Below are positions 1 to 64,000 of a stretch of DNA of 64,000 nucleotides, one piece after another. The translations under genes were made by a program, and so were the position numbers. This stretch comes from Ylistrum balloti (taxonomy: Eukaryota): the NCBI RefSeq assembly GCF_031769215.1, contig NW_026782025.1:124001-188000 (forward strand), in the 5' to 3' direction. How positions within the stretch are numbered: position 1 is the first letter of the stretch; every line of letters starts with the position of its first letter. Under the pieces are notes generated by a model. The model ran no database searches and had not been told where the DNA came from. It saw nothing but the letters and a program-made list of their open reading frames with translations.

Positions 1-3000
1 TTGGTAAATGTTTTATGGTATTTTTCATATCACCCAAACAATTCTTTACCAAGTACTCCATGTCATATTCCATTACCATTGAAATGCATGGCAACAACAT
101 TCCAATAGAGTCTTTGAAAAATGAGCGTTGCTACTTCATTTTTAGCATAGTATATTATTAAAGAAGGACTAGGATTGCAACACCTGATATGTGTAACACA
201 GTTAACATCATGGCCAATGTTTACGGTACAACAGTTAATTTTTGTTCTATAATCCAATTTCATCATTCATCTATTACAGTACGTATATGTACTGATTCTT
301 CAATTCTTAACTTATTATAAACGGATTTGGTACTCAGACATAACATAAACATTTTTATATTGAAATTTGTCCCAACTCAATTAGCTCGACGTTTTAATTC
401 AGCTTCTTCGGAATAAGATTCAGAGCAAAGCTTAGAATAAACACACGAATTCATCTTAAAGGGATCCAAAAATACAAGAAGTTTAATAATCAATTATAAT
501 CTAATTGTTTGTTTTATGTTTATTCCAAGAGAATGATTTATTATGCTGTTTGTCTATTTTTCCCTGATCCTTAGTATCAAATTTACCTGTTAGTTAGTAC
601 CTGATGGACGTTGTAATCGACTAAAGTTTGGGTGTAGACCGACGAAGCATACTTTCACCTATCTAAGAATCTACTCTATTTGACTGCCGACTTTCTCTAA
701 TCGAGTCATCTAGAGTTGACTGCCGACCTTTCCCTTCTTTAGTACTGATCCCATGATTTCGATATCGGTCATCGTAGCTGACTTTCTCCGGTCCCAATTT
801 AACTATCACTTTTCCATCAGTTATTGCAGCTTACTTTCTCCACTCTCAAGTATCGTACATTTTTGTCGTTGTCTTTCTCTAATCCCAGGCGCGTTGCATT
901 TGGTTGTCGGCCATTGTCATGGACTTTTTTCTCTACCACCTGACAATTGACTGTCAGTCGTTGTAGCAGAACTTTCCATTTCTCCAGCACCTGACTATTG
1001 ACTGCCATATATTTCTACCAACTTTCGCCAATTCCTATCACCTAGCAGTTGGTTGTCGGCTGTCGTAGGTGACTTTCTCCGATCTCCAGCACCTGAAAGT
1101 GTTAGCTGTCTGTTGTTGGAGTTTACTTTCTTTGTTCCTGACTGCATAATTACTTGCCATCGATTGAGTCTAATATTTGCTTTTTCTCACTTTCTGACAT
1201 TTTATGATCATGTATGTACTGCCTTTATCGTATTTCATCAAAGTCATACATTGTAACTAGCTGTTGATTTTCGTTATTCTTATCATCTGACAAATGGCTT
1301 TCTCTAATATATGGCGAATCGTTAATGTACATTTTTCAAGATGTATTTTCCAAGAAATAAATTAATGTTTAAGATTTATTTTGCATAAATGAAAATTGAC
1401 ATATTTCAAAATGATGATAGTCTGCCTTCATCAATCATGTACAACACAATGAGAATATTTGGAAATGCCGTGCCCTCTGGTATTAAAAGATCCGATTATA
1501 AACATACCTGTTTTCGCTTATCTTGAAATTCTTGGTACGAATTGCCGTCTTAGTTTACAACTTCTGATCTAAAAAGGTTCGTCTATTACTTCGAGGGGTT
1601 TTTTTCTAGACGCGGATTCACATTAACAGGACACAAATTTTCCAAAATATTTTCAAACGAGGTATCTAAAAGGAGTAATCGGGAACACAAAATTGAAAAG
1701 GAAAGAAAAAATTGTTAAGGTTTCCTCATTCACCAACTTTGGTCCTGTTCTGTTGCTATATTCTGTATAAAAAACAGTGTTTTTGTAATTAATTATCCGT
1801 GCTCGGTTTCCCTGCTTAACGCAAACATCATCCCGAATTTAATGCATCCACACGGAGTCACGGATTCGTACTTAACATAGGCAACCTGTACCGTTCTCGT
1901 TTTATTCTTGTTTCATTACCATTGCAAAGCCCAAAAACTACCTTAGACGGACATTGATGTACCGGAGGATAATCTAGTGTTATTGAACGACATGTCCTTA
2001 GTCATAAACCGCAGCATACGTAAATAAATGGATGCACTTTTTAAACGTATTCTCCACGCATTTTTATGAAATGCTACGTTAGGTTTAATGTAACTTTGCA
2101 CGCTTATCTGTAGTAGCATAACACAGACTCCCATACCCGTATAGTATGGCTTTTGGTGGCCACTTGATAAACATAGAGATCTGTAAATTCATAACAATGA
2201 AATTGAAACAGAGGTACTTATTAATCCTATTGCCTTCGCTAGGATTCGGAACCCCTAATTTACTAGTCTGACACTCAACACCTCATGTTAAAGAGAAATT
2301 CTCTATAGCTTTGCTGTATATCACGGCTAGTATTTACCGGGGTTACATATTAATAGCTGATATTTGTTGAGGAGATCTAACAAGGCAAGACTAATTGTTT
2401 ACGTCTGAGACAATGACTCCTGTCCAAGGTGCGGTCATTTTTATTAGGTTTGTTCTTTTTATAAACTTTAGTCAAGAATCTCACAAAAAGTATCAAATTA
2501 TTTAGTTTGGAAAATAATAAAACTTGCCATTACGGCAACACGTATTTGTTAACCTTACATATATATGTAGCTCTCAAAATCCCACGAAGGAAAACTTGTC
2601 AGTGTTGTGATAGATGCATGTAGATCAAATATAGTATTTGTACAGTGTTCAGTTGGCAGACGACGCAAAACCTCTGTCTGTCGTCACTCTCGTGATTCTT
2701 GACATTTGGTTGGTAACAAAGAGCCAGATACTCTCAAATCCTAAGGCGGCACACCAGCTTAAAGTAGCTCTTTTAAAGACTTTGCGCTATGATAAATGTC
2801 AAATGCTATAAAGTGCTTACGATGGGTATCGATTTTATATCAAATTTATGTAAGTCTCCCTATATCATATGCGTTATATATGGGTGATAACACTTGAATA
2901 CGCATTAAAAAGGGTACACTGAAACCTCATTATAAACACCGCCTTGAAGACTGGACGAACGCGGTTTGAATAGTTGGATGGTCTAAACAATGAGTATAAC

Positions 3001-3853
3001 CATTCAGACAGACTTTCGTTATGACTTCTTTTGTCCACCTTAATAAATAGAACTAATTGATCAGACACCTGGCAGATTTATACAGTTGAATACGCACTAG
3101 GTGACTAATTAGCTGTTCAGAGGTATGTTTAATAAGGGAAACTTCGATGCAAAACTGATCTTTTAGACCTTTTAAAAACTTGTCTTTATTTTAAGGTAGG
3201 CTTTTAATAGGCTTTTTATAATGCTTTTATAATATTGAATGCAAAAGGAAATTTTAAGACTGAACACTACGTCATCCATGGAAAGCTAATCAGGCAGATT
3301 GAAATAGGACGAACGGAGTGTAATGTATAAAGTCACTATATTTATACACCACTAGACAATACCAGATAATCTTTTGAAGACAGTTCAACGTCTTGGTAAT
3401 GTGTATTGGTTTTTTCGGTTGTTTTATGAACTCTCTCAGGAACCAACACTAAGAGAACCTTTTTTCTTTAATCTCATGGCATTTTATTTGTTTCAACTTT
3501 AGTAGAGTTAATGTTCTCGTAAACGTTTAGATTAATTATCAAAGCCAAAGTGACGAGTGAATGAAGGAGAAAAGACCCGGTTTAATACGTTCCTCAATCC
3601 ACAGTGTTAAATATAATTGTTTGTCATATAGAATAATCACAATTTGAACATTGCTGGCATTATCAAATTGTCTGATCGTCTTTTCATCTCATTCTAAATG
3701 ACGGTTGCCAATTTGGACCTATGTAGTTTTGTCAAAATGGGTGCAGCTATTAACTTGATTCACAATTAACCCCTATTTTACTCCAGGTCAAGTACGTGTC
3801 GACCACGTGCCCTAATGTGAAAGGTCTCACAAGATCTTATTAACATCTTACTT

Positions 3854-4080
3854 GGGTGGTTGGTTGACGCAATGGTAGCACAATCGCCTTTTTCCATGAC
3901 TTCCTGGCTTCAATTTCTCGAACGGACGTGAAAAGTTAGGGGGTTTCCTGCCTGTCCACGTCAGGTTCTTTACCTGGGTACTCCGCTTGCCATTCGCAGT
4001 AAGATTCTTCATGCGCTTCAATCTAGGCAAATAACACTGATCGATATAAGTAAGATAACTTGTAACCTAAATAAAGTTGA
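3854..4080 (+). mobile_element. Degenerate tRNA-derived SINE
   Basis: A-box-like TGGTTGACGCAATGG near 3861-3875 and B-box-like GGCTTCAATTTC at 3906-3917. The body motif GGTTCTTTACCTGGGTACTCCGCTTGCC resembles the GGGTACTCCGGTTTCC core of invertebrate SINEs. AATAAAGTT tail near 4070. Confidence 0.5.
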
Positions 4081-5459
4081 TATTCATATCTTATCTGTTC
4101 CACATACATAGTAAATACCATATTTTGTTTGAATTATCCTTGATGAACGAACTGGACAAAGTTTTGGTCGTTGTATGACGTCTCGGTCATACAACTGCAT
4201 TAATTAGCAACCAAGCATTGGTAAGAATATTTGATATGTAATTATCAATGTTATTCCAACCAACTTCTCTTGAAATGATTATAATGTTTGATGATGTTTA
4301 ATTCATTAATTGTCTATAATATGTGTGTCTTTTGTACAATGAGTATAATACATCAAATCGGCCATTTTGTTATGTTCTTGAAACGTTTTGATATAGTTTT
4401 AGTATTACATTGTACAATTTCAGCTCTTCAGAAGTGGTGTCAAATATCTGACTAATGATATAACATTACTTGGATTTTTGCAGACAAATTATAATGTTGC
4501 TTCATTTCACTTGTCCTACCGTTTCTTTCACGAGAAATCCATGTTATTGCTGTTTTAAACACGTTGTTTACCCGTCACGTGTCGCAACACTGTGTCGCTA
4601 CCCCTACCGTCCTGTAGTCAGTTTTGAGTTGGCTTGTTTCCAATTGACAGTGAAATGTGCTATAATAATAAAAAAAATCGTGATGTCTCATTTCCGGACA
4701 GGTCGATACGATGCCATGTATTTTTACATGGTAATTTTGATGGATATATTTTCTGGCAGACAAATGAATTTTTTTTTCTTTAACTCTCGTGATGTTTTAC
4801 TGTTTCCGGTTTTTGGGTTTTTTTTTTTTTTTTTCGTTTTTTATTCAATAATCAGTTTTGAAAGATTTTTCATTTCATTTTCTTTTCAAAGCATTGATAT
4901 TTCTGAACTATGAGTTAATCATATTTGTATAATTGCTTAGAACTGCAATGGGATGGTTTAAATAGAATTGTTTATCGTATATTTGTACTACTTTATACAC
5001 ATAATGCTTTGCGGCAAAATAAGATGGAGAACTATATTGTTTTGAACCTTGATACATCAGAAAGAGAGTTCCCCACATCACCAAGCGGATGTATGCATTA
5101 GACACCAAAAGTCAAGTAAGTCACGTTTTTTTCCGTTTTGATGAGGGTATTGTCGATAATAAAAGCCTGCAGAATGCACAGAAATCGTTTCAATACAGTT
5201 TTACAAGGAAATAAGTATTTCGCGGGCCAATAGGTCGTGTATTCTATGAAACTAGATTATGTACTCTCAATATAATCAGATATATGCTTTACTTTGCCGT
5301 ATGCCTCTATTTAAGTGGGTTTTTTTCCTTGTCGCCAAGCATCTTGTTTTCTATATTTTCATTGTTAGTTTGGTCTTTGAATCAGAAGTCTATGATATTA
5401 CAGATTCTAGCAAGCATATCTTTGAATTTCTCTATCCCGCTCTTACTCACTCTTCTGAA

Positions 5460-6090
5460 GTCATATATCCTTTATACTCTTAATATTTGTGAATGATATC
5501 ACTGATATCTTTTGAAAGAAATGCGATGTCTAACNNNNNNNNNNNNNNNNNNNNNNNNNNNNNNNNNNNNNNNNNNNNNNNNNNNNNNNNNNNNNNNNNN
5601 NNNNNNNNNNNNNNNNNNNNNNNNNNNNNNNNNNNNNNNNNNNNNNNNNNNNNNNNNNNNNNNNNNNNNNNNNNNNNNNNNNNNNNNNNNNNNNNNNNNN
5701 NNNNNNNNNNNNNNNNNNNNNNNNNNNNNNNNNNNNNNNNNNNNNNNNNNNNNNNNNNNNNNNNNNNNNNNNNNNNNNNNNNNNNNNNNNNNNNNNNNNN
5801 NNNNNNNNNNNNNNNNNNNNNNNNNNNNNNNNNNNNNNNNNNNNNNNNNNNNNNNNNNNNNNNNNNNNNNNNNNNNNNNNNNNNNNNNNNNNNNNNNNNN
5901 NNNNNNNNNNNNNNNNNNNNNNNNNNNNNNNNNNNNNNNNNNNNNNNNNNNNNTTTGTTATTATATCATACTGTCTGCCACCTTGTAAATATAATGTGTG
6001 TATTAATATGTTTGGAAACGGCTTTATATAAGCTGTAAAACTTGTGCCCAATCCTATTTCAACTGATGTGCAATAAAGTATGTTTAAATC
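5460..6090 (+). mobile_element. LINE fragment spanning the gap (RT motif before the gap, family 3' tail after it)
   Basis: Before the gap one frame reads LLIFVNDITDIF (compare LFLIYINDIADV in the 10.4-13.6 kb LINE). After the gap, AAGCTGTAAAACTTGTGCCCAATCC...GCAATAAAGTATGTTTAAATC matches the LINE tail AAGTTGTAATAACTTGTGCCCAATTCC...GCAATAAAATATGTTTAAACT. Confidence 0.6.
5535..5953. other. Assembly gap (419 N)
   Basis: Run of N directly visible. Confidence 1.
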
Positions 6091-6619
6091 AGACGTGATA
6101 TTACTTTCCTTTTCTCGCGATATCACCGCTGAATTTATAATCTGCTGTTCGAATAGTCGTATCCATCTACATTGAATGCGAGGAAAGAAAAAAGAAAAAA
6201 AAAACCACCAAATCTTGACTTCAACACAAATGCAAATTACATCGTACGTCAGTAGTCCCGATATATTCGAAAATTCAACTTTTCGTTACTGTCTGATCGA
6301 ATTTTATAGCATAACAGGACTAATGGACTTCAATATGGAGATGAACGTCGGTTCTGCAAACTCTATGATGCGGAAAGCCAACTTATCTTTTGTCCAAGGA
6401 GCAAGGTCGGTCCATATTTTATTTCAGATATATAAGATATGATAAATTCTAAAGTATATGAAATATTTTATAGACAATAATTGTAATATATAAGATATAT
6501 TACATAAAAGATACATGATATATTACATGAAGTATCATATTAAGAAATTTCACCAGTTGATATATGAGACATACCATATGTTGCATCAGATAACTCAGTG
6601 TATTTTCTGTAACATACAT

Positions 6620-6735
6620 CTTGATTTGATTGTTTGATTTAAACATATTTTATTGCATATAAATATACATAAAGGATTGGGCAAAAGTTTTCCAACTTAT
6701 ACTAAGCCCGTTCCAAGTAATTAGTATTTAATATA
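6620..6735 (-). mobile_element. LINE 3' tail copy, inverted orientation
   Basis: The reverse complement reads TTGGAACGGGCTTAGTATAAGTTGGAAAACTTTTGCCCAATCC...GCAATAAAATATGTTTAAATCAAACAATCAAATC. This is homologous to the tails at 6010-6090 and 13555-13641. Very degenerate coding-like sequence may extend to about 7400. Confidence 0.7.
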
Positions 6736-8015
6736 AATGTTGATGATGGCCTATTGTGACATGACATCATCCGAAGTCTCGTATTATATAAGATATTTTA
6801 AATAGGACTATGTCAAACCGTAAAATTTTCGAGAACTGTAACAAGTTAGTTAAATGTATCTCTGAGCAAATTATACTGATCTTTTAACATAAATAGAATA
6901 GACTTTTATTGTGCCACATGGCCAATAATACGTTCTGAAGATATATAATTGTGTCTCTCAATACATTTAGGACATCGTCGAACAGCATGTTCCTTTCGTC
7001 ATCGAGGTCATTTTTCGAAGGGCTCCAAATGTTTCATGTAGAGACTTAAATCGATGCCACTAAATCTCATTCTATATATGGCATCTCACATAGAAACGAT
7101 ATTTCAGTTATATAACTTATCTTATATATATATATATACTTGGTGGAACATAAAATTGACATTGCACTTTGAATACATGAAGTTGGTTTGTCCGACTATG
7201 ACCAACTAATCTGGAATTGCATGGTAGTAAAGAAATATAATTAGGATGAAGACGACATGTCTGTCTAACACAGTCATATTTACTACAAAATCTCCTGAAT
7301 ATATACACTGAATAAAGATCACTATCCAGCCCCGGGTATATATCTGAGATCCATGCCCTGGGGATCAACTTTACATAAGAAAACGGGTAACACGTGGCAA
7401 TCAATAAAACAATCCCTCTTTCTGTGGATAGCCTCAGAGTTGTAGATTAACTAAAGGTTATTGAATCATTCCCAAGTATCTACCTGATATACTGAACAAT
7501 GACACGTTTTACGTCGTTTTACATTTGCAGGAATGGTGTAGGATGCACTGGGTTCTTGGGAAAAGAGTTGCCGACTAAAATCCCTTGATCATTCAATTCC
7601 TATAATGTTGTCTCAAAGGCACAGTTCAATAAAATAGCATTACGTCAACAACGTACTTATAGTCAGACCCGGATGAATTAGCTGAAGTGATATAAACGTC
7701 AACGTCTGCTGGGACAGTGAATATATACCTACCAGCTGAGCCATGCCCTGCGCTTAAACGCGTTTTTTTTCTCATGATAAGATCCTATACTGATAAGAAA
7801 ACCAAGAGGACGAACTTTAAAATTTGACTGCTTCAAATCAATGACTAGTGAATAGCAAAGTTCTTAACAGATGATGCATAGAAAATGAACGAATGGCTGG
7901 TTAATTGATTAATTGATTAATGAATTAATTAATTTATCAATCAATCAATAACAGATACATGATGAAGTGATGAACTGGTAAATAAGGATGACTTACTATC
8001 TACAAATATCAGATG

Positions 8016-8290
8016 AAAAAAGAGGCACATATGGCCTGTATCACCCAACTAGACTCTTAAATCCTAGAAACGGTAAACATGACAATATGTTTGGTATTTC
8101 AATTATTTTCAAATTAAAGCTCAGTTATCTAACCTGACCAAATTTGGTCAAAATAGTGATTTGTAGAAAATTGTTGACGGACGGACATCGTCAAAATTCC
8201 CTCAGTCGTTTATGGCTAGTAGTCATTTGTAGGAAAATGTTGACGGACGGGCGTCGGAACATGGACGACTGAATCCGCTGTATCCTTATA
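8016..8290 (+). mobile_element. Possible Helentron-associated non-autonomous element (HINE/CvA-like) remnant
   Basis: Begins AAAAAAGAGGCACATATGGCC, similar to the AACAAGAGGCCCATGGGCC termini I recall for bivalve HINEs. Contains two TGTTGACGGACGG units, like the ACGG microsatellite of those elements. The family assignment is from recollection only. Confidence 0.35.
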
Positions 8291-10404
8291 GATAACTTGG
8301 CCCTTGGACCAATAACATATGACTGACACACTTCGCTGATCAGTAAGATTACCGTCAAGCTATAGAGTTTATATAATGGTCCAACCAATGGCAAAATTCC
8401 ATTAAGGTCCAGAATGTCCATGAACAATGTACGTTTAAATGTATTAAAACGAAAAAAAAAAAAAAAAAAAAAAGTAATTGACAAGCTGATTGACATGAAA
8501 ACGACGACTGGTGATAATGGACCTAGATGTACATATATTAGATATACTTTTTATGATAGCTAAAATAGCGAATTTTGAAAAACTAAAAAAAAATATAGAT
8601 ACATAACTGCCGAGTCATTGTAGATTTAAAGAAAATCCGAGCAATGCCTTACTCTAACAAATTTAACTGTCGTACTGTAGATCATTGTAAAACAGAAAAA
8701 TGATGAACAATGTCCAAGTTCCGACCCACACAAATTAACTACTGAACACATATATATACGTCACCGGCGAATTTAAAACAAATGGAGAACAATGCATAAC
8801 GGACGATCTATAAATACACGTGTCATTTTTTTAAATGGTCGCCATAGTTACAACGATTTAAGATTAAAGACAGGTCTCTAAAATTTCGTGTTTTTCATTT
8901 CATGTAGAGAGGAATTCAAACTGTATCAACCAAACATCAATAGAAAATAAGCTCCATGTAAAAACAGGATTAAGTAAAACCGTCTACTAAGGATTCATAC
9001 AAACGACACACGAGTAAATAGCAGCTTTCAATACAAAGATAGAGTCAAAATACAGAAGCACTAATAAACTAGACTGTAAGATACAGCTGATTTTTCCTTC
9101 TGGGACTCGGCAATGTGTTGAAACCTCGAGGGTGGCTCGGGAAAATTAACATCGGCCGAAACAAATATCAAAATGTACATGAGAAGGTGTACTAGCCATG
9201 CGATTCGATAAATAATATCATTTAAAATGACATAAACCCAAATATCACCACTTCAACTTTGAAATGGTGCATTTTTTACATAGTAAAACTCGATAACTCA
9301 TGTATAACATGGTCGTTTGACGTGCTAGGGGCGGTAACTCTAACATATGACTATTATTATTCACATTAATAACAGTATCAGATTATTTTTCCCACTCTTC
9401 GTTTTCTCAACCTTTAATCATCGTGAATGACCGGGAGAAAAAAAAGCAAAATATCGATTTCCAAACAAAGCCATATTCATTAAAAAAATCATATTTCAAT
9501 GAAGGCAAACAGTTGTTCTGGAAGTGTTAAGGTATATCGTCCGCTTCGAAGGCAACACCCGCAATGTAAATTTTGGAGAAAATAATAATTAAAAAAATAA
9601 TAAAACGGCAACATTGTTAGACATACTATGACGTTGCATCAGAATATTAATATAATTCTTAATACGATCATGATTGCCTTTCTAAAATCTTGTTCTTGTC
9701 GCCCAAACATTCATTTCAAAATTACTTGTTGCAAGTTAGACGTAAGTTCAGCTTCCGATATATGTTACTGAAATTTTGACCATGAGAAGAAATCCTATAG
9801 CCAGCAGTCCGTCAACACAACTGCTGACCATGCAGTATTATGGTAACTCAAGGCTTGGTTGGAGATAATTAGTGGTTAGCGGGTATGATCCGTTATCGAT
9901 CGTTCTCCGAATACGAGATTAAGTGCCATACGAAGGCTTGGAACTTATGAGCATTGGGGTGTATCGGAATGCACGCAAGCGCTCGCTTTGTCATTTCTCT
10001 CACTTTGTGATACCTCTAATTTGCGCTCCAGCAAAATTTTTAAAACTCGTATCGTATGTCCTTTCATAAGTCTGTAGACAACAGTTTACAATCATCCTCG
10101 GTCCCACTATCGCTTATTTACGCACTAGTGCGATTTTTACCTGGGGTTTATTTTAAACAAATCTACTTTGCATATATAACGAGCCATTTCATTTTTCCAC
10201 TTCATCAATGTCGAAAGTTTCGATGCCCTTAAACCGGAGACCAGGTAGACAGATTGTGAATAGAAAATCTGATGAGTTTTTATTATGAAAAAAGGGTATT
10301 TTCTTTGCCTCAAACCATTAATGTAATTTCCATATTAAAACTTTGAAGAAAAGATAATTTCTATACGTTTACCAGATCGGCGGAAGTACGCGGTCCGTAA
10401 AGCG

Positions 10405-13400
10405 GATGATCAGATACCTACAGATGATTTACTTATAGCTGGATTTCATGAACCTTTTCGACTTGATAGGAATTTTGCTGGTGGAGGTGTTTTGGTCTAC
10501 ATAAACGATCTTCTAAAAGTAAACCGCTTACCGGAGTTAGAATTTCCTGGGGATGAGGTAATTTGGATTAAAATCACACTAACCAATTCGTCTTTCATCA
10601 TAGGTACAGCATATAGTCCAGAAAATTCTGTGTTACCCTTTTGGGACAATGTGCGTACATCTATTAGTAATGCTTTAGACACAACACCAAATATAATAGT
10701 AACTGGTGATTTAAATGTCGACTTATTAACTGCATCTCCTAACCATTATCTTTTCGAAATTATAACTTATTTTAGTATGATTAATGTCATAAACGAACCA
10801 ACTCGTACTGGACCAACTCGATCCAGCCTTCTGGATCCCATTCTCTTAACTCTTCTAATCTCTAAAGTCTATTTCTTGTGTTGATTCTTCTATCATACCA
10901 GTTGATAAATCCTTCAGTGATCATGATAGCTGTACTGCTTGCATTAATCTTCCATGTGCTTTTAGATCTATTTATAAGCGTAAAATCTGGATGTATAAAA
11001 GGGCTGATTTCCGAACGTTTAATAATCTTATTTCTAATTATAATTGGAATGATCTTTTCCTTAATTGTAACACAATTGATATTGCTTGTGAACGTTTTAC
11101 TAATATTTTTTTAGATTTTGCGAATTCATGCATTCCATCTAAAGTGGTCACTATTAGACCTAATGATAAACCTTGGATGACCTCTGAATTAAGGAAAAAT
11201 TTGAGAATTCGTGATAGGTTACATAAAATCGCGAGGTCAACCAAGCGCCTTTCGGATGTTAATAAATTTAAGTCTCAACGAAATAAGGTTAACAACATGA
11301 AAAACCACGCCCGTTTATTATTTTATGAGAATGTTCATGGTATAATTGAAGAATTTGTGTCGTCTGATCCAAAATCTTATTGGAGACTTATTAAAAGGTT
11401 AATGAATTCAACTGGAACTTCACAATCTATTCCTTCTCTTGTAGATCCTCATACTAATAATGTTGTTACTAATGATGAAGACAAAGCTAACTTATTAAAT
11501 TAATATTTTTGTAATATTACACAAGTCGATGATAGAAACACTGCAGTTCCTGTAGTTGAGTCTAAAACCAATAAAACGTTTAGTTCTGTAAGAGTAAATA
11601 GAAATGAAATCCGTGATGTTTTACAGATATTGAAGCTCGGAAAGGCCTCGGGTGAGGATGGAATAAGTCATCATATGTTAAGAAATACATCACAAACTGT
11701 TTGTATTCCACTTGAAATTATTTTTAACATGTCCTTATCGTCAGGCATATTTCCAGCCAATTGGAAAGTAGCAAAAGTTATGCCACTGTTTAAAAAAGGT
11801 GACAGGCATTCTCCCTCTAACTATAGACCGATTTCTCTTCTATCTACTGTTGGAAAAGTCTTTAAGCGTGTTATTTTCAAACATCTACATAATTATTTCG
11901 TTGAAAATTCATTGTTTTATAAACATCAGTCTGGCTTTATGCATGCGCATTCTACTGTATATCAGCTCATTGAAATTGATCACAATATTTGTATTGCTAT
12001 TGAAGAGAAAAAACACGTATGTATGGTTTTCTGTGATATTTCTAAAGCATTCGATCGTGTTTGGCATAACGGTTTGATGGTAAAACTAAAATCGTACGGA
12101 CTTTGTGGTGAGCTATTTACGTGGCTAGAAAACTATGTATTTAATAGGCAGCAGAAAGTTTTCCTAGTGTTTGTTCTCAATTAGGTTCAAACTCAGCAGG
12201 GTTCCTCAAGGTTCCATTCTTGGACCACTTTTGTTTCTTATATACATAAATGATATTGCCGATGTGCTTGAATCATCTGCTCGCCTTTTTGCAGACGACA
12301 CTTCTTTATTAAAGTCTTCCTCATCATGTCTTGAAATCCAAACTGTCTTAAATAGGGATCTTGATTCTTTAAACTTTTGGGCTAAAACTTGGTTGGTTAC
12401 TTTCAATCTAGATAAAACTGAGGTAATATTTGTTTCTTATTCGATTGACATAGATGATGATTTAGACCTGAAGTTAGATGGGAAAGATTTGAATTTTACT
12501 GATCATCATAGGCATTTGGGGGTAAATTTTAACTCTAGCGCAAAATGGGGGGGATCATATCAATGCTACATATATGTCTGTTATGAAGAAAATCAATGTT
12601 TTAAGAAGGTTGAAATATTTGTTAAATAGAAATAGTCTCCTAAAAATTTACAAAGCTTTTATTTTACCAATTTTAGAGTATGCGTGTGAATTGTGGGACG
12701 GTTGCACTAATACTGAATCAGATAAATTAGAGAAAGCCCAAAGAGAAGCTGCTCGTATTATAACTGGCCTTCCTTCTTATGCATGTATAGAAAATTTACA
12801 TTTTGAAACTGGTTTAGATACACTTTCGAATCGTCGAAAACGAAGAAAACTTCAACTTTTATTTAAAATGCATAACAAGCTAACTCCAGATTATTTAAAC
12901 GATATCTTGCCACCTATTGTTGCAGATAATAACCGATACAATCTTAGAAATAACAATGATTATAGAGTTCCTCTATTTGGGCTTTCTCTTACAAACCTCT
13001 CTTTTATACCTTCTATAATTCGTAGCTGGAATTTGTTAGATTTCTAACATTTGTACGGTCACTGCCTTCCATAAATTTGTTTAAAACCTCACTTACTTTA
13101 AATACACAACAATCCCCACCTATTTTAGTTATGGTGAACGGAAGTTAAACATAATACATACTAAACTTAGACACAGTTGTAGTTCCCTTAAATACGATCT
13201 TTATCGAGTAAATCTTGCTGAAAATCCAGTGTGCTCCTGTGGACATCCTTGTGAGAATGCCTTTCACTTCTTCTTCGAGTGTCAAACTTTCAGAAATGAA
13301 AGACACATTTTGTTTCAAAATCTGGCTGAGTTAGAAGTAGATTTGAATTTAGAGCTTCTTTTATTTGGTAATAACGATCTTTCTGAGGACCTAAACTATT

Positions 13401-13641
13401 TTGTCCTTACACATGTGCAAAATTTCATTAAATCCAGCAAAAGGTTTTAAAAGATTCTTATACGATGATGTATTTATGTCTGTGTGTGAATGCTTAATAT
13501 GTATAATTTATGTTTAAGCCTATCTCTTTATAAACATGTATTTGAAAATGTATGTTGGGAGAGGGCTCCAATAAGTTGTAATAACTTGTGCCCAATTCCC
13601 TTGTTCAAATTTATTTTGGCAATAAAATATGTTTAAACTAA
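10405..13641 (+). mobile_element. 5'-truncated non-LTR retrotransposon (CR1/L2 group), disrupted ORF2: APE endonuclease (partial), RT and C-terminal Cys/His motif
   Basis: APE-like PFRLDRNFAGGGVLVYI and IIVTGDLNVD. RT motifs YRPISLLS, VFCDISKAFDRVWH, VPQGSILGPLLFLIYIND and RLFADDT. C-terminal CSCGHPCENAFHFFFEC. About four frameshifts (near 10860, 12180, 12550, 13045) and a stop at 11501-11503. No poly-A tail. Flanked by the direct repeat CCGTAAAGCG at 10395-10404 and 13642-13651. Confidence 0.95.
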
Positions 13642-14109
13642 CCGTAAAGCGTTAAAGTTCCAGCGAACGAGCTGTTCTATATCAAACGGATCACATATGT
13701 ATTCCACATACGTTGTCACAAAGCGCGCATGCCCGACAGAGAGGACGAAAGAGAGAACAAAAGAGAGAAGTATGTATAATTGTTGACTTGTTTAACAGAT
13801 TTTTATATTACCTTCACTCGAGCAGGCTCCCCTGAAATAGTATCGGCGGGTCCAGTAATAGTTTATCATTGGTATAGATTTATTCTTCGGACCGCATAGT
13901 TACTACAAGCAAGGAAGCAATGATAAGTGTCAACAGGATGTCCGCATTGGCAGTGACGGTAATCTTCTAAATTGAAATTGAAACGGTCATTTTTAAGGTC
14001 ACTAGATTTTTGCTTTCTTAAACCGATCCGAATAATTTTGAACTAGTTTACTGATTAAGAAACACTGTTCTAATTTCAAGGTCAAGTGAGTTCCAAAACC
14101 AGATGGTAG

Positions 14110-14770
14110 AAAGGAAAACGGATACACGGTGAAGACCTCGACTTTTCAATAAGATGCTTAACAACTTCACGTACAACTTCCTAAACCGTTATTACCAACT
14201 CTTATTGGTGAAAACAATAGATATGCTTGGTGTAATAACAACTTCGGCATTCCTCAATCGAGACTCTCCCTAACCCGATCGTCTTTTATACTTATCACTC
14301 TTCAGAATACTTTAAATGATGTGGTTCGTTCACTACCTCTATTCGATTTGTACCGTCTCCCCTGTCTGTCTATTAAAGTGTCGATGATCAGAAATGGGAT
14401 GTTTTACACGCACGACTTAGACACAATTGTAGTTCTTTTGATCATATTTTTACAGTAAACCTTGTAGATAATACTTCATGTACTTGTGGTGCTCCTTGTG
14501 AAAAGTCTTTCGCTATTTCAGAGTATCATCTTCATACTATTTTAATCTAAAATTTCACTAGTTAGAATGTTTCATTCAATAAGTATACAATTTTTTCAGA
14601 AATTATTGTAGATAATTTGCATGTATGCGTGTTTCCTTGAAAGTACTTTACCGCCTAATTAAATGTATATTGAGAGAAGGCGTGAGTAAGTTGTAATAAC
14701 GTGTGCCTCACCCTTGCTCAAATGTTGACGATAAATGTCCAAATAAAATAAAATCAAAATCAACCATCAA
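14110..14770 (+). mobile_element. Older, heavily truncated copy of the same LINE family
   Basis: Degenerate translations LLPTLIGENNRY...RLSLTRSSFI, VLHARLRHNCSS and VNLVDNTSCTCGAPCE align with ILPPIVADNNRY...LSLTNLSFI, IIHTKLRHSCSS and VNLAENPVCSCGHPCE of the upstream copy. Tail AGTAAGTTGTAATAACGTGTGCC...AAATAAAATAAAATCAAAATCAA. Confidence 0.8.
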
Positions 14771-15589
14771 TCTATAGTCGGTATTTTGGTAAAGAATAGG
14801 TCTGTGCATCACGAAGACTATGCTGCGAGTTTTCTTATTCTAAAGAAGATAATAATGAGATCATGTGATAAGCTTAGAGTTTATTCTCTATTTTGTAGAA
14901 TTGCTGTAGATTTCTTCACTAATGTCGTTCTGATAACTTCTAAATCGCTTTTAAAATTAAGATTTTTTTACTGGTATAAACGATAGTAAACCAGTGACTA
15001 ATTTTTTCTCAGTTTGTTTGCGATTAATTGCATGCAGGACAGAAAGTTAGGTATACCAGCACCAAGGTATCTCATTAAAAAAACGAAATAATTGTCTTTG
15101 CTTTGTCATTGTTAATATTTGTTGGACGATGTTTATCAGAACTAGTTTTCATAGTTTTACAAAAGATATATAAGCACAGAATCAAAACATTTCCATTTGC
15201 GTTTGTACGTTCTCGATATAACAATGATTATCTGAAAACTAACCTTTTTGTCTAAATTCTGATCCAGAAATGTTTTTCTTGTTACAGTTACGTCCCCTGA
15301 TCTTGTTATAGAGGCCGCTACCAATTCAGGCAAATATCAATTCCGACACCCCCCTCTAGGGCCATCGAACTTCCCTGCTCAAGAAGGACGAAAATAAGGA
15401 ATTTCTGCGCATACATTACACCAATTTCGACAACTTTGCAGCCTTACTACGCTGTCTTATCGGTGAGATTAGAACTTAATGATCTCATATAATATTATTC
15501 ATTTATTTATCTTCAATCTTGCAAAGTTTTGTTTGATATTTATACGTGAATACACGTGAAATACTGCTCCAAACGAAGTTACCGTATCG

Positions 15590-16042
15590 GTTTAATATGA
15601 GCAAGGCGCAGACGCAATGGCGACTTCCCCGTTGCCACTAAACTTTGAGTATGAATAAAATTTCTCTGAGGCCAGCACCGGTGCAATCCTGTATGATCTT
15701 TCACATGAGATAATATGTTAATATGTTCACTTGATTCGTTAGATATCATGGACATCGCAATTTCTTGGTCATGACCGTCGTAATTTTCGCAATCTCCAGG
15801 TCGCCGTGATCTGTTTACTATTCGGTGCAGCCAGGGGGAAGTGCGCGTAAACTAAGCGCAGTCGCAATGATTCAGCACCTGTCTTTTTACCTTGCGCACG
15901 CATGTGAACGTCCTCCGATAAAACAAGCACTTGCAGACGACAAGTTGCGCTTTCTGATGGCATGTTAGCCTTTATTGAACAAATAAACTTAGCACAGTAC
16001 TGTTAAACCATAGTATCTTTGGTGCATAAACTCATCGTAAGT
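15590..16042 (+). promoter_or_regulatory. Putative NRF1 promoter and non-coding first exon
   Basis: CpG-rich stretch immediately before a CpG-poor gene body. A perfect donor ATC|GTAAGT sits at 16036/16037, upstream of the acceptor TTCAG| at 16421. GCGCA-containing motifs at 15606, 15856 and 15893. YY1-core-like AATGGCG at 15616. Confidence 0.55.
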
Positions 16043-16470
16043 GCGACTCGGTGTTACATGGTCATAGTTCCTGTCTATAAGAGTAGTAAATATTGAAAAT
16101 GTCCCTTTTCAAGAAATTTAGAAAAATGACTTTTATAATTAACTTGAAACTCTTAACTTGGTCAAAATATGTCAATGATTTTTTTAACCTGTTTACAGGT
16201 TCTGCATATAGGCTTATGAAATGAGTGCTGTTTACTATATTGTAGATTGTCATTTGAGATGAAAACATAATATTAACTACTATAGCATAATATAGGTACA
16301 GTATACTTTGATAACTCACAAGTATCTTAGTTTTTGGTTGATTTAGTAATAATTTGTACATTTTGTGATAGAAAATTATGCTTTTCATATACATACAAAT
16401 TTTCCATTTTCTTCTCTTCAGAAATTATATGAATCTCTTGTACCTCTGGTATATAATGTGAGAATTGTGA

Positions 16471-19400
16471 ATGATGATGAACTCCACCCTGGCCTCTTCA
16501 GTGGCCAGTGCAATGTCTGGAGCTGGAACATTGACCATCAATACCACACCAATGAGCACAGGAATGCTTAGTGACGGCATGAGTGAGCCAAGCTCACCTG
16601 AAAGCTCATTTGATGCCTCAGATCTTTTGTCAACTGGAATGTCAGATGAAATCACTGTTCAACTTGCTGCATCTGGTAAGTAAAATATAATAGGGCCTAA
16701 TTGATTTTCATAGGCAAGATAAAAAAAAACTAGATACAGGAAACTAGATACAGAAAACTAGAATATAAACATTAAAGCAATAAATATAACATACCAAAAG
16801 TACAATAGCAATGCAGCATATATATCAGATATCATATTTTATGATTGATGACCAGTAATTTGGAGTAGAAGAATGTCATTCATTTCAGTATTTTGAGTCT
16901 GAAATGCTTGGTATTTTCAAGACATGTATCATCCATTTACTGTTAAGGTTTGATGTTTTTAAAGGAACGGTTGGAATGGCAGCAGCTGCTGCAATTGCTA
17001 GTGGTATAAGAAGGAAAGCAAAAAGGCCACATACTTTCGAAACAAATCCTTCCATCAGAAAACGCCAACAGACAAGACTTCTTCGGTTAGTTTCTTTGTG
17101 TATTGAATTTCAAATGGGAATTTCATAATAAGTTCCTTGAAGCATGCTACTGTTTTGTTGTGGAATACAGTAGGTATGGTGATCACATTTTCTGTAGAAA
17201 AATATTTTAATGAGCAGAATATTATGAGAATCTGTATATAACTAGCAAGCTGTAATAAGAAATGTATTGATTGGCACCGACTCTGTAGGTTATAGACTTA
17301 AATCAGTCCCCCCGACCCCCCCCCCCCCCCCCCCCCCTTTTTTTATTTAGATAATTTTATAATCAGAAAATACAGAATTGTATTAATTCACATAAAAAAT
17401 AATTTTTTCATGAAGTGTTAAAGACTTGGCATTTCTTGTTAAATTTGAAAATCGTACATTATCTCAAATCTTGCATACTCAATAAAAGCATCAATGAAGA
17501 TCAGAGTGAAATGACAGATAAAATATATTTAGTAAAATGGTATTTGGCTTTCAGGAAATTGAAGCGGACTATCGAGGAATACACAACACGTGTTGGCCAA
17601 CAGGCAGTGGTATTATGTTGTACTCCAGGCAAATCTTCTCAAAACAATTACAAGGTTTTTGGATCTCAGCCCCTAGAGAATGTGGTAAGTATGATGTACT
17701 ACTGAAATGATAATATCTTTTATGCCATCAACCCTCAAGAGAATCTCAAAGGATAGCACAGCCAATGACAATATTAGATCTGTTTTCTAGTCACCTGATA
17801 CTAACAAGTATTTGTGGAAAAATTTCAACAGAATTTGCTAATTTTGAAAGAACAAGTTACTATGCTAGTAGCAAGGGATGTTATCCATTTATGGGCCACG
17901 ACAAAAAACAATTTTTTGTAAATCTTTTCTATTGTATACTAAGCATTTACACTGCTTTAGATCCTTTTTGACAGTTAATCATTCAGTTTCCAAGCAAATT
18001 TCAGACAAGTATTGCTAAAGAATTTTTGAGATATCAATAAAAGTTAAGGCTTATCATCATTATTTTACATAATTACTTTTACATCAACTTATGAAAACAA
18101 TACATTCTGATAATGTTCGTCTTCGTAGGTGAGAAGCTGTAAAGGTGTGGTGTTGCAAGATTTAGAATCTACTTTATCAGAGCTACCTTCAAATCAAACA
18201 GAGACAAGTGGTCTGCATGAGTTGCCTCCCCTGTCAATAGATGGAATACCTACCTCAGTTGATCAAATGACACAGGTGGTGTATATGCTGAAGTTCTTCA
18301 ATATATAATATCATAACACATTGAAGGTGGCTGATCTGGTAGTTAGTTATCCTTGTTAGCTTGTCAACTTTACCAAAACCTGATCATGACACAATCACAA
18401 AAATCATGGAAGTACACCCTTGAGAAAGTCCATAACTCTAAAATATGCAACAGCTTTGCATTTGTTCAGGCTAGGAGAATTCATTATTGCATCACTTGTA
18501 TATGTTTCCTATTTTCTTATAGAATGAAAATGCATGGTTATACCAGTTCTATTCCTTATTTAACATTTTCTGTGTCGTTAGGCCCAACTACGGACATTTA
18601 TACCAGAGATGCTGAAATACTCAACGGGACGCAGTAAACCTGGATGGGGCAAGATGGAATGTATACCTGCATGGTGGCCTAAAGATATACCCTGGGCTAA
18701 TGTCCGTAGTGATGTCCGGTCTATGGAGGAAAAGAAGAGGGTAATTGTTGGCTATATTAAGTTATGAAAGTACAGGAAAACATCTATGATTCAAATTTCT
18801 CAATGTAACAAAGTTTTTGTCCGGTCCCAAGTTTTATTCCTTTATATTACTTCTAACTTACCCCCTTATGAATCAAAGTTTTATAAATTGAACTTTTTGA
18901 TGTATCAAACTTTTCGATGTATCAAAGTTTTTAACAGACCGTAACAGTCTTCGCAAAAGGGATGAAAAATTGGCAGTCATCCAGAATGGTGAAAATATTT
19001 TTCTGCCAGATTCGAAAAAAAATCTGCCAGATCGAAAAAGAAACCTCAATATTCTCCAAAAAAACAAGTATAATTAACTGTATTTATGCAACACAATCAC
19101 ACAAAGACACATTTCTGCTTGCATAGTGATATTGCATATTTCAGTAGATCCCTATTTCCTGAGACATTTCTTTCAATGGACCTTGTGCACATGAAAACTT
19201 GAAAATATGAATATATTTTGATGAAACCTCAGGTCTTCCAACTTTCTTGAAACGAGCGTGGTAGTCTTTTAGATTCATATTCTTTGACCTTTTGTTTTTT
19301 TTTCACTTCCTGTTTGTTTTCATTTCTGGCCAGGTTTTGCATCTTCATAATACCTTAGAAACGACATAATACTTGTAATGACAGAATGTTAATACATTAC

Positions 19401-22400
19401 ATGATGTTCAAAAGCGAAAATGTATTGAAAATGTTTCTAATAATCAAAATTTTCTTGTTGTTTTCGTCCGGGAATTTTGCTGACAGCATTTACAAATCTG
19501 CAATGATACAAGCTAATTGATTGGATAGGTTGGCTTTGCTTAACCAATCAGAAACATTGATACATTACAAGGTTATTATACTGGAAACTCAGCCCTTTAA
19601 CATTTATGTGTCAGTCTTAAGATAATTTCTGTATCATGTGAAGACCACTTTAATGCTGCCCATTATTTCATTTAAAGGATCAATTTCTCGTTGATCTCTA
19701 TTTAAAGGTTTTTTTTTCAAGAACGTTTGAAGATAAAAATGCATCTTTTCATTTAAACTTATGTTTTGGTATTGTTGTGTTTTTTCAGGTAGAAATATTG
19801 TGTCATCAACTTTATATAGTCATGAACATGAAAATGTTGATATAACCCACCAAGCATTATTCAAAGTCTTGATGTATCGAATAGTCAATAATAAATCAAT
19901 AATTTGGTAGTCCCTTGAACTTTGAAATATCAAAGTTTGACTGTACTTTTAAAGAATGTTGTAAGTCTTCTTTAGAATCAAAAGGCTTGTACATAAGATA
20001 TTTCAAGAATTTACGCCATGGTAAATAAAAAAAAATTATTAGAGATTAGATCTTAATGGTGTTCATTTATAGTTAAATGGACAACAATCACACTTTACCA
20101 TTTTGCAAATAAAAAGTTTGTGAACTGTTTAGCAGATCTCATGAAACTTCTAAACAGACTTAGTTCATATTCAAACTCTGGTGCTGGAACTTAACCAAGT
20201 TCAGTTTTCATATCTTGATATCCTGAAAAAATTCCAAAAAATAATTGCTTTCATTTTTGTTCCTAATGATCTATGACTGTTTTGTATTGTCTAGGTTTCA
20301 TGGACAGAAGCCCTGAAGACAATGGTGAAGAACTGTTACATGCACCATGGAAGAGATGATCTACTAAACTTCTTCAATGGTGACCAGGAGCAAAATCAGC
20401 CAGCTTCCCAGACAATGCTACAGACCATCAATAATCCAGATGGAACTGTTTCTATCATACAAATAGAAACTGGTCCAAACCAGGTGGTGACCCTCCCAGA
20501 TGGCACTCAGGCCACTGTAGTAAACACAGTTAACTCGGTGAGTCAATCTTCAGAAAATAAAGGGTCATTTTTAGTTTGTTTTTACATACATGTACAAATT
20601 CCAGAAACAAATGCCAATTATGCAGCATGTTTTGCTGAACTCAGGCAGAGGGGTCATTTCTGGTTTCCATATGAGGGATTTGTTAGACATTGTGCTTCTC
20701 TGTTTCTCGGATACTACAAATCCCACATCAGTCCATAAAACTATGCTGATCCAATAGTGTAACACTTTCTTTTGCAAGTCAATGAATCATCTTGTCGCTT
20801 CACTTGGTAATGTGATTCTATTTCCATGAAAGCAATACAAAAAGTGATATAACTATCCTAACATTATCTATTGATTACTTTGTCATCAGACATCCCAAGT
20901 CCCGCAGGAGGCCACACATGCCGTCCAGACACTTGCTGATGTGGTGGCCAATAGGCAGGAGATGCAACTTGGTACCATGAATCCAGTACAGGTGGAGATG
21001 AATGTGGAATCAGTGGGGCATGGAATGGCAACCATTTCAGATGATGGCCACATAATACTGACAGGAGATGGAAATCTAACAGGTACAGATATTGTAAAGT
21101 TCCATAGGCCTCGAAGGTCGTCCTAAATATGTGTGATTTACGGTCACAAAGTCAGATGTTTAACTTATTTCAGTGATTAACTTACATGTCCCTTTTGTTA
21201 AATGGGATACATGTAATGTAACCCATGTTGGTCCATCCTGTCATGTCCCATCACATCTTGTCCTGTTCAGAATTCGTGTCATATCCTGAAAACTTCTCGA
21301 CAGATCGGATTCAGATCGACCTCATAGTACAGTTGTGGAATAGCACAACATTACATGATATGCGATGTGCACATGTCGTCTGCAGGATGTGGGCACGATT
21401 GGAAAACCGGGCAAAATAACTATTGCATATATGTTCACATGTTGTTCAGTCCTATCGCACAGATGTGCGATTCTATCATGGCTGATATAGATTTAGAAAT
21501 GACTAATAGATAAAAGTGAATTAGGGTTTATTTTCTTAATATATGATAGTACAACCAAGTATATTACCTTATTAAGCTATAAATGTATAGGTTGGACATA
21601 TGTAGATATATTAGATACAGTCTGAATAGTTTTATACCCTTGTAATTTAAAGTGTTTTGCTTATAAAGTGCCACACATGACCAGTCTTAGTGTACGGACG
21701 CTCATTTCATATGTAAACAATAAATGGATGCCTGTTTTTCATCTTGATAATGAATCATCTAAAATCTTATACAGTCAGAAAGATAATTTTATTTCCACTA
21801 CTTCTGTATTACTCTCATTTTTCAATCATTTTGCAAACAATATAATTCATGGGAGACCTAGCCAGTACAGATCTGGACCTGTCACATATATTTCCATATA
21901 CAGGTAATTTTTGTTGCCCAAAGTACACCACTCGGCACTCTTTGAGGTGACACAATACGATAGAAGACTAATAAATGCAAGGTCCATTTTTCTTTCAAAT
22001 TAAAGATGACTTCTATAATAACTGATCAATTTTGATACTCTTGTGATGGCTATTTAGGCATAACTACATGAGTTTTCCGTTCAATTTTAAATGTAAAATA
22101 TTTGTGTACCTTTTTTATCAAACCGTACAAAATGTGCAACGATACAGATATACTAGATACAGTATAGTGCGTGTGTGAGCAAAATATGCATTGTGAGCTA
22201 CCACAACTTTTTTACATTAAGTAATACCACTGATCAGATCCTGGTTTACATAGTATTGGGGACATTCATATTTCATTTATATTTCCTTCCTGTTTTTGGT
22301 ATCTTTGTCATATTTGTGTATAAATTATAATGAGGTTTACCTTGAATGAATATGTCACACATTTGTGATTAGATGTAGCTTGAGCCAACAACCACATTGA

Positions 22401-22776
22401 TACAGCTGTCACCAAAAGAAGGACTGAAACTAAATATTATGAAAACAAATATTGTTCGGAGTTTTAGATATTGCAACCATTTTAGTGTTCACTGATTAGA
22501 ATTCTCCTGTGATGGTAAACTGACCATGTATTCTTACTCTTTCAAGGTTTAATGACAATACCAGCCATACCTGTGTCCATGTACCAGCAAATGGGGTCAA
22601 CAGTTACCTCCCTTGCCCAGTTACAACAGCATGGCAATATACACGTGATTGCAAAACAGGAACCTGAGGGACTTGGCAGTGTAGGACAGGAAACAATGTC
22701 AGACCAGTGTGTACAGGAAGTCATTCATGTCCTGCCAAACTCTATTGATAAAGATGACAAACTGACACAATCCTGA
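16471..22776 (+). CDS. NRF1: Nuclear respiratory factor 1 (NRF1/erect wing/P3A2 family) transcription factor, 475 aa
   Basis: join(16471-16675,16965-17085,17555-17684,18129-18275,18582-18740,20295-20537,20890-21082,22547-22776) = 1428 nt, all GT-AG and phase-consistent. Diagnostic peptides: KRPHTFETNPSIRKRQQTRLLRKL, YTTRVGQQAVVL, LPPLSIDGIPTSVDQMTQAQLRTFIPEMLKYSTGRSKPGWGK, WWPKDIPWANVRSDVR, VSWTEAL and IPVSMYQ. Confidence 0.97.
17308..17337. repeat. Poly-C tract in NRF1 intron
   Basis: C6-GA-C22 directly visible. Confidence 0.9.
19880..19945. mobile_element. Possible pogo/Tigger-like MITE terminus in NRF1 intron
   Basis: Ends TTGAACTTTGAAATATCAAAGTTTGACTGTA (reverse complement TACAGTCAAAC...), the typical TA-flanked CAGTCAAAC terminal repeat. 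A convincing partner TIR was not found; a weak candidate lies near 18770. Confidence 0.25.
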
Positions 22777-25555
22777 CAACACTCACCAATGAAAATATTT
22801 CATTGCAATATTTATTATTTCTGTTATTGTTGAAATGTCAAATGCTGTATATTAGATTTCAGTTTAAATATTATCATGAATGTGTGAAGCCTTCAGCTCT
22901 ACCAATTGTAAGAACAATGAGGAAAATTGTCTTCTGACTCTTGCAGCTACTTAAAATGTTTTTTAAACTACAAAGGTATTCATTCTCAAACTAGCATTTC
23001 ATATAAATTGTTTGAGAATAAATTTCAACTACCATATTACAGCCTATAAGCTACAACTGTGACTGCTACTCAACAAGCACAGTGTACCAACTTATGAAAT
23101 TCAAAAGATTTTGAGAAATAGAAGTATTGGTGTACAGGCTGTTTGTATATCAAAATTTTATAATTTTATGATTTTTGGTTTTAATTGTATATGAGGTTAT
23201 AATGACTTTTTAGATCATCTGAGACAATGGTGGAACCATTGTTGAATCAATATAACTTTAAACTGAGTGAATTTCTTACATAGGGCTCTCACAATTTCCC
23301 CAAGGGAAGAGATAATATTTTGAGTTTATGAAGGTAGATTTTGATAAGAAAGTAAAACTTAGTTATAATATGGGATGGCTGTTATTTTTTCCATTCAAAC
23401 TTAATCCTGAATAGCTCCTAGGGACTGAAATAGTGGGGCCAATGGGGTCAGAAAACTAAAAAAATTCTGCTTCATACACCAAAATGCTCTTCGTATATTA
23501 TCATAATGGATGGGTTTTTTTAAAAGCCATTGTTTTCTAAAATAAATTCATGAGGTAAGTCTTGTTTCCTTTAAGAAGGGTACATTTTATTATACTTAAA
23601 GCATGTACAAGCCATAAGATTTAACACTTTTGGTTCTTTATATTTCATTTACTTTGAATTGAAGTAATTCAGAGTTATCAGCACATTGTACTAATTCTTT
23701 TACCATGTACATGTCCCACCTCATCCTAAAGACGATTGAAAGAGGTTGAAATATCTAAAACCTGAAAGTTTTCTTCAATCCCATGGTTACTGGAATCAGT
23801 TCCTTTTCATCTCTTAATCATAATACCAGATATTTGGTAGGACAGTATAATTGTTTTTGAAAGAATCTAGCTAAACGATGATATTAATATAGCTTGGCTC
23901 GGATTTGTCTCTCATTGTAAAAGAATTTATAATTGCCTTGCATTTGTCACTACAAAACAAGAGAAATAACAATGTTTAAAAAACTCAGGGGGCTGTTGAA
24001 GTCATTCTTTTTTTAAATTATTGGATTTATTGATGTAGAAAAAACCAGTCACAAGTGATTAAAGCTTGATGTGACTTAATTGAAACTCCTTGTGAGCATT
24101 TACTTACTGAGGATAATGTAAAATGTTATTTCTAAATCTTATAGTACTTTGAAGGTCATCAGTATTTTTTCACGGGTATATCTGTTGGATAATTTGTGTG
24201 GCAAGTGTGTTTAACAAATTATATTTTATTGACTTAACATTGTTCACCTACATGATTGTAACCATTCTGAGTTACTTCCCTTCATTTCACACTGTCAGAT
24301 GGTATAGGTGCAAGCTTGACTGCTGATAGGGGTCGAGAATAGATATTAAAATAATGGAAGTTTATATCATTTTAATAGATTCATTTATTTAAGAATTGGT
24401 GCACAGGAAAGTGTTGCTTAGAGTTTGCCTAATATATAATTAAAGAAAGTGTTTGGAAACTGAATACTTGCAATTTATTTTTGTGGCTTGCAAAAATTTG
24501 ATGAGGTAAAAAAAAATTTTTATCCAAAGTATGTTCTTGGTCTTATATGGAAACCAAAAGCTGAACAGGATGGTAGAATATTTTCTCGCAAGGTTATGGT
24601 GTTCAATAGCTTTTATAATCTATCGATTATTTTTTAATTTGATTTTTAGTCAATTTTTTTCTTGTCAAGCATGTTATTGGGCATTTTCAGACATCATGGG
24701 TCTTATTTCTGATATTTGATATATATTTACATGTGTAAGAGCAAACCAGTTGTTTATCTTTGAATTACAGGTAGCAATCTGTTATATTTAATGAACAATG
24801 AATCTCACTGTATTTTACTGTACAACAATAAAAAATTATTATTTTCAAATGGTATAACCAATTAAAACCTGATTGTAAACTAGCTTCCTTTTGTCTTGCC
24901 TGTAAACAGTTGTTTTGTAGAATTACATTAAGGATTATGACTACAGATGTATCAACTTTTAAGTTAAATCAGGCAAAATCAATCTCAACAGACTGGAAGC
25001 TGCTTCTCCAATATTTTATTAGGTATTCCGTTGGAACACAAGTGAACTTTTAAGTCAGTATTATGTAAATTTATATTAAATTTTCGGATTTTATTCCTCT
25101 CTTTCCATGGCCTTCATTTGTCTTGATAACATCAACAGTAAAAATCATTACGTGTAGTTGGTTTTCATCAAAAAAATTGTGAGAATGTATCTGTCAAATG
25201 AGTCAAAAGTTTTGTTTACACTGAAGGTTTTTGCATCATTGTTATTTTTCAAATTAAAATTTGTTCTTCACTACTTATATTTTATGTTGTTGTTTGTTTG
25301 AAGTAGGTATAACTCGCTCTTAAATGATTTTCTACCATGGTCACATTTTCACAACTTTTGTCTCTGTTAATCCCTAAATACAAGGACGGATATACATGTA
25401 AGCTGTCAACTATAAATATTCCTAAAATTACCCTGAATCCCTGAATTTTGTGCAACAAAATATCCTTAAGGAAGCCACACAAAGCATTGTTTCAATAATC
25501 TTAAGATCGATATTTATTTTAAAAGGCAAGTATTTCAATAAGTTACAGCAATAAA
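22777..25555 (+). other. Putative long NRF1 3' UTR
   Basis: The CpG-poor sequence continues after the stop codon. AATAAA at 24827-24832 and 25550-25555; CpG frequency rises after about 25560. Confidence 0.4.
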
Positions 25556-26507
25556 AACGCACTAAATGAGATTGCTAATTCTCGGAATTTGCCAGAAATG
25601 TAGAGTAGATGGTATGTATTTAACGTTACAAGCCGAATATATTTTGTAATTGGTGGCTTCCCACTTTACATATTACAGATCTGAATTTGGAATCGTATTA
25701 ACTGATTGTTTATTATTTTTTAGCTAACCTGCCCTAAGGGCAACTGATTTCGTGTTGTGGTGTGGCATTCTTCTTCCCCACCCCATATTCAAGGTCACAG
25801 GGGTAAAATTTGTCAAAACATTTAAACGGCTTCCCCTGAATAATAGAAACTTGTAGACGTGTATGCTATTTAGCGTTATGTCACTGATGTAAAGCAAAGC
25901 AATGTTATGAAAAGAAACTTCACAGCGATAATCTTTTAAGGATTTCTGGTGATAACCAAAAGGACTAACAGCTCGATATTGGGCTGGCAGACCATAAGCA
26001 TCGCGTAACATTAGTATATGCCTGCAAGTCATGAACACGGGGCTTAAGTAAACTCAAAATAATTCCAGTTGTTTGATTGTTAGAAACGTCAGCTGGTTAT
26101 ACCAGAGACATATATAACGTCTCTGGTTATACATTACATATTTCTGTCGTGTGTGCGGTTATAAAAGCATTGATTTCTCGGAGTCAAATATCTATCTATC
26201 TTTATAGATAGATGGATTTCTTTATTATCGTACGTGTGTGTATCTTAAGTGATGACATGATACAATCGTTTAATGATGCGAACGCAAACATATTTATTAT
26301 ATATAGAACGCATTTATTGCGGAAAAGTCAAACATTTAAAGTTCAAGTATAGACAAAAATACAATCATGAATATAGAATAGTGATTTATAGAAATAAGAA
26401 AATGTGACTTTCTACAGCAATAGCAATGCAAAGCTATCACAGTGAAAAGTTAATAACGAGAAAACGGTTCATCAGACCAGAGACGTATATGTACATTACA
26501 GCTTCTG

Positions 26508-26905
26508 CTTGAATGTTGGTCTCTAACTACGGCAATCAGTATCATATCACGGCAGAGTTGTTATTATTGATACAATGTATATACACACCAAATATATAGT
26601 ATAACTTGTGTTTGAATGTTGGTCTCTAACTACGGCAATCAGTATCATATCACGGCAGAGTTGTTATTATTGATACAATGTATATACACACCAAATATAT
26701 AGTATAACTTGTGTTTGAATGTTGGTCTCAAACTACGGCAATCAGTATCATATCACGGCAGAGTTGTTATTATTGATACAACGTATAAACACACCAAATA
26801 TATAGTATAACTTGTGTTTGAATGTTGGTCTCTAACTATGGCAAGCAGTATCATATCACGTCGGATTTGTTATTATTGATACAATGTATAAACACACCAA
26901 ATATA
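26508..26905. repeat. 103-bp tandem repeat, about 3.8 copies
   Basis: GAATGTTGGTCTC recurs at 26511, 26614, 26717 and 26820 (exact 103 spacing). Confidence 0.95.
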
Positions 26906-27655
26906 ATATCTATAGTGTAACCAACGGGAAACGTTATCACTAATCACACTTTTGAATTTACTGATACGATTTGATATTGATATAGCGATATAAAACAGAT
27001 ACAAACACAGGCAGAATTATCTATAGGAAACTAATTAATAACAGACTATTCACTGCGGTGATTGTGAAAAACGTCTGTAAGCATCTCAACTGTCTGATCG
27101 CCTGTTGATGTTCATTTGTAATCGGTATTCAGCAGAAGTGTGTAAACAGTAATTTTAACAAAATTACACTACCATTCATAATTCAATCGATTTGTTTTCG
27201 ACAGTTGGTATCAAAATTTATTTTTAGCACTTTATTACGATTTCTATTAATGCTGTTTTAATCCAAAGTTAATGCAATATGATGTACTACATTTATATGT
27301 TTCTTTTTTTTATTTATTTATGGTTTTTCATGGAGAATATTTATGTCAATGAGGGAACTTATAATTGATTCGTCTCTTCAGTGTAGTTAGAAAATACATT
27401 GTATTTATTTTCATAATTTTTATTACTTTTTTTTTTGTTGAGATCATCCCTTAACCATCCCCCGAACTTCAAGGAAACGGGGTATTTTTGAAAGTATCTA
27501 TAATTTTCACTGGCGATTTAAAAAAAAATTAAACGTCTTCATTTTACCATGTGTTTATCTATAAGTAATTATGCCTATATCACGTCTGGTCAAAACAAAG
27601 GACATAGCAATATAATGTGTGTATCAGTCACATATACTTGTCGTCATCACAGTTC

Positions 27656-30600
27656 TTAGAGGATCTCACATCCCCAACAACACTGCTGGGGGTAGTCAGT
27701 GGCTTCCACTTTTCTCTCTAGTCCGTATACCCAGAACCTAGTTTTCGTATCGTTCCATTCGTAATGAGCTTCTGTCACAGGTACCGCTCTCAACTGTTGT
27801 CTCTAGAAAAGAAGTGTTTCCTCGGGTTAATATCTTTTCATATAAGTCAACACACTTAGTGTATTGAAGGTAGATACTTTACTGTGTGTATCGGTATCAA
27901 ATTAAAATGGATTTTTGTACGAGAATAGGTCAGCATAAACGTGAATCATGAACACTAACCATTTGTGAAAAAAATAGTTCTTGGCAAAATGTAACTTTGT
28001 TAAATCTTTAAAAATATTTCTTCGGTAAAAATCGGGGAAGAGGTATGGTCCCTTATCAATTTTATTTTCAAAATAGCGAAAATACCGGAACTGTTATATA
28101 TACGTTTCACGTGTTGTTTTTTTCGGTGTATAATGCCTTGAGATCGAATGACTGACACATGTTTTTACCTGTTGGAGTTGTCGTTCATTAGGGAATGCCC
28201 CCTTGTGTTGGTTAACAAGGCGAACAGAGTTGTCGTTAATCTCTGCCACAGGATAGGCGGTTATAGGCCAAACCTGGAACATATAATCCAATAGTATTGT
28301 ATTTGTTTTGATAAGTATGCCTTCCTCAAAATAAGAACAGATGGAGATAGTTTGGTATTCCATCCAATCAATGGGGGATATCTCATATAGATTGATTTTG
28401 TCTAACATTCAGATTTGCCACTTGCTTCTTGTGCACACGCATAGTATGTGTTCAATTATAATCAATGGAAGTGAACCAATACGAATGTGTAGTTAGAAGT
28501 ATACATGTACACTGTTCTCAGGTTATGATAAGGTAGGCGATCAGATATTATTTTACAAATGGTCAGCAGTCTTTGTTGGTCTACGGCTAATGTTACATGT
28601 AGTTAATTATATTAATACTAGTGAACAGGTCAGCATATGTGACGCAATGTAGATTATATATCAACAGTGTAGCAATACTCATCTATATGCCGGTACCTTT
28701 TATTACTTATGAGACACTTGTTTGTACTATCAGATGTAATACCTAGATAAATATGGTCTACCCATCTAACCGCTATCTGTTATTACTCAACAGTGAGAAT
28801 GAAAGAAAATCCTACCATGAATGTAATTGTCACTCCTCATACATACCCCTGTTGTATATACGTATTAAACTACACTGATACAAGGTAACTGAACTGGGCT
28901 TTATTGTAACAAAACTACACAGAAGTAAAACTTTTCAAATTTAATGAATACTTGGTTCTGATGATAATTATGATATTTTACACAATGAACAATTATATGG
29001 CTTTCGTCAGGGAAACCTGATCGGATGTCAAGTATTCAAATCAATTATCATATTACCATTACATTAATCGAAGGTAGGATGTGTTATACAGAATAAATTT
29101 CCAGTAAGAGTTTTCATGTATATTTTCGGTGATTGTAGTGCCTACCTGAGGTAAAACCTGCTCGAATATAATGTCCCCGGACACATGTCGGACCAATTCG
29201 TCTGGCATATCTGACCGTTCAATGATGTGGTCTACTTTATGGTTAGTGCTGCCAGAAAGAATAATAATAATAAAAACAATAGCATAGCATTGCAGGTAAC
29301 ATAGAGAAAATACAATTTTAATCTCCATACAGAGACTGGTGTCAAAAATCAATAATTTGGAACGAGAAGCGGTGCCAAATCATTTATAGCATCGTAAAAG
29401 ATTTTATCCTAGCTGCTTATCAATAAATAGGTCACCTCTACTCTTGGTTGGCACTGCCACAAAAATGGGGAAACTCTCTATTTAATTGTGGGATGAGAAT
29501 CTGGATATGTTTGATGCTCGTTAGCTGACGTGTTGGTTCCGCCGTTCTCATTTGAGAACCTAATGCTGATTTCGTAGATTGACCCAGAAGCAGAACAGGC
29601 TTACTCTTCCGGAACACCTGGTCTTATTTTCCCTTGTGCTTTTTCAGGGGTCTCGGTATAAATTTTTCTGATGTTCATATTTTGCTAGAATTTTATTGAA
29701 TTTGAGTTTGAATTAAGATTCTGTTTTCAAGTTGGTATTTTTAACACTATGGTGAAGTTCATAATCCTGCTAAAACGGTTTTGTCTCAGTAGGTTAGGTT
29801 ATTCAAATAACTTATCTGCTGCTCAAATTAATGAAACAAGTGTATGCACGCTGTACTTACAATGTCACTGTCAGCTGAATGTAACTTTTTATATTGCGAT
29901 AACCGTCACATTCATCACACGTAATCCTCCCATCTCCCCCGCATTTGTAACACCTGCAATAAGATCGGAGTTTAAAACCGAAATCAACATCGTCGTTATA
30001 TGTCGTTATAAAGAGCTGAAAACTTTATACGTTGAAAGCTGTTTCATAATAAAAGGAAAAGCCTTAATTGACTTATATCCGAAATAACTCTATCACTTCT
30101 AACTTGCAATAACGAACAGATGTAGCATAGGCATGTTAGTTTGAACTTTCAAATTTTCAATAACGATAATACTAGTATGTTAGGACGTCAGTTTGAATCT
30201 TGAAATTTTCAAGAAGGAACAACATATATTAGGATGTTCGTCTGAACTTTCAAAATTTTCAATAATGAACAGATACATGTATTAGGATGTTTGTTTGAAC
30301 CTGAGTGTATATATAAACATATCACATGATACGTTTAATGCGTTAAAGAACAAAATTATATTAGTTTTACTGTAGCAGCGAAGTTGAAAATGGAAGATTG
30401 TGTTGGTGCATGTAAGTGATATAGTGTGGCGTCTCCTACAACAGCAAGGTCATACGATGTCTACACAAAGTACAACACTGCGTGACACACAGGTCTCAGT
30501 GTGATTTGTAAATGGCTCACGTGTATTAACATGTTACCTTTTTCTAACATTTCATTAACGAACATTGAATGCTACTCTCTCGTTTAGAGTGATGATTGTA

Positions 30601-33600
30601 TTTTTGACGTATTCTTGCATGTTTTCCTGTTAATCTGATATTGCATGTACTATAGTAAATTAGCTCACCTTTCTCTGCCGTCGCCATGGCAATGATAACA
30701 CATCTCGGTAATAGGGTTGCCGTGCGGGTCATGGGTATGACGTCGTCCGGATCCGTTACAGTTGTCACAACGCGTATGACCAATTCCATGACATCTCCAG
30801 CATATGTGGTAACCACGAGCGTCACAGGCATGGCAGGGCTAGATAAATAGACACAGTGAAGGATATACCAAAGGCGATAGTTTCGGATTCTTTGCTCCTG
30901 TCAATAATTGTAATAAGTACAATTTCCACATGAAATCTGAGATTATAAATAAAGGTAGATGGTATTGCACTATTCAAGTTCTCCTTACAAATAAAAATAA
31001 AGTGAACATGGACCAGAATAAATGTAAGTATTTTATGAAACATCAAAATATCGTACATATTCGCGAATTAAGTATTCTACTTTCATGTAAAATTAGCTTA
31101 ATTTGGAAGAGTTGTAAATGTCATAAAAACTTCAGTTATAACCAGAATCTTGGTCAGTATCTCAACAGACAATTAAAAAAAACAAACAAAAATAGAAGAA
31201 ACCCCAACAACATCGGAATGAAGTACATTGCATCAGAATACGGAGAAATAGAGGACTGGGATACCATCACACTCGCATACGATGTACGATATCTTATTTA
31301 CCATTACTGTAGCAGTATGAGGAACCTCCTGTCTCTTCTCGTGTGTATTGAACATGGAATTTGCTACACAATGTATCTGCCACGGAGGTGGAGCCGGACC
31401 GTTGTGAGGGCCATCCACAGGCCCCCCTCGATAGGGTTCATGTACGTATCCTGTCCGTCTACTTTCACAGAATGTTTCCAAGGTATACTACAGGAAAATA
31501 TTAGATATATTCAGGTGCATTATTTATCACCCGCCACGCCAAGAGGGATGGCCTTTCTCCCGCAACAGCATCCTTTCTCTACTAGCTATTGGGCTATTTC
31601 ATTCTATTGACAAACTAGCGACAATGAAACAATTCTGTGTTCATCTCCACTGCTTTAATATATTAAAAACGATGTGTTATCTAAAACTTATCTTTCATAA
31701 TTAAAATTACAAAGAGTTCGAAACCGAAAAACACAAACCGCTGTAACAATTTATCAACAAGTATATTTATCGCTGTCGTGTAAACATATTTATATTATCA
31801 TCTTCACATCAGTGTTTTTTCTTACCCCGTATTCATTCTCATACAATTAACGGGGTGGGGTTTTTTTCAGTTGAAACAAATTCAAAACTACAACCTACAT
31901 GCAGGGCGGTCAGACCAATCACGTTTGTGATGTTCATTTCCTTTGCGGGAGCTGAACCATAACAACAGTTTTCGCTCACAAATTGGATCATGGCGTTCCT
32001 ACAATCTTCCTCGTTGAGATTAGCCAAACTGTTTTAAATAGGATTTTTTTAAAGTGGTAAACTAATTAACTAATTAGTGTATGGCAATAATTTCGAATCT
32101 CTGAATAACTCATTTGTAAATCAGCACATATCATATATAAGAGAATCGTTATTATGAATTTGCAATTTTGTGTATTTTTACTTACAGATCCTTGTTTGAT
32201 ATTTTCTTTAAAAAATGAGATATAATGAGATATATATGAAATGTATGGCGTTCATATGTATGTCACACTTCCCAGGTAGAATATTTCAGGTATACGACAG
32301 AGCTACCTATCTAAGAGTTCCACATGTATATTTGGCTAAAAGTTGACAAAGATGTTATATCTATCATAGTGACGTGTGCATGGCGCCAAAAATCATGATA
32401 ATCTTTATTATAACTTTCTTGATAAGTAGGTTGTCAATATGAACTGAATAGGTAAATCAACGAAGAAGTAAAAGAATTATCGAACAGCTAAAACATACAG
32501 ATAAAACAAACATACTTGGTGAATTCCATCGGAGGTGGTTTACCCTGTGGGGGAGGTGGCGGGGGCGGAGGTGGCATAAAGTTCACTGTAAGTGTAAAAC
32601 ACAAACTTGTTAAATCAGGTGTATATTGGAGAGAAAAACATTTCAAGTTTATTGGTTTTCCCGCCATATGAATTTACAATAAGACATAACTAGCAGTTCA
32701 TTATTGAACATTGATCACGTAATTTCTAGATCACATAATATGAAGGAAAAATACGATATCTTACTTTGTCCGAATCCTCCAACTTTCTCGTAGCCGGAGA
32801 TCGTGGCCATCCCTTGCATGGTAGGTGGGCCGTACTGCGGTGGGCCCGTCCCCGGGGCCCCCATTTGACCGGTCGCTTGATTGGGGGGAGGACCGCCAGG
32901 ATTCCATCCTGTAAGTATATCCTATTAAAATTTGTCGGTCATGGAGATTTGCACATGAAATCCATAAGTTGTCACTGCTTTTTTCCCAGTACAATTTCCA
33001 TGATTTCAAACCATTAGCGGATGTGTTCATGGTGTGATAAATGACACAGGGTAGCTATGTACTAAAGACTCTGTCATATATTATTATGTCTCTGTAAAGA
33101 ATATAATACTTACTTTGCGGATTCTGGTCATATGATCCTGGAAATAAACAACAAAAGTACATTAATACATTAATCTGCGTAAATATCACTTAGTTGACGT
33201 TTATTAATCCAATAATTAGACTGTAGTACTGTTATTGTGGTGGTATTGCGTGTACTGTGACATTGTTAGGTCTGTTGCCTAAACTGATGACTAAAATAAA
33301 TTTTGTTTTTCTTTAGAAGTGAATGATAAGTATTTAATCTCAGTAACTGTTAGGGCAGTAATATACGATCTAATTAAAGTCATATCATACCAGACATATC
33401 CAAATTATTCATGAACAAAGAGGAATCTTAATCACTATGACGTCGAGGTAAAATGGCGTTTCACATTTACTGATTACCATGTGACGTTACCATGGGGACC
33501 ATATATATGGACAGGACATTGAAAGGAACGTTTCTGCAATATTTGCTAATTAAAAATTTTGGATCATGTGACAAAAATATTAGTTTCCATTGAATATGTA

Positions 33601-34897
33601 ATTACTTTATGAAATTAATTCGCATTTTTATTATTTTGTCTTCCCAAATGCTCTATAAAATGACGCGTTACTGAAATTGCCTATAAAATGAAAACTCTAG
33701 AAAGATCTTATATATGTATATCAAGCGTAACTGGATTTGCATGTGTGCTACATACAAGTCTAACAAATTGATCAAATATTGTCGACACACTACAGTTCGA
33801 GATCGTGTTTCCGTGGTGGTTTAAATAAGCTATTTAATCGGATTAACATTTGAAAAAGTTTGGGAACAAAACATTCCATTCAACACTTGATAATTGAGTT
33901 TCTTAATGGTGGATATGGATTTAGGAAAAAAATATATGCGTAATGCGAAAACCTGACAGCGCGACGGAGGTAATATAATTTTTTTAACGAAAAGCAAATA
34001 CCGCCCTAACAACAAGACACACAATTCAAAATACAACACGTGTTTAAATAGATGTGTCTTGTATTGTATACTCGATACGTGCAATGTTGAGTTATGCAGT
34101 ATATTGTATACCGTGAATCCTCGTTGTGTTTCACACCACGTATGTTATATGTGTATTAACTGAAAGTACATTTCCATAGGACATGTTAATGTCGACAATA
34201 TATCGTTAAGAAGTAATTACAAGAGTTTTAACATTTCGAAAGACCATTTTATTACCTGTTGACTCGAATTGAAATGTGGTCATTGTCATGGACTTAATAA
34301 CAATAAGCTTATTTATAGAACGGATTTGAAAGCATTAACTAAAGTGCTAATAGGTCGTACGAAGTAAACATTTATCGGTTACCGCGATAGATCAATGAAT
34401 TAATTCTAAAATATATTCATTCAATATTCAACAATATTGCATATACATGTTTTAGAATAAACATGTACTGGATGTATTATCTGTTCTTTGTGTCTTATGG
34501 TTCCTTTGTTCAACAAACTAGTTATTTGTCACAGTAATTAATACTGATATGCTATACCTATAACGTGTTAGGATACTGTGGTAGGCATTAAACAACCATT
34601 TCAAAGATAATTTGATATAAACCACTCACTTTTCATTATTCAGCAATAGATATACAATACATCTATGTAACACAGAGTACGGAAAATAACATCATTTCGA
34701 ATAATTAGTGCTGTTACAAACACTCTTCTTTCACTTAGCGTAGAACATTAAGTATGTTGTATATCTTTAATGCTGGCGATGACGATTATCAATTTGATGC
34801 TATAGATAGATAAAATGATAAAATGATTTTACGGATATCTATTCAAGTTTTCACATTTTTGTAGATTTTTGATTAAAGTCTTACCTGGCATTGCCAT
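27656..34897 (-). CDS. SSUH2: SSUH2 homolog (DnaJ-type CxxCxGxG zinc-finger repeat protein), 394 aa
   Basis: complement join(34885-34897,33114-33137,32765-32908,32516-32585,31899-32028,31302-31487,30669-30838,29861-29953,29146-29248,28169-28273,27656-27802) = 1185 nt, phase-consistent. Peptides include ENCCYGSAPAKEM, YTLETFCESR, EVPHTATV, six CxxC motifs (CHACDARG, CWRCHGIG, CDNCNGSG, CYHCHGDG, CYKCGGDG, CDECDGYR), RAVPVTE, FWVYG and C-terminal YPQQCCWGCEIL*. The first two small exons are less certain. Confidence 0.9.
29560..29720 (+). repeat. Interspersed repeat remnant in SSUH2 intron
   Basis: GCAGAACAGGCTTACTCTTCCGGAACACCTGGTC...TTTTCAGGGGTC resembles a widespread bivalve repeat module (GCTTACCCTTCCGGAGCACCTG) that I recall at the ends of Penelope-like elements. 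The family is not verifiable here. Confidence 0.35.
30108..30301. repeat. Degenerate 50-52-bp tandem repeat, 4 copies
   Basis: Units containing TTAGGATGTT..TTTGAACTTTCAAATTTTC start at about 30108, 30159, 30211 and 30261. Confidence 0.8.
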
Positions 34898-37894
34898 GAT
34901 GACGAATCAAAGGCTCGACTATTACTCCGGAACGCGATCCACCGTTCAGGTAACTTGGTACACGAGTGTTGTACCCAGCAGTGGTGCCGCTGCCATGACG
35001 CCATGTAAACAGTACTGGTTACGGGCAGATTTATTCAACACCAATGACCCAGTGATCAATATTGTAGTGTAGTCAATGCATGACCGAGAACTGGGGCACA
35101 CATACCAGTATTGTAAGAAAGATTGAAAGATTTTATAGATACATTTCACATATGTACCTATTAATAAGGTATCGAACTATTTAGGTTTAATGAACATGTT
35201 TTCACGTAACGAGTAATAGCGAATGTAACGTAAGTCCCACGTGACGAGAAATCACTTCCTACATATTTCACACGTTTGACAAACAAAAAGTTGGATTGGG
35301 GAAAAAACTAACCTTGCCAGGTCCTATACCATGCCTCATCATTATTCACTGTCTCATGTACCTGTAATTCTTAGCTTAGTATATATATCTGTCGGTATTT
35401 GTCTATTATGATGGACACAAGAATTATTTTCCCGTGAAGATGATTTGTAACAGATTGAGAGGGGGTCTCTGTTCTAGAGTTAGAGAAATGCGGCAATAAC
35501 AACAGATTTTGTACATTATGGTCATGATTAAAATGGTTTTAAAGATAAAAGATTCTAAAACCGTTTCAATACAAGGGACATATTCACCCAAAAGTAATTC
35601 AAGTATTTTTAGTGTGTATCTTCCAAGGAATGATTGAAGTTGAATGTGCTATTTCAAGATCAAGAATATAGCTTCTGGAGATTACATACTTTTCCAGAAA
35701 GAGGGGAGGATGTTTTACATTCCCGTAAAAAAGTAAATCTTCAAAATATTTTGCCGTGTGAAGATTGTGAAAATCAATAAATTATAATGACACTGTAATG
35801 AATATACATATATAGATACTATAATTAAATCGATCCTCTCATCTGTAATATAATTGAATTAATCAATAATAGCTTATCTTTTCTTACGGATTTGTTATCA
35901 CAGTCCACTACACACAGCCTCTTTCATGGTCATGATTACATGAACCTATGAAAGGGAACTAGGTGTGCAGTGGACCGTGGTATCTCACACTTTTACTTTG
36001 TGAGATGTGTGAAGTACAATATCTACAGTAAGAAGAAATGTTTGATCTTAGGGATACATTGTTTTCTACATAACTTTCAACTATTTTGGTTTTTAGTGTC
36101 AGTTATACCGCTATTACATTTATTTTCTTTGTCCGACGTATTGTTTCAGTAATGTCATTTCAGTATAACGTCCCATAATAACGCCTACACCATTTCATTT
36201 GAGTAATGAATTTGATCTCATTTCCAGATCACAATGGCTAAATGTATATTCATTAGGGATTATTTCGCGGAAGGTACGTTTTTCACCATGCGGACAATCA
36301 TGTGACCACATCAAGACACGACTAATTTGTGACATCACAATGTGTTTGTACATACGTGTCATTTGATATTTATAGCATGGCTGTACGACATGGCACAACA
36401 CGCCATTTATGTGATAAAAGGATAAACCTTTGGCAGTTGTGTGACAAAACGACATTTCTTGTGTATTCAGATATGTCTGTTTCGAAACGTATATGATTCA
36501 TACACATATGTACTCTGGCCATCTCTAAATGAACTGAGCATGTCTTTTCAAAAATATGTATTACTAAAATTGTACAAAAGAATCGAGTGAACACTACCTT
36601 TCAAAACCAATTTAGAATAAAATGCAGTAGAGCCCGATATGTCAACATGTTTTATAGTTCAAATCGATGAAAGTTGGGAGACCCAAGGAAAAGCTAAAGA
36701 AAAGAAAGCCAGGTGTCACGTGTTTCGCATCATCGGTGATTCCCTTCCTGTTGATATTGGCCAATCCAAGTACGTAATTAACACGTGTCTGTGTGGTGGT
36801 GGTGGTCTGTGTGAATATATGTGTGTCTGTGTGATGAAATAAAGTCATGAAGAATCATTTGTGTTTGCTTTCCAGGAAATCTTGGTAATGAAATTAACTT
36901 TGCGCAGATTCTGGCAGAGTTTATATAATTTGAATATCCCTGCATCTCCCTCAGCTACAATTATTTACTAATAAAAGAATTGTTATTAGAATGACAATTT
37001 TAGTGAGTAATATCGACTACTGAAAGACAGTTTAGGAAAAAGTTTCATATATGTCATTTATTTTTCTATGCAAACACCCTTGGTATTAGGGTTACATATT
37101 ATGGGGCAAATGAGCACGTTTTGTAGATGTTTCACACTTTGCTAACATAATATTGCACAGATGTGGTAAAGAATTGAATTGCTTAAAGTAGAGTGCAATA
37201 TAAGATAGATAAAACAGAGTAAAATAAAATATAAAAAGGAGAAAAATGAAATAAAAACACATTTCTTTAAAAATGATTTAAAATTAAATCAGGCAAAAAA
37301 CATAAAAATGATTTTCCAGTCAAAAGATTAATCAAATGGAACTCACACTTTCAAACAAGGAACTTTATCTATAGAAGGATTTTTTTTCGGTTCTTAAGGC
37401 TGTTTAAATGTCCACGATAAAGAAAATAGAGACGAAACATTTTATGCATGTATATTATTTATGCCTTTGTATAGTCGTGTCTATAGCTCTTGTCAAAACC
37501 TGCGTCATGCACTAAGGAAAAAATATGAAGAACAAAACAGGATATACATGACGCTGTAAACACTAACGCCTTTATCATTGAGATCAAGTAAGATTGCTTT
37601 GTTTTGATTGCTTAGCATTTTTAATAGTTTATCGCCACATACATGTAAGAGGTATGTTTCTTACTGTTTTGTGTAATTCAACACAACTCGCTATTAATTT
37701 CTGCCTTTCCCTCCTTCGACGGGCACACTTGGCAGAAACACAAAGTATATGTCAGTATGGGTGAAATCGTCTCATCGTGGTGTATAATTATTAATTTATA
37801 TGCTATTTGGAATTTGTTCGCAAGAACTATTATGTTATAGCACATAAATTATTACCATCACATTACCTCTCACTGACGTATCGATACCATTATT

Positions 37895-37940
37895 CACTGA
37901 CCGTTTGAAACAGGTGACCGCTAATGCAGGTTTAACTGTG
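37895..37940. mobile_element. Possible Tigger-like MITE terminus
   Basis: TGACCGTTTGAAACAGGTGACCGCTAATGCAGGTTTAACTGTG resembles the reiterated GACCG...CAGGTTTGACTGTA ends of Tc1/mariner-superfamily MITEs. Confidence 0.25.
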
Positions 37941-38093
37941 TGCATTTTTTATGATACATTTCGATATATTTCATATAGTTATGTATAATTGTATATCATA
38001 GTGCCATCGTGGTTCTTGTATGCCATTTGAATATTCACAGTTGTAACGCAGTTTTCTTGTAAGAATCAGGGCGATGCATAAAAGCTCCTCTTG

Positions 38094-41000
38094 TTATAAC
38101 AGAACACAGAACCTGGTAGATTGAATGGTTGGTGAGTGATCTGGCTTGGCAGCTTTTATATCATTTGCTTGCTTATTTTTCTCTACAGCATGAGAAATAG
38201 CGGCGGAAAATTTCGTCATATCGCCCTCCCATACTGAAGATGACAACTGTGAGATCTCGCGCACGGCAAGAACCTGAAAAAAGTGGTTAAAAAGACGTTA
38301 AAAACGGTTAGCAAAAAATATGACAATAAAAAACAAGATCTAAACAATAATTTTTTTATACAGAGATGGACCTGGAAATAATTTTTTAGTCTCTCTCTCT
38401 CTCTCTCTCCCTCTCTCTCTCTCCCTGTCTCTCTCTTTCTCTCTCTCTCTCCTTTACATGAGGATAACTTTCCGTTACCTGTTCTGGCGACCATGTGCTG
38501 TTGACCCTATTCTCGTCTTCCATGAACCTCGCAACACTAGCAGATAGCACTGTCGCTGAAATACAAGATGCCACTTTCAATGCCGTTTCTTCGTCGAATC
38601 CCGTTACCGCCCCCTTATGTGACGGTGATACTTTATGTTTAATTGGCAACACATGTTTACGTCTTTTCTTTCTCGATGCCAACTTGGTCTGATGTAGTGA
38701 CGTTGTTACTACCGTCTCCTGTGTAACTGGATCAGTCTTGTTAGGACTTTTCTTAGTTTCTGTGTTTTTGTTTTCAATATCCCAGCTCACTTTACAAGTC
38801 TGAAATTAAGACAAGTACCTATCTGAAGTTCATAATGGTAAATATTTACATGCATAGACTAGAAACTTGAAGATAAAACAAGGCTTATTTTTTTTAATTG
38901 ACAGAAACCGGAAGTCCATATTTGCAACCAGACTTGTAATCGAGGTTGACGTTCGACGTATTGTATGCAGTAAACAACCCCCTATATATACCCCTATGTA
39001 TAATGTATTTATTTGCAATGTGATGAGAATTGGCAGGGACGAATTACAAACAATATAGAAGTGATATCATGTACAGGTAACCTTTTCAAGCACAGTTTAT
39101 AAACAATATTAGAAAATACAGATTAATTTTTAGAAAAGTTTTTTACGAGTTTAGTTTCTGGGGTATTTGCACAAGTATGCATTCAAAGCTGATAAAAGAA
39201 CGAACGAAGAACGAATAAATCTACGTGAAGACTTACACAGGCAAAAACGGGTTGGTTAGTAGTATTTGGTTATTTTCAATGTTTTTGGAGTTGACGAACA
39301 TGAAGATGTATAAACGTAGTCTTAAACCCGTAATTATTGTATTGATACACAATGGAAACGTTTTAGAAGTTCTGGGAAATATAGATTCTTTATAGACTAA
39401 TACACATAAAAAATATTTTTGCGATAATCGACAGAATATTGCCGAATTATGGAAAGATATCATACAGAGGTTTCACCATATCATGTTCCTTCCTTGATGT
39501 TAGAGGTAAAAGTAAACCCTGAAGGAATGTTATAAACACCCAAAATGACTTCGAAAACTGAAACCTTGAAAACGTGGCTTGCAATATATATTCATGTCAT
39601 CCAAACTTATGTCAAACTAGGGTGCTACAAAATTCCTGAGCAGAGCTAACCTCTCACCTATCTTAAGTTTGTACCATAGACAACTTTTTTATCTTCATGT
39701 TTCAGATATACATCATTAGAAAAATACTCTTCATCGATTTCAATTATTTATCAAGTGATATCCCGATTTCGTTTTGCTAAACCTGTAATGTCAATTGACG
39801 AAGCAGCAAATGAGGGAAAGATATGTTGAACCTTCCTTAATAACAAACAAGTGGAGGGTGTACTCTTTTTGAGGGGGTTGTAACATTATTCTTTGTTTTG
39901 CTTTTGTTTTGTTTAAGTTTGGTTAAATTTGGGATTTTCTTTCTAAGTTTTGCAATATAATGTCCCTGAGTCAATGAAACAATTAAAATATCAAATGTCC
40001 TGTATTTTCTTTTCTTTTTCAATTTCTTTCGCATTTAATAAAATCTGTTAATCGATATACAACAAATTCGAACTCTTCAAATCCTTTCTCGTGTGTCTTA
40101 TTGTACAAAACAAATTACATACATGGCAACTCGATTTGATAACTGGAAACTTTTATCAATTTTTAAAATTTGCACGCAGTGTTCTTCTAGTAGACACATG
40201 ATGGAACGTACCTTCTTTGTGGTTTTTCGAGGAATGTTCTCAGTTGATATAGTACCTGGTCGTGTATTAGAATCGGGCGGATACAGCAATTCCGGCGACA
40301 GTGTTTGGAGCACATCATTCCGGTTCGCCATAAGAAACGCAAGCCATGTCTCGAATGACGTCACAGAGTTGTCCACTAAAATATATTAAAGAAAGCGAAG
40401 AAGACATTTACCTCAAGTCATTCACCAGTAACCAAAATTTAAAATTCGGCAACGTTTTTAAAATTCCAGCCCGAAAACAAAACACATAAACAAAACCAAT
40501 AAAAACAACATATTTTTGTATTAATCAATTACATGACAAGGAACCATGCCTCTAACGCCTATATGTGTATGCTTAGTGCTGCCGCTGTATATGCATCTTC
40601 ACTACTTCGTCAAATAAAAGAACCATTGCAGACACTGCAATGGATTTAGCACATTTTTCTTTCACGAATCACAAAACCAATATCAATTAAAATTGTTTAA
40701 ACTGTGTAAATGCAGAATGATTGATTATGAAATTAGTTTTTGTCTTTTCATTAAAACATATACACATATCGTACAAAAGAAAATATATCAATTGATAAAT
40801 ACTTATTAAAACATTATTAAAAAACGCCACATCGTTTCCTTGTATTTTGACCCCATGTCAGTTATAACTTCCGTTCCAATCGAGTCACTGAATAGACGAC
40901 AGTGCCGGTTTTAATCATCTGTTAATTTTTTCCATTTCTATATGTACTAGCATAGAAAGAAATAAAAACAAACTAACAATCGACTTGAACTAATATACAT

Positions 41001-44000
41001 TCTGTTAAATGTTGAGTTTTAGTATATATATATTAATGATAAATATAGAATTCTATAAAGTATACGTTAAAACCTGAAACATAAGATTTTATAAATTTGA
41101 TAAATCAAGTATATGTCAGAAGTCCATATGGTATATATCCTATGATTATTGAATGCAGTACATTTACTTTTAAGAATGTGTCCAAACATGAATTGCGAGT
41201 TCTAATTTATGAGTTATTTTGTTTTAACTGTGATAAATTATATATCGACCAAAAAAATAACGAACTCAGAATAAGTCTGTTCATTAGTTAATTATATAAT
41301 ATATTGTACTAGTTATATCCATGATTGTGCTGGTGACATATTTAATTTCATATGGTTATATATCAGTAAAGATTAGCTGATAAAAAATCTTCAACAAAGA
41401 CTCAACAGGCTAGATGAAAATTGTGCATGTTCTGTTTCTAGTATCACATGTCACATCAATTATGACGTAATCAAATGGTTGTTTAAAAATAAACACGATG
41501 AGTCTATTGAAGGATGTAAACCGCTAGTTCAAGACGGTTGTTAATGTGTCCTTATTTCTACATTTCCCTACTTACCATGGATCTGTAACATATATTCCTT
41601 TACTACTATATATGGATCGTTACCTTTGAATGGGATGAGCCATTTGGACGACATGGACTCGGTTTGTGATAGCTGTTTTGATACTAGCTGGTCAATCTTA
41701 AGACGACGGTCTGTAACGGATTTTCTAAATACCTCATCGAAATTCGGGTCTCCCCTGAAACTCAGGTACTTCTAAAAATAACAATAAACGATGCAAAATA
41801 ACGATAAGAAGTTAGAGTGTTCGAATCTCGATGTTATACATGGTATTTGTCACTCATTTGAGAACAGGGCATTATCTGGATTAAACTAATTTACATAACA
41901 GAAGACAAATTATATATAAGATGCATTGATCTTATTTTCAAAATGTTGTCAAATGTATCCTTGTAAAACTTTCCTTTGCTAACATTCTGACCTCGTTTAG
42001 TCAATTTTCAATAACGATTTTCTTCAAATGTCGTAATTTTAACTTATTGTTACATATTTCGTACTGAACTCTCTTACATATATGTGAATCTGGAATATCT
42101 GTGTCTTTCCTAACACATGCTCATAGAAATACCCATTTAAAGTATACTTTGAGCATACTTTACCTCTGTAACTAGTCCTGGCAACGAGGCTAAAAAATTC
42201 AGCAGATGGACAAGACATGGTGCCACGGTCATCCACAGAACCTGTGTGGCAGTCTTCAAGTCGGAGTAGGAATCCGTCACTACGCGAGCTATGAATTGCA
42301 GTTCCTTCGTAAATCCTTTCACGTTAATCCTTACCTATTTCAACAATAGATAAAACATGGAATTTCCTGTTAAATCTGAAAGAAGATCCTATATTCAAGA
42401 TAAAAATTATAATGACGGAGATTAAGATAACGAATATAGGCAACTAAAATTTGATAACATAGAAGGACCAGGTATAAAACCCAATTACTTCTTGTGGTAG
42501 GTTCCACTATATCGAGAGTAAATACCTTGATTGGAAGAAACTAAATAAAAATAAGCGAAAGAGAAAAGTTACAATGCTTAACTGGTTTACTACCGGTACA
42601 AATAGGTAATTTCATCCTCTTTAATCTTCTTGAATATTCTTATTTTGGTGTGTTGCATTTCTCTCACTTGTTACAAACTTTTGCGCTCTACCGAAATTTA
42701 AATCTAAATTGGAAATTGGAAGACATTAAGATATTTCTTATTTTTTTTCTGGATTACATTAAACTAAAACAAATGAAAATAAACCAGCATTAACACCAAT
42801 AATACAAATGTAATTGCAACAGATTAAAAAACAGATATATTTTGAAATTTGAAAAATGAAAAATAATGGATATTCAACCAGGAGTTGAAATTTTTTGATT
42901 TCTTCAAGACAAACTCGCAATTCATATTAGACTTGGCATAATACTGCTATCCAATAAGTACCACTGTACATTTCATATCCGTTTAGAAACCGATTTTAGG
43001 ATATTGTGCAAAACACACTCAAGCAAATAACACCTTTCAATTGGACTTAGTCAGTGATGCTAAGGGCCTAAATTTTGAACCTAGAGGGGACCTGAGGAAA
43101 AAACAAATTTGATCGAAAGGCATGTCAAAATCTAGATGAAAAAGTGAACTAGCCTCATAATTGAATATATTTCTTACTTTTCCTATATGTGGTATTTTCT
43201 ATTGACTATCTGAAGAGAGTGAAGAAATTTCAAACCATTACCTCCTTTCCGAGCTGTATGAGGACACCTTGTTGCCAGACATAGCTGTATTGTGTGAATG
43301 GTCTGGTCAAATTTAAGCACAAAGCTAGTATCCTAAGTACTATACCCAATGGTATGGCACATTTACAGCAGAAGTGGACCGAGATCTGGAAGTCTCCCTT
43401 GTGTGGGTTCTCTGACCAATGCAAGCTCTAAGGACATCATAAAGTGTCGCAAAACACATTGAATAGTGACCAGATTATGAAATTACATGGAAGTTTTATC
43501 ACAAAAACAATCGTATCTGTGAATCTACCAAACGCTTATTAAATTGCACTGCTCATAAAAATTAATCACTACTATACAAATGATGCCGTGATCTGTCATT
43601 GCAGATTGTTGTTTTTGAACATGATTTATTTGCAAAATAATAAAAAAAGAGTTTACGCCTAAAGATAAAAAATCTATTTACGTAACACTATGCAATTGTA
43701 AATATTTACGAAATACGCATTTAAAGAAAACATTAATTTCTGACTGGATGCATTTACATACCATAAAACATTATTTATAATACTGAAGACTTGATTTACC
43801 GGTTTAGTCTCCGGGAGTTTGTTCATAAGCATGATTTGTCGCATGCTTGTACCGGACAGATAAGTAAAGAACGGCATGTCCAGCTCTGGGGTCGGGTCAA
43901 TGGCCTGTCCTTGGGTGTTCGCGTGGCAGATTAGTCCAAGACTCTCCATCACACCCAATGCCAGTGTTATCTGGTCCATACGGATGTACGGCGTCTAGAA

Positions 44001-44224
44001 ACAGAATTTTAACAATGTGCTAATGTTTCATGCAATTTTATCAGTTTTTTTCTATAGAAACATATATGATTACAAAAAAAGAGAACATATTCTAGTTGAT
44101 TAATTTATATTTAATTCTCATAATTACCATACAAATGCTGAGAATCAATTCGTAAATTGATCTATGCGGCTAGGTAGAGAACTATAATGTATTAAAATAT
44201 ATAGGTATACATAAGATGATTTTG

Positions 44225-44264
<40 letters not shown>

Positions 44265-47200
44265 CCGTTTGGTAAATGATCAATTAAAAACAACCTACAT
44301 TCCATAGCAGAGGTAGAAAAGATTCAGGAACCATTCCGCTGGTCTGGAGATTTTCAAGCACTCCTGCAACGACGGTCGGATTCGGCGGTGTCCGGTTCAT
44401 GTTTGAAGGCCAGAACTTACCAGCCTCCAAGCGAAACACATGCCCTCCAGCGTCGAGATGGGACCGCAACATGAGGTTAGAAAAGGCAAGAGGGTCGACA
44501 CAAAAAACTGTGGTCGCCTCATCTTGCGTCGTGATGTGGAACTCTCGAACATAGTCCTAGCAAGTTAAGAAGATTTAATCAGGTATATTCGTACGGTTTG
44601 ATCGTAGGATCAATATCTATTTTAGGATCATATTTAAACAGATTGTCTCTGTTACACTCTGCTAGTGAATTATAATTCTTTTTCAATCCACGAATCAAAA
44701 GAAAACCATGTTCTAAAAATAGAAAGAAAGAAAAATAAATAAAATACCAGCATTTTGTTTTAACATTTTCAAAGACCTATCTTCAAGCAAAAAACCCTTT
44801 CAGTAATTTGTAGTTGGTATCATGAAAACGTAATACAATCGATATATGCAGTGATTTGTAGCTAAATCAAATCATTCTATAATGATGCGAAACGGTTACC
44901 TTCTTCAGCAGATAGTTCAAAGCTTGTTCAGTAAAGTTGCAATAAGAGTATGGTAATTGTTCTTTTGTCACAAAAATAAGATGTTCCTTGTTCTTTTTGT
45001 GGATATACTGAAAAGTCTGTAGGAGACGTGGTTTGATAGATAAGTCGTAACCAACGTCGGAACAGATCCAAGAGGCACATGCGAGGAGTGACTTTCTCAA
45101 CTGCTGGAGCATCTGGTAAGATATCACATTACTTTTTGTTTACATAAATGCGAAAAATGTTGACAGCTGTGATACCAGGCCAACCTAAATGTACATATAG
45201 TACGGAAAGTACCTTTTCAGGTTTATATGGTATTCTAAGTAAATCAGACTTGAATATTCAGAAATGAAAGATGCATAATGATAAGGAGACCATTAGTATC
45301 GGTTAATGAATTAGTTATGAATGAAATATATATACTTTTATATTTTACAGCAGTAAAATGTCGTCTATCACTCTGATCACTGAAAGTACAACGTCTAGAT
45401 CTGTGCCAAACATTTAGACTCGGCAACATAAAAATCGTTAAGCTTAGCTTTGTATTTAGCAACGCTGACGGTTTGCTTGGTTTCGTGCTTAGCAACACAA
45501 ACGTTTTGCTAAAGAGAAGAGGAAACGTAACATCATTCAAAAGATAAATGATAACATCTCGTGAAATATCAAGATCCCAATAAATATTTTAACACACCAT
45601 TTTAGTATAAGACAGTAGATATACACTGACGTCATCAACGTTTTACAACAGTATCGTTAATATCAATGAGCCTATTACATCCTACATGCATAAAAAAACT
45701 TACACCAGTGAAAATTTTTGTTATTTCTTATTTATGCAGAGTAAATAAAATTACAACACTATCAAAAAGATACTTTCAGGAAATTATACACCTGAAGTTG
45801 TCTGATAGCCACCAAAACGTCACATATAACAATTTATAATTTTTATTTAAGTATTTCAAGGCATGTTTGTTTTACTCACAACCATCAAAAATACATATAC
45901 TCAATTTATTTCATTTACCCAAATATCACTAAGAAAATTGGTTACATTTAGGTTGTTAAATATTATCTATAGAAGTGTAATGGAAGGGGTTCAAGTAAAC
46001 AACTACAGCAGAAAAAGAGTAAAAGAAAACAAGTACCTGAGTGTCAGTAGAGTTAAAAGGATGAACAAGTAACGAAAAGTTATTTTCTGTTATAGCTGGT
46101 TGCTTTGCTTCATCACCAGTTACTTCTTCACTTGAGGCTAATCTGTAAGATGGAGAACATGAAATGTTACTAAGGAGGGGATGGGTAGCATGATACCATA
46201 ATATAACTTCGGGTAGCAGTACATTGTATCAAGGTAACGGATTTGTCCCCTTGATGATATAAATGACATGTCATGTATCAATCATGTTGTGTCAAGCTAT
46301 CCTCAGACATGATTTTTTTTGTAGACAAGATTGTAGATATAAGCATGTTTTCCTCTATATTATAAATTTATATTCAACATGGTTTCTTCTTCTTCTTCTC
46401 CATCTACGTATCTCATAAAAATATTACTACAGGGTTTTCTCATCCTCATTATTATATACTTATGGCATTGAGTTGCACTTTTTATCCCACTGACATGATC
46501 AAAACCTGATCAGCGACATTACGTAGTAGTATTATACATTATTAACATATTACGAGAAGTGCAGGGTAATCCTCTGGTGTGCATACTCCTGGCTTAGCGC
46601 TATATCTCTACGTATCTTTTGACAGGTAAAACTGCCATGACAGTTCTTTCTGATAAACTATTTGAAGAAATATTTTCTTAGTAGTACCACAAAGTTATAC
46701 TTCTATGTCTGCTGGTAAAAATTCAGTAGCCTATTGCAAGGTCTGTTTTCTTGGTAGCAATCAAAGTATAACAGTGCGTGACAGTAATTCACTAACCTAT
46801 CACAGAACGTGTTCTCCTGAAAGTGATTAACTGACATATCTAAAAAGAAAAAAAGCATAGTCTTCTGACATCAATTCGCTAAACGATTATAGGACGTGTT
46901 TTCCTGAAAGTAATTTACTTTCCAATACGGGACGAATTCTTCTTGACAGTAATTCCACTTACAAATCGCAAAACATGTTCTGCTGGTAGCATTTCGCTGA
47001 CATTATACCAGACGCGTTCTCCTGTCAGTAATCCAATTACAAATGGCAGAACGTGATCTGCTGGTAGCATTTCTATGACTTTAAACAGGATGTGTTCTCC
47101 TGACAGTAATCCACTTATAAATGGCAGAACGTGATCTGCTGGTAGCATTTCTATGACTTTAAACAGGATGTGTTCTCCTGACAGTAATCCACTTATAAAT

Positions 47201-50200
47201 GGCAGAACGTGATCTGCTGGTAGCATTTCTATGACTTTAAACAGGATGTGTTCTCCTGACAGTAATCCACTTATAAATGGCAGAACGTGATCTGCTGGTA
47301 GCATTTCTATGACTTTAAACAGGATGTGTTCTCCTGACAGTAATCCACTTATAAATGGCAGAACGTGATCTGCTGGTAGCATTTCTATGACTTTAAACAG
47401 GATGTGTTCTCCTGACAGTAATCCACTTATAAATCGTAGAACGTGATTTGTTAGCAGCTTTTCCACGAACTTATACAGGACCGGTAACCTATAACAGAAC
47501 ATTTTCGTTTTGCAGTAATTTACCAACCTTTTACAGAACGTGCTTACCTGAAAGTAATGAACCAAGCTATCACCGAGCATGTTCTCCTGAAAATGATTAT
47601 TTAACCTAATATTTAACCTGCCTTTTTGGTCCCCTGACGGCATTTCACTTATACATCACGGGGCATTTATTACAGTACTCGATCTCCTGGCGTTAGTTCA
47701 CAGGGGGTGTACTTATGGGAGAAATTCACCAACCTACAAGTTCCCCTGGTAGTAATTTTATCACAGGACTTGTCTTCAGAGTAGTAATTCACTTACCTAT
47801 CACAGGATGTGTTTTCCTGGGAGTACTGGCCGACAACCTCGTTCCATCTATCCTTTATACGACGACAAATGTCACCGATGTTAATTTTTTGACACGAAGG
47901 TAAGTTAGTTTTGGTTAGTATTGCAATGATGTGTGGTTTGTGAATCTGAAAAAATAAGAATATTCAATATCAACAAAGAAATATTGATATCATTCTAAAT
48001 CAACTATTGAAAAACAACCTCTCAATGTTATGTAATTCTATGTCAACTAATCAATATTGTTATAATTTTGTATCAATCAATCAATATTATTATAATTCCA
48101 TACCAGTCAAACAATATCACTATAAGTTCATATCAACTAATCAATACTATATAATTTCAGGTCGACCAATCACTACTGCTGTCAGCATGCTTTAAATGGC
48201 CTTATTCAACATGTTTTCATTGAAGTTACTAGTGTTTTAGAAGCCTAAAAAAAGTATGTAAAATGTGGTTGGAAATTTATATCTGATGTGCAATAGTTCT
48301 AATTTTTCTAACTTAAAATGGGTTACACAGCCACCCTAACACTAACATACCGAGCAAGAAAATAGTTAAAGCATCTGAAATAAATAATATATTATCACTA
48401 AAAGAAGTGTCATAAATTATCAAATGTATTGTTAACGATACAAAAAGTAGCAGAAAATATATGACAGACCCATTAACAAATGAAAATCTAAGGGACACCG
48501 ACTTTGGGGGAAAAGCAAGGAAAAAAGACACAACAGATAATGAACAGAAAAAGTTTGATGTTTTACGATCAGGAGATGCGAAGTTTTGCTAGAGGTCATA
48601 TTAGATCGTCATGCTAATTTAAGTGTGATTTTTCCAAGACAGCTTCACTTACCTTATACATTATATACCTGCAGATGTCTAAGACTTCCACATCAGGATC
48701 CTGCGTGTCGGCTGTTACCAGAACGAGGTAGATTGCGGGTTCTGTCAGTAAGACGGGGTAGAGTGCTCGCAATAACTAAAGGAATAATGTAAAAAGAAGA
48801 CGTGTGTAAATCATAACTATGGAAATATATATAAAAAAAATCACCAATTGACTTAATGAAGCTCTTAAGGTTGACCTACCTGTCAAGATTTCTAATTTGA
48901 AATAATTGAAATCAGGCTATGATTTTACATCTTTTGAGAAAAGAAATGATAGGACATGAATTTAGACTCACCCGCCATACCGTAGGACTGAATAAGCTCT
49001 ACCACCAAAGAGAGATTACAGAATTGACTAATATTCATGCAAAACGCATTCCACCGAAATAATTTTACATCGATTATTATATAATTCTTGAAGAAGTATG
49101 CCAAACGATCGATTGAAACATAGCTCACTAAAACCATGGTGAGTTCCATGCAGGTATTGATTGTAATTGGTCAAAAGATCATTTACAATGCTTTAACTGC
49201 TCAATAAGCAGGAAGCAAAGGTCGTCCAGAAATTCAAATTTAAATTTTTGAAAAATATTTGCTATACTTTATTGTGAAGCAGTTTGTCTTTGTGTTTAAT
49301 ACAGTAGGTTATCAAATGTATTAACCATGTTAGTATTTAAATCTTAAAAATATAACTTATTTCATGCATTAAAGCACAATTAAATGTCGTCGATGGTAGC
49401 TACTCTGGTACAATACAGAAAAGAATGAGTCTGTGAAAAGGGTACAATATAACACGATAAACAATTATATTTTCTTCTGTTTTGTTAATTGTAACCGATT
49501 TCATGATGTGACCTGAAAGTGGTTTCGTCTTGAAATAGAAGAACTGGATCAATAGGTCATCAGCTATATATAGTTAAGTCATTAATGCCATTAGTGATTG
49601 TTCTGTTTTAATTGGTATTACATCGATGTTTCCACCATGACACGCCACAGGGAGTCGTGCAATGCTGTGAAATAGACACATGAAATGATTAGATCAACCC
49701 ATTCCTTACAGGACTGGTTATCAATGCGACGACCTTATTAGACTTAAAAAATAAACACTGACATATTGGACAGGTCCGTACATACTTTACTACCTGGAAG
49801 TTCCCACATGTCCATGTGAAGCTCTGCACCCAATCTCTCCTCTGTAAACAAAACACGACACGTTCAATATCACATATTTGCTTATCTGCTCACATAACGT
49901 TTGAGAAAAGCTAAATCTAGGTTAAAATAGGATGTTAAACAACCGGTAGCAAACATACAATGTGCAAACCAGGCAGAGAGGCTGGGAAATCTTATACCAC
50001 AAGATGTCGACGCCCATGGGGGTATTGACATATCTTCGTTAATTAGTTTTTGTATCATCATAAGATCATATAGCATGTGGGCATCAGATTCTAACAAACC
50101 ACAGAGGTCAGACGACAAATACACAACAGATCCGTCTCACCTTTGGAGGTATCTGTGAAGAGTCGGCCTGTGTACACAGAAATGTCCCCACGATCTGATG

Positions 50201-53070
50201 GTGCATTCATTTGATCAAGGAGGAGGTTGATGACAGTGGTCTTGCCGTGCCCACGTCCTCCCATCACGTAAACACGAGTCCTGATAAAGTTAATCGAGAA
50301 CATATACACATTCTTCTGATAAATAAAGTCTTCAATAAAACTTTAAATTGCCTTTTCCAATTATTCATATCCTGCCTTATAAAATTGTTAATGAACTCAG
50401 CATTTAATGAGGATTTGGCTCAACATCCGGCATACCACATTTAACATTCAGAAATAGAATCAACACACCAAACTGGAATGTTTTGCAATTCGACATACGA
50501 CATTCAACACGTTGTATTTGAATGATGTACAAGTGAATATTCACATAGACGCCTATCCAAACAGATGAAATAATACTTAAAAGTATATTTTATTTAGATG
50601 GTAAATATTCTTCTCTTACCGTCTTCAACCATTCTAATCAGAACGAACTGAACGTCATGTTTCGATTGATTTATCAAAGAATGAATTTAATCATGATAAA
50701 GGATTTCTTTTAATTTAAAACGTCAAATTTTATTTTTTTTCCATTTAAAATATCTATATAGCATGCTGTTATGACATTAAATACATATAAGACTCGTATG
50801 TAAACGTGGTACAATAAAACTCGAAAATAAGACACGTTTTATTTTCTTTGTTAGTAACAAATACAGGCTGATCAAAGTAGGGAACTATATGTTTATTTTC
50901 ATTGTACGCTTATATTGACATCGGTCTTTCCGAGTACTTATGGAATTATATTACAGACAACAACAGCTTTTAGTTTGTAATTTCCATATAACAGACCCAT
51001 GTTATAATGAACTCGTTTTTTCAGACTTCAGTTATTTTGTTGTTGTATTATACCCTGTTTACATATGTAAATTTCATAAAATTGTTTTATATCATAAACA
51101 CTTGGTATTTGTTAACTTATATATTATCAATAAATCGTGGTAATTTGGTATAATCTGTACCTTTTGCAATCTTCTACTTCCATCATTACAGAGTAAGATG
51201 ACGAAAATCACTCCTGATATAACTCACATATCGTTGTAGTAACAGAGAGAACTAATAGAACACTTCCGTATACACTCACTGTTACAGTTATGTCAGAGAA
51301 GTATATGTGTTTTAACAACGGTGATTTAATAATAAACCGATAGTACACAGTGGAATATTTGATCTGTTCTTTTGTTCATACTTTGAGTGATCAAAAATAT
51401 CTTATTCAGTTGAACATTGCGTGGCATAGTAAACTTATAAAGTCAGTACCAAAGACAAGTGTCGTAAATTGCCTTAAAGGTAAGATCAACGCACACATCA
51501 AAGCGTCTACCTCAGATCCAAACGACCATTCATGATTTCAGACATTGTCATTATCAAATGATCTGAACACATCTTTGTTAGTTAAATTGCGTACATATTC
51601 TGTTCTTTGGCAGTGTGATCCCCGCATAGTAATAACAAACCCCGTGTTAACACTACTCCTACCAATACAAACGAATGGTTGCACTGACAATAACACTGTT
51701 CCTCGTAATTTGATACCATGGTTACGCTGACTGTCCCTCGTAATTTGATACCATGGTTACACTGACAATAACACTGTTCCTCGTAATTCGATACCATGGT
51801 TACACTGACAATAACACTGTTCCTCGTAATTTGATACCATGGTTACACTGACAATAACACTGTTCCTCGTAATTTGATACCATGGTTACACTGACAATAA
51901 CACTGTTCCTCGTAATTTGATACCATGGTTACACTGACAATAACACTGTTCCTCGTAATTTGATACCATGGTTACACTGACAATAACACTGTTCCTCGTA
52001 ATTTGATACCATGGTTACACTGACAATAACACTGTTCCTCGTAATTTGATACCATGGTTACACTGACAATAACACTGTTCCTCGTAATTTGATACCATGG
52101 TTACACTGACAATAACACTGTTCCTCGTAATTTGATACCATGGTTACACTGACAATAACACTGTTCCTCGTAATTTGATACCATGGTTACACTGACAATA
52201 ACACTGTCCCTCGTAATTTGATATCATGGTTAAATGGACTATAACGAGGTTATATCAACAATAAATATGCTTATCGTAGGTATTTTCCGTGATGCCATTG
52301 TGAAAAACATTGTTCCATGGTTACACTGACAAAAACATTGTTCCATGGTTACACTGACAAAAACATTGTTCCATGGTTATTCAGTGACAAAGTCACTGTG
52401 TCGTGGTAACACTGACCAAATCATTTTGTGGTGGTAACATTGCCAAAATCACTGTGCCGTGGTAACATTGCCAAAATCACTGTGCCGTGGTAACACTGAC
52501 AAAACACTTTTCCATGGTTTCAATCATTGTTTTCATCCATTGTTGTATACTGATTCCGGTAATTTGAAATGATGGTTACTCAGCTTCCTGCCAGGTCGAT
52601 GGCACCATACACTTGCAAACAATTGCCTTCAAATACAATGCAAACAGAACAGTCTGTTTCTTACCCTCCGGTCAAAACCGGTTTTAGTCTACTGATAGAT
52701 TTCTTAACTCAATTGATAATCCTGGAAACCTCTTACATGATTTGTGACCTATAACTCAACTTCGGCTCAGTTGACGACAGTAGCACCAAGCTACGTGCTT
52801 GTCTGTCAAGCCCAATATTCGAAAGGGGCATTGCACGAAACTGCGTATTGACGTGAATGCACCGGATTACACAGTGCTTCTGTCCAGTGCTAAGTGGCAC
52901 ATCACACCACTGTTAGACTGTAATATCCTCTTATCATTTATCAAATGATTACGCACCTGTCCCTTCACAATATCGACGCAATCGATTGGCAGATCACGGG
53001 CCCGGACAGACAATGTCTTTGACCACGTCACGCAATGACTAATTAAATCTCGGTGCACCTGTTCCATCAT
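38094..53070 (-). CDS. Roc-COR (Roco-type) P-loop protein with C-terminal CaaL motif, about 910 aa
   Basis: complement join(52957-53070,52749-52909,50141-50280,49786-49841,48653-48775,47797-47945,46037-46142,44900-45112,44299-44556,43800-43994,43242-43427,42164-42334,41576-41771,40212-40375,38479-38799,38094-38273) = 2733 nt, all GT-AG, phase-consistent, no internal stop. Roc-like: RVYVMGGRGHGKTTVINLL, MDMWELPG, LYPVLLTEPAIYLVLV, PHIIAILTKTN, MLQQLRKSLL. COR-like: TVFCVDPLAFSNLM, GMVPESFLPLLW, LGVMESLGLIC, IPLGIVLRILALC, YVWQQGVLI, LASLPGL. The first exon and true N-terminus are uncertain. Confidence 0.8.
38390..38452. repeat. Imperfect (CT)n microsatellite in the last intron of the Roco gene
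   Basis: Directly visible. Confidence 0.95.
44226..44264. repeat. Poly-T tract
   Basis: Directly visible, about 38 T. Confidence 0.9.
46720..47830. repeat. 39-bp minisatellite with homogenised 78-bp higher-order dimer (5 identical copies, 47047-47436)
   Basis: CAGAACGTGATCTGCTGG at 47047, 47125, 47203, 47281 and 47359. Each 78-mer is two diverged 39-mers; degenerate 39-mers flank both sides. Confidence 0.95.
48042..48175. repeat. Degenerate approximately 30-bp tandem repeat, 4-5 copies
   Basis: Reiterated TCAACTAATCAATATTGTTATAATTTTGTA-like units. Confidence 0.7.
51682..52232. repeat. 43-bp tandem repeat, about 12-13 copies
   Basis: Unit TTACACTGACAATAACACTGTTCCTCGTAATTTGATACCATGG; CCATGG spaced 43 bp apart (e.g. 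51794, 51837). Confidence 0.97.
52300..52520. repeat. 28-bp tandem repeat related to the 43-bp unit
   Basis: AAAAACATTGTTCCATGGTTACACTGAC repeats, followed by diverged GTGGTAACATTGCCAAAATCACTGTGCC copies. Confidence 0.85.
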
Positions 53071-54059
53071 AAGTGATTGGCGATTCCCGACACATATATG
53101 TACAGCTGTATGTAGACTGCATCAAGTGTGAGGAATGCTATTTCAAATAAACCTATACAAGTGTTCATGTACTCACCTGAAAGGTATTGGTGAATCCATG
53201 CACATATATTACATTTCAATAGTAATTGATATCAGCCTACCAACAGGAGTACAATTGAATAGACATTCCGTGAGATGTAAGAGATATTATTCTGGCCACT
53301 TGTATCATTGCTGATATAAGAACAATAATTAATTATTTAGATCATTCACCTCTACATATCTATAAAGCAAATGTTAATTAATTAAATCTGTAATTCCGAT
53401 GCATTCGCATTATCAGAATATCGCCTCTTCTCACCAAATATAACAATAATGACCTCGTCTGATTGGAAATCCCATTATCCTTTGCGCGTCAACATCCATA
53501 GGGTAGTAGGTTATTACACCCACATTAAATGAATTACATTATCACTAATTTCCTAACAAAATACAAAGTGTTTCTGGTCTACATATTCCATGTACAGTAT
53601 ACTAAATATCGATTTCATTTATTTTTTTCTATTTATCTACGTATCTTTTTATGCGTATGTATGTGTTGAGATCAATGTCTTTCTGGATGATTTGTTTATT
53701 ACGAAATAAGAAACTTGCAAACTGTAAATCTTTCTAACCGTAATCACTGGTTATATCTAAAAGGTAGATATAAATCAAGACTTTCATAGAACAACGGTGA
53801 ATGGATCATATGTATTTGTTCCATAAACCGTCCTCAATGTAACATGCCCATTTAAACTGAGACGCAGTCAGTGTGACGTTTTATATAGAGAAAACGTGTG
53901 AAATGTGCAAGATGTCGATTATTAGGACAGGATTATAATAATGGTAACAACCGACTTAACAACATAATTACACCTAGAATCTTTTGGACTTGAAGGGAAG
54001 TTGTGTCCATTGTCGGCCTTCGTTCTCTATATTTGTCATAACCTGTTTTGTCAGGTTTT

Positions 54060-54720
54060 CATCGATTCAAATATTTGAGCTGTTCAGAATATGCACATAT
54101 AAATAACTTTTTAGAAAGGGGTATATCCTGAAATGTCGTTTACTACTTATCCAAATGTCTACCTAGCGGGATGTTTTGCGTTTCTGGTGAGCGAATCTGC
54201 TGTCGGTGGACTCGCACCTCTTATTCAGAGAGAGAAAGAGAGAGAGAGTTTCCCGTCTGTGCAATATAGTTTTCAAGGCAAGTTGGCAGGTAATACCGTA
54301 AATATGGCTCTTGTTGTAACAATTTAAGTCAGTTTGGCTTATATGTTTTCCGTTTTTCAATATTAAGTGTTGACATGTCCCGCATCTGGTATCTCCGCAC
54401 TTCGAATTCAGGTAGTTGTGTTGGTCGTTGACATCAAATTTGGCTTGAGTAAGTATTTTCTTGAAGTTCTGTGGATTGCCTTATACAGTGAAGAATATCT
54501 AATGACTTAATGACATCGCACATCTTTCTGCTTTCGTGTAATATGACAATATAATCTTTGGCAGTTTTGATCTGGTTTATGTGTCAATACAAACGGTATA
54601 TCGGTTTCGTTTGCTTGTCCAACTTCGGGCATTTTAAATTCTTCCAAGGGCATTGTTTTGGCGCGTTCAATACTTTTAGTAATTAATTGTTTGAGAAAAT
54701 ATAGCTCCAAACCCCAACGG
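54060..54720 (-). mobile_element. Penelope-like retroelement remnant (linker plus GIY-YIG endonuclease), frameshifted
   Basis: Fragments in order: KQLITKSIERAK...IPFVLTHKP; PQNFKKILTQAKF; KCGDTRCGTC; DLNCYNKSHIYGITCQ / CLENYIAQTGNSL (GIY...YIG equivalent); VRVHRQQIRSPETQNIPLGRHLD. Confidence 0.85.
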
Positions 54721-55496
54721 ATATAATAGCAATTTTGTGGCTTTTACCAAAATAAACATGTGTAGTGCATTTACACTTATCTGAACAATTTTTTATATCT
54801 CAATCGTGAACATAATTCCGACTTACCATTGCATGTACTAAAATAAAACTGTTTTCCGTCACTGCCGCATAGGCAAAAATATACGTGGTAGGTATATTAT
54901 GACAGTGGCCACGCCGGTTGCGGTATAAGGTGATTGACAAAGAAAATACACACACATACGTTTGAGACAAAAAATATTTGTTTTTCGCTAAAACAAATAA
55001 CCCATTGTTAAGCACAATAAGTTGACAACTGAAAGGAACACATGAAATGTATGAGCACTCCGGTTACTGATCTGATATATGGGATCTCACTTATCGTCCA
55101 ACGATTTACATGATCATATAACTTAAAGAAAAAAACCAACAACACTATGCATCACCATTCTTTTATTGATCTTTGAGTCAGATACAATATGAAAGTATGA
55201 GGTATATTTGAGGTGGTCATACATGCATAGTGACATCAGAATCACAATAAGCTGGGATCATTAATCAGGGACTGGGGTTAATAATAACATGTTTTTACCA
55301 CCCACTCATATACAAATCGTTGATATCAGCTTTTGTAGTATAACATTATCTACGACAACGATCAGTCTATCCTTTACACCGGAAGTTTATTCGATATTAT
55401 AAAACTGATTACCCGTATTGCAAATCCATGACTTAGTGCACTAGTTTGGTGTAATCGATGTTTCAGAGTTTAAGAGTAACATATTGTTATGTAATT

Positions 55497-58400
55497 TTAG
55501 TTACGACAAACTAGAACGGGACAACTGGCATGATGAATCACGTGATCGCTGACACTGCCGAGGAATGTTCGCCGGACTTTCCCGAGTCCTCGAGTCCCAG
55601 TTACTATGCAACCTGCTCCCACACGTTGTGCTACATCAACAATGACATGGCCTGGCTTCTGTGAGTATTCAACCTTAAACTCTGCCTGTATCTGTAATAG
55701 AAACCAATTGTATTTATCGCCGACGAACACCTCTGATATCACAATAGATTCAAAGCTTACTATGTATGCGCCATCTTGTGATTATCAAACTATGACTAGA
55801 CTGTAGACTTATGAAGGTATAAGATATTTGAATATAACGTTAAAATTATCAGTTTTGATATAAAATTATTTTTTATTTAATGATAGGCTCGATAATTAGT
55901 GTTCAACACAGTTTTCAATTTTTTGATATTACATATTTCAAAGGTATATCATTTTCTAGACAAAAAGTTAAGGATTATGATTTTTTCTGTCATTAAATGA
56001 ATAGAGCTTGACATTCATTGACCACTGTTTTATCACAAACGTATGCACAATAACTTTTCAGTAATGATTTGCCAACCCACAGTTAACGTGCGGCAAGACA
56101 TCTTGTAGCACAGGGTTAAAATCAAAATATCAATTGTTGTTTTATTGTCTTTGTAGACTAAACGTCAAATCAATCGACAACTTTAGTGTTTCTTCTGAAT
56201 GTCCTGTCATTTTGCATCCTGTTTTGAACGTCTGTTTGCATGATACGTCACATGACAGGTGCAGAGGCTGGCCGAGCAGTCGGAATGCTTAACGCAGGAT
56301 AATCACGACGAACTCTAGCTGCATTCTTCAGTGTCGATTGTGGCATCGATTGCAGATGACCGGAAACGTCACCGAGAGACCTTGATCGTTATTTGACCAT
56401 GTAAACATGAGACTGCTTTAGTGGCGGCCTATACACTTTTACTGATGAGCCCAGGTTTTGGTTGGACTTTCATGATGACAGGAGGCATGTTTGTCGTGGG
56501 TAGGGAGAGAGTTGTATGTGTGTTGATTGCTGTGTCACTGAGCATGACCGTTTTGTTGGGACCTCGGTAATGAATATGGTAACAAAGATCAGTTTTGAAA
56601 ATTGGCCTAACCTTTCACGTTACCTTCACCGGATCAAGCCTGCGCGGGACATGTAACATCAACTTATTACGCGGCATCCTGCCAACCGACAGGTGCTTGC
56701 TGATTGTCTTCGTCAAGAATGGTAACGAATTCCACAAATTGCCATACGGCGCCTGATTCGCAGCCGATGCTTAGCCGATGTCGTGCTTTTATTGGGGCCA
56801 GTGGAGGACATACTCACTATTGATATTGTGCTGAACTAAGTATTTTGGATTTTCAACGCCATTTGGATTTACTTATTTCAGAATGTTATGAGCTTTTTCT
56901 GTAATCGTACATGACACGCTTGAATGAAATTACTTCAAAGTGGATAATTTTTTTTTCTTGTTGTTTGACTTGCATTGCATATTCCAAAGGTATTTGTCTT
57001 TTGATACAAATAAATCTATATTTAAAAAGTGATTTCCTAAATGTGCCCAGTATATGATATGAAAAGTGGTCACGGAATTTAAAAGGCGCTTGAAACAAAC
57101 GTATATACGGGTATTAAAACTCGAAGGAAACATATGTATAGAAGAATTTAAGCTATTTAATTATTATGTGTTCCTTACAATTTATCGTAAGTTTGGTTAC
57201 ACATCGATGTTGAAAACATGACTTGGAATCGCCATAAAGAAACTTACCCCAGCGGCCGAGGCTTTGGCTAACCATTTGTCATGTAGAGCTTGGGTGTTTT
57301 CACTTACTTCTCTCTGTAGTTGCGTTACCCGACCAGGACCTGCAGTCAGTTATAGATGAATTACTAAAGCATTTCCGACTGTTTTGATGGGTAAGCCGTA
57401 CAATTCGTTATATCAAACAATACAGTCATCGGGTTAAATTAGGATAATAATCCAGTTGTTGGAAAATATTAAGAAATAAACTGTTACAATATATAAACCA
57501 CAATTACGAAATGTTATATATTATATTTTACATCGTAATTATATTCCATTCATTCGCTTGTATCTTTTGAACAATCTGTAGTCGGTATTTCACTGCTTAC
57601 AAGTAGGCTGTATATTTCATTCGTGCTTGGAAACAAGACCTTTCGTAACGGTCTAGACCTTAACTTGAAATAGATGAAATGAAAGCCAAAAATAGAATAC
57701 AATTTTGTTTTTACGTTTCATGAGACTGTTGAATATGTGTAAGAAAAAGCGAAGAACAAAAGGGGAGTATATTTGCTCTCGCAAACGACTTCCGTTATCA
57801 TTAAGCTACACCCGTTGAAGCCCTGTAACATTTTAACGCAGTGGTCGGCATTGGTTTCAGAAACTGTTTTGCATAAAAATCATTGTTTCATAACGAATCA
57901 GTAATATGATTAAATATCGTTAAAGGAATCAGAATACACTATCAGAGAACTTAATGATATGTATTTTGAAATCATCATCTTATCTTTTGCATTAGTAGAA
58001 ATCCAACACTGTTGGTTGGGCTGTTAAGGACAGATCGCGGGATTTAATTATATCTAATAATAACGTTGTTACAATATCAACGTCACATGTCAGCTTGTGA
58101 TGATTATTTGTCTGCAAACCTGTACCGGCCATAAATCGATGCTTATATTTACAAATTACTGACAATGAAACGCAAATGTAAATATGTCTTTTTATTTCCA
58201 TGCTTGACACCGTCAATCACACATAGCCTAGTCTGCTGATGTGGCTTTATATCGTAGGTGTAATAAGTAAATCTTTCAAACATATGATTCTTATATGTCC
58301 TAGTATTCGGAACTCCGGAATGGCTGGTATTCCAAGGGAGATTTCAATCATTAACAATTGAGTATTGTTAGGCTGTTTCATCTAATGCAGTTACAAAGGC

Positions 58401-61329
58401 GGATAAACACAAACAAATCACTGTCGTGCTTCCTAATAGAGACGCATGCGCAGACGGGTGTCTGTATGTTCTGGTGTGACCAAGATGAAACAACAGTTTG
58501 GTTGTAGGCGTTTAGACGAGCTACGAAATTGAGTTTCATCTGATTATAATCTGTATTAAGATAACAGGGTATATTTAAAATGATAGACAAAACACGTGAA
58601 CAATCGTCGGAAGCAGTTTTTGTATAGGGTTCAGAAATACAAGTTTTCAGGAATTAGCTAAATGTATTCCAGAGTAATTAACTACGAGTTCATACTTCAT
58701 CTTTAGGTCATCAGTATTTAAAATTCTTTATTAAGAGCCTATTTCAATCAGATTTAACATTCATTCAATCACTTTACCTAATGAACAGGTCACTTTTTCC
58801 ATTCCTGTTTTTTGATGATTTGAGGCACTTTGTGTGTATGATGGATGTTATGCCTTTTATCCATGTAATTATTGCGTTCGGAAATTTCATCCTGCAGGAA
58901 TACATTAATGTCTAACAGGTAATATTTTCTTCTTCCATGAAAAATCAAAACGATGTACATTTCTTCCCTTAAGTTTTATGATCATTCCGTAAATACATCT
59001 TTTTGTCCTGTGGCCCCAGGAAAACCATGAAAACTTTGCCAAGATTAATGAAACTGGATTAGTCATCGTCATTGACTTTTAATCTGTGCATGATTCGATA
59101 GGAGAACATGAAAGAATGCCAATACAATGAGGCTTAATTAGGGAAAAAACAGAAATCGTGGTTTTCTTTACCAAAGACAGAAACAAAGAATGGCTCTTAG
59201 TGCAAAATTAAAGTAATTGGTACATTGCTTACCGTTCAGAAATAAATGTAGATTTCACTCATTAATTCCATGATTCACTTAAAATGTAGAAACAAGTCAA
59301 TCTTAATGCGCTATATCTATATCGTTCCCTTATTAGTTCACTACTTCATTCAGTGACTATAATACACTCACTAACTCTCAGAAGAATGTCTTCAGCACAT
59401 CTTGATACCTGAGTACTGACGAACTAATTTATATCAATCTTACCTTTGTATCTTGTATGTTTCTGAAGTTTTGATTAATTTTACTTAAATGATGATATAT
59501 TGGAAAGGTCATACTACCAGTCTTCCATGCACGGACAACTGTAGACATAGGACATACTCATGTTTAAGTCGTTAAGGTATAACTCCGGACAATGGAGGAG
59601 GATTAATTGGTCTCCGGGCTTGTGGAACTTCTTCATGTACCCTGGCAATATATCAAATATTGATATTAATACATGTGTAATGATTTAACAATAACATCGA
59701 CATTAACCTTTGTTCCTCATTAGCCGAACTAGGTTTCAAATTATAGGACCTTAGCATCACTGACGAGTTTTAGAATGGCGAAACAGCTGTTTGATAGAGT
59801 TTATTTTATCATTGAGTCTCTCTGGAGCCCTGTAATTGCGATATACGATGTGTTATTATAAATATTCGTATTGAAAGTTGTCATTGTTTTGTTTCTGTTG
59901 TATTTGTATTGACTCTACGGATACGACCTTACAATAGCAATGTAGAGAAGTCCTTGATGACATTGAAACAGCCACAAATACATTATATACATACAAGGTC
60001 GCAAACACTTGCAGATACGTGCTCAACTAAATATGAGATTGGTGTAAGTGTCATGGGAACATATCTTATAAAAGGGTCATTAACCTGTATCCTGGGAGAC
60101 AACGTGTACCCGCTGAGATAGACAATCTGTACATTGGGAAACACGTTGTACCTGGAAGACAATCTGTTCCCTAGGAGACAGCACTTGGGAACAACCTGAA
60201 CCATTGAAACAAACATGCACCCTAGGGGATACCCTGTTCACTTGGATACAACCTTAACCCTTGAAAACAACCTGTATCCTTCCTGGGAGGCAACCCGTAC
60301 CCTGGGAGACAGTATGTATCCTGAAAAACAACCTGTACACTGGGTGACAACATGAACCGTTGAAACCAACATGTCCCCAAGGGGATACCCTGTATCCTTG
60401 GATACAACCTTAACCCTTGAAAACAACATGTATCTTGGGTGTCAACCTGTACACTGGAAGACAGCATATACCCGCGGAGACAACATGTACCCTGGGAGAC
60501 AACCTGTTTCTTTTCAAACAACATTTACCCTGGAGAAAAAATTCAAATGAACATACTGCGGTTTCATCCGTGGAGGTTTCTAGGTATATAGATTACGGCA
60601 CACCCCGGTGACTGAAACCCTACTATCAATGTCTACCATCTTTGGTAGTAGACAGCATGGCTTCACTGTTATACGCTGGACTTATAATCCATTTATTTTT
60701 CTTTGCTTTCCACGGAATATTATCTGAACTTTGTGTAGTGAAACAACTCTTTACACGACAGACTCAAAATATAAACGTTTAAACCTAGAGGGGTGAAAAG
60801 GAACCTTCACGGGGATTCAAGGTCGAAGTTTTGTAGAATATGCTTACGACATGACGAAAGAAGAATTAGACAGAAATATATCAAAATAATGAATTATTAA
60901 AAAAACGTCACAGCTGTTTCATCCTTCTGCGGTTCGCGGTGATGTTAGGAACCAAAAGTTTTAAATTAAGGTAATGACAACGAAATTCAAAATTTTCCTA
61001 AATACATCAATATCCTTCTAAGTCGATATGAATTCCTGTCACTTATATGAAACTTAAACTAGGGATATTAAGATTTATTTCAATAATCCATACCATGTCT
61101 ATGTAAACACGGCAGTGGTGACGACGCCGTAACAGAATACAGGGTCCTCAAAACAACAATGGATATCGTTAAGTTACATAAGGTATAGTTACTTGATGAC
61201 ATGGAGATTAGGTATGGCATTGTACAGCTTATTCTGAAATGTTACAAACTGCATGCAATACTTACAATCGAACGCGAAATCGGCATGATCGCTGCCATCC
61301 ACAGCCATTAACACGGGGGAGTTCGCCAT
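55497..61329 (-). CDS. Universal stress protein (USP/UspA domain), 144 aa
   Basis: complement join(61266-61329,59558-59641,57248-57339,55497-55691) = 435 nt, phase-consistent. MANSPVLMAVDGSDHADFAFDWY, GDQLILLHCPE, KPGHVIVDVA and IVTGTRGLGKVRRTFLGSVSDHVIHHASCPVLVCR. Confidence 0.93.
56255..56823 (+). mobile_element. Tc1-family transposase remnant (internally deleted, with stops) in USP intron
   Basis: GRAVGMLNAG (HTH start); FTDEPRF...EHDRFVGTSVM (first catalytic Asp region); LADCLRQEW*RIPQIAIRRLIRS...RCRAFIGASGGHTHY* (typical Tc1 C-terminus GGHTRY). Confidence 0.85.
59754..59797 (+). ncRNA. Candidate minimal type I hammerhead ribozyme, possibly degenerate
   Basis: GCATCA-CTGACGA-GTTTTAGAATGGC-GAAA-C-AGCT-G-TT-TGAT. 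Core CUGANGA at 59760-59766 and GAAA at 59780-59783. Stem III has the palindromic loop AGCT, the NUH triplet is GUU, and stem I pairs ATCA/TGAT. Stem II is weak. Confidence 0.45.
60084..60535. repeat. Degenerate 19-bp minisatellite with an approximately 156-bp higher-order period
   Basis: CAACCTGTACCCTGGGAGA-like units (CAAC at 60249/60268 and 60481/60500). The block GGGGATACCCTGT...GGATACAACCTTAACCCTTGAAAACAAC recurs at 60225 and 60381. Confidence 0.85.
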
Positions 61330-61794
61330 ATTTCTGATACGTAGCGTGGGTGTGGTGGTAGGGATCGTGGGTTTACAGAGATAGTGTTGTACTGACCGTC
61401 CTATTACTTGTAAATACCTGTAATGGATATAGGTCATCAGTACAGATATGGTTTTGTCCGAGGCCTAACAATGTCCCGTTAATATACACATATATATATA
61501 GCATTTATCCCAGTAGTTGTAACTACAACTTATGTAATGTCACGTCTTGGCCAGGTTGTGGAATACAATTATAAATAACCATGATAAATTCATAAATCAC
61601 GGGGTAAGTATAAGTTAAGGGTTCGATTTCAGTCCTCAGATTGTCACGTACTACCTATAACGAAATCAAACACGGTATACACAACATGCCACGGTAGTTA
61701 TTGGATAAAGATGTCTATGTGATAATGCATATTATTTATCATTCCAGGGTCACTAGTATAAGGCTGAAAAAATTCAGACATATCATTTCTGACA

Positions 61795-61890
61795 TTTTCT
61801 TTAGTTTTTCTTGTTTTTTGTTTTTGTTTTTTTTTTTTTTTTTGTTTTTTTGTTTGTTTGTTTTTTGTTTTTGTTTTTTGTTTTGTTTAT
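61795..61890. repeat. T/GT-rich low-complexity tract
   Basis: Directly visible. Confidence 0.8.
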
Positions 61891-64000
61891 GTGCTATCTT
61901 AAACCGCTAATAATTAACGAGTAATCATCGTTTTGTTTAGGGATTTTGGTCGTTTTTTTTATTCTTTTCTTTTTTTTTTTTTTTTTTTTTGGTTGGGGAG
62001 GACGGAGGGGTAGTATATCTTTCAATATGATTGGAAAATATTTCATGACAACCATTCTATTTTCAAATGCACATTTCAGGATTCATTTCATAACGCCTGA
62101 ATGTCCATTTCAATTAGGTTGTAAAGGTTTCCATGCATGTTTATCTACTGTAAGCGCGTCCTGGAAATTAAAATCATATATATGTATATGTGATTTATGG
62201 AAAGGTGTACCGTAATTGGCGGCGATGGTAATTGTCTTACAATCACGGATATACTGTGGATACTTTAAAGACTAGAACAGATTTAATGGAGGGTTGTTAT
62301 GCAAATTCAAATATTTGACTGGAAATGGCATGCATCACGTGTCCATTTTAATGTTATTGATGTTGTCATATAAACGACAAATGTGCGCCGTCAAAACAGG
62401 CGTTTCTTTTGACGGATTGCAATGTCGGAATGGATAATCCATCACAATTTCATTCGATATATAATCTTCACATGTCAAATGTAACAGATATGGCACTGAC
62501 AAGCCAGAGGTATTACAACATACAGAGACTGAGTAGTCTTACCAATTCGTTTTTGTTTTCGCGAAAATTGATTTACAATCAGTGGAGAGACTTTTGTTTG
62601 TAAGCATGGAAGAATTATGCTGATGATGAGACCGAGAAAATGTTGGAATTTCTGACTGGCAATAAAGTAGTTGCGTATACTGGTAAGATCTTTCAACAAG
62701 ACTATTGACATACCTGTGATAACAAACTGTATCACTGCTTTGGCTAACACATATTTCACACCAAATCCGAATTCAAGGAAGAGGTTATGAAAACACCTCA
62801 TTAAACATGTGCCAAATCCTTCAGACTTACTTTTAGATATAGCTATGCTGTCTTATCTTTAAATAACAAAACATTGATCACGTCATTTGTACATACCAGT
62901 CACAAGTGTGTGTTACATTATAGCCTAAATTTGGATCCAAAATCAAACGGATGCACTTGTTTTGTTGTGCTATTTTGCAATTCATCGTACATGTCATGAC
63001 GTCACAGCCAATTTATGACTGGCATAGCCAATGATATGTGGTATAACACACTAGTGACGTATACAAAAATATTACATTGACCGGTTAACACGGGAAACAG
63101 CCGATTATATGATGAAAGTATATTTTGCATGAGCCAGCTTGTATGTTTCGCCCAATACCTATTTTATAGATGTTTTAAATACTTTGAACGTCATTATTAC
63201 GATTAAATGCAACGACAGTGCTTCGAAAGAAATAGACCGCTTAATGTATCGATGTGATATAATCGATGAACTTGTTTTTGAGGAGTTATCTCCCATCAGT
63301 CAAAAAGGCAATATGTCTAACGCGATGTGGACGGCAAGGGAAGCAACTCGGTCACTCTTTATAATTTCCGTAATAGGTCATAATACAAGTGAAGTTAACT
63401 ACAAGGAAAGAAATTGATGTTATATTTTCCAGCGGTATGGATTACCGAAAATCGTTCCTATCTATACTCTAAATACCTAAATGTAACTATCAACAAGCAC
63501 ATATGTAATAGGTATCCGTAGATAATGTTCGTTACACTGAGAGCCTGTTGCTGGACTTTTAGTCTCCGAGGTTTTGCCATCATCTGGATGCCACGATTTT
63601 ATACTAATGAAAAGTTTCATGGTTCAGAATATACACATCTACGTGACGTTTAAAATTATCAGATACTGTTCCTAGGTATGAAAATTGTCAAGTTTATATA
63701 TATTTTCTTTGGTGAAATAAACACGCATCTATGATAAATACCTATGGTCACCCGACGAAATAAGCACCAGCTTACAAATAATCAACATGTTCAGATGAAG
63801 CATGAATAAGTCAGATACAGCTTGTGGTTTGGACTGAACTGACTAGAATATAACATGAAACAAGGAAGATGTTTTATAACAAAATTCTTGTGTTTGCCGT
63901 AAACAGATCACACACAAGGGATGAATATTCGGACCTAAGGCGCTCTGTTGAATCAACGGTATTCGTGTGAACAGGAACAACACTGTTTGATCACCATTCG

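Follow-up and report, generated by a model that had tools for sequence, protein, structure and literature searches.

A highly divergent, putative Roc–COR protein of scallops with a conserved CaaL C-terminus

In MFHAS1/MASL1, LRRK1/2, DAPK1, TORNADO1, the Dictyostelium Rocos and the C. tepidum Roco, COR-A and COR-B come immediately after a Roc GTPase domain. Roco proteins such as LRRK2 have an indirect route to membranes, through the prenylated Rab GTPases that they bind (PMC6337361), and a CaaX or CaaL end is not reported for any Roco protein in the Roco review or the papers searched. Molluscs have Roc–COR expansions that include the Aplysia ROCO-TIR/Death proteins (PMC9334734), and mollusc clusters in the ESM Atlas, ≈500–1170 aa long, combine Roc and COR-A with or without Death, CARD or HEPN domains; some show only Roc and COR-A. 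Lipid anchors are found in other GTPases. Rho/Ras-type small GTPases with a CaaL end (e.g., Cdc42, also CVLL) join a Ras-like G domain to a geranylgeranylation box ≈10–20 residues further on, often next to a polybasic stretch, and GBP1/2/5 combine a dimerizing, dynamin-like G domain, a dynamin-like middle domain and a helical C-terminal region with a CaaX box.

The window, a 64,000-nt stretch of Ylistrum balloti DNA, carries LOC132546528 on its minus strand. The reading that we favor, with somewhat better than even confidence, is that this gene encodes a functional minimal Roco, consisting of Roc and COR-A/COR-B with no other known domain, anchored through a presumably prenylated CaaL box and confined to scallops as judged by sequence. 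Spliced mapping of the protein yielded 15 coding exons at 51183..38094, all separated by GT–AG introns, and the spliced translation of the window matched exactly the 810-aa NCBI protein “uncharacterized protein LOC132546528 [Ylistrum balloti]”, whose record lists no Pfam domain. A first-pass annotation had placed a multi-exon gene with a Roc-like P-loop domain and a terminal STRFCVLL here; the gene is present where it was placed, on the minus strand and with the P-loop GGRGHGKTT, in 15 rather than the sixteen exons proposed, and the segments that had been quoted from it (SRKKRRKH, EETALKVASCISATVLSASVARFM and VLAVREISQLSSSVW) all occur in the translated protein. The features are as follows:

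52843..53088, minus strand: conserved upstream element containing an ORF from ATG 53070 to donor 52957 (nucleotide identity to Pecten).
51161..51183, minus strand: coding exon 1, 23 nt, ATG with MEVEDCK and two bases of R8 (exact spliced mapping).
50141..50280, minus strand: exon 2, Roc strand 1, P-loop GGRGHGKTT (G1), helix 1 and switch I region (aligns to the LRRK2 Roc P-loop).
49786..49841, minus strand: exon 3, G3/switch II, DMWELPGSK, with ExxG replacing DxxG (spliced mapping).
48653..48775, minus strand: exon 4, Roc helix 2, strand 4 and helix 3 (LLRALYPVLLTEPAIYLVLVTAD...; aligned to LRRK2 Roc residues beyond switch II).
47797..47945, minus strand: exon 5, Roc strand 5, G4-like ILTKTNL (TKxN) and helix 4 (spliced mapping).
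46037..46142, minus strand: exon 6, poorly conserved Roc-internal loop, strand 6 and G5-like FNSTD (mapping and predicted secondary structure).
44900..45112, minus strand: exon 7, final Roc helix and start of COR-A (spliced mapping).
44299..44556, minus strand: exon 8, COR-A (DYVREF...VFCVDPLAFSNLM...; spliced mapping).
43800..43994, minus strand: exon 9, end of COR-A (spliced mapping).
43242..43427, minus strand: exon 10, start of COR-B (HFCCKCAIPLGIVLRILALCL...VWQQGVLIQLGKE; spliced mapping).
42164..42334, minus strand: exon 11, COR-B strands and long helix (spliced mapping and predicted structure).
41624..41771, minus strand: exon 12, COR-B (spliced mapping).
40212..40375, minus strand: exon 13, end of COR-B and start of the linker (spliced mapping).
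38479..38799, minus strand: exon 14, tail with the variable K/T/S-rich stretch (646–709), then the first conserved helix (FDEETALKVASCISATVLSASVARFMEDEN; spliced mapping).
38094..38273, minus strand: exon 15, conserved helices (VLAVREISQLSSSVWEGDM...), linker KPDHSPTIQSTRF, CaaL box CVLL and stop (spliced mapping).

The locus is a real gene under purifying selection. Its Pecten maximus ortholog also has 15 exons, with identical phases throughout and identical lengths in 13 of them. A strong internal GT at 44421 in exon 8 is read through, and the Pecten counterpart of this exon is likewise 258 nt long. Between the two species, dN/dS is 0.157 over the whole protein; it is 0.135 in Roc, drops to 0.105 in COR-B and stands at 0.17 in the helical tail, with exon 10 forming the best conserved block. 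Eight residues precede the Roc domain (≈8–217), which is followed by COR-A (≈218–421), COR-B (≈422–645) and the tail.

This tail had been put at ≈290 unrecognized residues, but it is shorter, ≈165 aa (≈646–810), since residues up to ≈610–650 align with Roco COR-B; structural alignments to Roco proteins stop at about that point. It begins with the variable K/T/S-rich stretch (646–709), which is probably disordered and includes the basic cluster SRKKRRKH; the cluster, encoded in exon 14, is present as had been noted, but is not conserved in the orthologs. Next comes a conserved helical segment (710–786) and then a Pro/Ser/Thr linker, proposed to be flexible, that ends in the CaaL box. When compared with known families, the tail resembled none of them (the GBP_C score of 0.43 is meaningless).

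The C-terminal ends are CVLL in Ylistrum, CAIL in Pecten, CVVL in Mizuhopecten and CTIL in Argopecten. Thus, the terminal cysteine on which the proposed lipid anchor depends is retained, together with the Leu, in 4/4 orthologs from four genera, while the middle residues vary (V/A/V/T and L/I/V/I); a conserved HSPxIxST[RK]F precedes the box. CVLL fits the CaaX rule: Cys stands at −4 (codon 38106–38108), the next two positions are mostly aliphatic, and a final Leu directly precedes the TAA stop (38094–38096). Over the last 24 codons, Ylistrum and Pecten differ with pS 0.875 and pN 0.15, so that synonymous sites are saturated while the residues are kept. CVLL is also the CaaX box of human GBP5, which is geranylgeranylated, and its fusion to GFP was sufficient for Golgi targeting that responded to a GGTase inhibitor (PMC2998424); Leu-terminated motifs serve as better substrates for GGTase-I than for FTase (PMC1847700). 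These features suggest that LOC132546528 is prenylated and anchored to a membrane. Judged from the papers searched, the combination of a CaaL end with a conserved helical tail appears to be new.

Alternatively, the protein might be a cytosolic Roc–COR GTPase whose C-terminal peptide is kept as a docking motif, or as a hydrophobic end that packs on the tail helices, and is not prenylated. We consider this unlikely, though not negligibly so. Conservation covers the full HSPxIxST[RK]FCxxL rather than just the Cys and Leu, but within it the Cys at −4 and the terminal Leu are fixed and the two residues between them vary among aliphatic or small ones, which is the pattern of the CaaX rule. No conserved polybasic or palmitoylatable element adjoins the box (it lacks both a neighboring polybasic stretch and a nearby second lipidation site, and the unconserved basic cluster lies ≈110 residues upstream), and residues 799–809 are helical in the AF2 model, at low confidence, both of which would suit this alternative; yet CVLL by itself works as a geranylgeranylation signal (PMC2998424), and the stop codon directly follows the motif in the genomic DNA of the two species examined. 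Prenylation stays part of our preferred reading. Unlike in the Rho/Ras-type proteins, ≈590 residues (COR-A, COR-B and the tail) would separate the G domain from the anchor, with no conserved polybasic stretch.

At the other end of the gene, the first-pass annotation had started the protein in the ORF at 53070. This ORF is excluded from the coding sequence, because its sole good donor, 52957, ends in phase 0 and cannot join the P-loop exon, whose acceptor at 50280 requires two bases from the preceding exon; the actual start is MEVEDCKR at 51183, and this N-terminus (ME.E..KR) is kept in Pecten and Argopecten. The surrounding element (52843..53088) has 82–85% nucleotide identity to Pecten L001 8068–8313, extending beyond the donor, and most changes within the ORF, counted from the Pecten alignment, alter the amino acid. 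It is probably a 5′UTR exon, a promoter or an upstream ORF rather than N-terminal coding sequence. The neighboring gene upstream is a distinct one with a USP domain; its last exon ends at ≈55500.

It is quite unlikely that the annotated model is incomplete, and that more domains are added through upstream exons (from the 52843–53088 element or the USP gene) or an alternative 3′ end. Such an extension might be suspected from the 37–38 codon conserved open frame with a conserved GT donor, 1.8 kb upstream in both species, and from two of the four ortholog models being visibly partial. However, besides being out of phase with exon 2, this frame, when spliced to the likely acceptor just ahead of the ATG exon, runs for a single codon before a stop in Ylistrum and is out of the main-ATG frame in Pecten, and conservation past the donor with mostly amino-acid-altering changes is the usual mark of non-coding constraint. 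The MExE..KR start is itself conserved, the USP exon ends in a stop, and Pecten shares the last exon and its stop position. No LRR, ankyrin, kinase or death exons are added in the annotated Ylistrum and Pecten models. The warning that automatic annotation might miss or split the gene was borne out in part: it is whole in Ylistrum and Pecten maximus, but the Mizuhopecten and Argopecten models lack Roc or COR-A parts.

The P-loop GGRGHGKTT is kept in the orthologs. Roc was the best Pfam family, at a sub-threshold 18.5 bits against a 27-bit cut-off (E = 0.0024; best among the orthologs, 5e-4), and Pfam detected no other domain in LOC132546528. When a profile built from the orthologs was compared with PDB sequences, the top 16 matches were all LRRK2 Roc (best E = 6e-4), which is thus the nearest solved sequence relative. 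The G3 motif is WELPG, with Glu in place of the Asp of the canonical DxxG, and all three orthologs that cover this region have it unchanged. G4 reads TKTN in Ylistrum, TKAN in Pecten and TKTD in Argopecten, whereas the canonical motif is NKxD, or THxD in LRRK2. From their sequences, these motifs are atypical yet compatible with nucleotide binding; normal GTP cycling is uncertain because of the Glu for Asp in G3 and the Asn for Asp in G4 in two species.

The COR part was not matched by the Pfam COR-A and COR-B profiles (PF16095, PF25497) at E up to 10 in any of the four orthologs, nor did the PDB sequence profile search return a COR match. The COR domains that had been expected from the first-pass annotation were recovered by structural and language-model comparison instead. 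In the ESM Atlas, where predicted models are compared with predicted models, the whole protein had a feature score of 0.95 to Roc/COR-A/COR-B clusters and, over 540 residues, a TM-score of 0.57 with an MFHAS1 cluster. Residues 196–645 alone also reached 0.95 against COR-A/COR-B clusters, of which many are molluscan, and gave TM-scores of 0.66–0.67 to MFHAS1-like and other Roco models. A Foldseek search of the PDB with the AF2 model gave LRRK2, LRRK1 or C. tepidum Roc–COR as the top 23 matches (E from 1.7e-7 to 1e-4, over ≈600–650 columns), and also matched 3dpt, an isolated COR domain. With Swiss-Prot models as targets, the 16 best matches were all Roco proteins (TORNADO1, MFHAS1, LRRK1/2, DAPK1, GbpC, Roco10 and Roc-COR-CHAT), aligned over residues ≈5–640 with E from 2.7e-11 to 4.5e-5. 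The two AF2 models are of low quality, with mean pLDDT values of 35 and 37, and the Foldseek TM-scores are just 0.1–0.2, so these matches reflect local structure and sequence states rather than a reliable global fold. Non-Roco GTPases ranked lower and covered only the G domain.

The language-model, structure and Foldseek comparisons agree with one another and, alongside the unextended gene models and the retained cysteine, support the proposed stand-alone Roc–COR protein with a CaaL end, with Roco proteins such as MFHAS1 as the best structural and feature matches to residues ≈5–645. Identified by remote methods only, LOC132546528 holds up as a very divergent LRRK2-type Roc–COR GTPase. It is very improbable that some other P-loop GTPase is fused here to an unrelated alpha/beta region and that the Roco matches are weak-model artifacts, as might be argued from the missing COR and sub-threshold Roc Pfam matches, the low AF2-based TM-scores and the lack of sequence relatives beyond Pectinidae, when Roco families rank first by four methods (a profile against PDB sequences, language-model features, a structure search with the ESM model, and Foldseek with the AF2 models), the COR part alone included, and non-Roco GTPases do not reach past the G domain.

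As a minimal Roco, LOC132546528 differs from MFHAS1/LRRK-type proteins in lacking LRR, ankyrin, kinase, death and any other accessory domains, and in having only eight residues ahead of the P-loop, a COR region missed by Pfam, and a CaaL end. It shares its phylum and its core with the mollusc clusters, but lacks their Death, CARD or TIR domains and has its own helical tail. The stand-alone architecture stands, with no other known domain in the annotated models, but is less unusual than had been claimed: clusters that contain only Roc and COR occur in the Atlas for molluscs and for bacteria, and this already known kind of protein is not rare in either group. By sequence, the family is specific to scallops (Pectinidae), the only group in which sequence relatives were found; in all searches, any link to the mollusc Roc–COR expansions had E > 0.1, and in a HMMER search with exon 7 alone against 1.84 billion representatives, the only credible match was the LOC132546528 protein itself.

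In the mechanism that we propose, geranylgeranyltransferase I would add a C20 lipid to Cys807, followed by the usual aaX cleavage and methylation, and the long tail would tether the Roc–COR module to an endomembrane or the plasma membrane. The module could then act as a switch or scaffold like other Roco proteins, dimerizing via COR-B under nucleotide control, with the conserved helical tail as a likely partner-binding or autoregulatory part. Like prenylation and membrane location, dimerization, nucleotide use and biological role are inferred here. The role may be immune signaling, as suggested by the fusion of mollusc Roco expansions to Death, CARD and TIR domains. A more specific version, rather unlikely in our estimate, is a GBP-like geranylgeranylated Roc–COR protein that would dimerize at a target membrane and signal via a helical tail of its own, conceivably in cell-autonomous immunity, and perhaps with a nucleotide other than GTP, because G4 is TKxN and not NKxD. 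The likeness to GBP1/2/5 is one of analogy, not homology.

The practical reach of the family is limited by its restriction, in sequence terms, to scallops. If the proposal is correct, a Roc–COR protein with its own lipid anchor and no kinase or repeats would be a natural minimal model for how tethering affects dimerization and nucleotide cycling. LOC132546528 also indicates that the large mollusc Roco repertoire includes members too divergent for standard domain annotation.

The 71-residue exon at 45112-44900 (exon 7) was searched with HMMER against 1.84 billion representative proteins, giving one credible match, at 100% identity, to an 810-residue protein, here called P0001; the other four matches were repeat proteins and were read as spurious. 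A search of the protein collection showed P0001 under the name "uncharacterized protein LOC132546528 [Ylistrum balloti]", from a scallop. Exact spliced mapping gave it 15 coding exons on the minus strand, where the first-pass annotation had counted 16, running from the ATG at 51183 to the TAA at 38094-38096. Every intron was GT-AG, and the spliced translation was identical to P0001. The start is encoded as follows:

51183-51161, minus strand: coding exon 1, MEVEDCK plus two bases of Arg8 (spliced mapping)

The DNA is AT-rich and eukaryotic, and its exons are short. Pfam searches of 19 single stop-free segments returned generic P-loop matches and the USP domain of a neighbouring gene, nothing else. 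Joins built by hand (donor 49794; small exons at 49664 and 48998; donor 44421) were replaced by the annotated protein and the exon structure in Pecten maximus.

The Pecten ortholog locus, L001, likewise has 15 exons, with all phases identical and equal lengths in 13 of the 15 (exons 14 and 15 excepted), and the start MExE..KR is kept in Pecten and Argopecten. Between Ylistrum and Pecten, dN/dS over the whole CDS was 0.157, with dS ≈1.1; over the last 24 codons pS was 0.875 (synonymous sites saturated) and pN was 0.15. The gene is real, and purifying selection acts on it over its whole length.

dN/dS between Ylistrum and Pecten by region
Roc: 0.135
COR-A: 0.205
COR-B: 0.105
Variable tail: 0.245
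Helical tail: 0.17

Three repeat features were observed within the introns:

38390-38451: (TC)31 microsatellite in intron 14, shortly past the exon 14 donor, with a false ...ERERERE... extension in the ORF track
46944-47447: 78-bp satellite in intron 5, 6.4 copies, 95% matches, holding open a false 242-codon ORF
about 46800-46900: partial copies of the 3' end of exon 5 (CAGGAAAACACATCCTGT...), near the 78-bp satellite

The protein had initially been thought to start at 53070. The open reading frame there (MMEQVHRDL...) has a single good donor, at position 52957 and in phase 0; the acceptor of the P-loop exon at 50280 requires two bases from the preceding exon. Because of this phase mismatch with exon 2 and a non-coding pattern of conservation, the frame was rejected as coding sequence, and the CDS in fact begins with the exon at 51183-51161. 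The frame lies in a conserved element:

52843-53088, minus strand: element of ≈250 bp, 82–85% identical to Pecten L001 8068-8313

The Pecten counterpart is 1.7–1.9 kb upstream of the Pecten ATG, and the identity far exceeds that expected of neutral sequence (dS ≈1.1). The element contains an open frame of 37–38 codons ending at a conserved GT donor, and its conservation runs on beyond the donor. By a hand count from the alignment, 11 of 37 aligned residues differ between the two species, so that most changes alter an amino acid. Read from the sequence, joining the frame to the likely acceptor right before the ATG exon brings it to a stop one codon further on in Ylistrum; in Pecten the join is out of frame. 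The element is probably a 5'UTR exon, a promoter or a conserved upstream ORF. Between it and the ATG exon, at 51675-52232, there are 13 copies of a 43-bp satellite. A related array (≈73% identity) occupies the equal relative position in Pecten (L001 8868-9495), showing that the location of the array is conserved across genera.

The best Pfam family for P0001 was Roc, at 18.5 bits against a cut-off of 27 (E = 0.0024; best among the orthologs, 5e-4), and the COR-A and COR-B profiles had no match in P0001 or the orthologs. For the P-loop exon alone, the only matches among PDB sequences were generic P-loops of the ABC/IF2 kind. When a profile of the four orthologs was searched against all PDB sequences, the top 16 matches were all LRRK2 Roc (best E = 6e-4), in an alignment that spans the P-loop, switch II and the stretch up to strand 4. 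In the ESM Atlas, the language-model features of P0001 were nearest to clusters that all belonged to Roc/COR-A/COR-B families (score 0.95; 201/256 features shared). The Atlas model of P0001 had a pTM of 0.59, and the structure search found MFHAS1-like and other Roco clusters as best matches, at TM ≈0.57 over ≈540 residues. Residues 196–645 were searched apart, to test whether Roc alone drives these matches; the top clusters were COR-A/COR-B families, many of them molluscan (0.95, 0.94, 0.93), with TM by query of 0.66–0.67 to MFHAS1-like and other Roco models.

AlphaFold (AF2) with a four-sequence alignment gave mean pLDDT values of 35 for the whole protein and 37 for residues 1–650, at which the global geometry is untrustworthy, and TM-scores from these models were given no weight. 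Foldseek with the low-confidence model against the PDB returned LRRK2, LRRK1, and the C. tepidum Roc-COR and LRR-Roc-COR structures at ranks 1–23 (E = 1.7e-7 to 1e-4; ≈600–650 columns), and the isolated COR domain 3dpt was also matched. Against Swiss-Prot models, ranks 1–16 comprised TORNADO1, MFHAS1, LRRK2, LRRK1, DAPK1, GbpC, Roco10 and Roc-COR-CHAT proteases (E = 2.7e-11 to 4.5e-5), the Roc-COR part of each aligning with residues ≈5–640 of the query. Since four different methods agreed, Roc-COR membership was accepted. P0001 is very likely a Roc-COR protein, although the curated COR profiles fail and its COR part is assigned by remote homology. Secondary-structure prediction agrees with a Ras-like fold: strand 1 at residues 9–15, the P-loop, five more strands and five helices. 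Conservation is poor in a loop (≈159–186) before the last Roc strand; after Roc come a predicted helical COR-A and mixed COR-B.

Comparison of the orthologs showed that the G1 motif is intact (GGRG[HY]GKT). G3 is WELPG in all orthologs containing the region, with Glu in place of the usual Asp. G4 (P0001 residues 125–128; exon 5, 47797-47945) differs between species: TKTN (Ylistrum), TKAN (Pecten), TKTD (Argopecten). Two of these three thus have Asn where an Asp normally reads the guanine base, which raises the question of which nucleotide P0001 uses. The protein is likely to bind nucleotide, with a base specificity and a cycle that may differ from the usual.

The part of the protein left unassigned is ≈165 residues long, rather than the ≈290 first supposed. 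Residues 646–709 are rich in Lys, Thr and Ser and weakly conserved (33–45% identity); residues 710–786 are conserved (63–75%) and helical by prediction, the helices being just moderately amphipathic. The tail contains no transmembrane-like stretch, the most hydrophobic window of P0001 sitting inside COR-B, and residues 646–810 matched no known family in the Atlas (best feature score 0.57; TM at most 0.42). The basic cluster SRKKRRKH, previously singled out in the tail, is absent from the orthologs.

P0001 ends in KPDHSPTIQSTRFCVLL. The four orthologs end in CVLL, CAIL, CVVL and CTIL: all keep the Cys at –4 and the terminal Leu, and the middle two positions vary among small or aliphatic residues. 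As read from these alignments, this is the variation expected of a CaaX box. The same CVLL box is found in human GBP5, which is prenylated and shows a GGTase-inhibitor-sensitive localisation; GFP-CVLL alone goes to the Golgi (PMC2998424). CVLL is also found with Cdc42 in papers on Cdc42 geranylgeranylation, and Leu-ending motifs are better substrates for GGTase-I than for FTase (PMC1847700). If P0001 is lipidated, we would guess at an endomembrane rather than the plasma membrane as its target.

The reading that we favour, and hold to be reasonably probable, is that of a geranylgeranylated, membrane-tethered Roc-COR switch, of which we infer every step past the motif. Cys807, the Cys of the terminal CVLL, would be geranylgeranylated, and the flexible tail would then tether the Roc-COR module to a membrane. 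There, the module would act as a nucleotide-controlled, COR-dimerising switch, with the conserved tail helices binding partners. The closest functional analogy, and only an analogy, is with the prenylated GBPs: they too have a G domain that dimerises, a C-terminal part made of helices, and a CaaX box. An unlikely alternative is that something other than lipidation keeps the C-terminal peptide conserved: a conserved HSPxIxST[RK]F precedes the box, and no conserved polybasic stretch or second Cys was found near it in the orthologs; the invariant Cys and Leu are what prenylation would predict. Still less probable is a gene model that misses further exons: the upstream frame cannot join exon 2 in phase, and the Pecten gene has the same 15. 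That P0001 is not a Roco protein at all is barely credible, even with the sub-threshold Pfam score, in the face of the agreement between methods.

Word-index searches of a 5.8-billion-protein collection with the full protein, the ortholog profile and a COR-only profile (E up to 10) recovered only the four pectinid proteins, P0001 and three orthologs:

Pecten maximus: 829 residues, 68%
Mizuhopecten yessoensis (P0007): 657 residues, without Roc
Argopecten irradians (P0008): 588 residues, without COR-A

At the sequence level, the family is confined to pectinids. The gaps in P0007 and P0008 are likely caused by missed short exons, and with these models incomplete, automatic annotation splits the gene in some genomes. 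The Atlas holds many mollusc Roc-COR clusters, some with Roc and COR-A only and others with Death, CARD, HEPN or AAA domains, and bacterial stand-alone Roc-COR proteins of 600–730 residues are common there; a stand-alone arrangement is therefore unremarkable by itself. In Aplysia, ROCO modules are fused to TIR and Death domains (PMC9334734). Full-text searches of an incomplete set of papers found no report of a lipid-anchored Roco, which is an absence of evidence, and a 2019 Roco review mentions prenylation solely for the Rab partners of LRRK2. The architecture of P0001 is apparently unreported: the Roc-COR protein is minimal and very divergent, its helical tail is private to it, and its CaaL box is conserved. 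The architecture is lineage-restricted, and its COR assignment rests on remote-homology evidence. The Roc-COR and CaaX interpretation of the first-pass annotation is supported, with four methods giving Roco and the orthologs keeping Cys and Leu; its gene, Roc-COR region and CaaL end stand, and its exon count, first exon, tail length and basic cluster do not.

Two other elements were identified in the window:

55781-55500, minus strand: last exon of a neighbouring gene, which supplies the C-terminal portion of a universal stress protein domain (Pfam Usp, E = 6.5e-16)
11630-12626, plus strand: a pair of ORFs that overlap in different frames, one for each half of a reverse transcriptase domain (RVT_1, E = 1.7e-17 and 4e-9)

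The Usp exon ends in a stop and lies 4.3 kb upstream of the Roc-COR ATG. It belongs to a separate gene that shares the strand of the Roc-COR gene; tblastn found no counterpart within 10 kb upstream of the Pecten gene. The RVT_1 pair comes from a frameshifted retroelement copy that is probably dead.

What the first reader, a model, noticed from the sequence alone, without database searches (positions are those of the whole stretch)
47797..50280. Roc domain keeps the P-loop but has altered G2, G3 and G4: pseudo-GTPase or switched nucleotide specificity
G1 is intact (GGRGHGKT). The switch I region reads PSDRGDISV, with no Thr where Roc has ST.GI. G3 is WELPG instead of WDFxG (DxxG to ExxG). G4 is TKTN instead of [N/T][K/H]xD. 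The G4 Asp-to-Asn change is the same substitution that shifts Ras (D119N) and EF-Tu (D138N) from guanine toward xanthine nucleotides. A natural version with three coordinated changes suggests loss of guanine specificity, ATP binding, or a catalytically dead scaffold. The motif register is my manual alignment.
Basis: partly seen in the sequence, partly recalled or inferred. Interest (0 to 1): 0.7.

Follow-up and report, generated by a model that had tools for sequence, protein, structure and literature searches.

The report
Scallop Roc GTPase with altered motifs
A single-copy gene found only in scallops encodes a LRRK2-type (Roc) GTPase domain. It keeps its phosphate-binding loop, carries Glu in place of the near-universal switch II Asp, and usually has Asn in place of the guanine-reading Asp. 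It evolves under strong constraint, so it is an unusual but working variant rather than a dead relic; its nucleotide chemistry is untested.

Summary
On the minus strand, four short exons (window 50280-47797) of an 18-coding-exon gene encode GGRGHGKTT, PSDRGDISV, WELPG and LTKTN. The gene is Ylistrum balloti LOC132546528 (810 aa). My splice model equals the NCBI protein.

- **Family.** The domain has a Ras-like fold and its best sequence matches are Roc: LRRK2 Roc in PDB and ROCO paralogs in the same genome. All Pfam scores are below threshold.
- **Orthologs.** They exist only in scallops. Glu in G3 is invariant in all four species.
- **G4.** It is Asn in Ylistrum, Pecten and Mizuhopecten but canonical Asp in Argopecten. 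On the published species tree that looks like a reversion.
- **Background.** About 60 other G domains in this genome all have Asp at G3.
- **Selection.** dN/dS of the G core is 0.08-0.14. Phosphate/Mg-site residues are more conserved than background (p = 0.003); base-contact residues are not.
- **G2.** This is weak evidence. Switch I is variable in Roco proteins, and a Ser/Thr is conserved one residue away.

Most likely the domain still binds nucleotide but with relaxed guanine selectivity, on a prenylated Roc-COR-like scaffold. Pseudo-GTPase status or switched specificity is untested.

The scan noted this same stretch twice (s1-262868). I found no note of it on other DNA.

The parts
51161..51183 (-). 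Coding exon 1 (MEVEDCK plus 2 bases of R8); donor gt at 51160
   Evidence: Exact mapping of P0001 onto the window; sequence read; the N-terminus is conserved in Pecten, Mizuhopecten and Argopecten
50141..50280 (-). Coding exon 2: beta1, G1 P-loop GGRGHGKTT (50261-50235), alpha1, switch I PSDRGD, beta2 ISVYTGRLF
49786..49841 (-). Coding exon 3: beta3 and G3 WELPG (49806-49792; E68 codon GAA at 49803-49801)
   Evidence: The alternative donor at 49794 does not keep the reading frame.
48653..48775 (-). Coding exon 4: switch II helix, beta4, alpha3 (LLRALYPVLLTEPAIYLVLV...)
   Evidence: aligns with the LRRK2 switch II region and beta4
47797..47945 (-). Coding exon 5: beta5, G4 LTKTN (TKTN 47915-47904; N128 codon AAC at 47906-47904), alpha4
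   Evidence: the X1 contig differs only at 47907, a synonymous change
46037..46142 (-). Coding exon 6: end of the variable alpha4-beta6 insert, beta6, G5-like FNST (about 46057-46046)
   Evidence: HPFN..D.Q is invariant in four species and sits after beta6, where LRRK2 has VNAT.
40212..45112 (-). Coding exons 7-14: COR-A-like and COR-B-like region (residues 200-645)
   Evidence: Exon mapping. ESM Atlas features score 0.94 and structure TM is 0.59-0.68 to COR-A/COR-B-bearing clusters. There is no Pfam COR hit and hhalign is not significant.
38097..38799 (-). Last coding exons: disordered Lys/Ser/Thr-rich linker, helical tail, CaaL box CVLL (38108-38097)
   Evidence: The box is conserved as CAIL, CVVL and CTIL in the orthologs.

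Best explanation
The stretch encodes the G domain of a scallop-specific, single-copy ROCO-type protein (Ylistrum balloti LOC132546528, 810 aa). The architecture is Roc domain, COR-like region, disordered linker, short helical tail, and a CaaL box that predicts geranylgeranylation. The Roc domain is functional and non-canonical. It keeps the phosphate/Mg2+ machinery: P-loop GGRG[HY]GKTT, and a carboxylate at the DxxG position that is Glu instead of Asp. The guanine-specific contacts are relaxed: G4 is TKxN in three genera and TKxD in one, and G5 varies as N[SA][TS]. I infer that it still binds a purine nucleotide through the P-loop, with weak affinity and reduced guanine selectivity. I also infer that it acts as a slow-cycling or nearly constitutive membrane-anchored switch or scaffold whose state is relayed to the COR-like region through the invariant switch II segment. 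Shown here: gene model, fold, motif register, conservation pattern, purifying selection. Inferred: nucleotide binding, selectivity, hydrolysis rate, prenylation.
For: - **Gene model.** The hand-built model equals the NCBI protein. The gene is single copy in the genome.
- **Fold.** Ras-like: AlphaFold2 pLDDT 80.6 with strand order b1-a1-b2-b3-a2-b4-a3-b5-a4-b6-a5. The two best Foldseek hits are LRRK2, followed by Arf, Rab and Rho.
- **Roc kinship.** Roc is the best Pfam family at 18.5 and 20.7 bits. The 16 best PDB profile hits are all LRRK2, best E = 6e-4. hhalign against same-genome ROCO paralogs gives E = 2.7e-5. ESM Atlas neighbours are Roc/COR clusters.
- **Constraint.** dN/dS of the G core is 0.075-0.144, similar to the COR-B-like region at 0.086-0.102.
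- **Site-specific conservation.** Phosphate/Mg-site positions are 10/11 invariant against 79/174 for the rest of the domain (Fisher p = 0.003). Base-contact positions are 3/6 invariant.
- **G3 Glu.** Invariant in four genera. Glu at the Walker B/G3 position is compatible with GTPase activity in the G3E family (PMC2770081).
- **G4 Asp to Asn.** This change removes guanine specificity in Ras, and changes in G4 and G5 re-specified the SpoIVA and Era NTPases (PMC7952092).
- **Affinity context.** Roco proteins already bind nucleotide only with micromolar affinity, and their G4-G5 motifs are known to vary (PMC6337361).
Against: - No biochemical data exist and no RNA run was available to show expression.
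- Only four orthologs are known, so the conservation statistics are thin, and a Gly-rich P-loop could be conserved for structural reasons.
- dS is near or above saturation (0.9-2.8), so the dN/dS values are approximate.
- No Thr sits at the aligned G2 position. In the AlphaFold model T45 lies inside beta2. So Mg2+/gamma-phosphate sensing may truly be impaired.
- An Arg at the Ras-G12-equivalent position (R17) and the lack of a Gln or Arg after G3 suggest poor intrinsic hydrolysis.
- The COR assignment rests on ESM Atlas similarity only. Pfam and hhalign do not support it.
Confidence: 0.5

Rival explanations
1. It is an ordinary, fully competent Roc GTPase. Glu for Asp at G3 and Asn for Asp at G4 are tolerated substitutions that do not change nucleotide preference or cycling in any important way.
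For: The P-loop is intact, T-K of G4 is kept, and G5 N-S-T resembles LRRK2 N-A-T. Purifying selection is strong. The Argopecten ortholog has canonical TKTD. The G3E GTPases work with Glu. G4-G5 variation is known in Roco proteins.
Against: DxxG is described as the most conserved region of Roco proteins (PMC6337361). None of about 60 G domains in this genome has Glu there. Asp to Asn at G4 abolishes guanine specificity in Ras, and starting from micromolar affinity that should matter.
Confidence: 0.22
2. It is a class i pseudoGTPase: a G-fold module that no longer binds any nucleotide and serves only as a structural or interaction domain of the Roc-COR scaffold.
For: There are simultaneous deviations at G3 and G4, no Thr at the aligned G2 position, and no catalytic Gln/Arg after G3. 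Class i pseudoGTPases with a normal fold are known (PMC12490416).
Against: Known nucleotide-free pseudoGTPases lack conserved G-motif residues, for example AAGAB. Here GxxxxGKT-T is invariant and the phosphate-site residues are more conserved than the rest of the domain (p = 0.003). The carboxylate at G3 and the Lys of G4 are kept.
Confidence: 0.15
3. Nucleotide specificity has truly switched: the domain prefers ATP, or xanthine/other purine nucleotides, over GTP.
For: G4 Asp to Asn is the classic XTP-switch substitution. SpoIVA shows that a TRAFAC GTPase can become an ATPase through G4/G5 changes. Base-contact positions are not specially constrained.
Against: XTP is not an abundant cellular nucleotide (general knowledge). 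The G4 Lys and the LRRK2-like G5 are retained, whereas SpoIVA also lost the Lys. One ortholog carries Asp, so a fixed new specificity is not conserved.
Confidence: 0.08
4. It is a mis-annotated or decaying gene fragment, and the odd motifs reflect relaxed selection.
For: No RNA evidence could be obtained. Pfam scores are below threshold. The Argopecten ortholog lacks the exons for residues 200-421.
Against: There are 18 open exons with conserved exon boundaries in three genomes. dN/dS is about 0.1-0.17 over the whole protein. The exons are identical in a second individual. The CaaL box is conserved in four genera.
Confidence: 0.03

Closest known systems
Roc domain of ROCO proteins (LRRK2, MFHAS1, DAPK1, bacterial CtRoco)
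   Same: It has a Ras-like G domain with a GxxxxGKT P-loop and a T-K start of G4, as in T[HK]xD. Its G5 N-[SA]-[TS] resembles LRRK2 N-A-T. The hydrophobic switch II/beta4 block (YP..LTEPA.YLV) aligns with LRRK2 HPHFMTQRALYLAV. A region follows that looks like COR-A/COR-B by ESM Atlas features and structure.
   Different: It has Glu instead of Asp in DxxG, and Asn instead of Asp in G4 in three of four genera. There is a roughly 30-residue variable insert between alpha4 and beta6. It has no LRR, ankyrin, kinase or death domain. It has a C-terminal CaaL box. Pfam Roc, COR-A and COR-B are all below threshold. It is restricted to Pectinidae as far as the searches reach.
Engineered XTP-switch mutants (Ras D119N, EF-Tu D138N, Ypt1 and Ran equivalents)
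   Same: The same Asp-to-Asn substitution at the last position of [NT]KxD (PMC7952092; PMC2120555 and PMC2120845, listed).
   Different: Those are laboratory mutants of high-affinity GTPases. Here the Asn is natural, apparently ancestral for scallops, sits in a family with micromolar affinity, and is combined with Glu at G3.
G3E family of SIMIBI GTPases (HypB, UreG, MeaB, CobW/COG0523)
   Same: Glu replaces Asp in the Walker B/G3 motif, and members are still active GTPases (PMC2770081).
   Different: They belong to an unrelated class (SIMIBI, not the Ras-like TRAFAC class), are metallochaperones, and have an intact NKxD. The similarity is convergent at one residue only.
PseudoGTPases (class i such as AAGAB, CENP-M and p190RhoGAP pG domains; nucleotide-binding but inactive such as Rnd and RhoH)
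   Same: A G fold with departures from the consensus G motifs, and probably poor catalysis.
   Different: Class i members lack the P-loop consensus, while this protein keeps it. No biochemical test exists here.
SpoIVA (ATPase derived from an Era-like TRAFAC GTPase)
   Same: A natural change of G4/G5 base-contact residues that alters nucleotide preference.
   Different: SpoIVA lost both the Lys and the Asp of NKxD and gained SxE in G5. The scallop protein keeps the Lys.

Membership tests
Ras-like small GTPase superfamily (TRAFAC) | Six-stranded G fold in the order b1-a1-b2-b3-a2-b4-a3-b5-a4-b6-a5 | tested here: met
   AlphaFold2 model of residues 1-222 has pLDDT 80.6 and pTM 0.79 with exactly this order. 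At least 500 Foldseek PDB hits have E <= 0.001; the 50 best listed are all G-domain proteins, nearly all small GTPases.
ROCO family (Roc domain) | Match to Pfam Roc PF08477 at the gathering threshold (27 bits) | tested here: not met
   18.5 bits for Ylistrum and 20.7 bits for Argopecten. Roc is the best-scoring family, but below the cut-off. The window gave no hit in the genome-wide PF08477 search.
ROCO family (Roc domain) | Closest sequence relatives are Roc domains | tested here: met
   In the profile search of PDB the 16 best hits are all LRRK2, with E from 6e-4 for the isolated Roc-domain chains to 0.09 for the long chains. hhalign against four same-genome ROCO paralogs gives probability 74.6% and E = 2.7e-5 over 117 columns. 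The evidence is modest but consistent.
ROCO family (Roc domain) | G1 P-loop GxxxxGK[ST] | tested here: met
   GGRGHGKT at 50261-50238, invariant except H/Y at position 19 in four species.
ROCO family (Roc domain) | G3 DxxG, described as the most conserved region of Roco proteins | tested here: not met
   WE[LV]PG in all four scallop orthologs. Asp is present in every G3 motif seen in about 60 other G domains of this genome, including 11 ROCO-type WDF[AG]G motifs.
ROCO family (Roc domain) | G4 [NT][KH]xD | tested here: not met
   TKTN in Ylistrum, TKAN in Pecten, TKTN in Mizuhopecten. Met only in Argopecten, which has TKTD.
ROCO family (Roc-COR tandem) | COR domain directly C-terminal of Roc | tested here: inconclusive
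   There is no Pfam COR-A or COR-B hit on the protein or its exon pieces, none in the window in genome-wide searches, and hhalign is not significant. ESM Atlas features score 0.94, and the ten structural-neighbour rows (TM 0.54-0.68 over 311-376 residues) are nearly all Roc- and/or COR-bearing clusters. COR often escapes profile detection in other ROCO sets (PMC11378527).
ROCO family | GTP binding and hydrolysis by Roc | not testable with these tools
   This needs purified protein.
PseudoGTPase | Demonstrated lack of nucleotide binding and/or hydrolysis | not testable with these tools
   Only sequence-level indications are available: G3 Glu, G4 Asn, no Gln/Arg after G3, Arg at the Ras-G12 position.
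Prenylated (CaaX) proteins | C-terminal Cys-aliphatic-aliphatic-X, with X = Leu for geranylgeranyltransferase I | tested here: met
   CVLL, CAIL, CVVL and CTIL at the extreme C-terminus in the four species. Modification itself was not tested.

The most novel reading that the evidence does not exclude
This would be the first natural ROCO switch that has given up guanine specificity. An ancestral scallop Roc domain with a Glu-type switch II and an Asn-type G4 would bind ATP or any purine NTP (or sense nucleotide pools differently). Argopecten would carry a natural Asn-to-Asp revertant, giving a ready-made orthologous pair for dissecting how Roc domains read the base.
Probability: 0.15. Interest if true: 0.65.

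Novelty: new variant of a known kind. Interest (0 to 1): 0.4.

Why it matters
Roc domains are studied intensively because of LRRK2 and Parkinson's disease, and their switch II DxxG is regarded as the most conserved part of the family.

This protein is a naturally occurring, selectively maintained Roc domain with ExxG. Its G4 toggles between Asn and Asp among orthologs. That offers a natural experiment on two questions:
- How much guanine specificity and Mg2+ geometry does a Roc-COR module actually need?
- Can ROCO proteins act as nucleotide-insensitive or differently tuned scaffolds?

It also adds a minimal, probably lipid-anchored Roc-COR architecture to the molluscan ROCO repertoire. The practical impact is limited until binding and hydrolysis are measured. 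Atypical G domains are not rare, and this one is confined to scallops.

Tried and rejected
- **Plus-strand ORF.** None exists; all three frames are closed.
- **IRG/dynamin-type GTPase.** I considered this because of DLPG-like ELPG and TKxD-like TKTN. I rejected it because the sequence and fold matches are to Roc/LRRK2 and small GTPases, not dynamin or IRG.
- **Degenerate ABC ATPase.** Exon 2 alone hits ABC-F proteins weakly (E about 0.01), and the later exons can be threaded on signature/Walker B/H-loop spacing. I rejected this because the Walker A to 'signature' distance is about 45 residues too short, the full domain folds as a Ras-like G domain, and the profile hits LRRK2.
- **First coding exon at 53070 (MMEQ...).** This is suggested by the extent of another note. 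It is not used by the NCBI model. The conserved first exon is at 51183.
- **Alternative donor CCAG|gtagta at 49794.** It breaks the reading frame with the next exon.
- **G5 as ENTSCD (residues 158-163).** MAFFT placed it there. I rejected it because it lies in a low-confidence loop before beta6 and is not conserved in Argopecten. FN[SA][TS] after beta6 is the G5 equivalent.
- **T45 as the switch I Thr.** This is unlikely, since T45 lies inside beta2 in the model.
- **Full-length AlphaFold2 with 4 sequences.** It gave pLDDT 35 and was not used.
- **Searches that found nothing beyond scallops.** These were: exon pieces against the own genome (self only), the whole protein and its profile against 5.8 billion proteins (4 scallop proteins only), residues 1-200 alone (nothing), and the representative search with exon 2 (only P0001 and P0002 are true hits; the others are unrelated repeat proteins).
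- **RNA evidence.** No RNA run holds either part of the gene that I searched. This is not evidence of silence.
- **C-terminal helical tail.** No informative neighbour was found.
- **Mizuhopecten DNA.** It is not on record, so that species is missing from the dN/dS analysis.
- **Spliced protein.** I did not type it into any tool. All whole-protein work used the database copy P0001.
Full report
**What is at the coordinates**

The window is AT-rich eukaryotic DNA (about 35% GC) from a 648-Mb assembly. The plus strand of 47797-50280 is closed in all three frames. The motifs lie on the minus strand in short open segments. Reading the minus strand, I placed four exons:
- 50280-50141: carries TRVYVMGGRGHGKTT... 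and PSDRGDISVYTGRLFTDTSK; donor gtgaga.
- 49841-49786: carries ...MDMWELPGSK; donor AAA|gtatgt. The alternative donor at 49794 does not keep the frame.
- 48775-48653: carries LLRALYPVLLTEPAIYLVLV...; donor AAG|gtaagt.
- 47945-47797: carries IHKPHIIAILTKTNL...; donor AG|gtaagt.

A search of 1.84 billion representative proteins with the P-loop exon returned an 810-aa protein, P0001, identical over that exon. Its sequence is exactly my splice model. It maps without mismatch onto 18 coding exons from 51183 to 38097. It is NCBI 'uncharacterized protein LOC132546528' of the saucer scallop Ylistrum balloti. Contigs of an independent run from another individual (25 substitutions in 2.7 kb, nearly all intronic) carry the same exons with one synonymous change in codon T127. 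So the Glu and Asn codons are not assembly errors.

**What kind of domain it is**

Single exon pieces gave only generic P-loop hits. With the whole protein:
- Roc (PF08477) is the best Pfam family but below threshold: 18.5 bits here, 20.7 bits in the Argopecten ortholog, against a cut-off of 27.
- A profile of the scallop orthologs searched against all PDB sequences returns LRRK2 for its 16 best hits, with a best E of 6e-4.
- Profile-profile comparison with four intronless ROCO paralogs of the same genome aligns residues 7-129 with their Roc domains (E = 2.7e-5, probability 74.6%).
- An AlphaFold2 model of residues 1-222, built with a 17-sequence alignment, has pLDDT 80.6 and the exact Ras-fold order of strands and helices.
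- Its best Foldseek hits are two LRRK2 entries, then Arf, Rab and Rho GTPases.
- ESM Atlas neighbours of residues 1-200 are Ras/Roc clusters.
- For residues 195-640 they are COR-A/COR-B clusters by features (0.94) and, by structure, mostly Roc- and/or COR-bearing clusters such as MFHAS1-, DAPK- and ROCO-type proteins (TM 0.54-0.68).

Pfam COR models and hhalign do not detect COR here. That also happens in most brown-algal ROCO proteins (PMC11378527).

I therefore read the protein as Roc plus a COR-like region, a disordered linker, a helical tail and a CaaL box (CVLL). The Roc assignment has good support. The COR assignment is a supported lead.

**Register of the motifs**

Three independent alignments and the model's secondary structure agree:
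- G1 is residues 15-22.
- E68 sits at the Asp of DxxG, at the end of beta3.
- T125-K126-T127-N128 sit at [NT][KH]xD, after beta5.
- G5 is N194-S-T after beta6, matching LRRK2 N-A-T. The ENTSCD segment that MAFFT aligned to SAK is not G5.

D65, three residues upstream of E68, corresponds to Ras D54 and points to the other face of the strand. It cannot stand in for the missing Asp. No canonical DxxG or xKxD exists elsewhere in the domain.

For G2, HMMER aligns Y44 with the LRRK2 switch I Thr and puts T45 one residue later. In the model both lie inside beta2, and the loop before it reads PS(D/N)RGD. No Thr is at the expected place, but position 36 is Ser, Ser, Thr and Ser in the four species. Switch I is highly variable in Roco proteins (PMC6337361). 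So G2 carries little weight either way.

**Orthologs and polarity**

Sequence searches find relatives only in scallops:
- Pecten maximus (829 aa).
- Mizuhopecten yessoensis (811 aa in GenBank; the RefSeq model lacks the G domain).
- Argopecten irradians (588 aa).

There is no paralog in the own genome.

Across the four species, G1 is GGRG[HY]GKTT and G3 is WE[LV]PG. G4 is TKTN, TKAN and TKTN in three species and TKTD in Argopecten. The codons are AAC, AAC and GAC in the three species with DNA.

On the mitogenome tree (Mizuhopecten, (Ylistrum, (Argopecten, Pecten))) (PMC11354973), parsimony makes Asn ancestral for scallops. The canonical Asp of Argopecten would then be a secondary A-to-G reversion. 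The alternative is three parallel losses.

In about 60 other G domains of this genome that match the Roc profile, every G3 motif seen has Asp and none has Glu. These include 11 ROCO-type WDF[AG]G sequences. Every G4 motif seen ends in Asp. The Glu is thus specific to this gene and lies in what a Roco review calls the most conserved region of the family.

**Selection**

| Region | dN/dS (Nei-Gojobori, Ylistrum/Pecten/Argopecten pairs) |
|---|---|
| G core | 0.075-0.144 |
| alpha4-beta6 insert | 0.22-0.24 |
| COR-B-like region | 0.086-0.102 |
| Whole protein | 0.11-0.17 |

dS is 0.9-2.8, so they are approximate.

Within the G domain, the 11 phosphate/Mg-site positions (P-loop, E68, G71) are 10/11 invariant against 79/174 elsewhere (one-sided Fisher p = 0.003). 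The six base-contact positions of G4 and G5 are 3/6 invariant, the same as background.

This pattern fits a domain that must still hold phosphates and Mg2+ but is not held to guanine-specific contacts. It argues against a decaying or purely vestigial domain.

**Mechanism**

From established knowledge:
- The DxxG Asp holds the Mg2+-bound water. Glu at this Walker B position works in the active G3E GTPases (PMC2770081).
- The G4 Asp reads the guanine N1/N2. Changing it to Asn abolishes guanine specificity in Ras. G4/G5 changes turned an Era-like GTPase into the ATPase SpoIVA (PMC7952092).
- Roco proteins bind nucleotides only with micromolar affinity, so a further loss at the base site should matter.

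My best reading (confidence about 0.5) is a nucleotide-binding Roc with weakened guanine selectivity and probably slow hydrolysis. Two features point to slow hydrolysis: Arg at the Ras-G12 position, and Ser/Gly where Ras has Gln61. I read the protein as a lipid-anchored switch or scaffold through its invariant switch II block and the COR-like region.

Rivals:
- An ordinary GTPase (0.22).
- A nucleotide-free class i pseudoGTPase (0.15). The invariant GKT-T counts against this; compare AAGAB.
- A true ATP or XTP preference (0.08).
- An annotation artefact or pseudogene (0.03).

None can be settled without protein chemistry. No RNA run was available.

**Verdict**

However, G2 is uninformative, one ortholog has a canonical G4, and the domain is clearly under constraint. 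It is a new variant of a known kind (ROCO), confined to scallops, of moderate interest. The Asn/Asp ortholog pair makes the question cheaply testable.

The N run at 5535-5953 was not touched.

Noticed in passing
window 46720-47830 (TRF array 46944-47447, period 78, 6.4 copies): The intron after the G4 exon holds a minisatellite. Its translated units (..NHFQENTFCDRLVNY....NYFQENTSYNRL..) resemble the end of that exon (QYSQENTSCDR|gtaagt). This agrees with the scan's note that the satellite monomer derives from the exon/5' splice-site junction.
   Followed up: partly
L016 (Argopecten irradians locus, 61 kb): The Argopecten ortholog lacks the exons for residues 200-421 (the COR-A-like part). tblastn with the Ylistrum or Pecten segment gives no hit at E <= 1 in the whole locus, while flanking segments hit at 1e-13 to 1e-37. 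The locus also has a 28-kb intron inside the G domain. This is the one species with canonical TKTD.
   Followed up: partly
P0009 versus P0010 (Mizuhopecten yessoensis): The RefSeq model XP_021351000.1 (657 aa) lacks the whole G domain. The GenBank model OWF51630.1 (811 aa) of the same gene includes it. The RefSeq model is probably a truncated annotation.
   Followed up: partly
window 38097-38108 and the ortholog C-termini: A CaaL box (CVLL, CAIL, CVVL, CTIL) is conserved in all four scallops and is preceded by the invariant block HSP.I.ST.F. It predicts geranylgeranylation of a stand-alone Roc-COR-like protein, as another note of the scan proposed.
   Followed up: partly
window 51675-52232 and 52303-52518: Two tandem arrays lie just upstream of the first coding exon (51183), on the gene's 5' side: 43 bp x 13 copies at 95% matches, and 28 bp x 7.7 copies.
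   Followed up: no
window 55500-55781, minus strand: An open segment ends ...[33 protein letters not shown]. It reads like the C-terminal exon of a universal stress protein (Usp) family gene, upstream of the ROCO gene on the same strand. This is my reading of the motif; no tool was run on it.
   Followed up: no
window 38390-38451: A (TC)31 / (GA)n microsatellite lies in the last intron next to the exon that ends at 38476. It reads as ERERER in frame, so it could be mistaken for coding sequence.
   Followed up: no
P0001 residue 17 (window about 50255-50253): An Arg occupies the Ras-Gly12-equivalent position of the P-loop (GGRGHGKT) and is invariant in the four scallops. ROCO paralogs of the genome have Ala, Ser, Thr or His there.
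   Followed up: partly
G000 genome-wide: The genome has at least 39 COR-A and 8 COR-B profile hits, including several intronless ROCO genes of about 900-1130 aa (C202, C226, C150, C1209). It also has a set of near-identical 323-356-aa open frames with partial COR-A matches. Together these indicate a moderate lineage-specific ROCO expansion.
   Followed up: partly
L016:7776-7802: An exact 9-residue copy of the start of the switch II exon (LLKSLYPVL) lies about 500 bp upstream of the real exon in Argopecten. It may be a partial exon duplicate.
   Followed up: no
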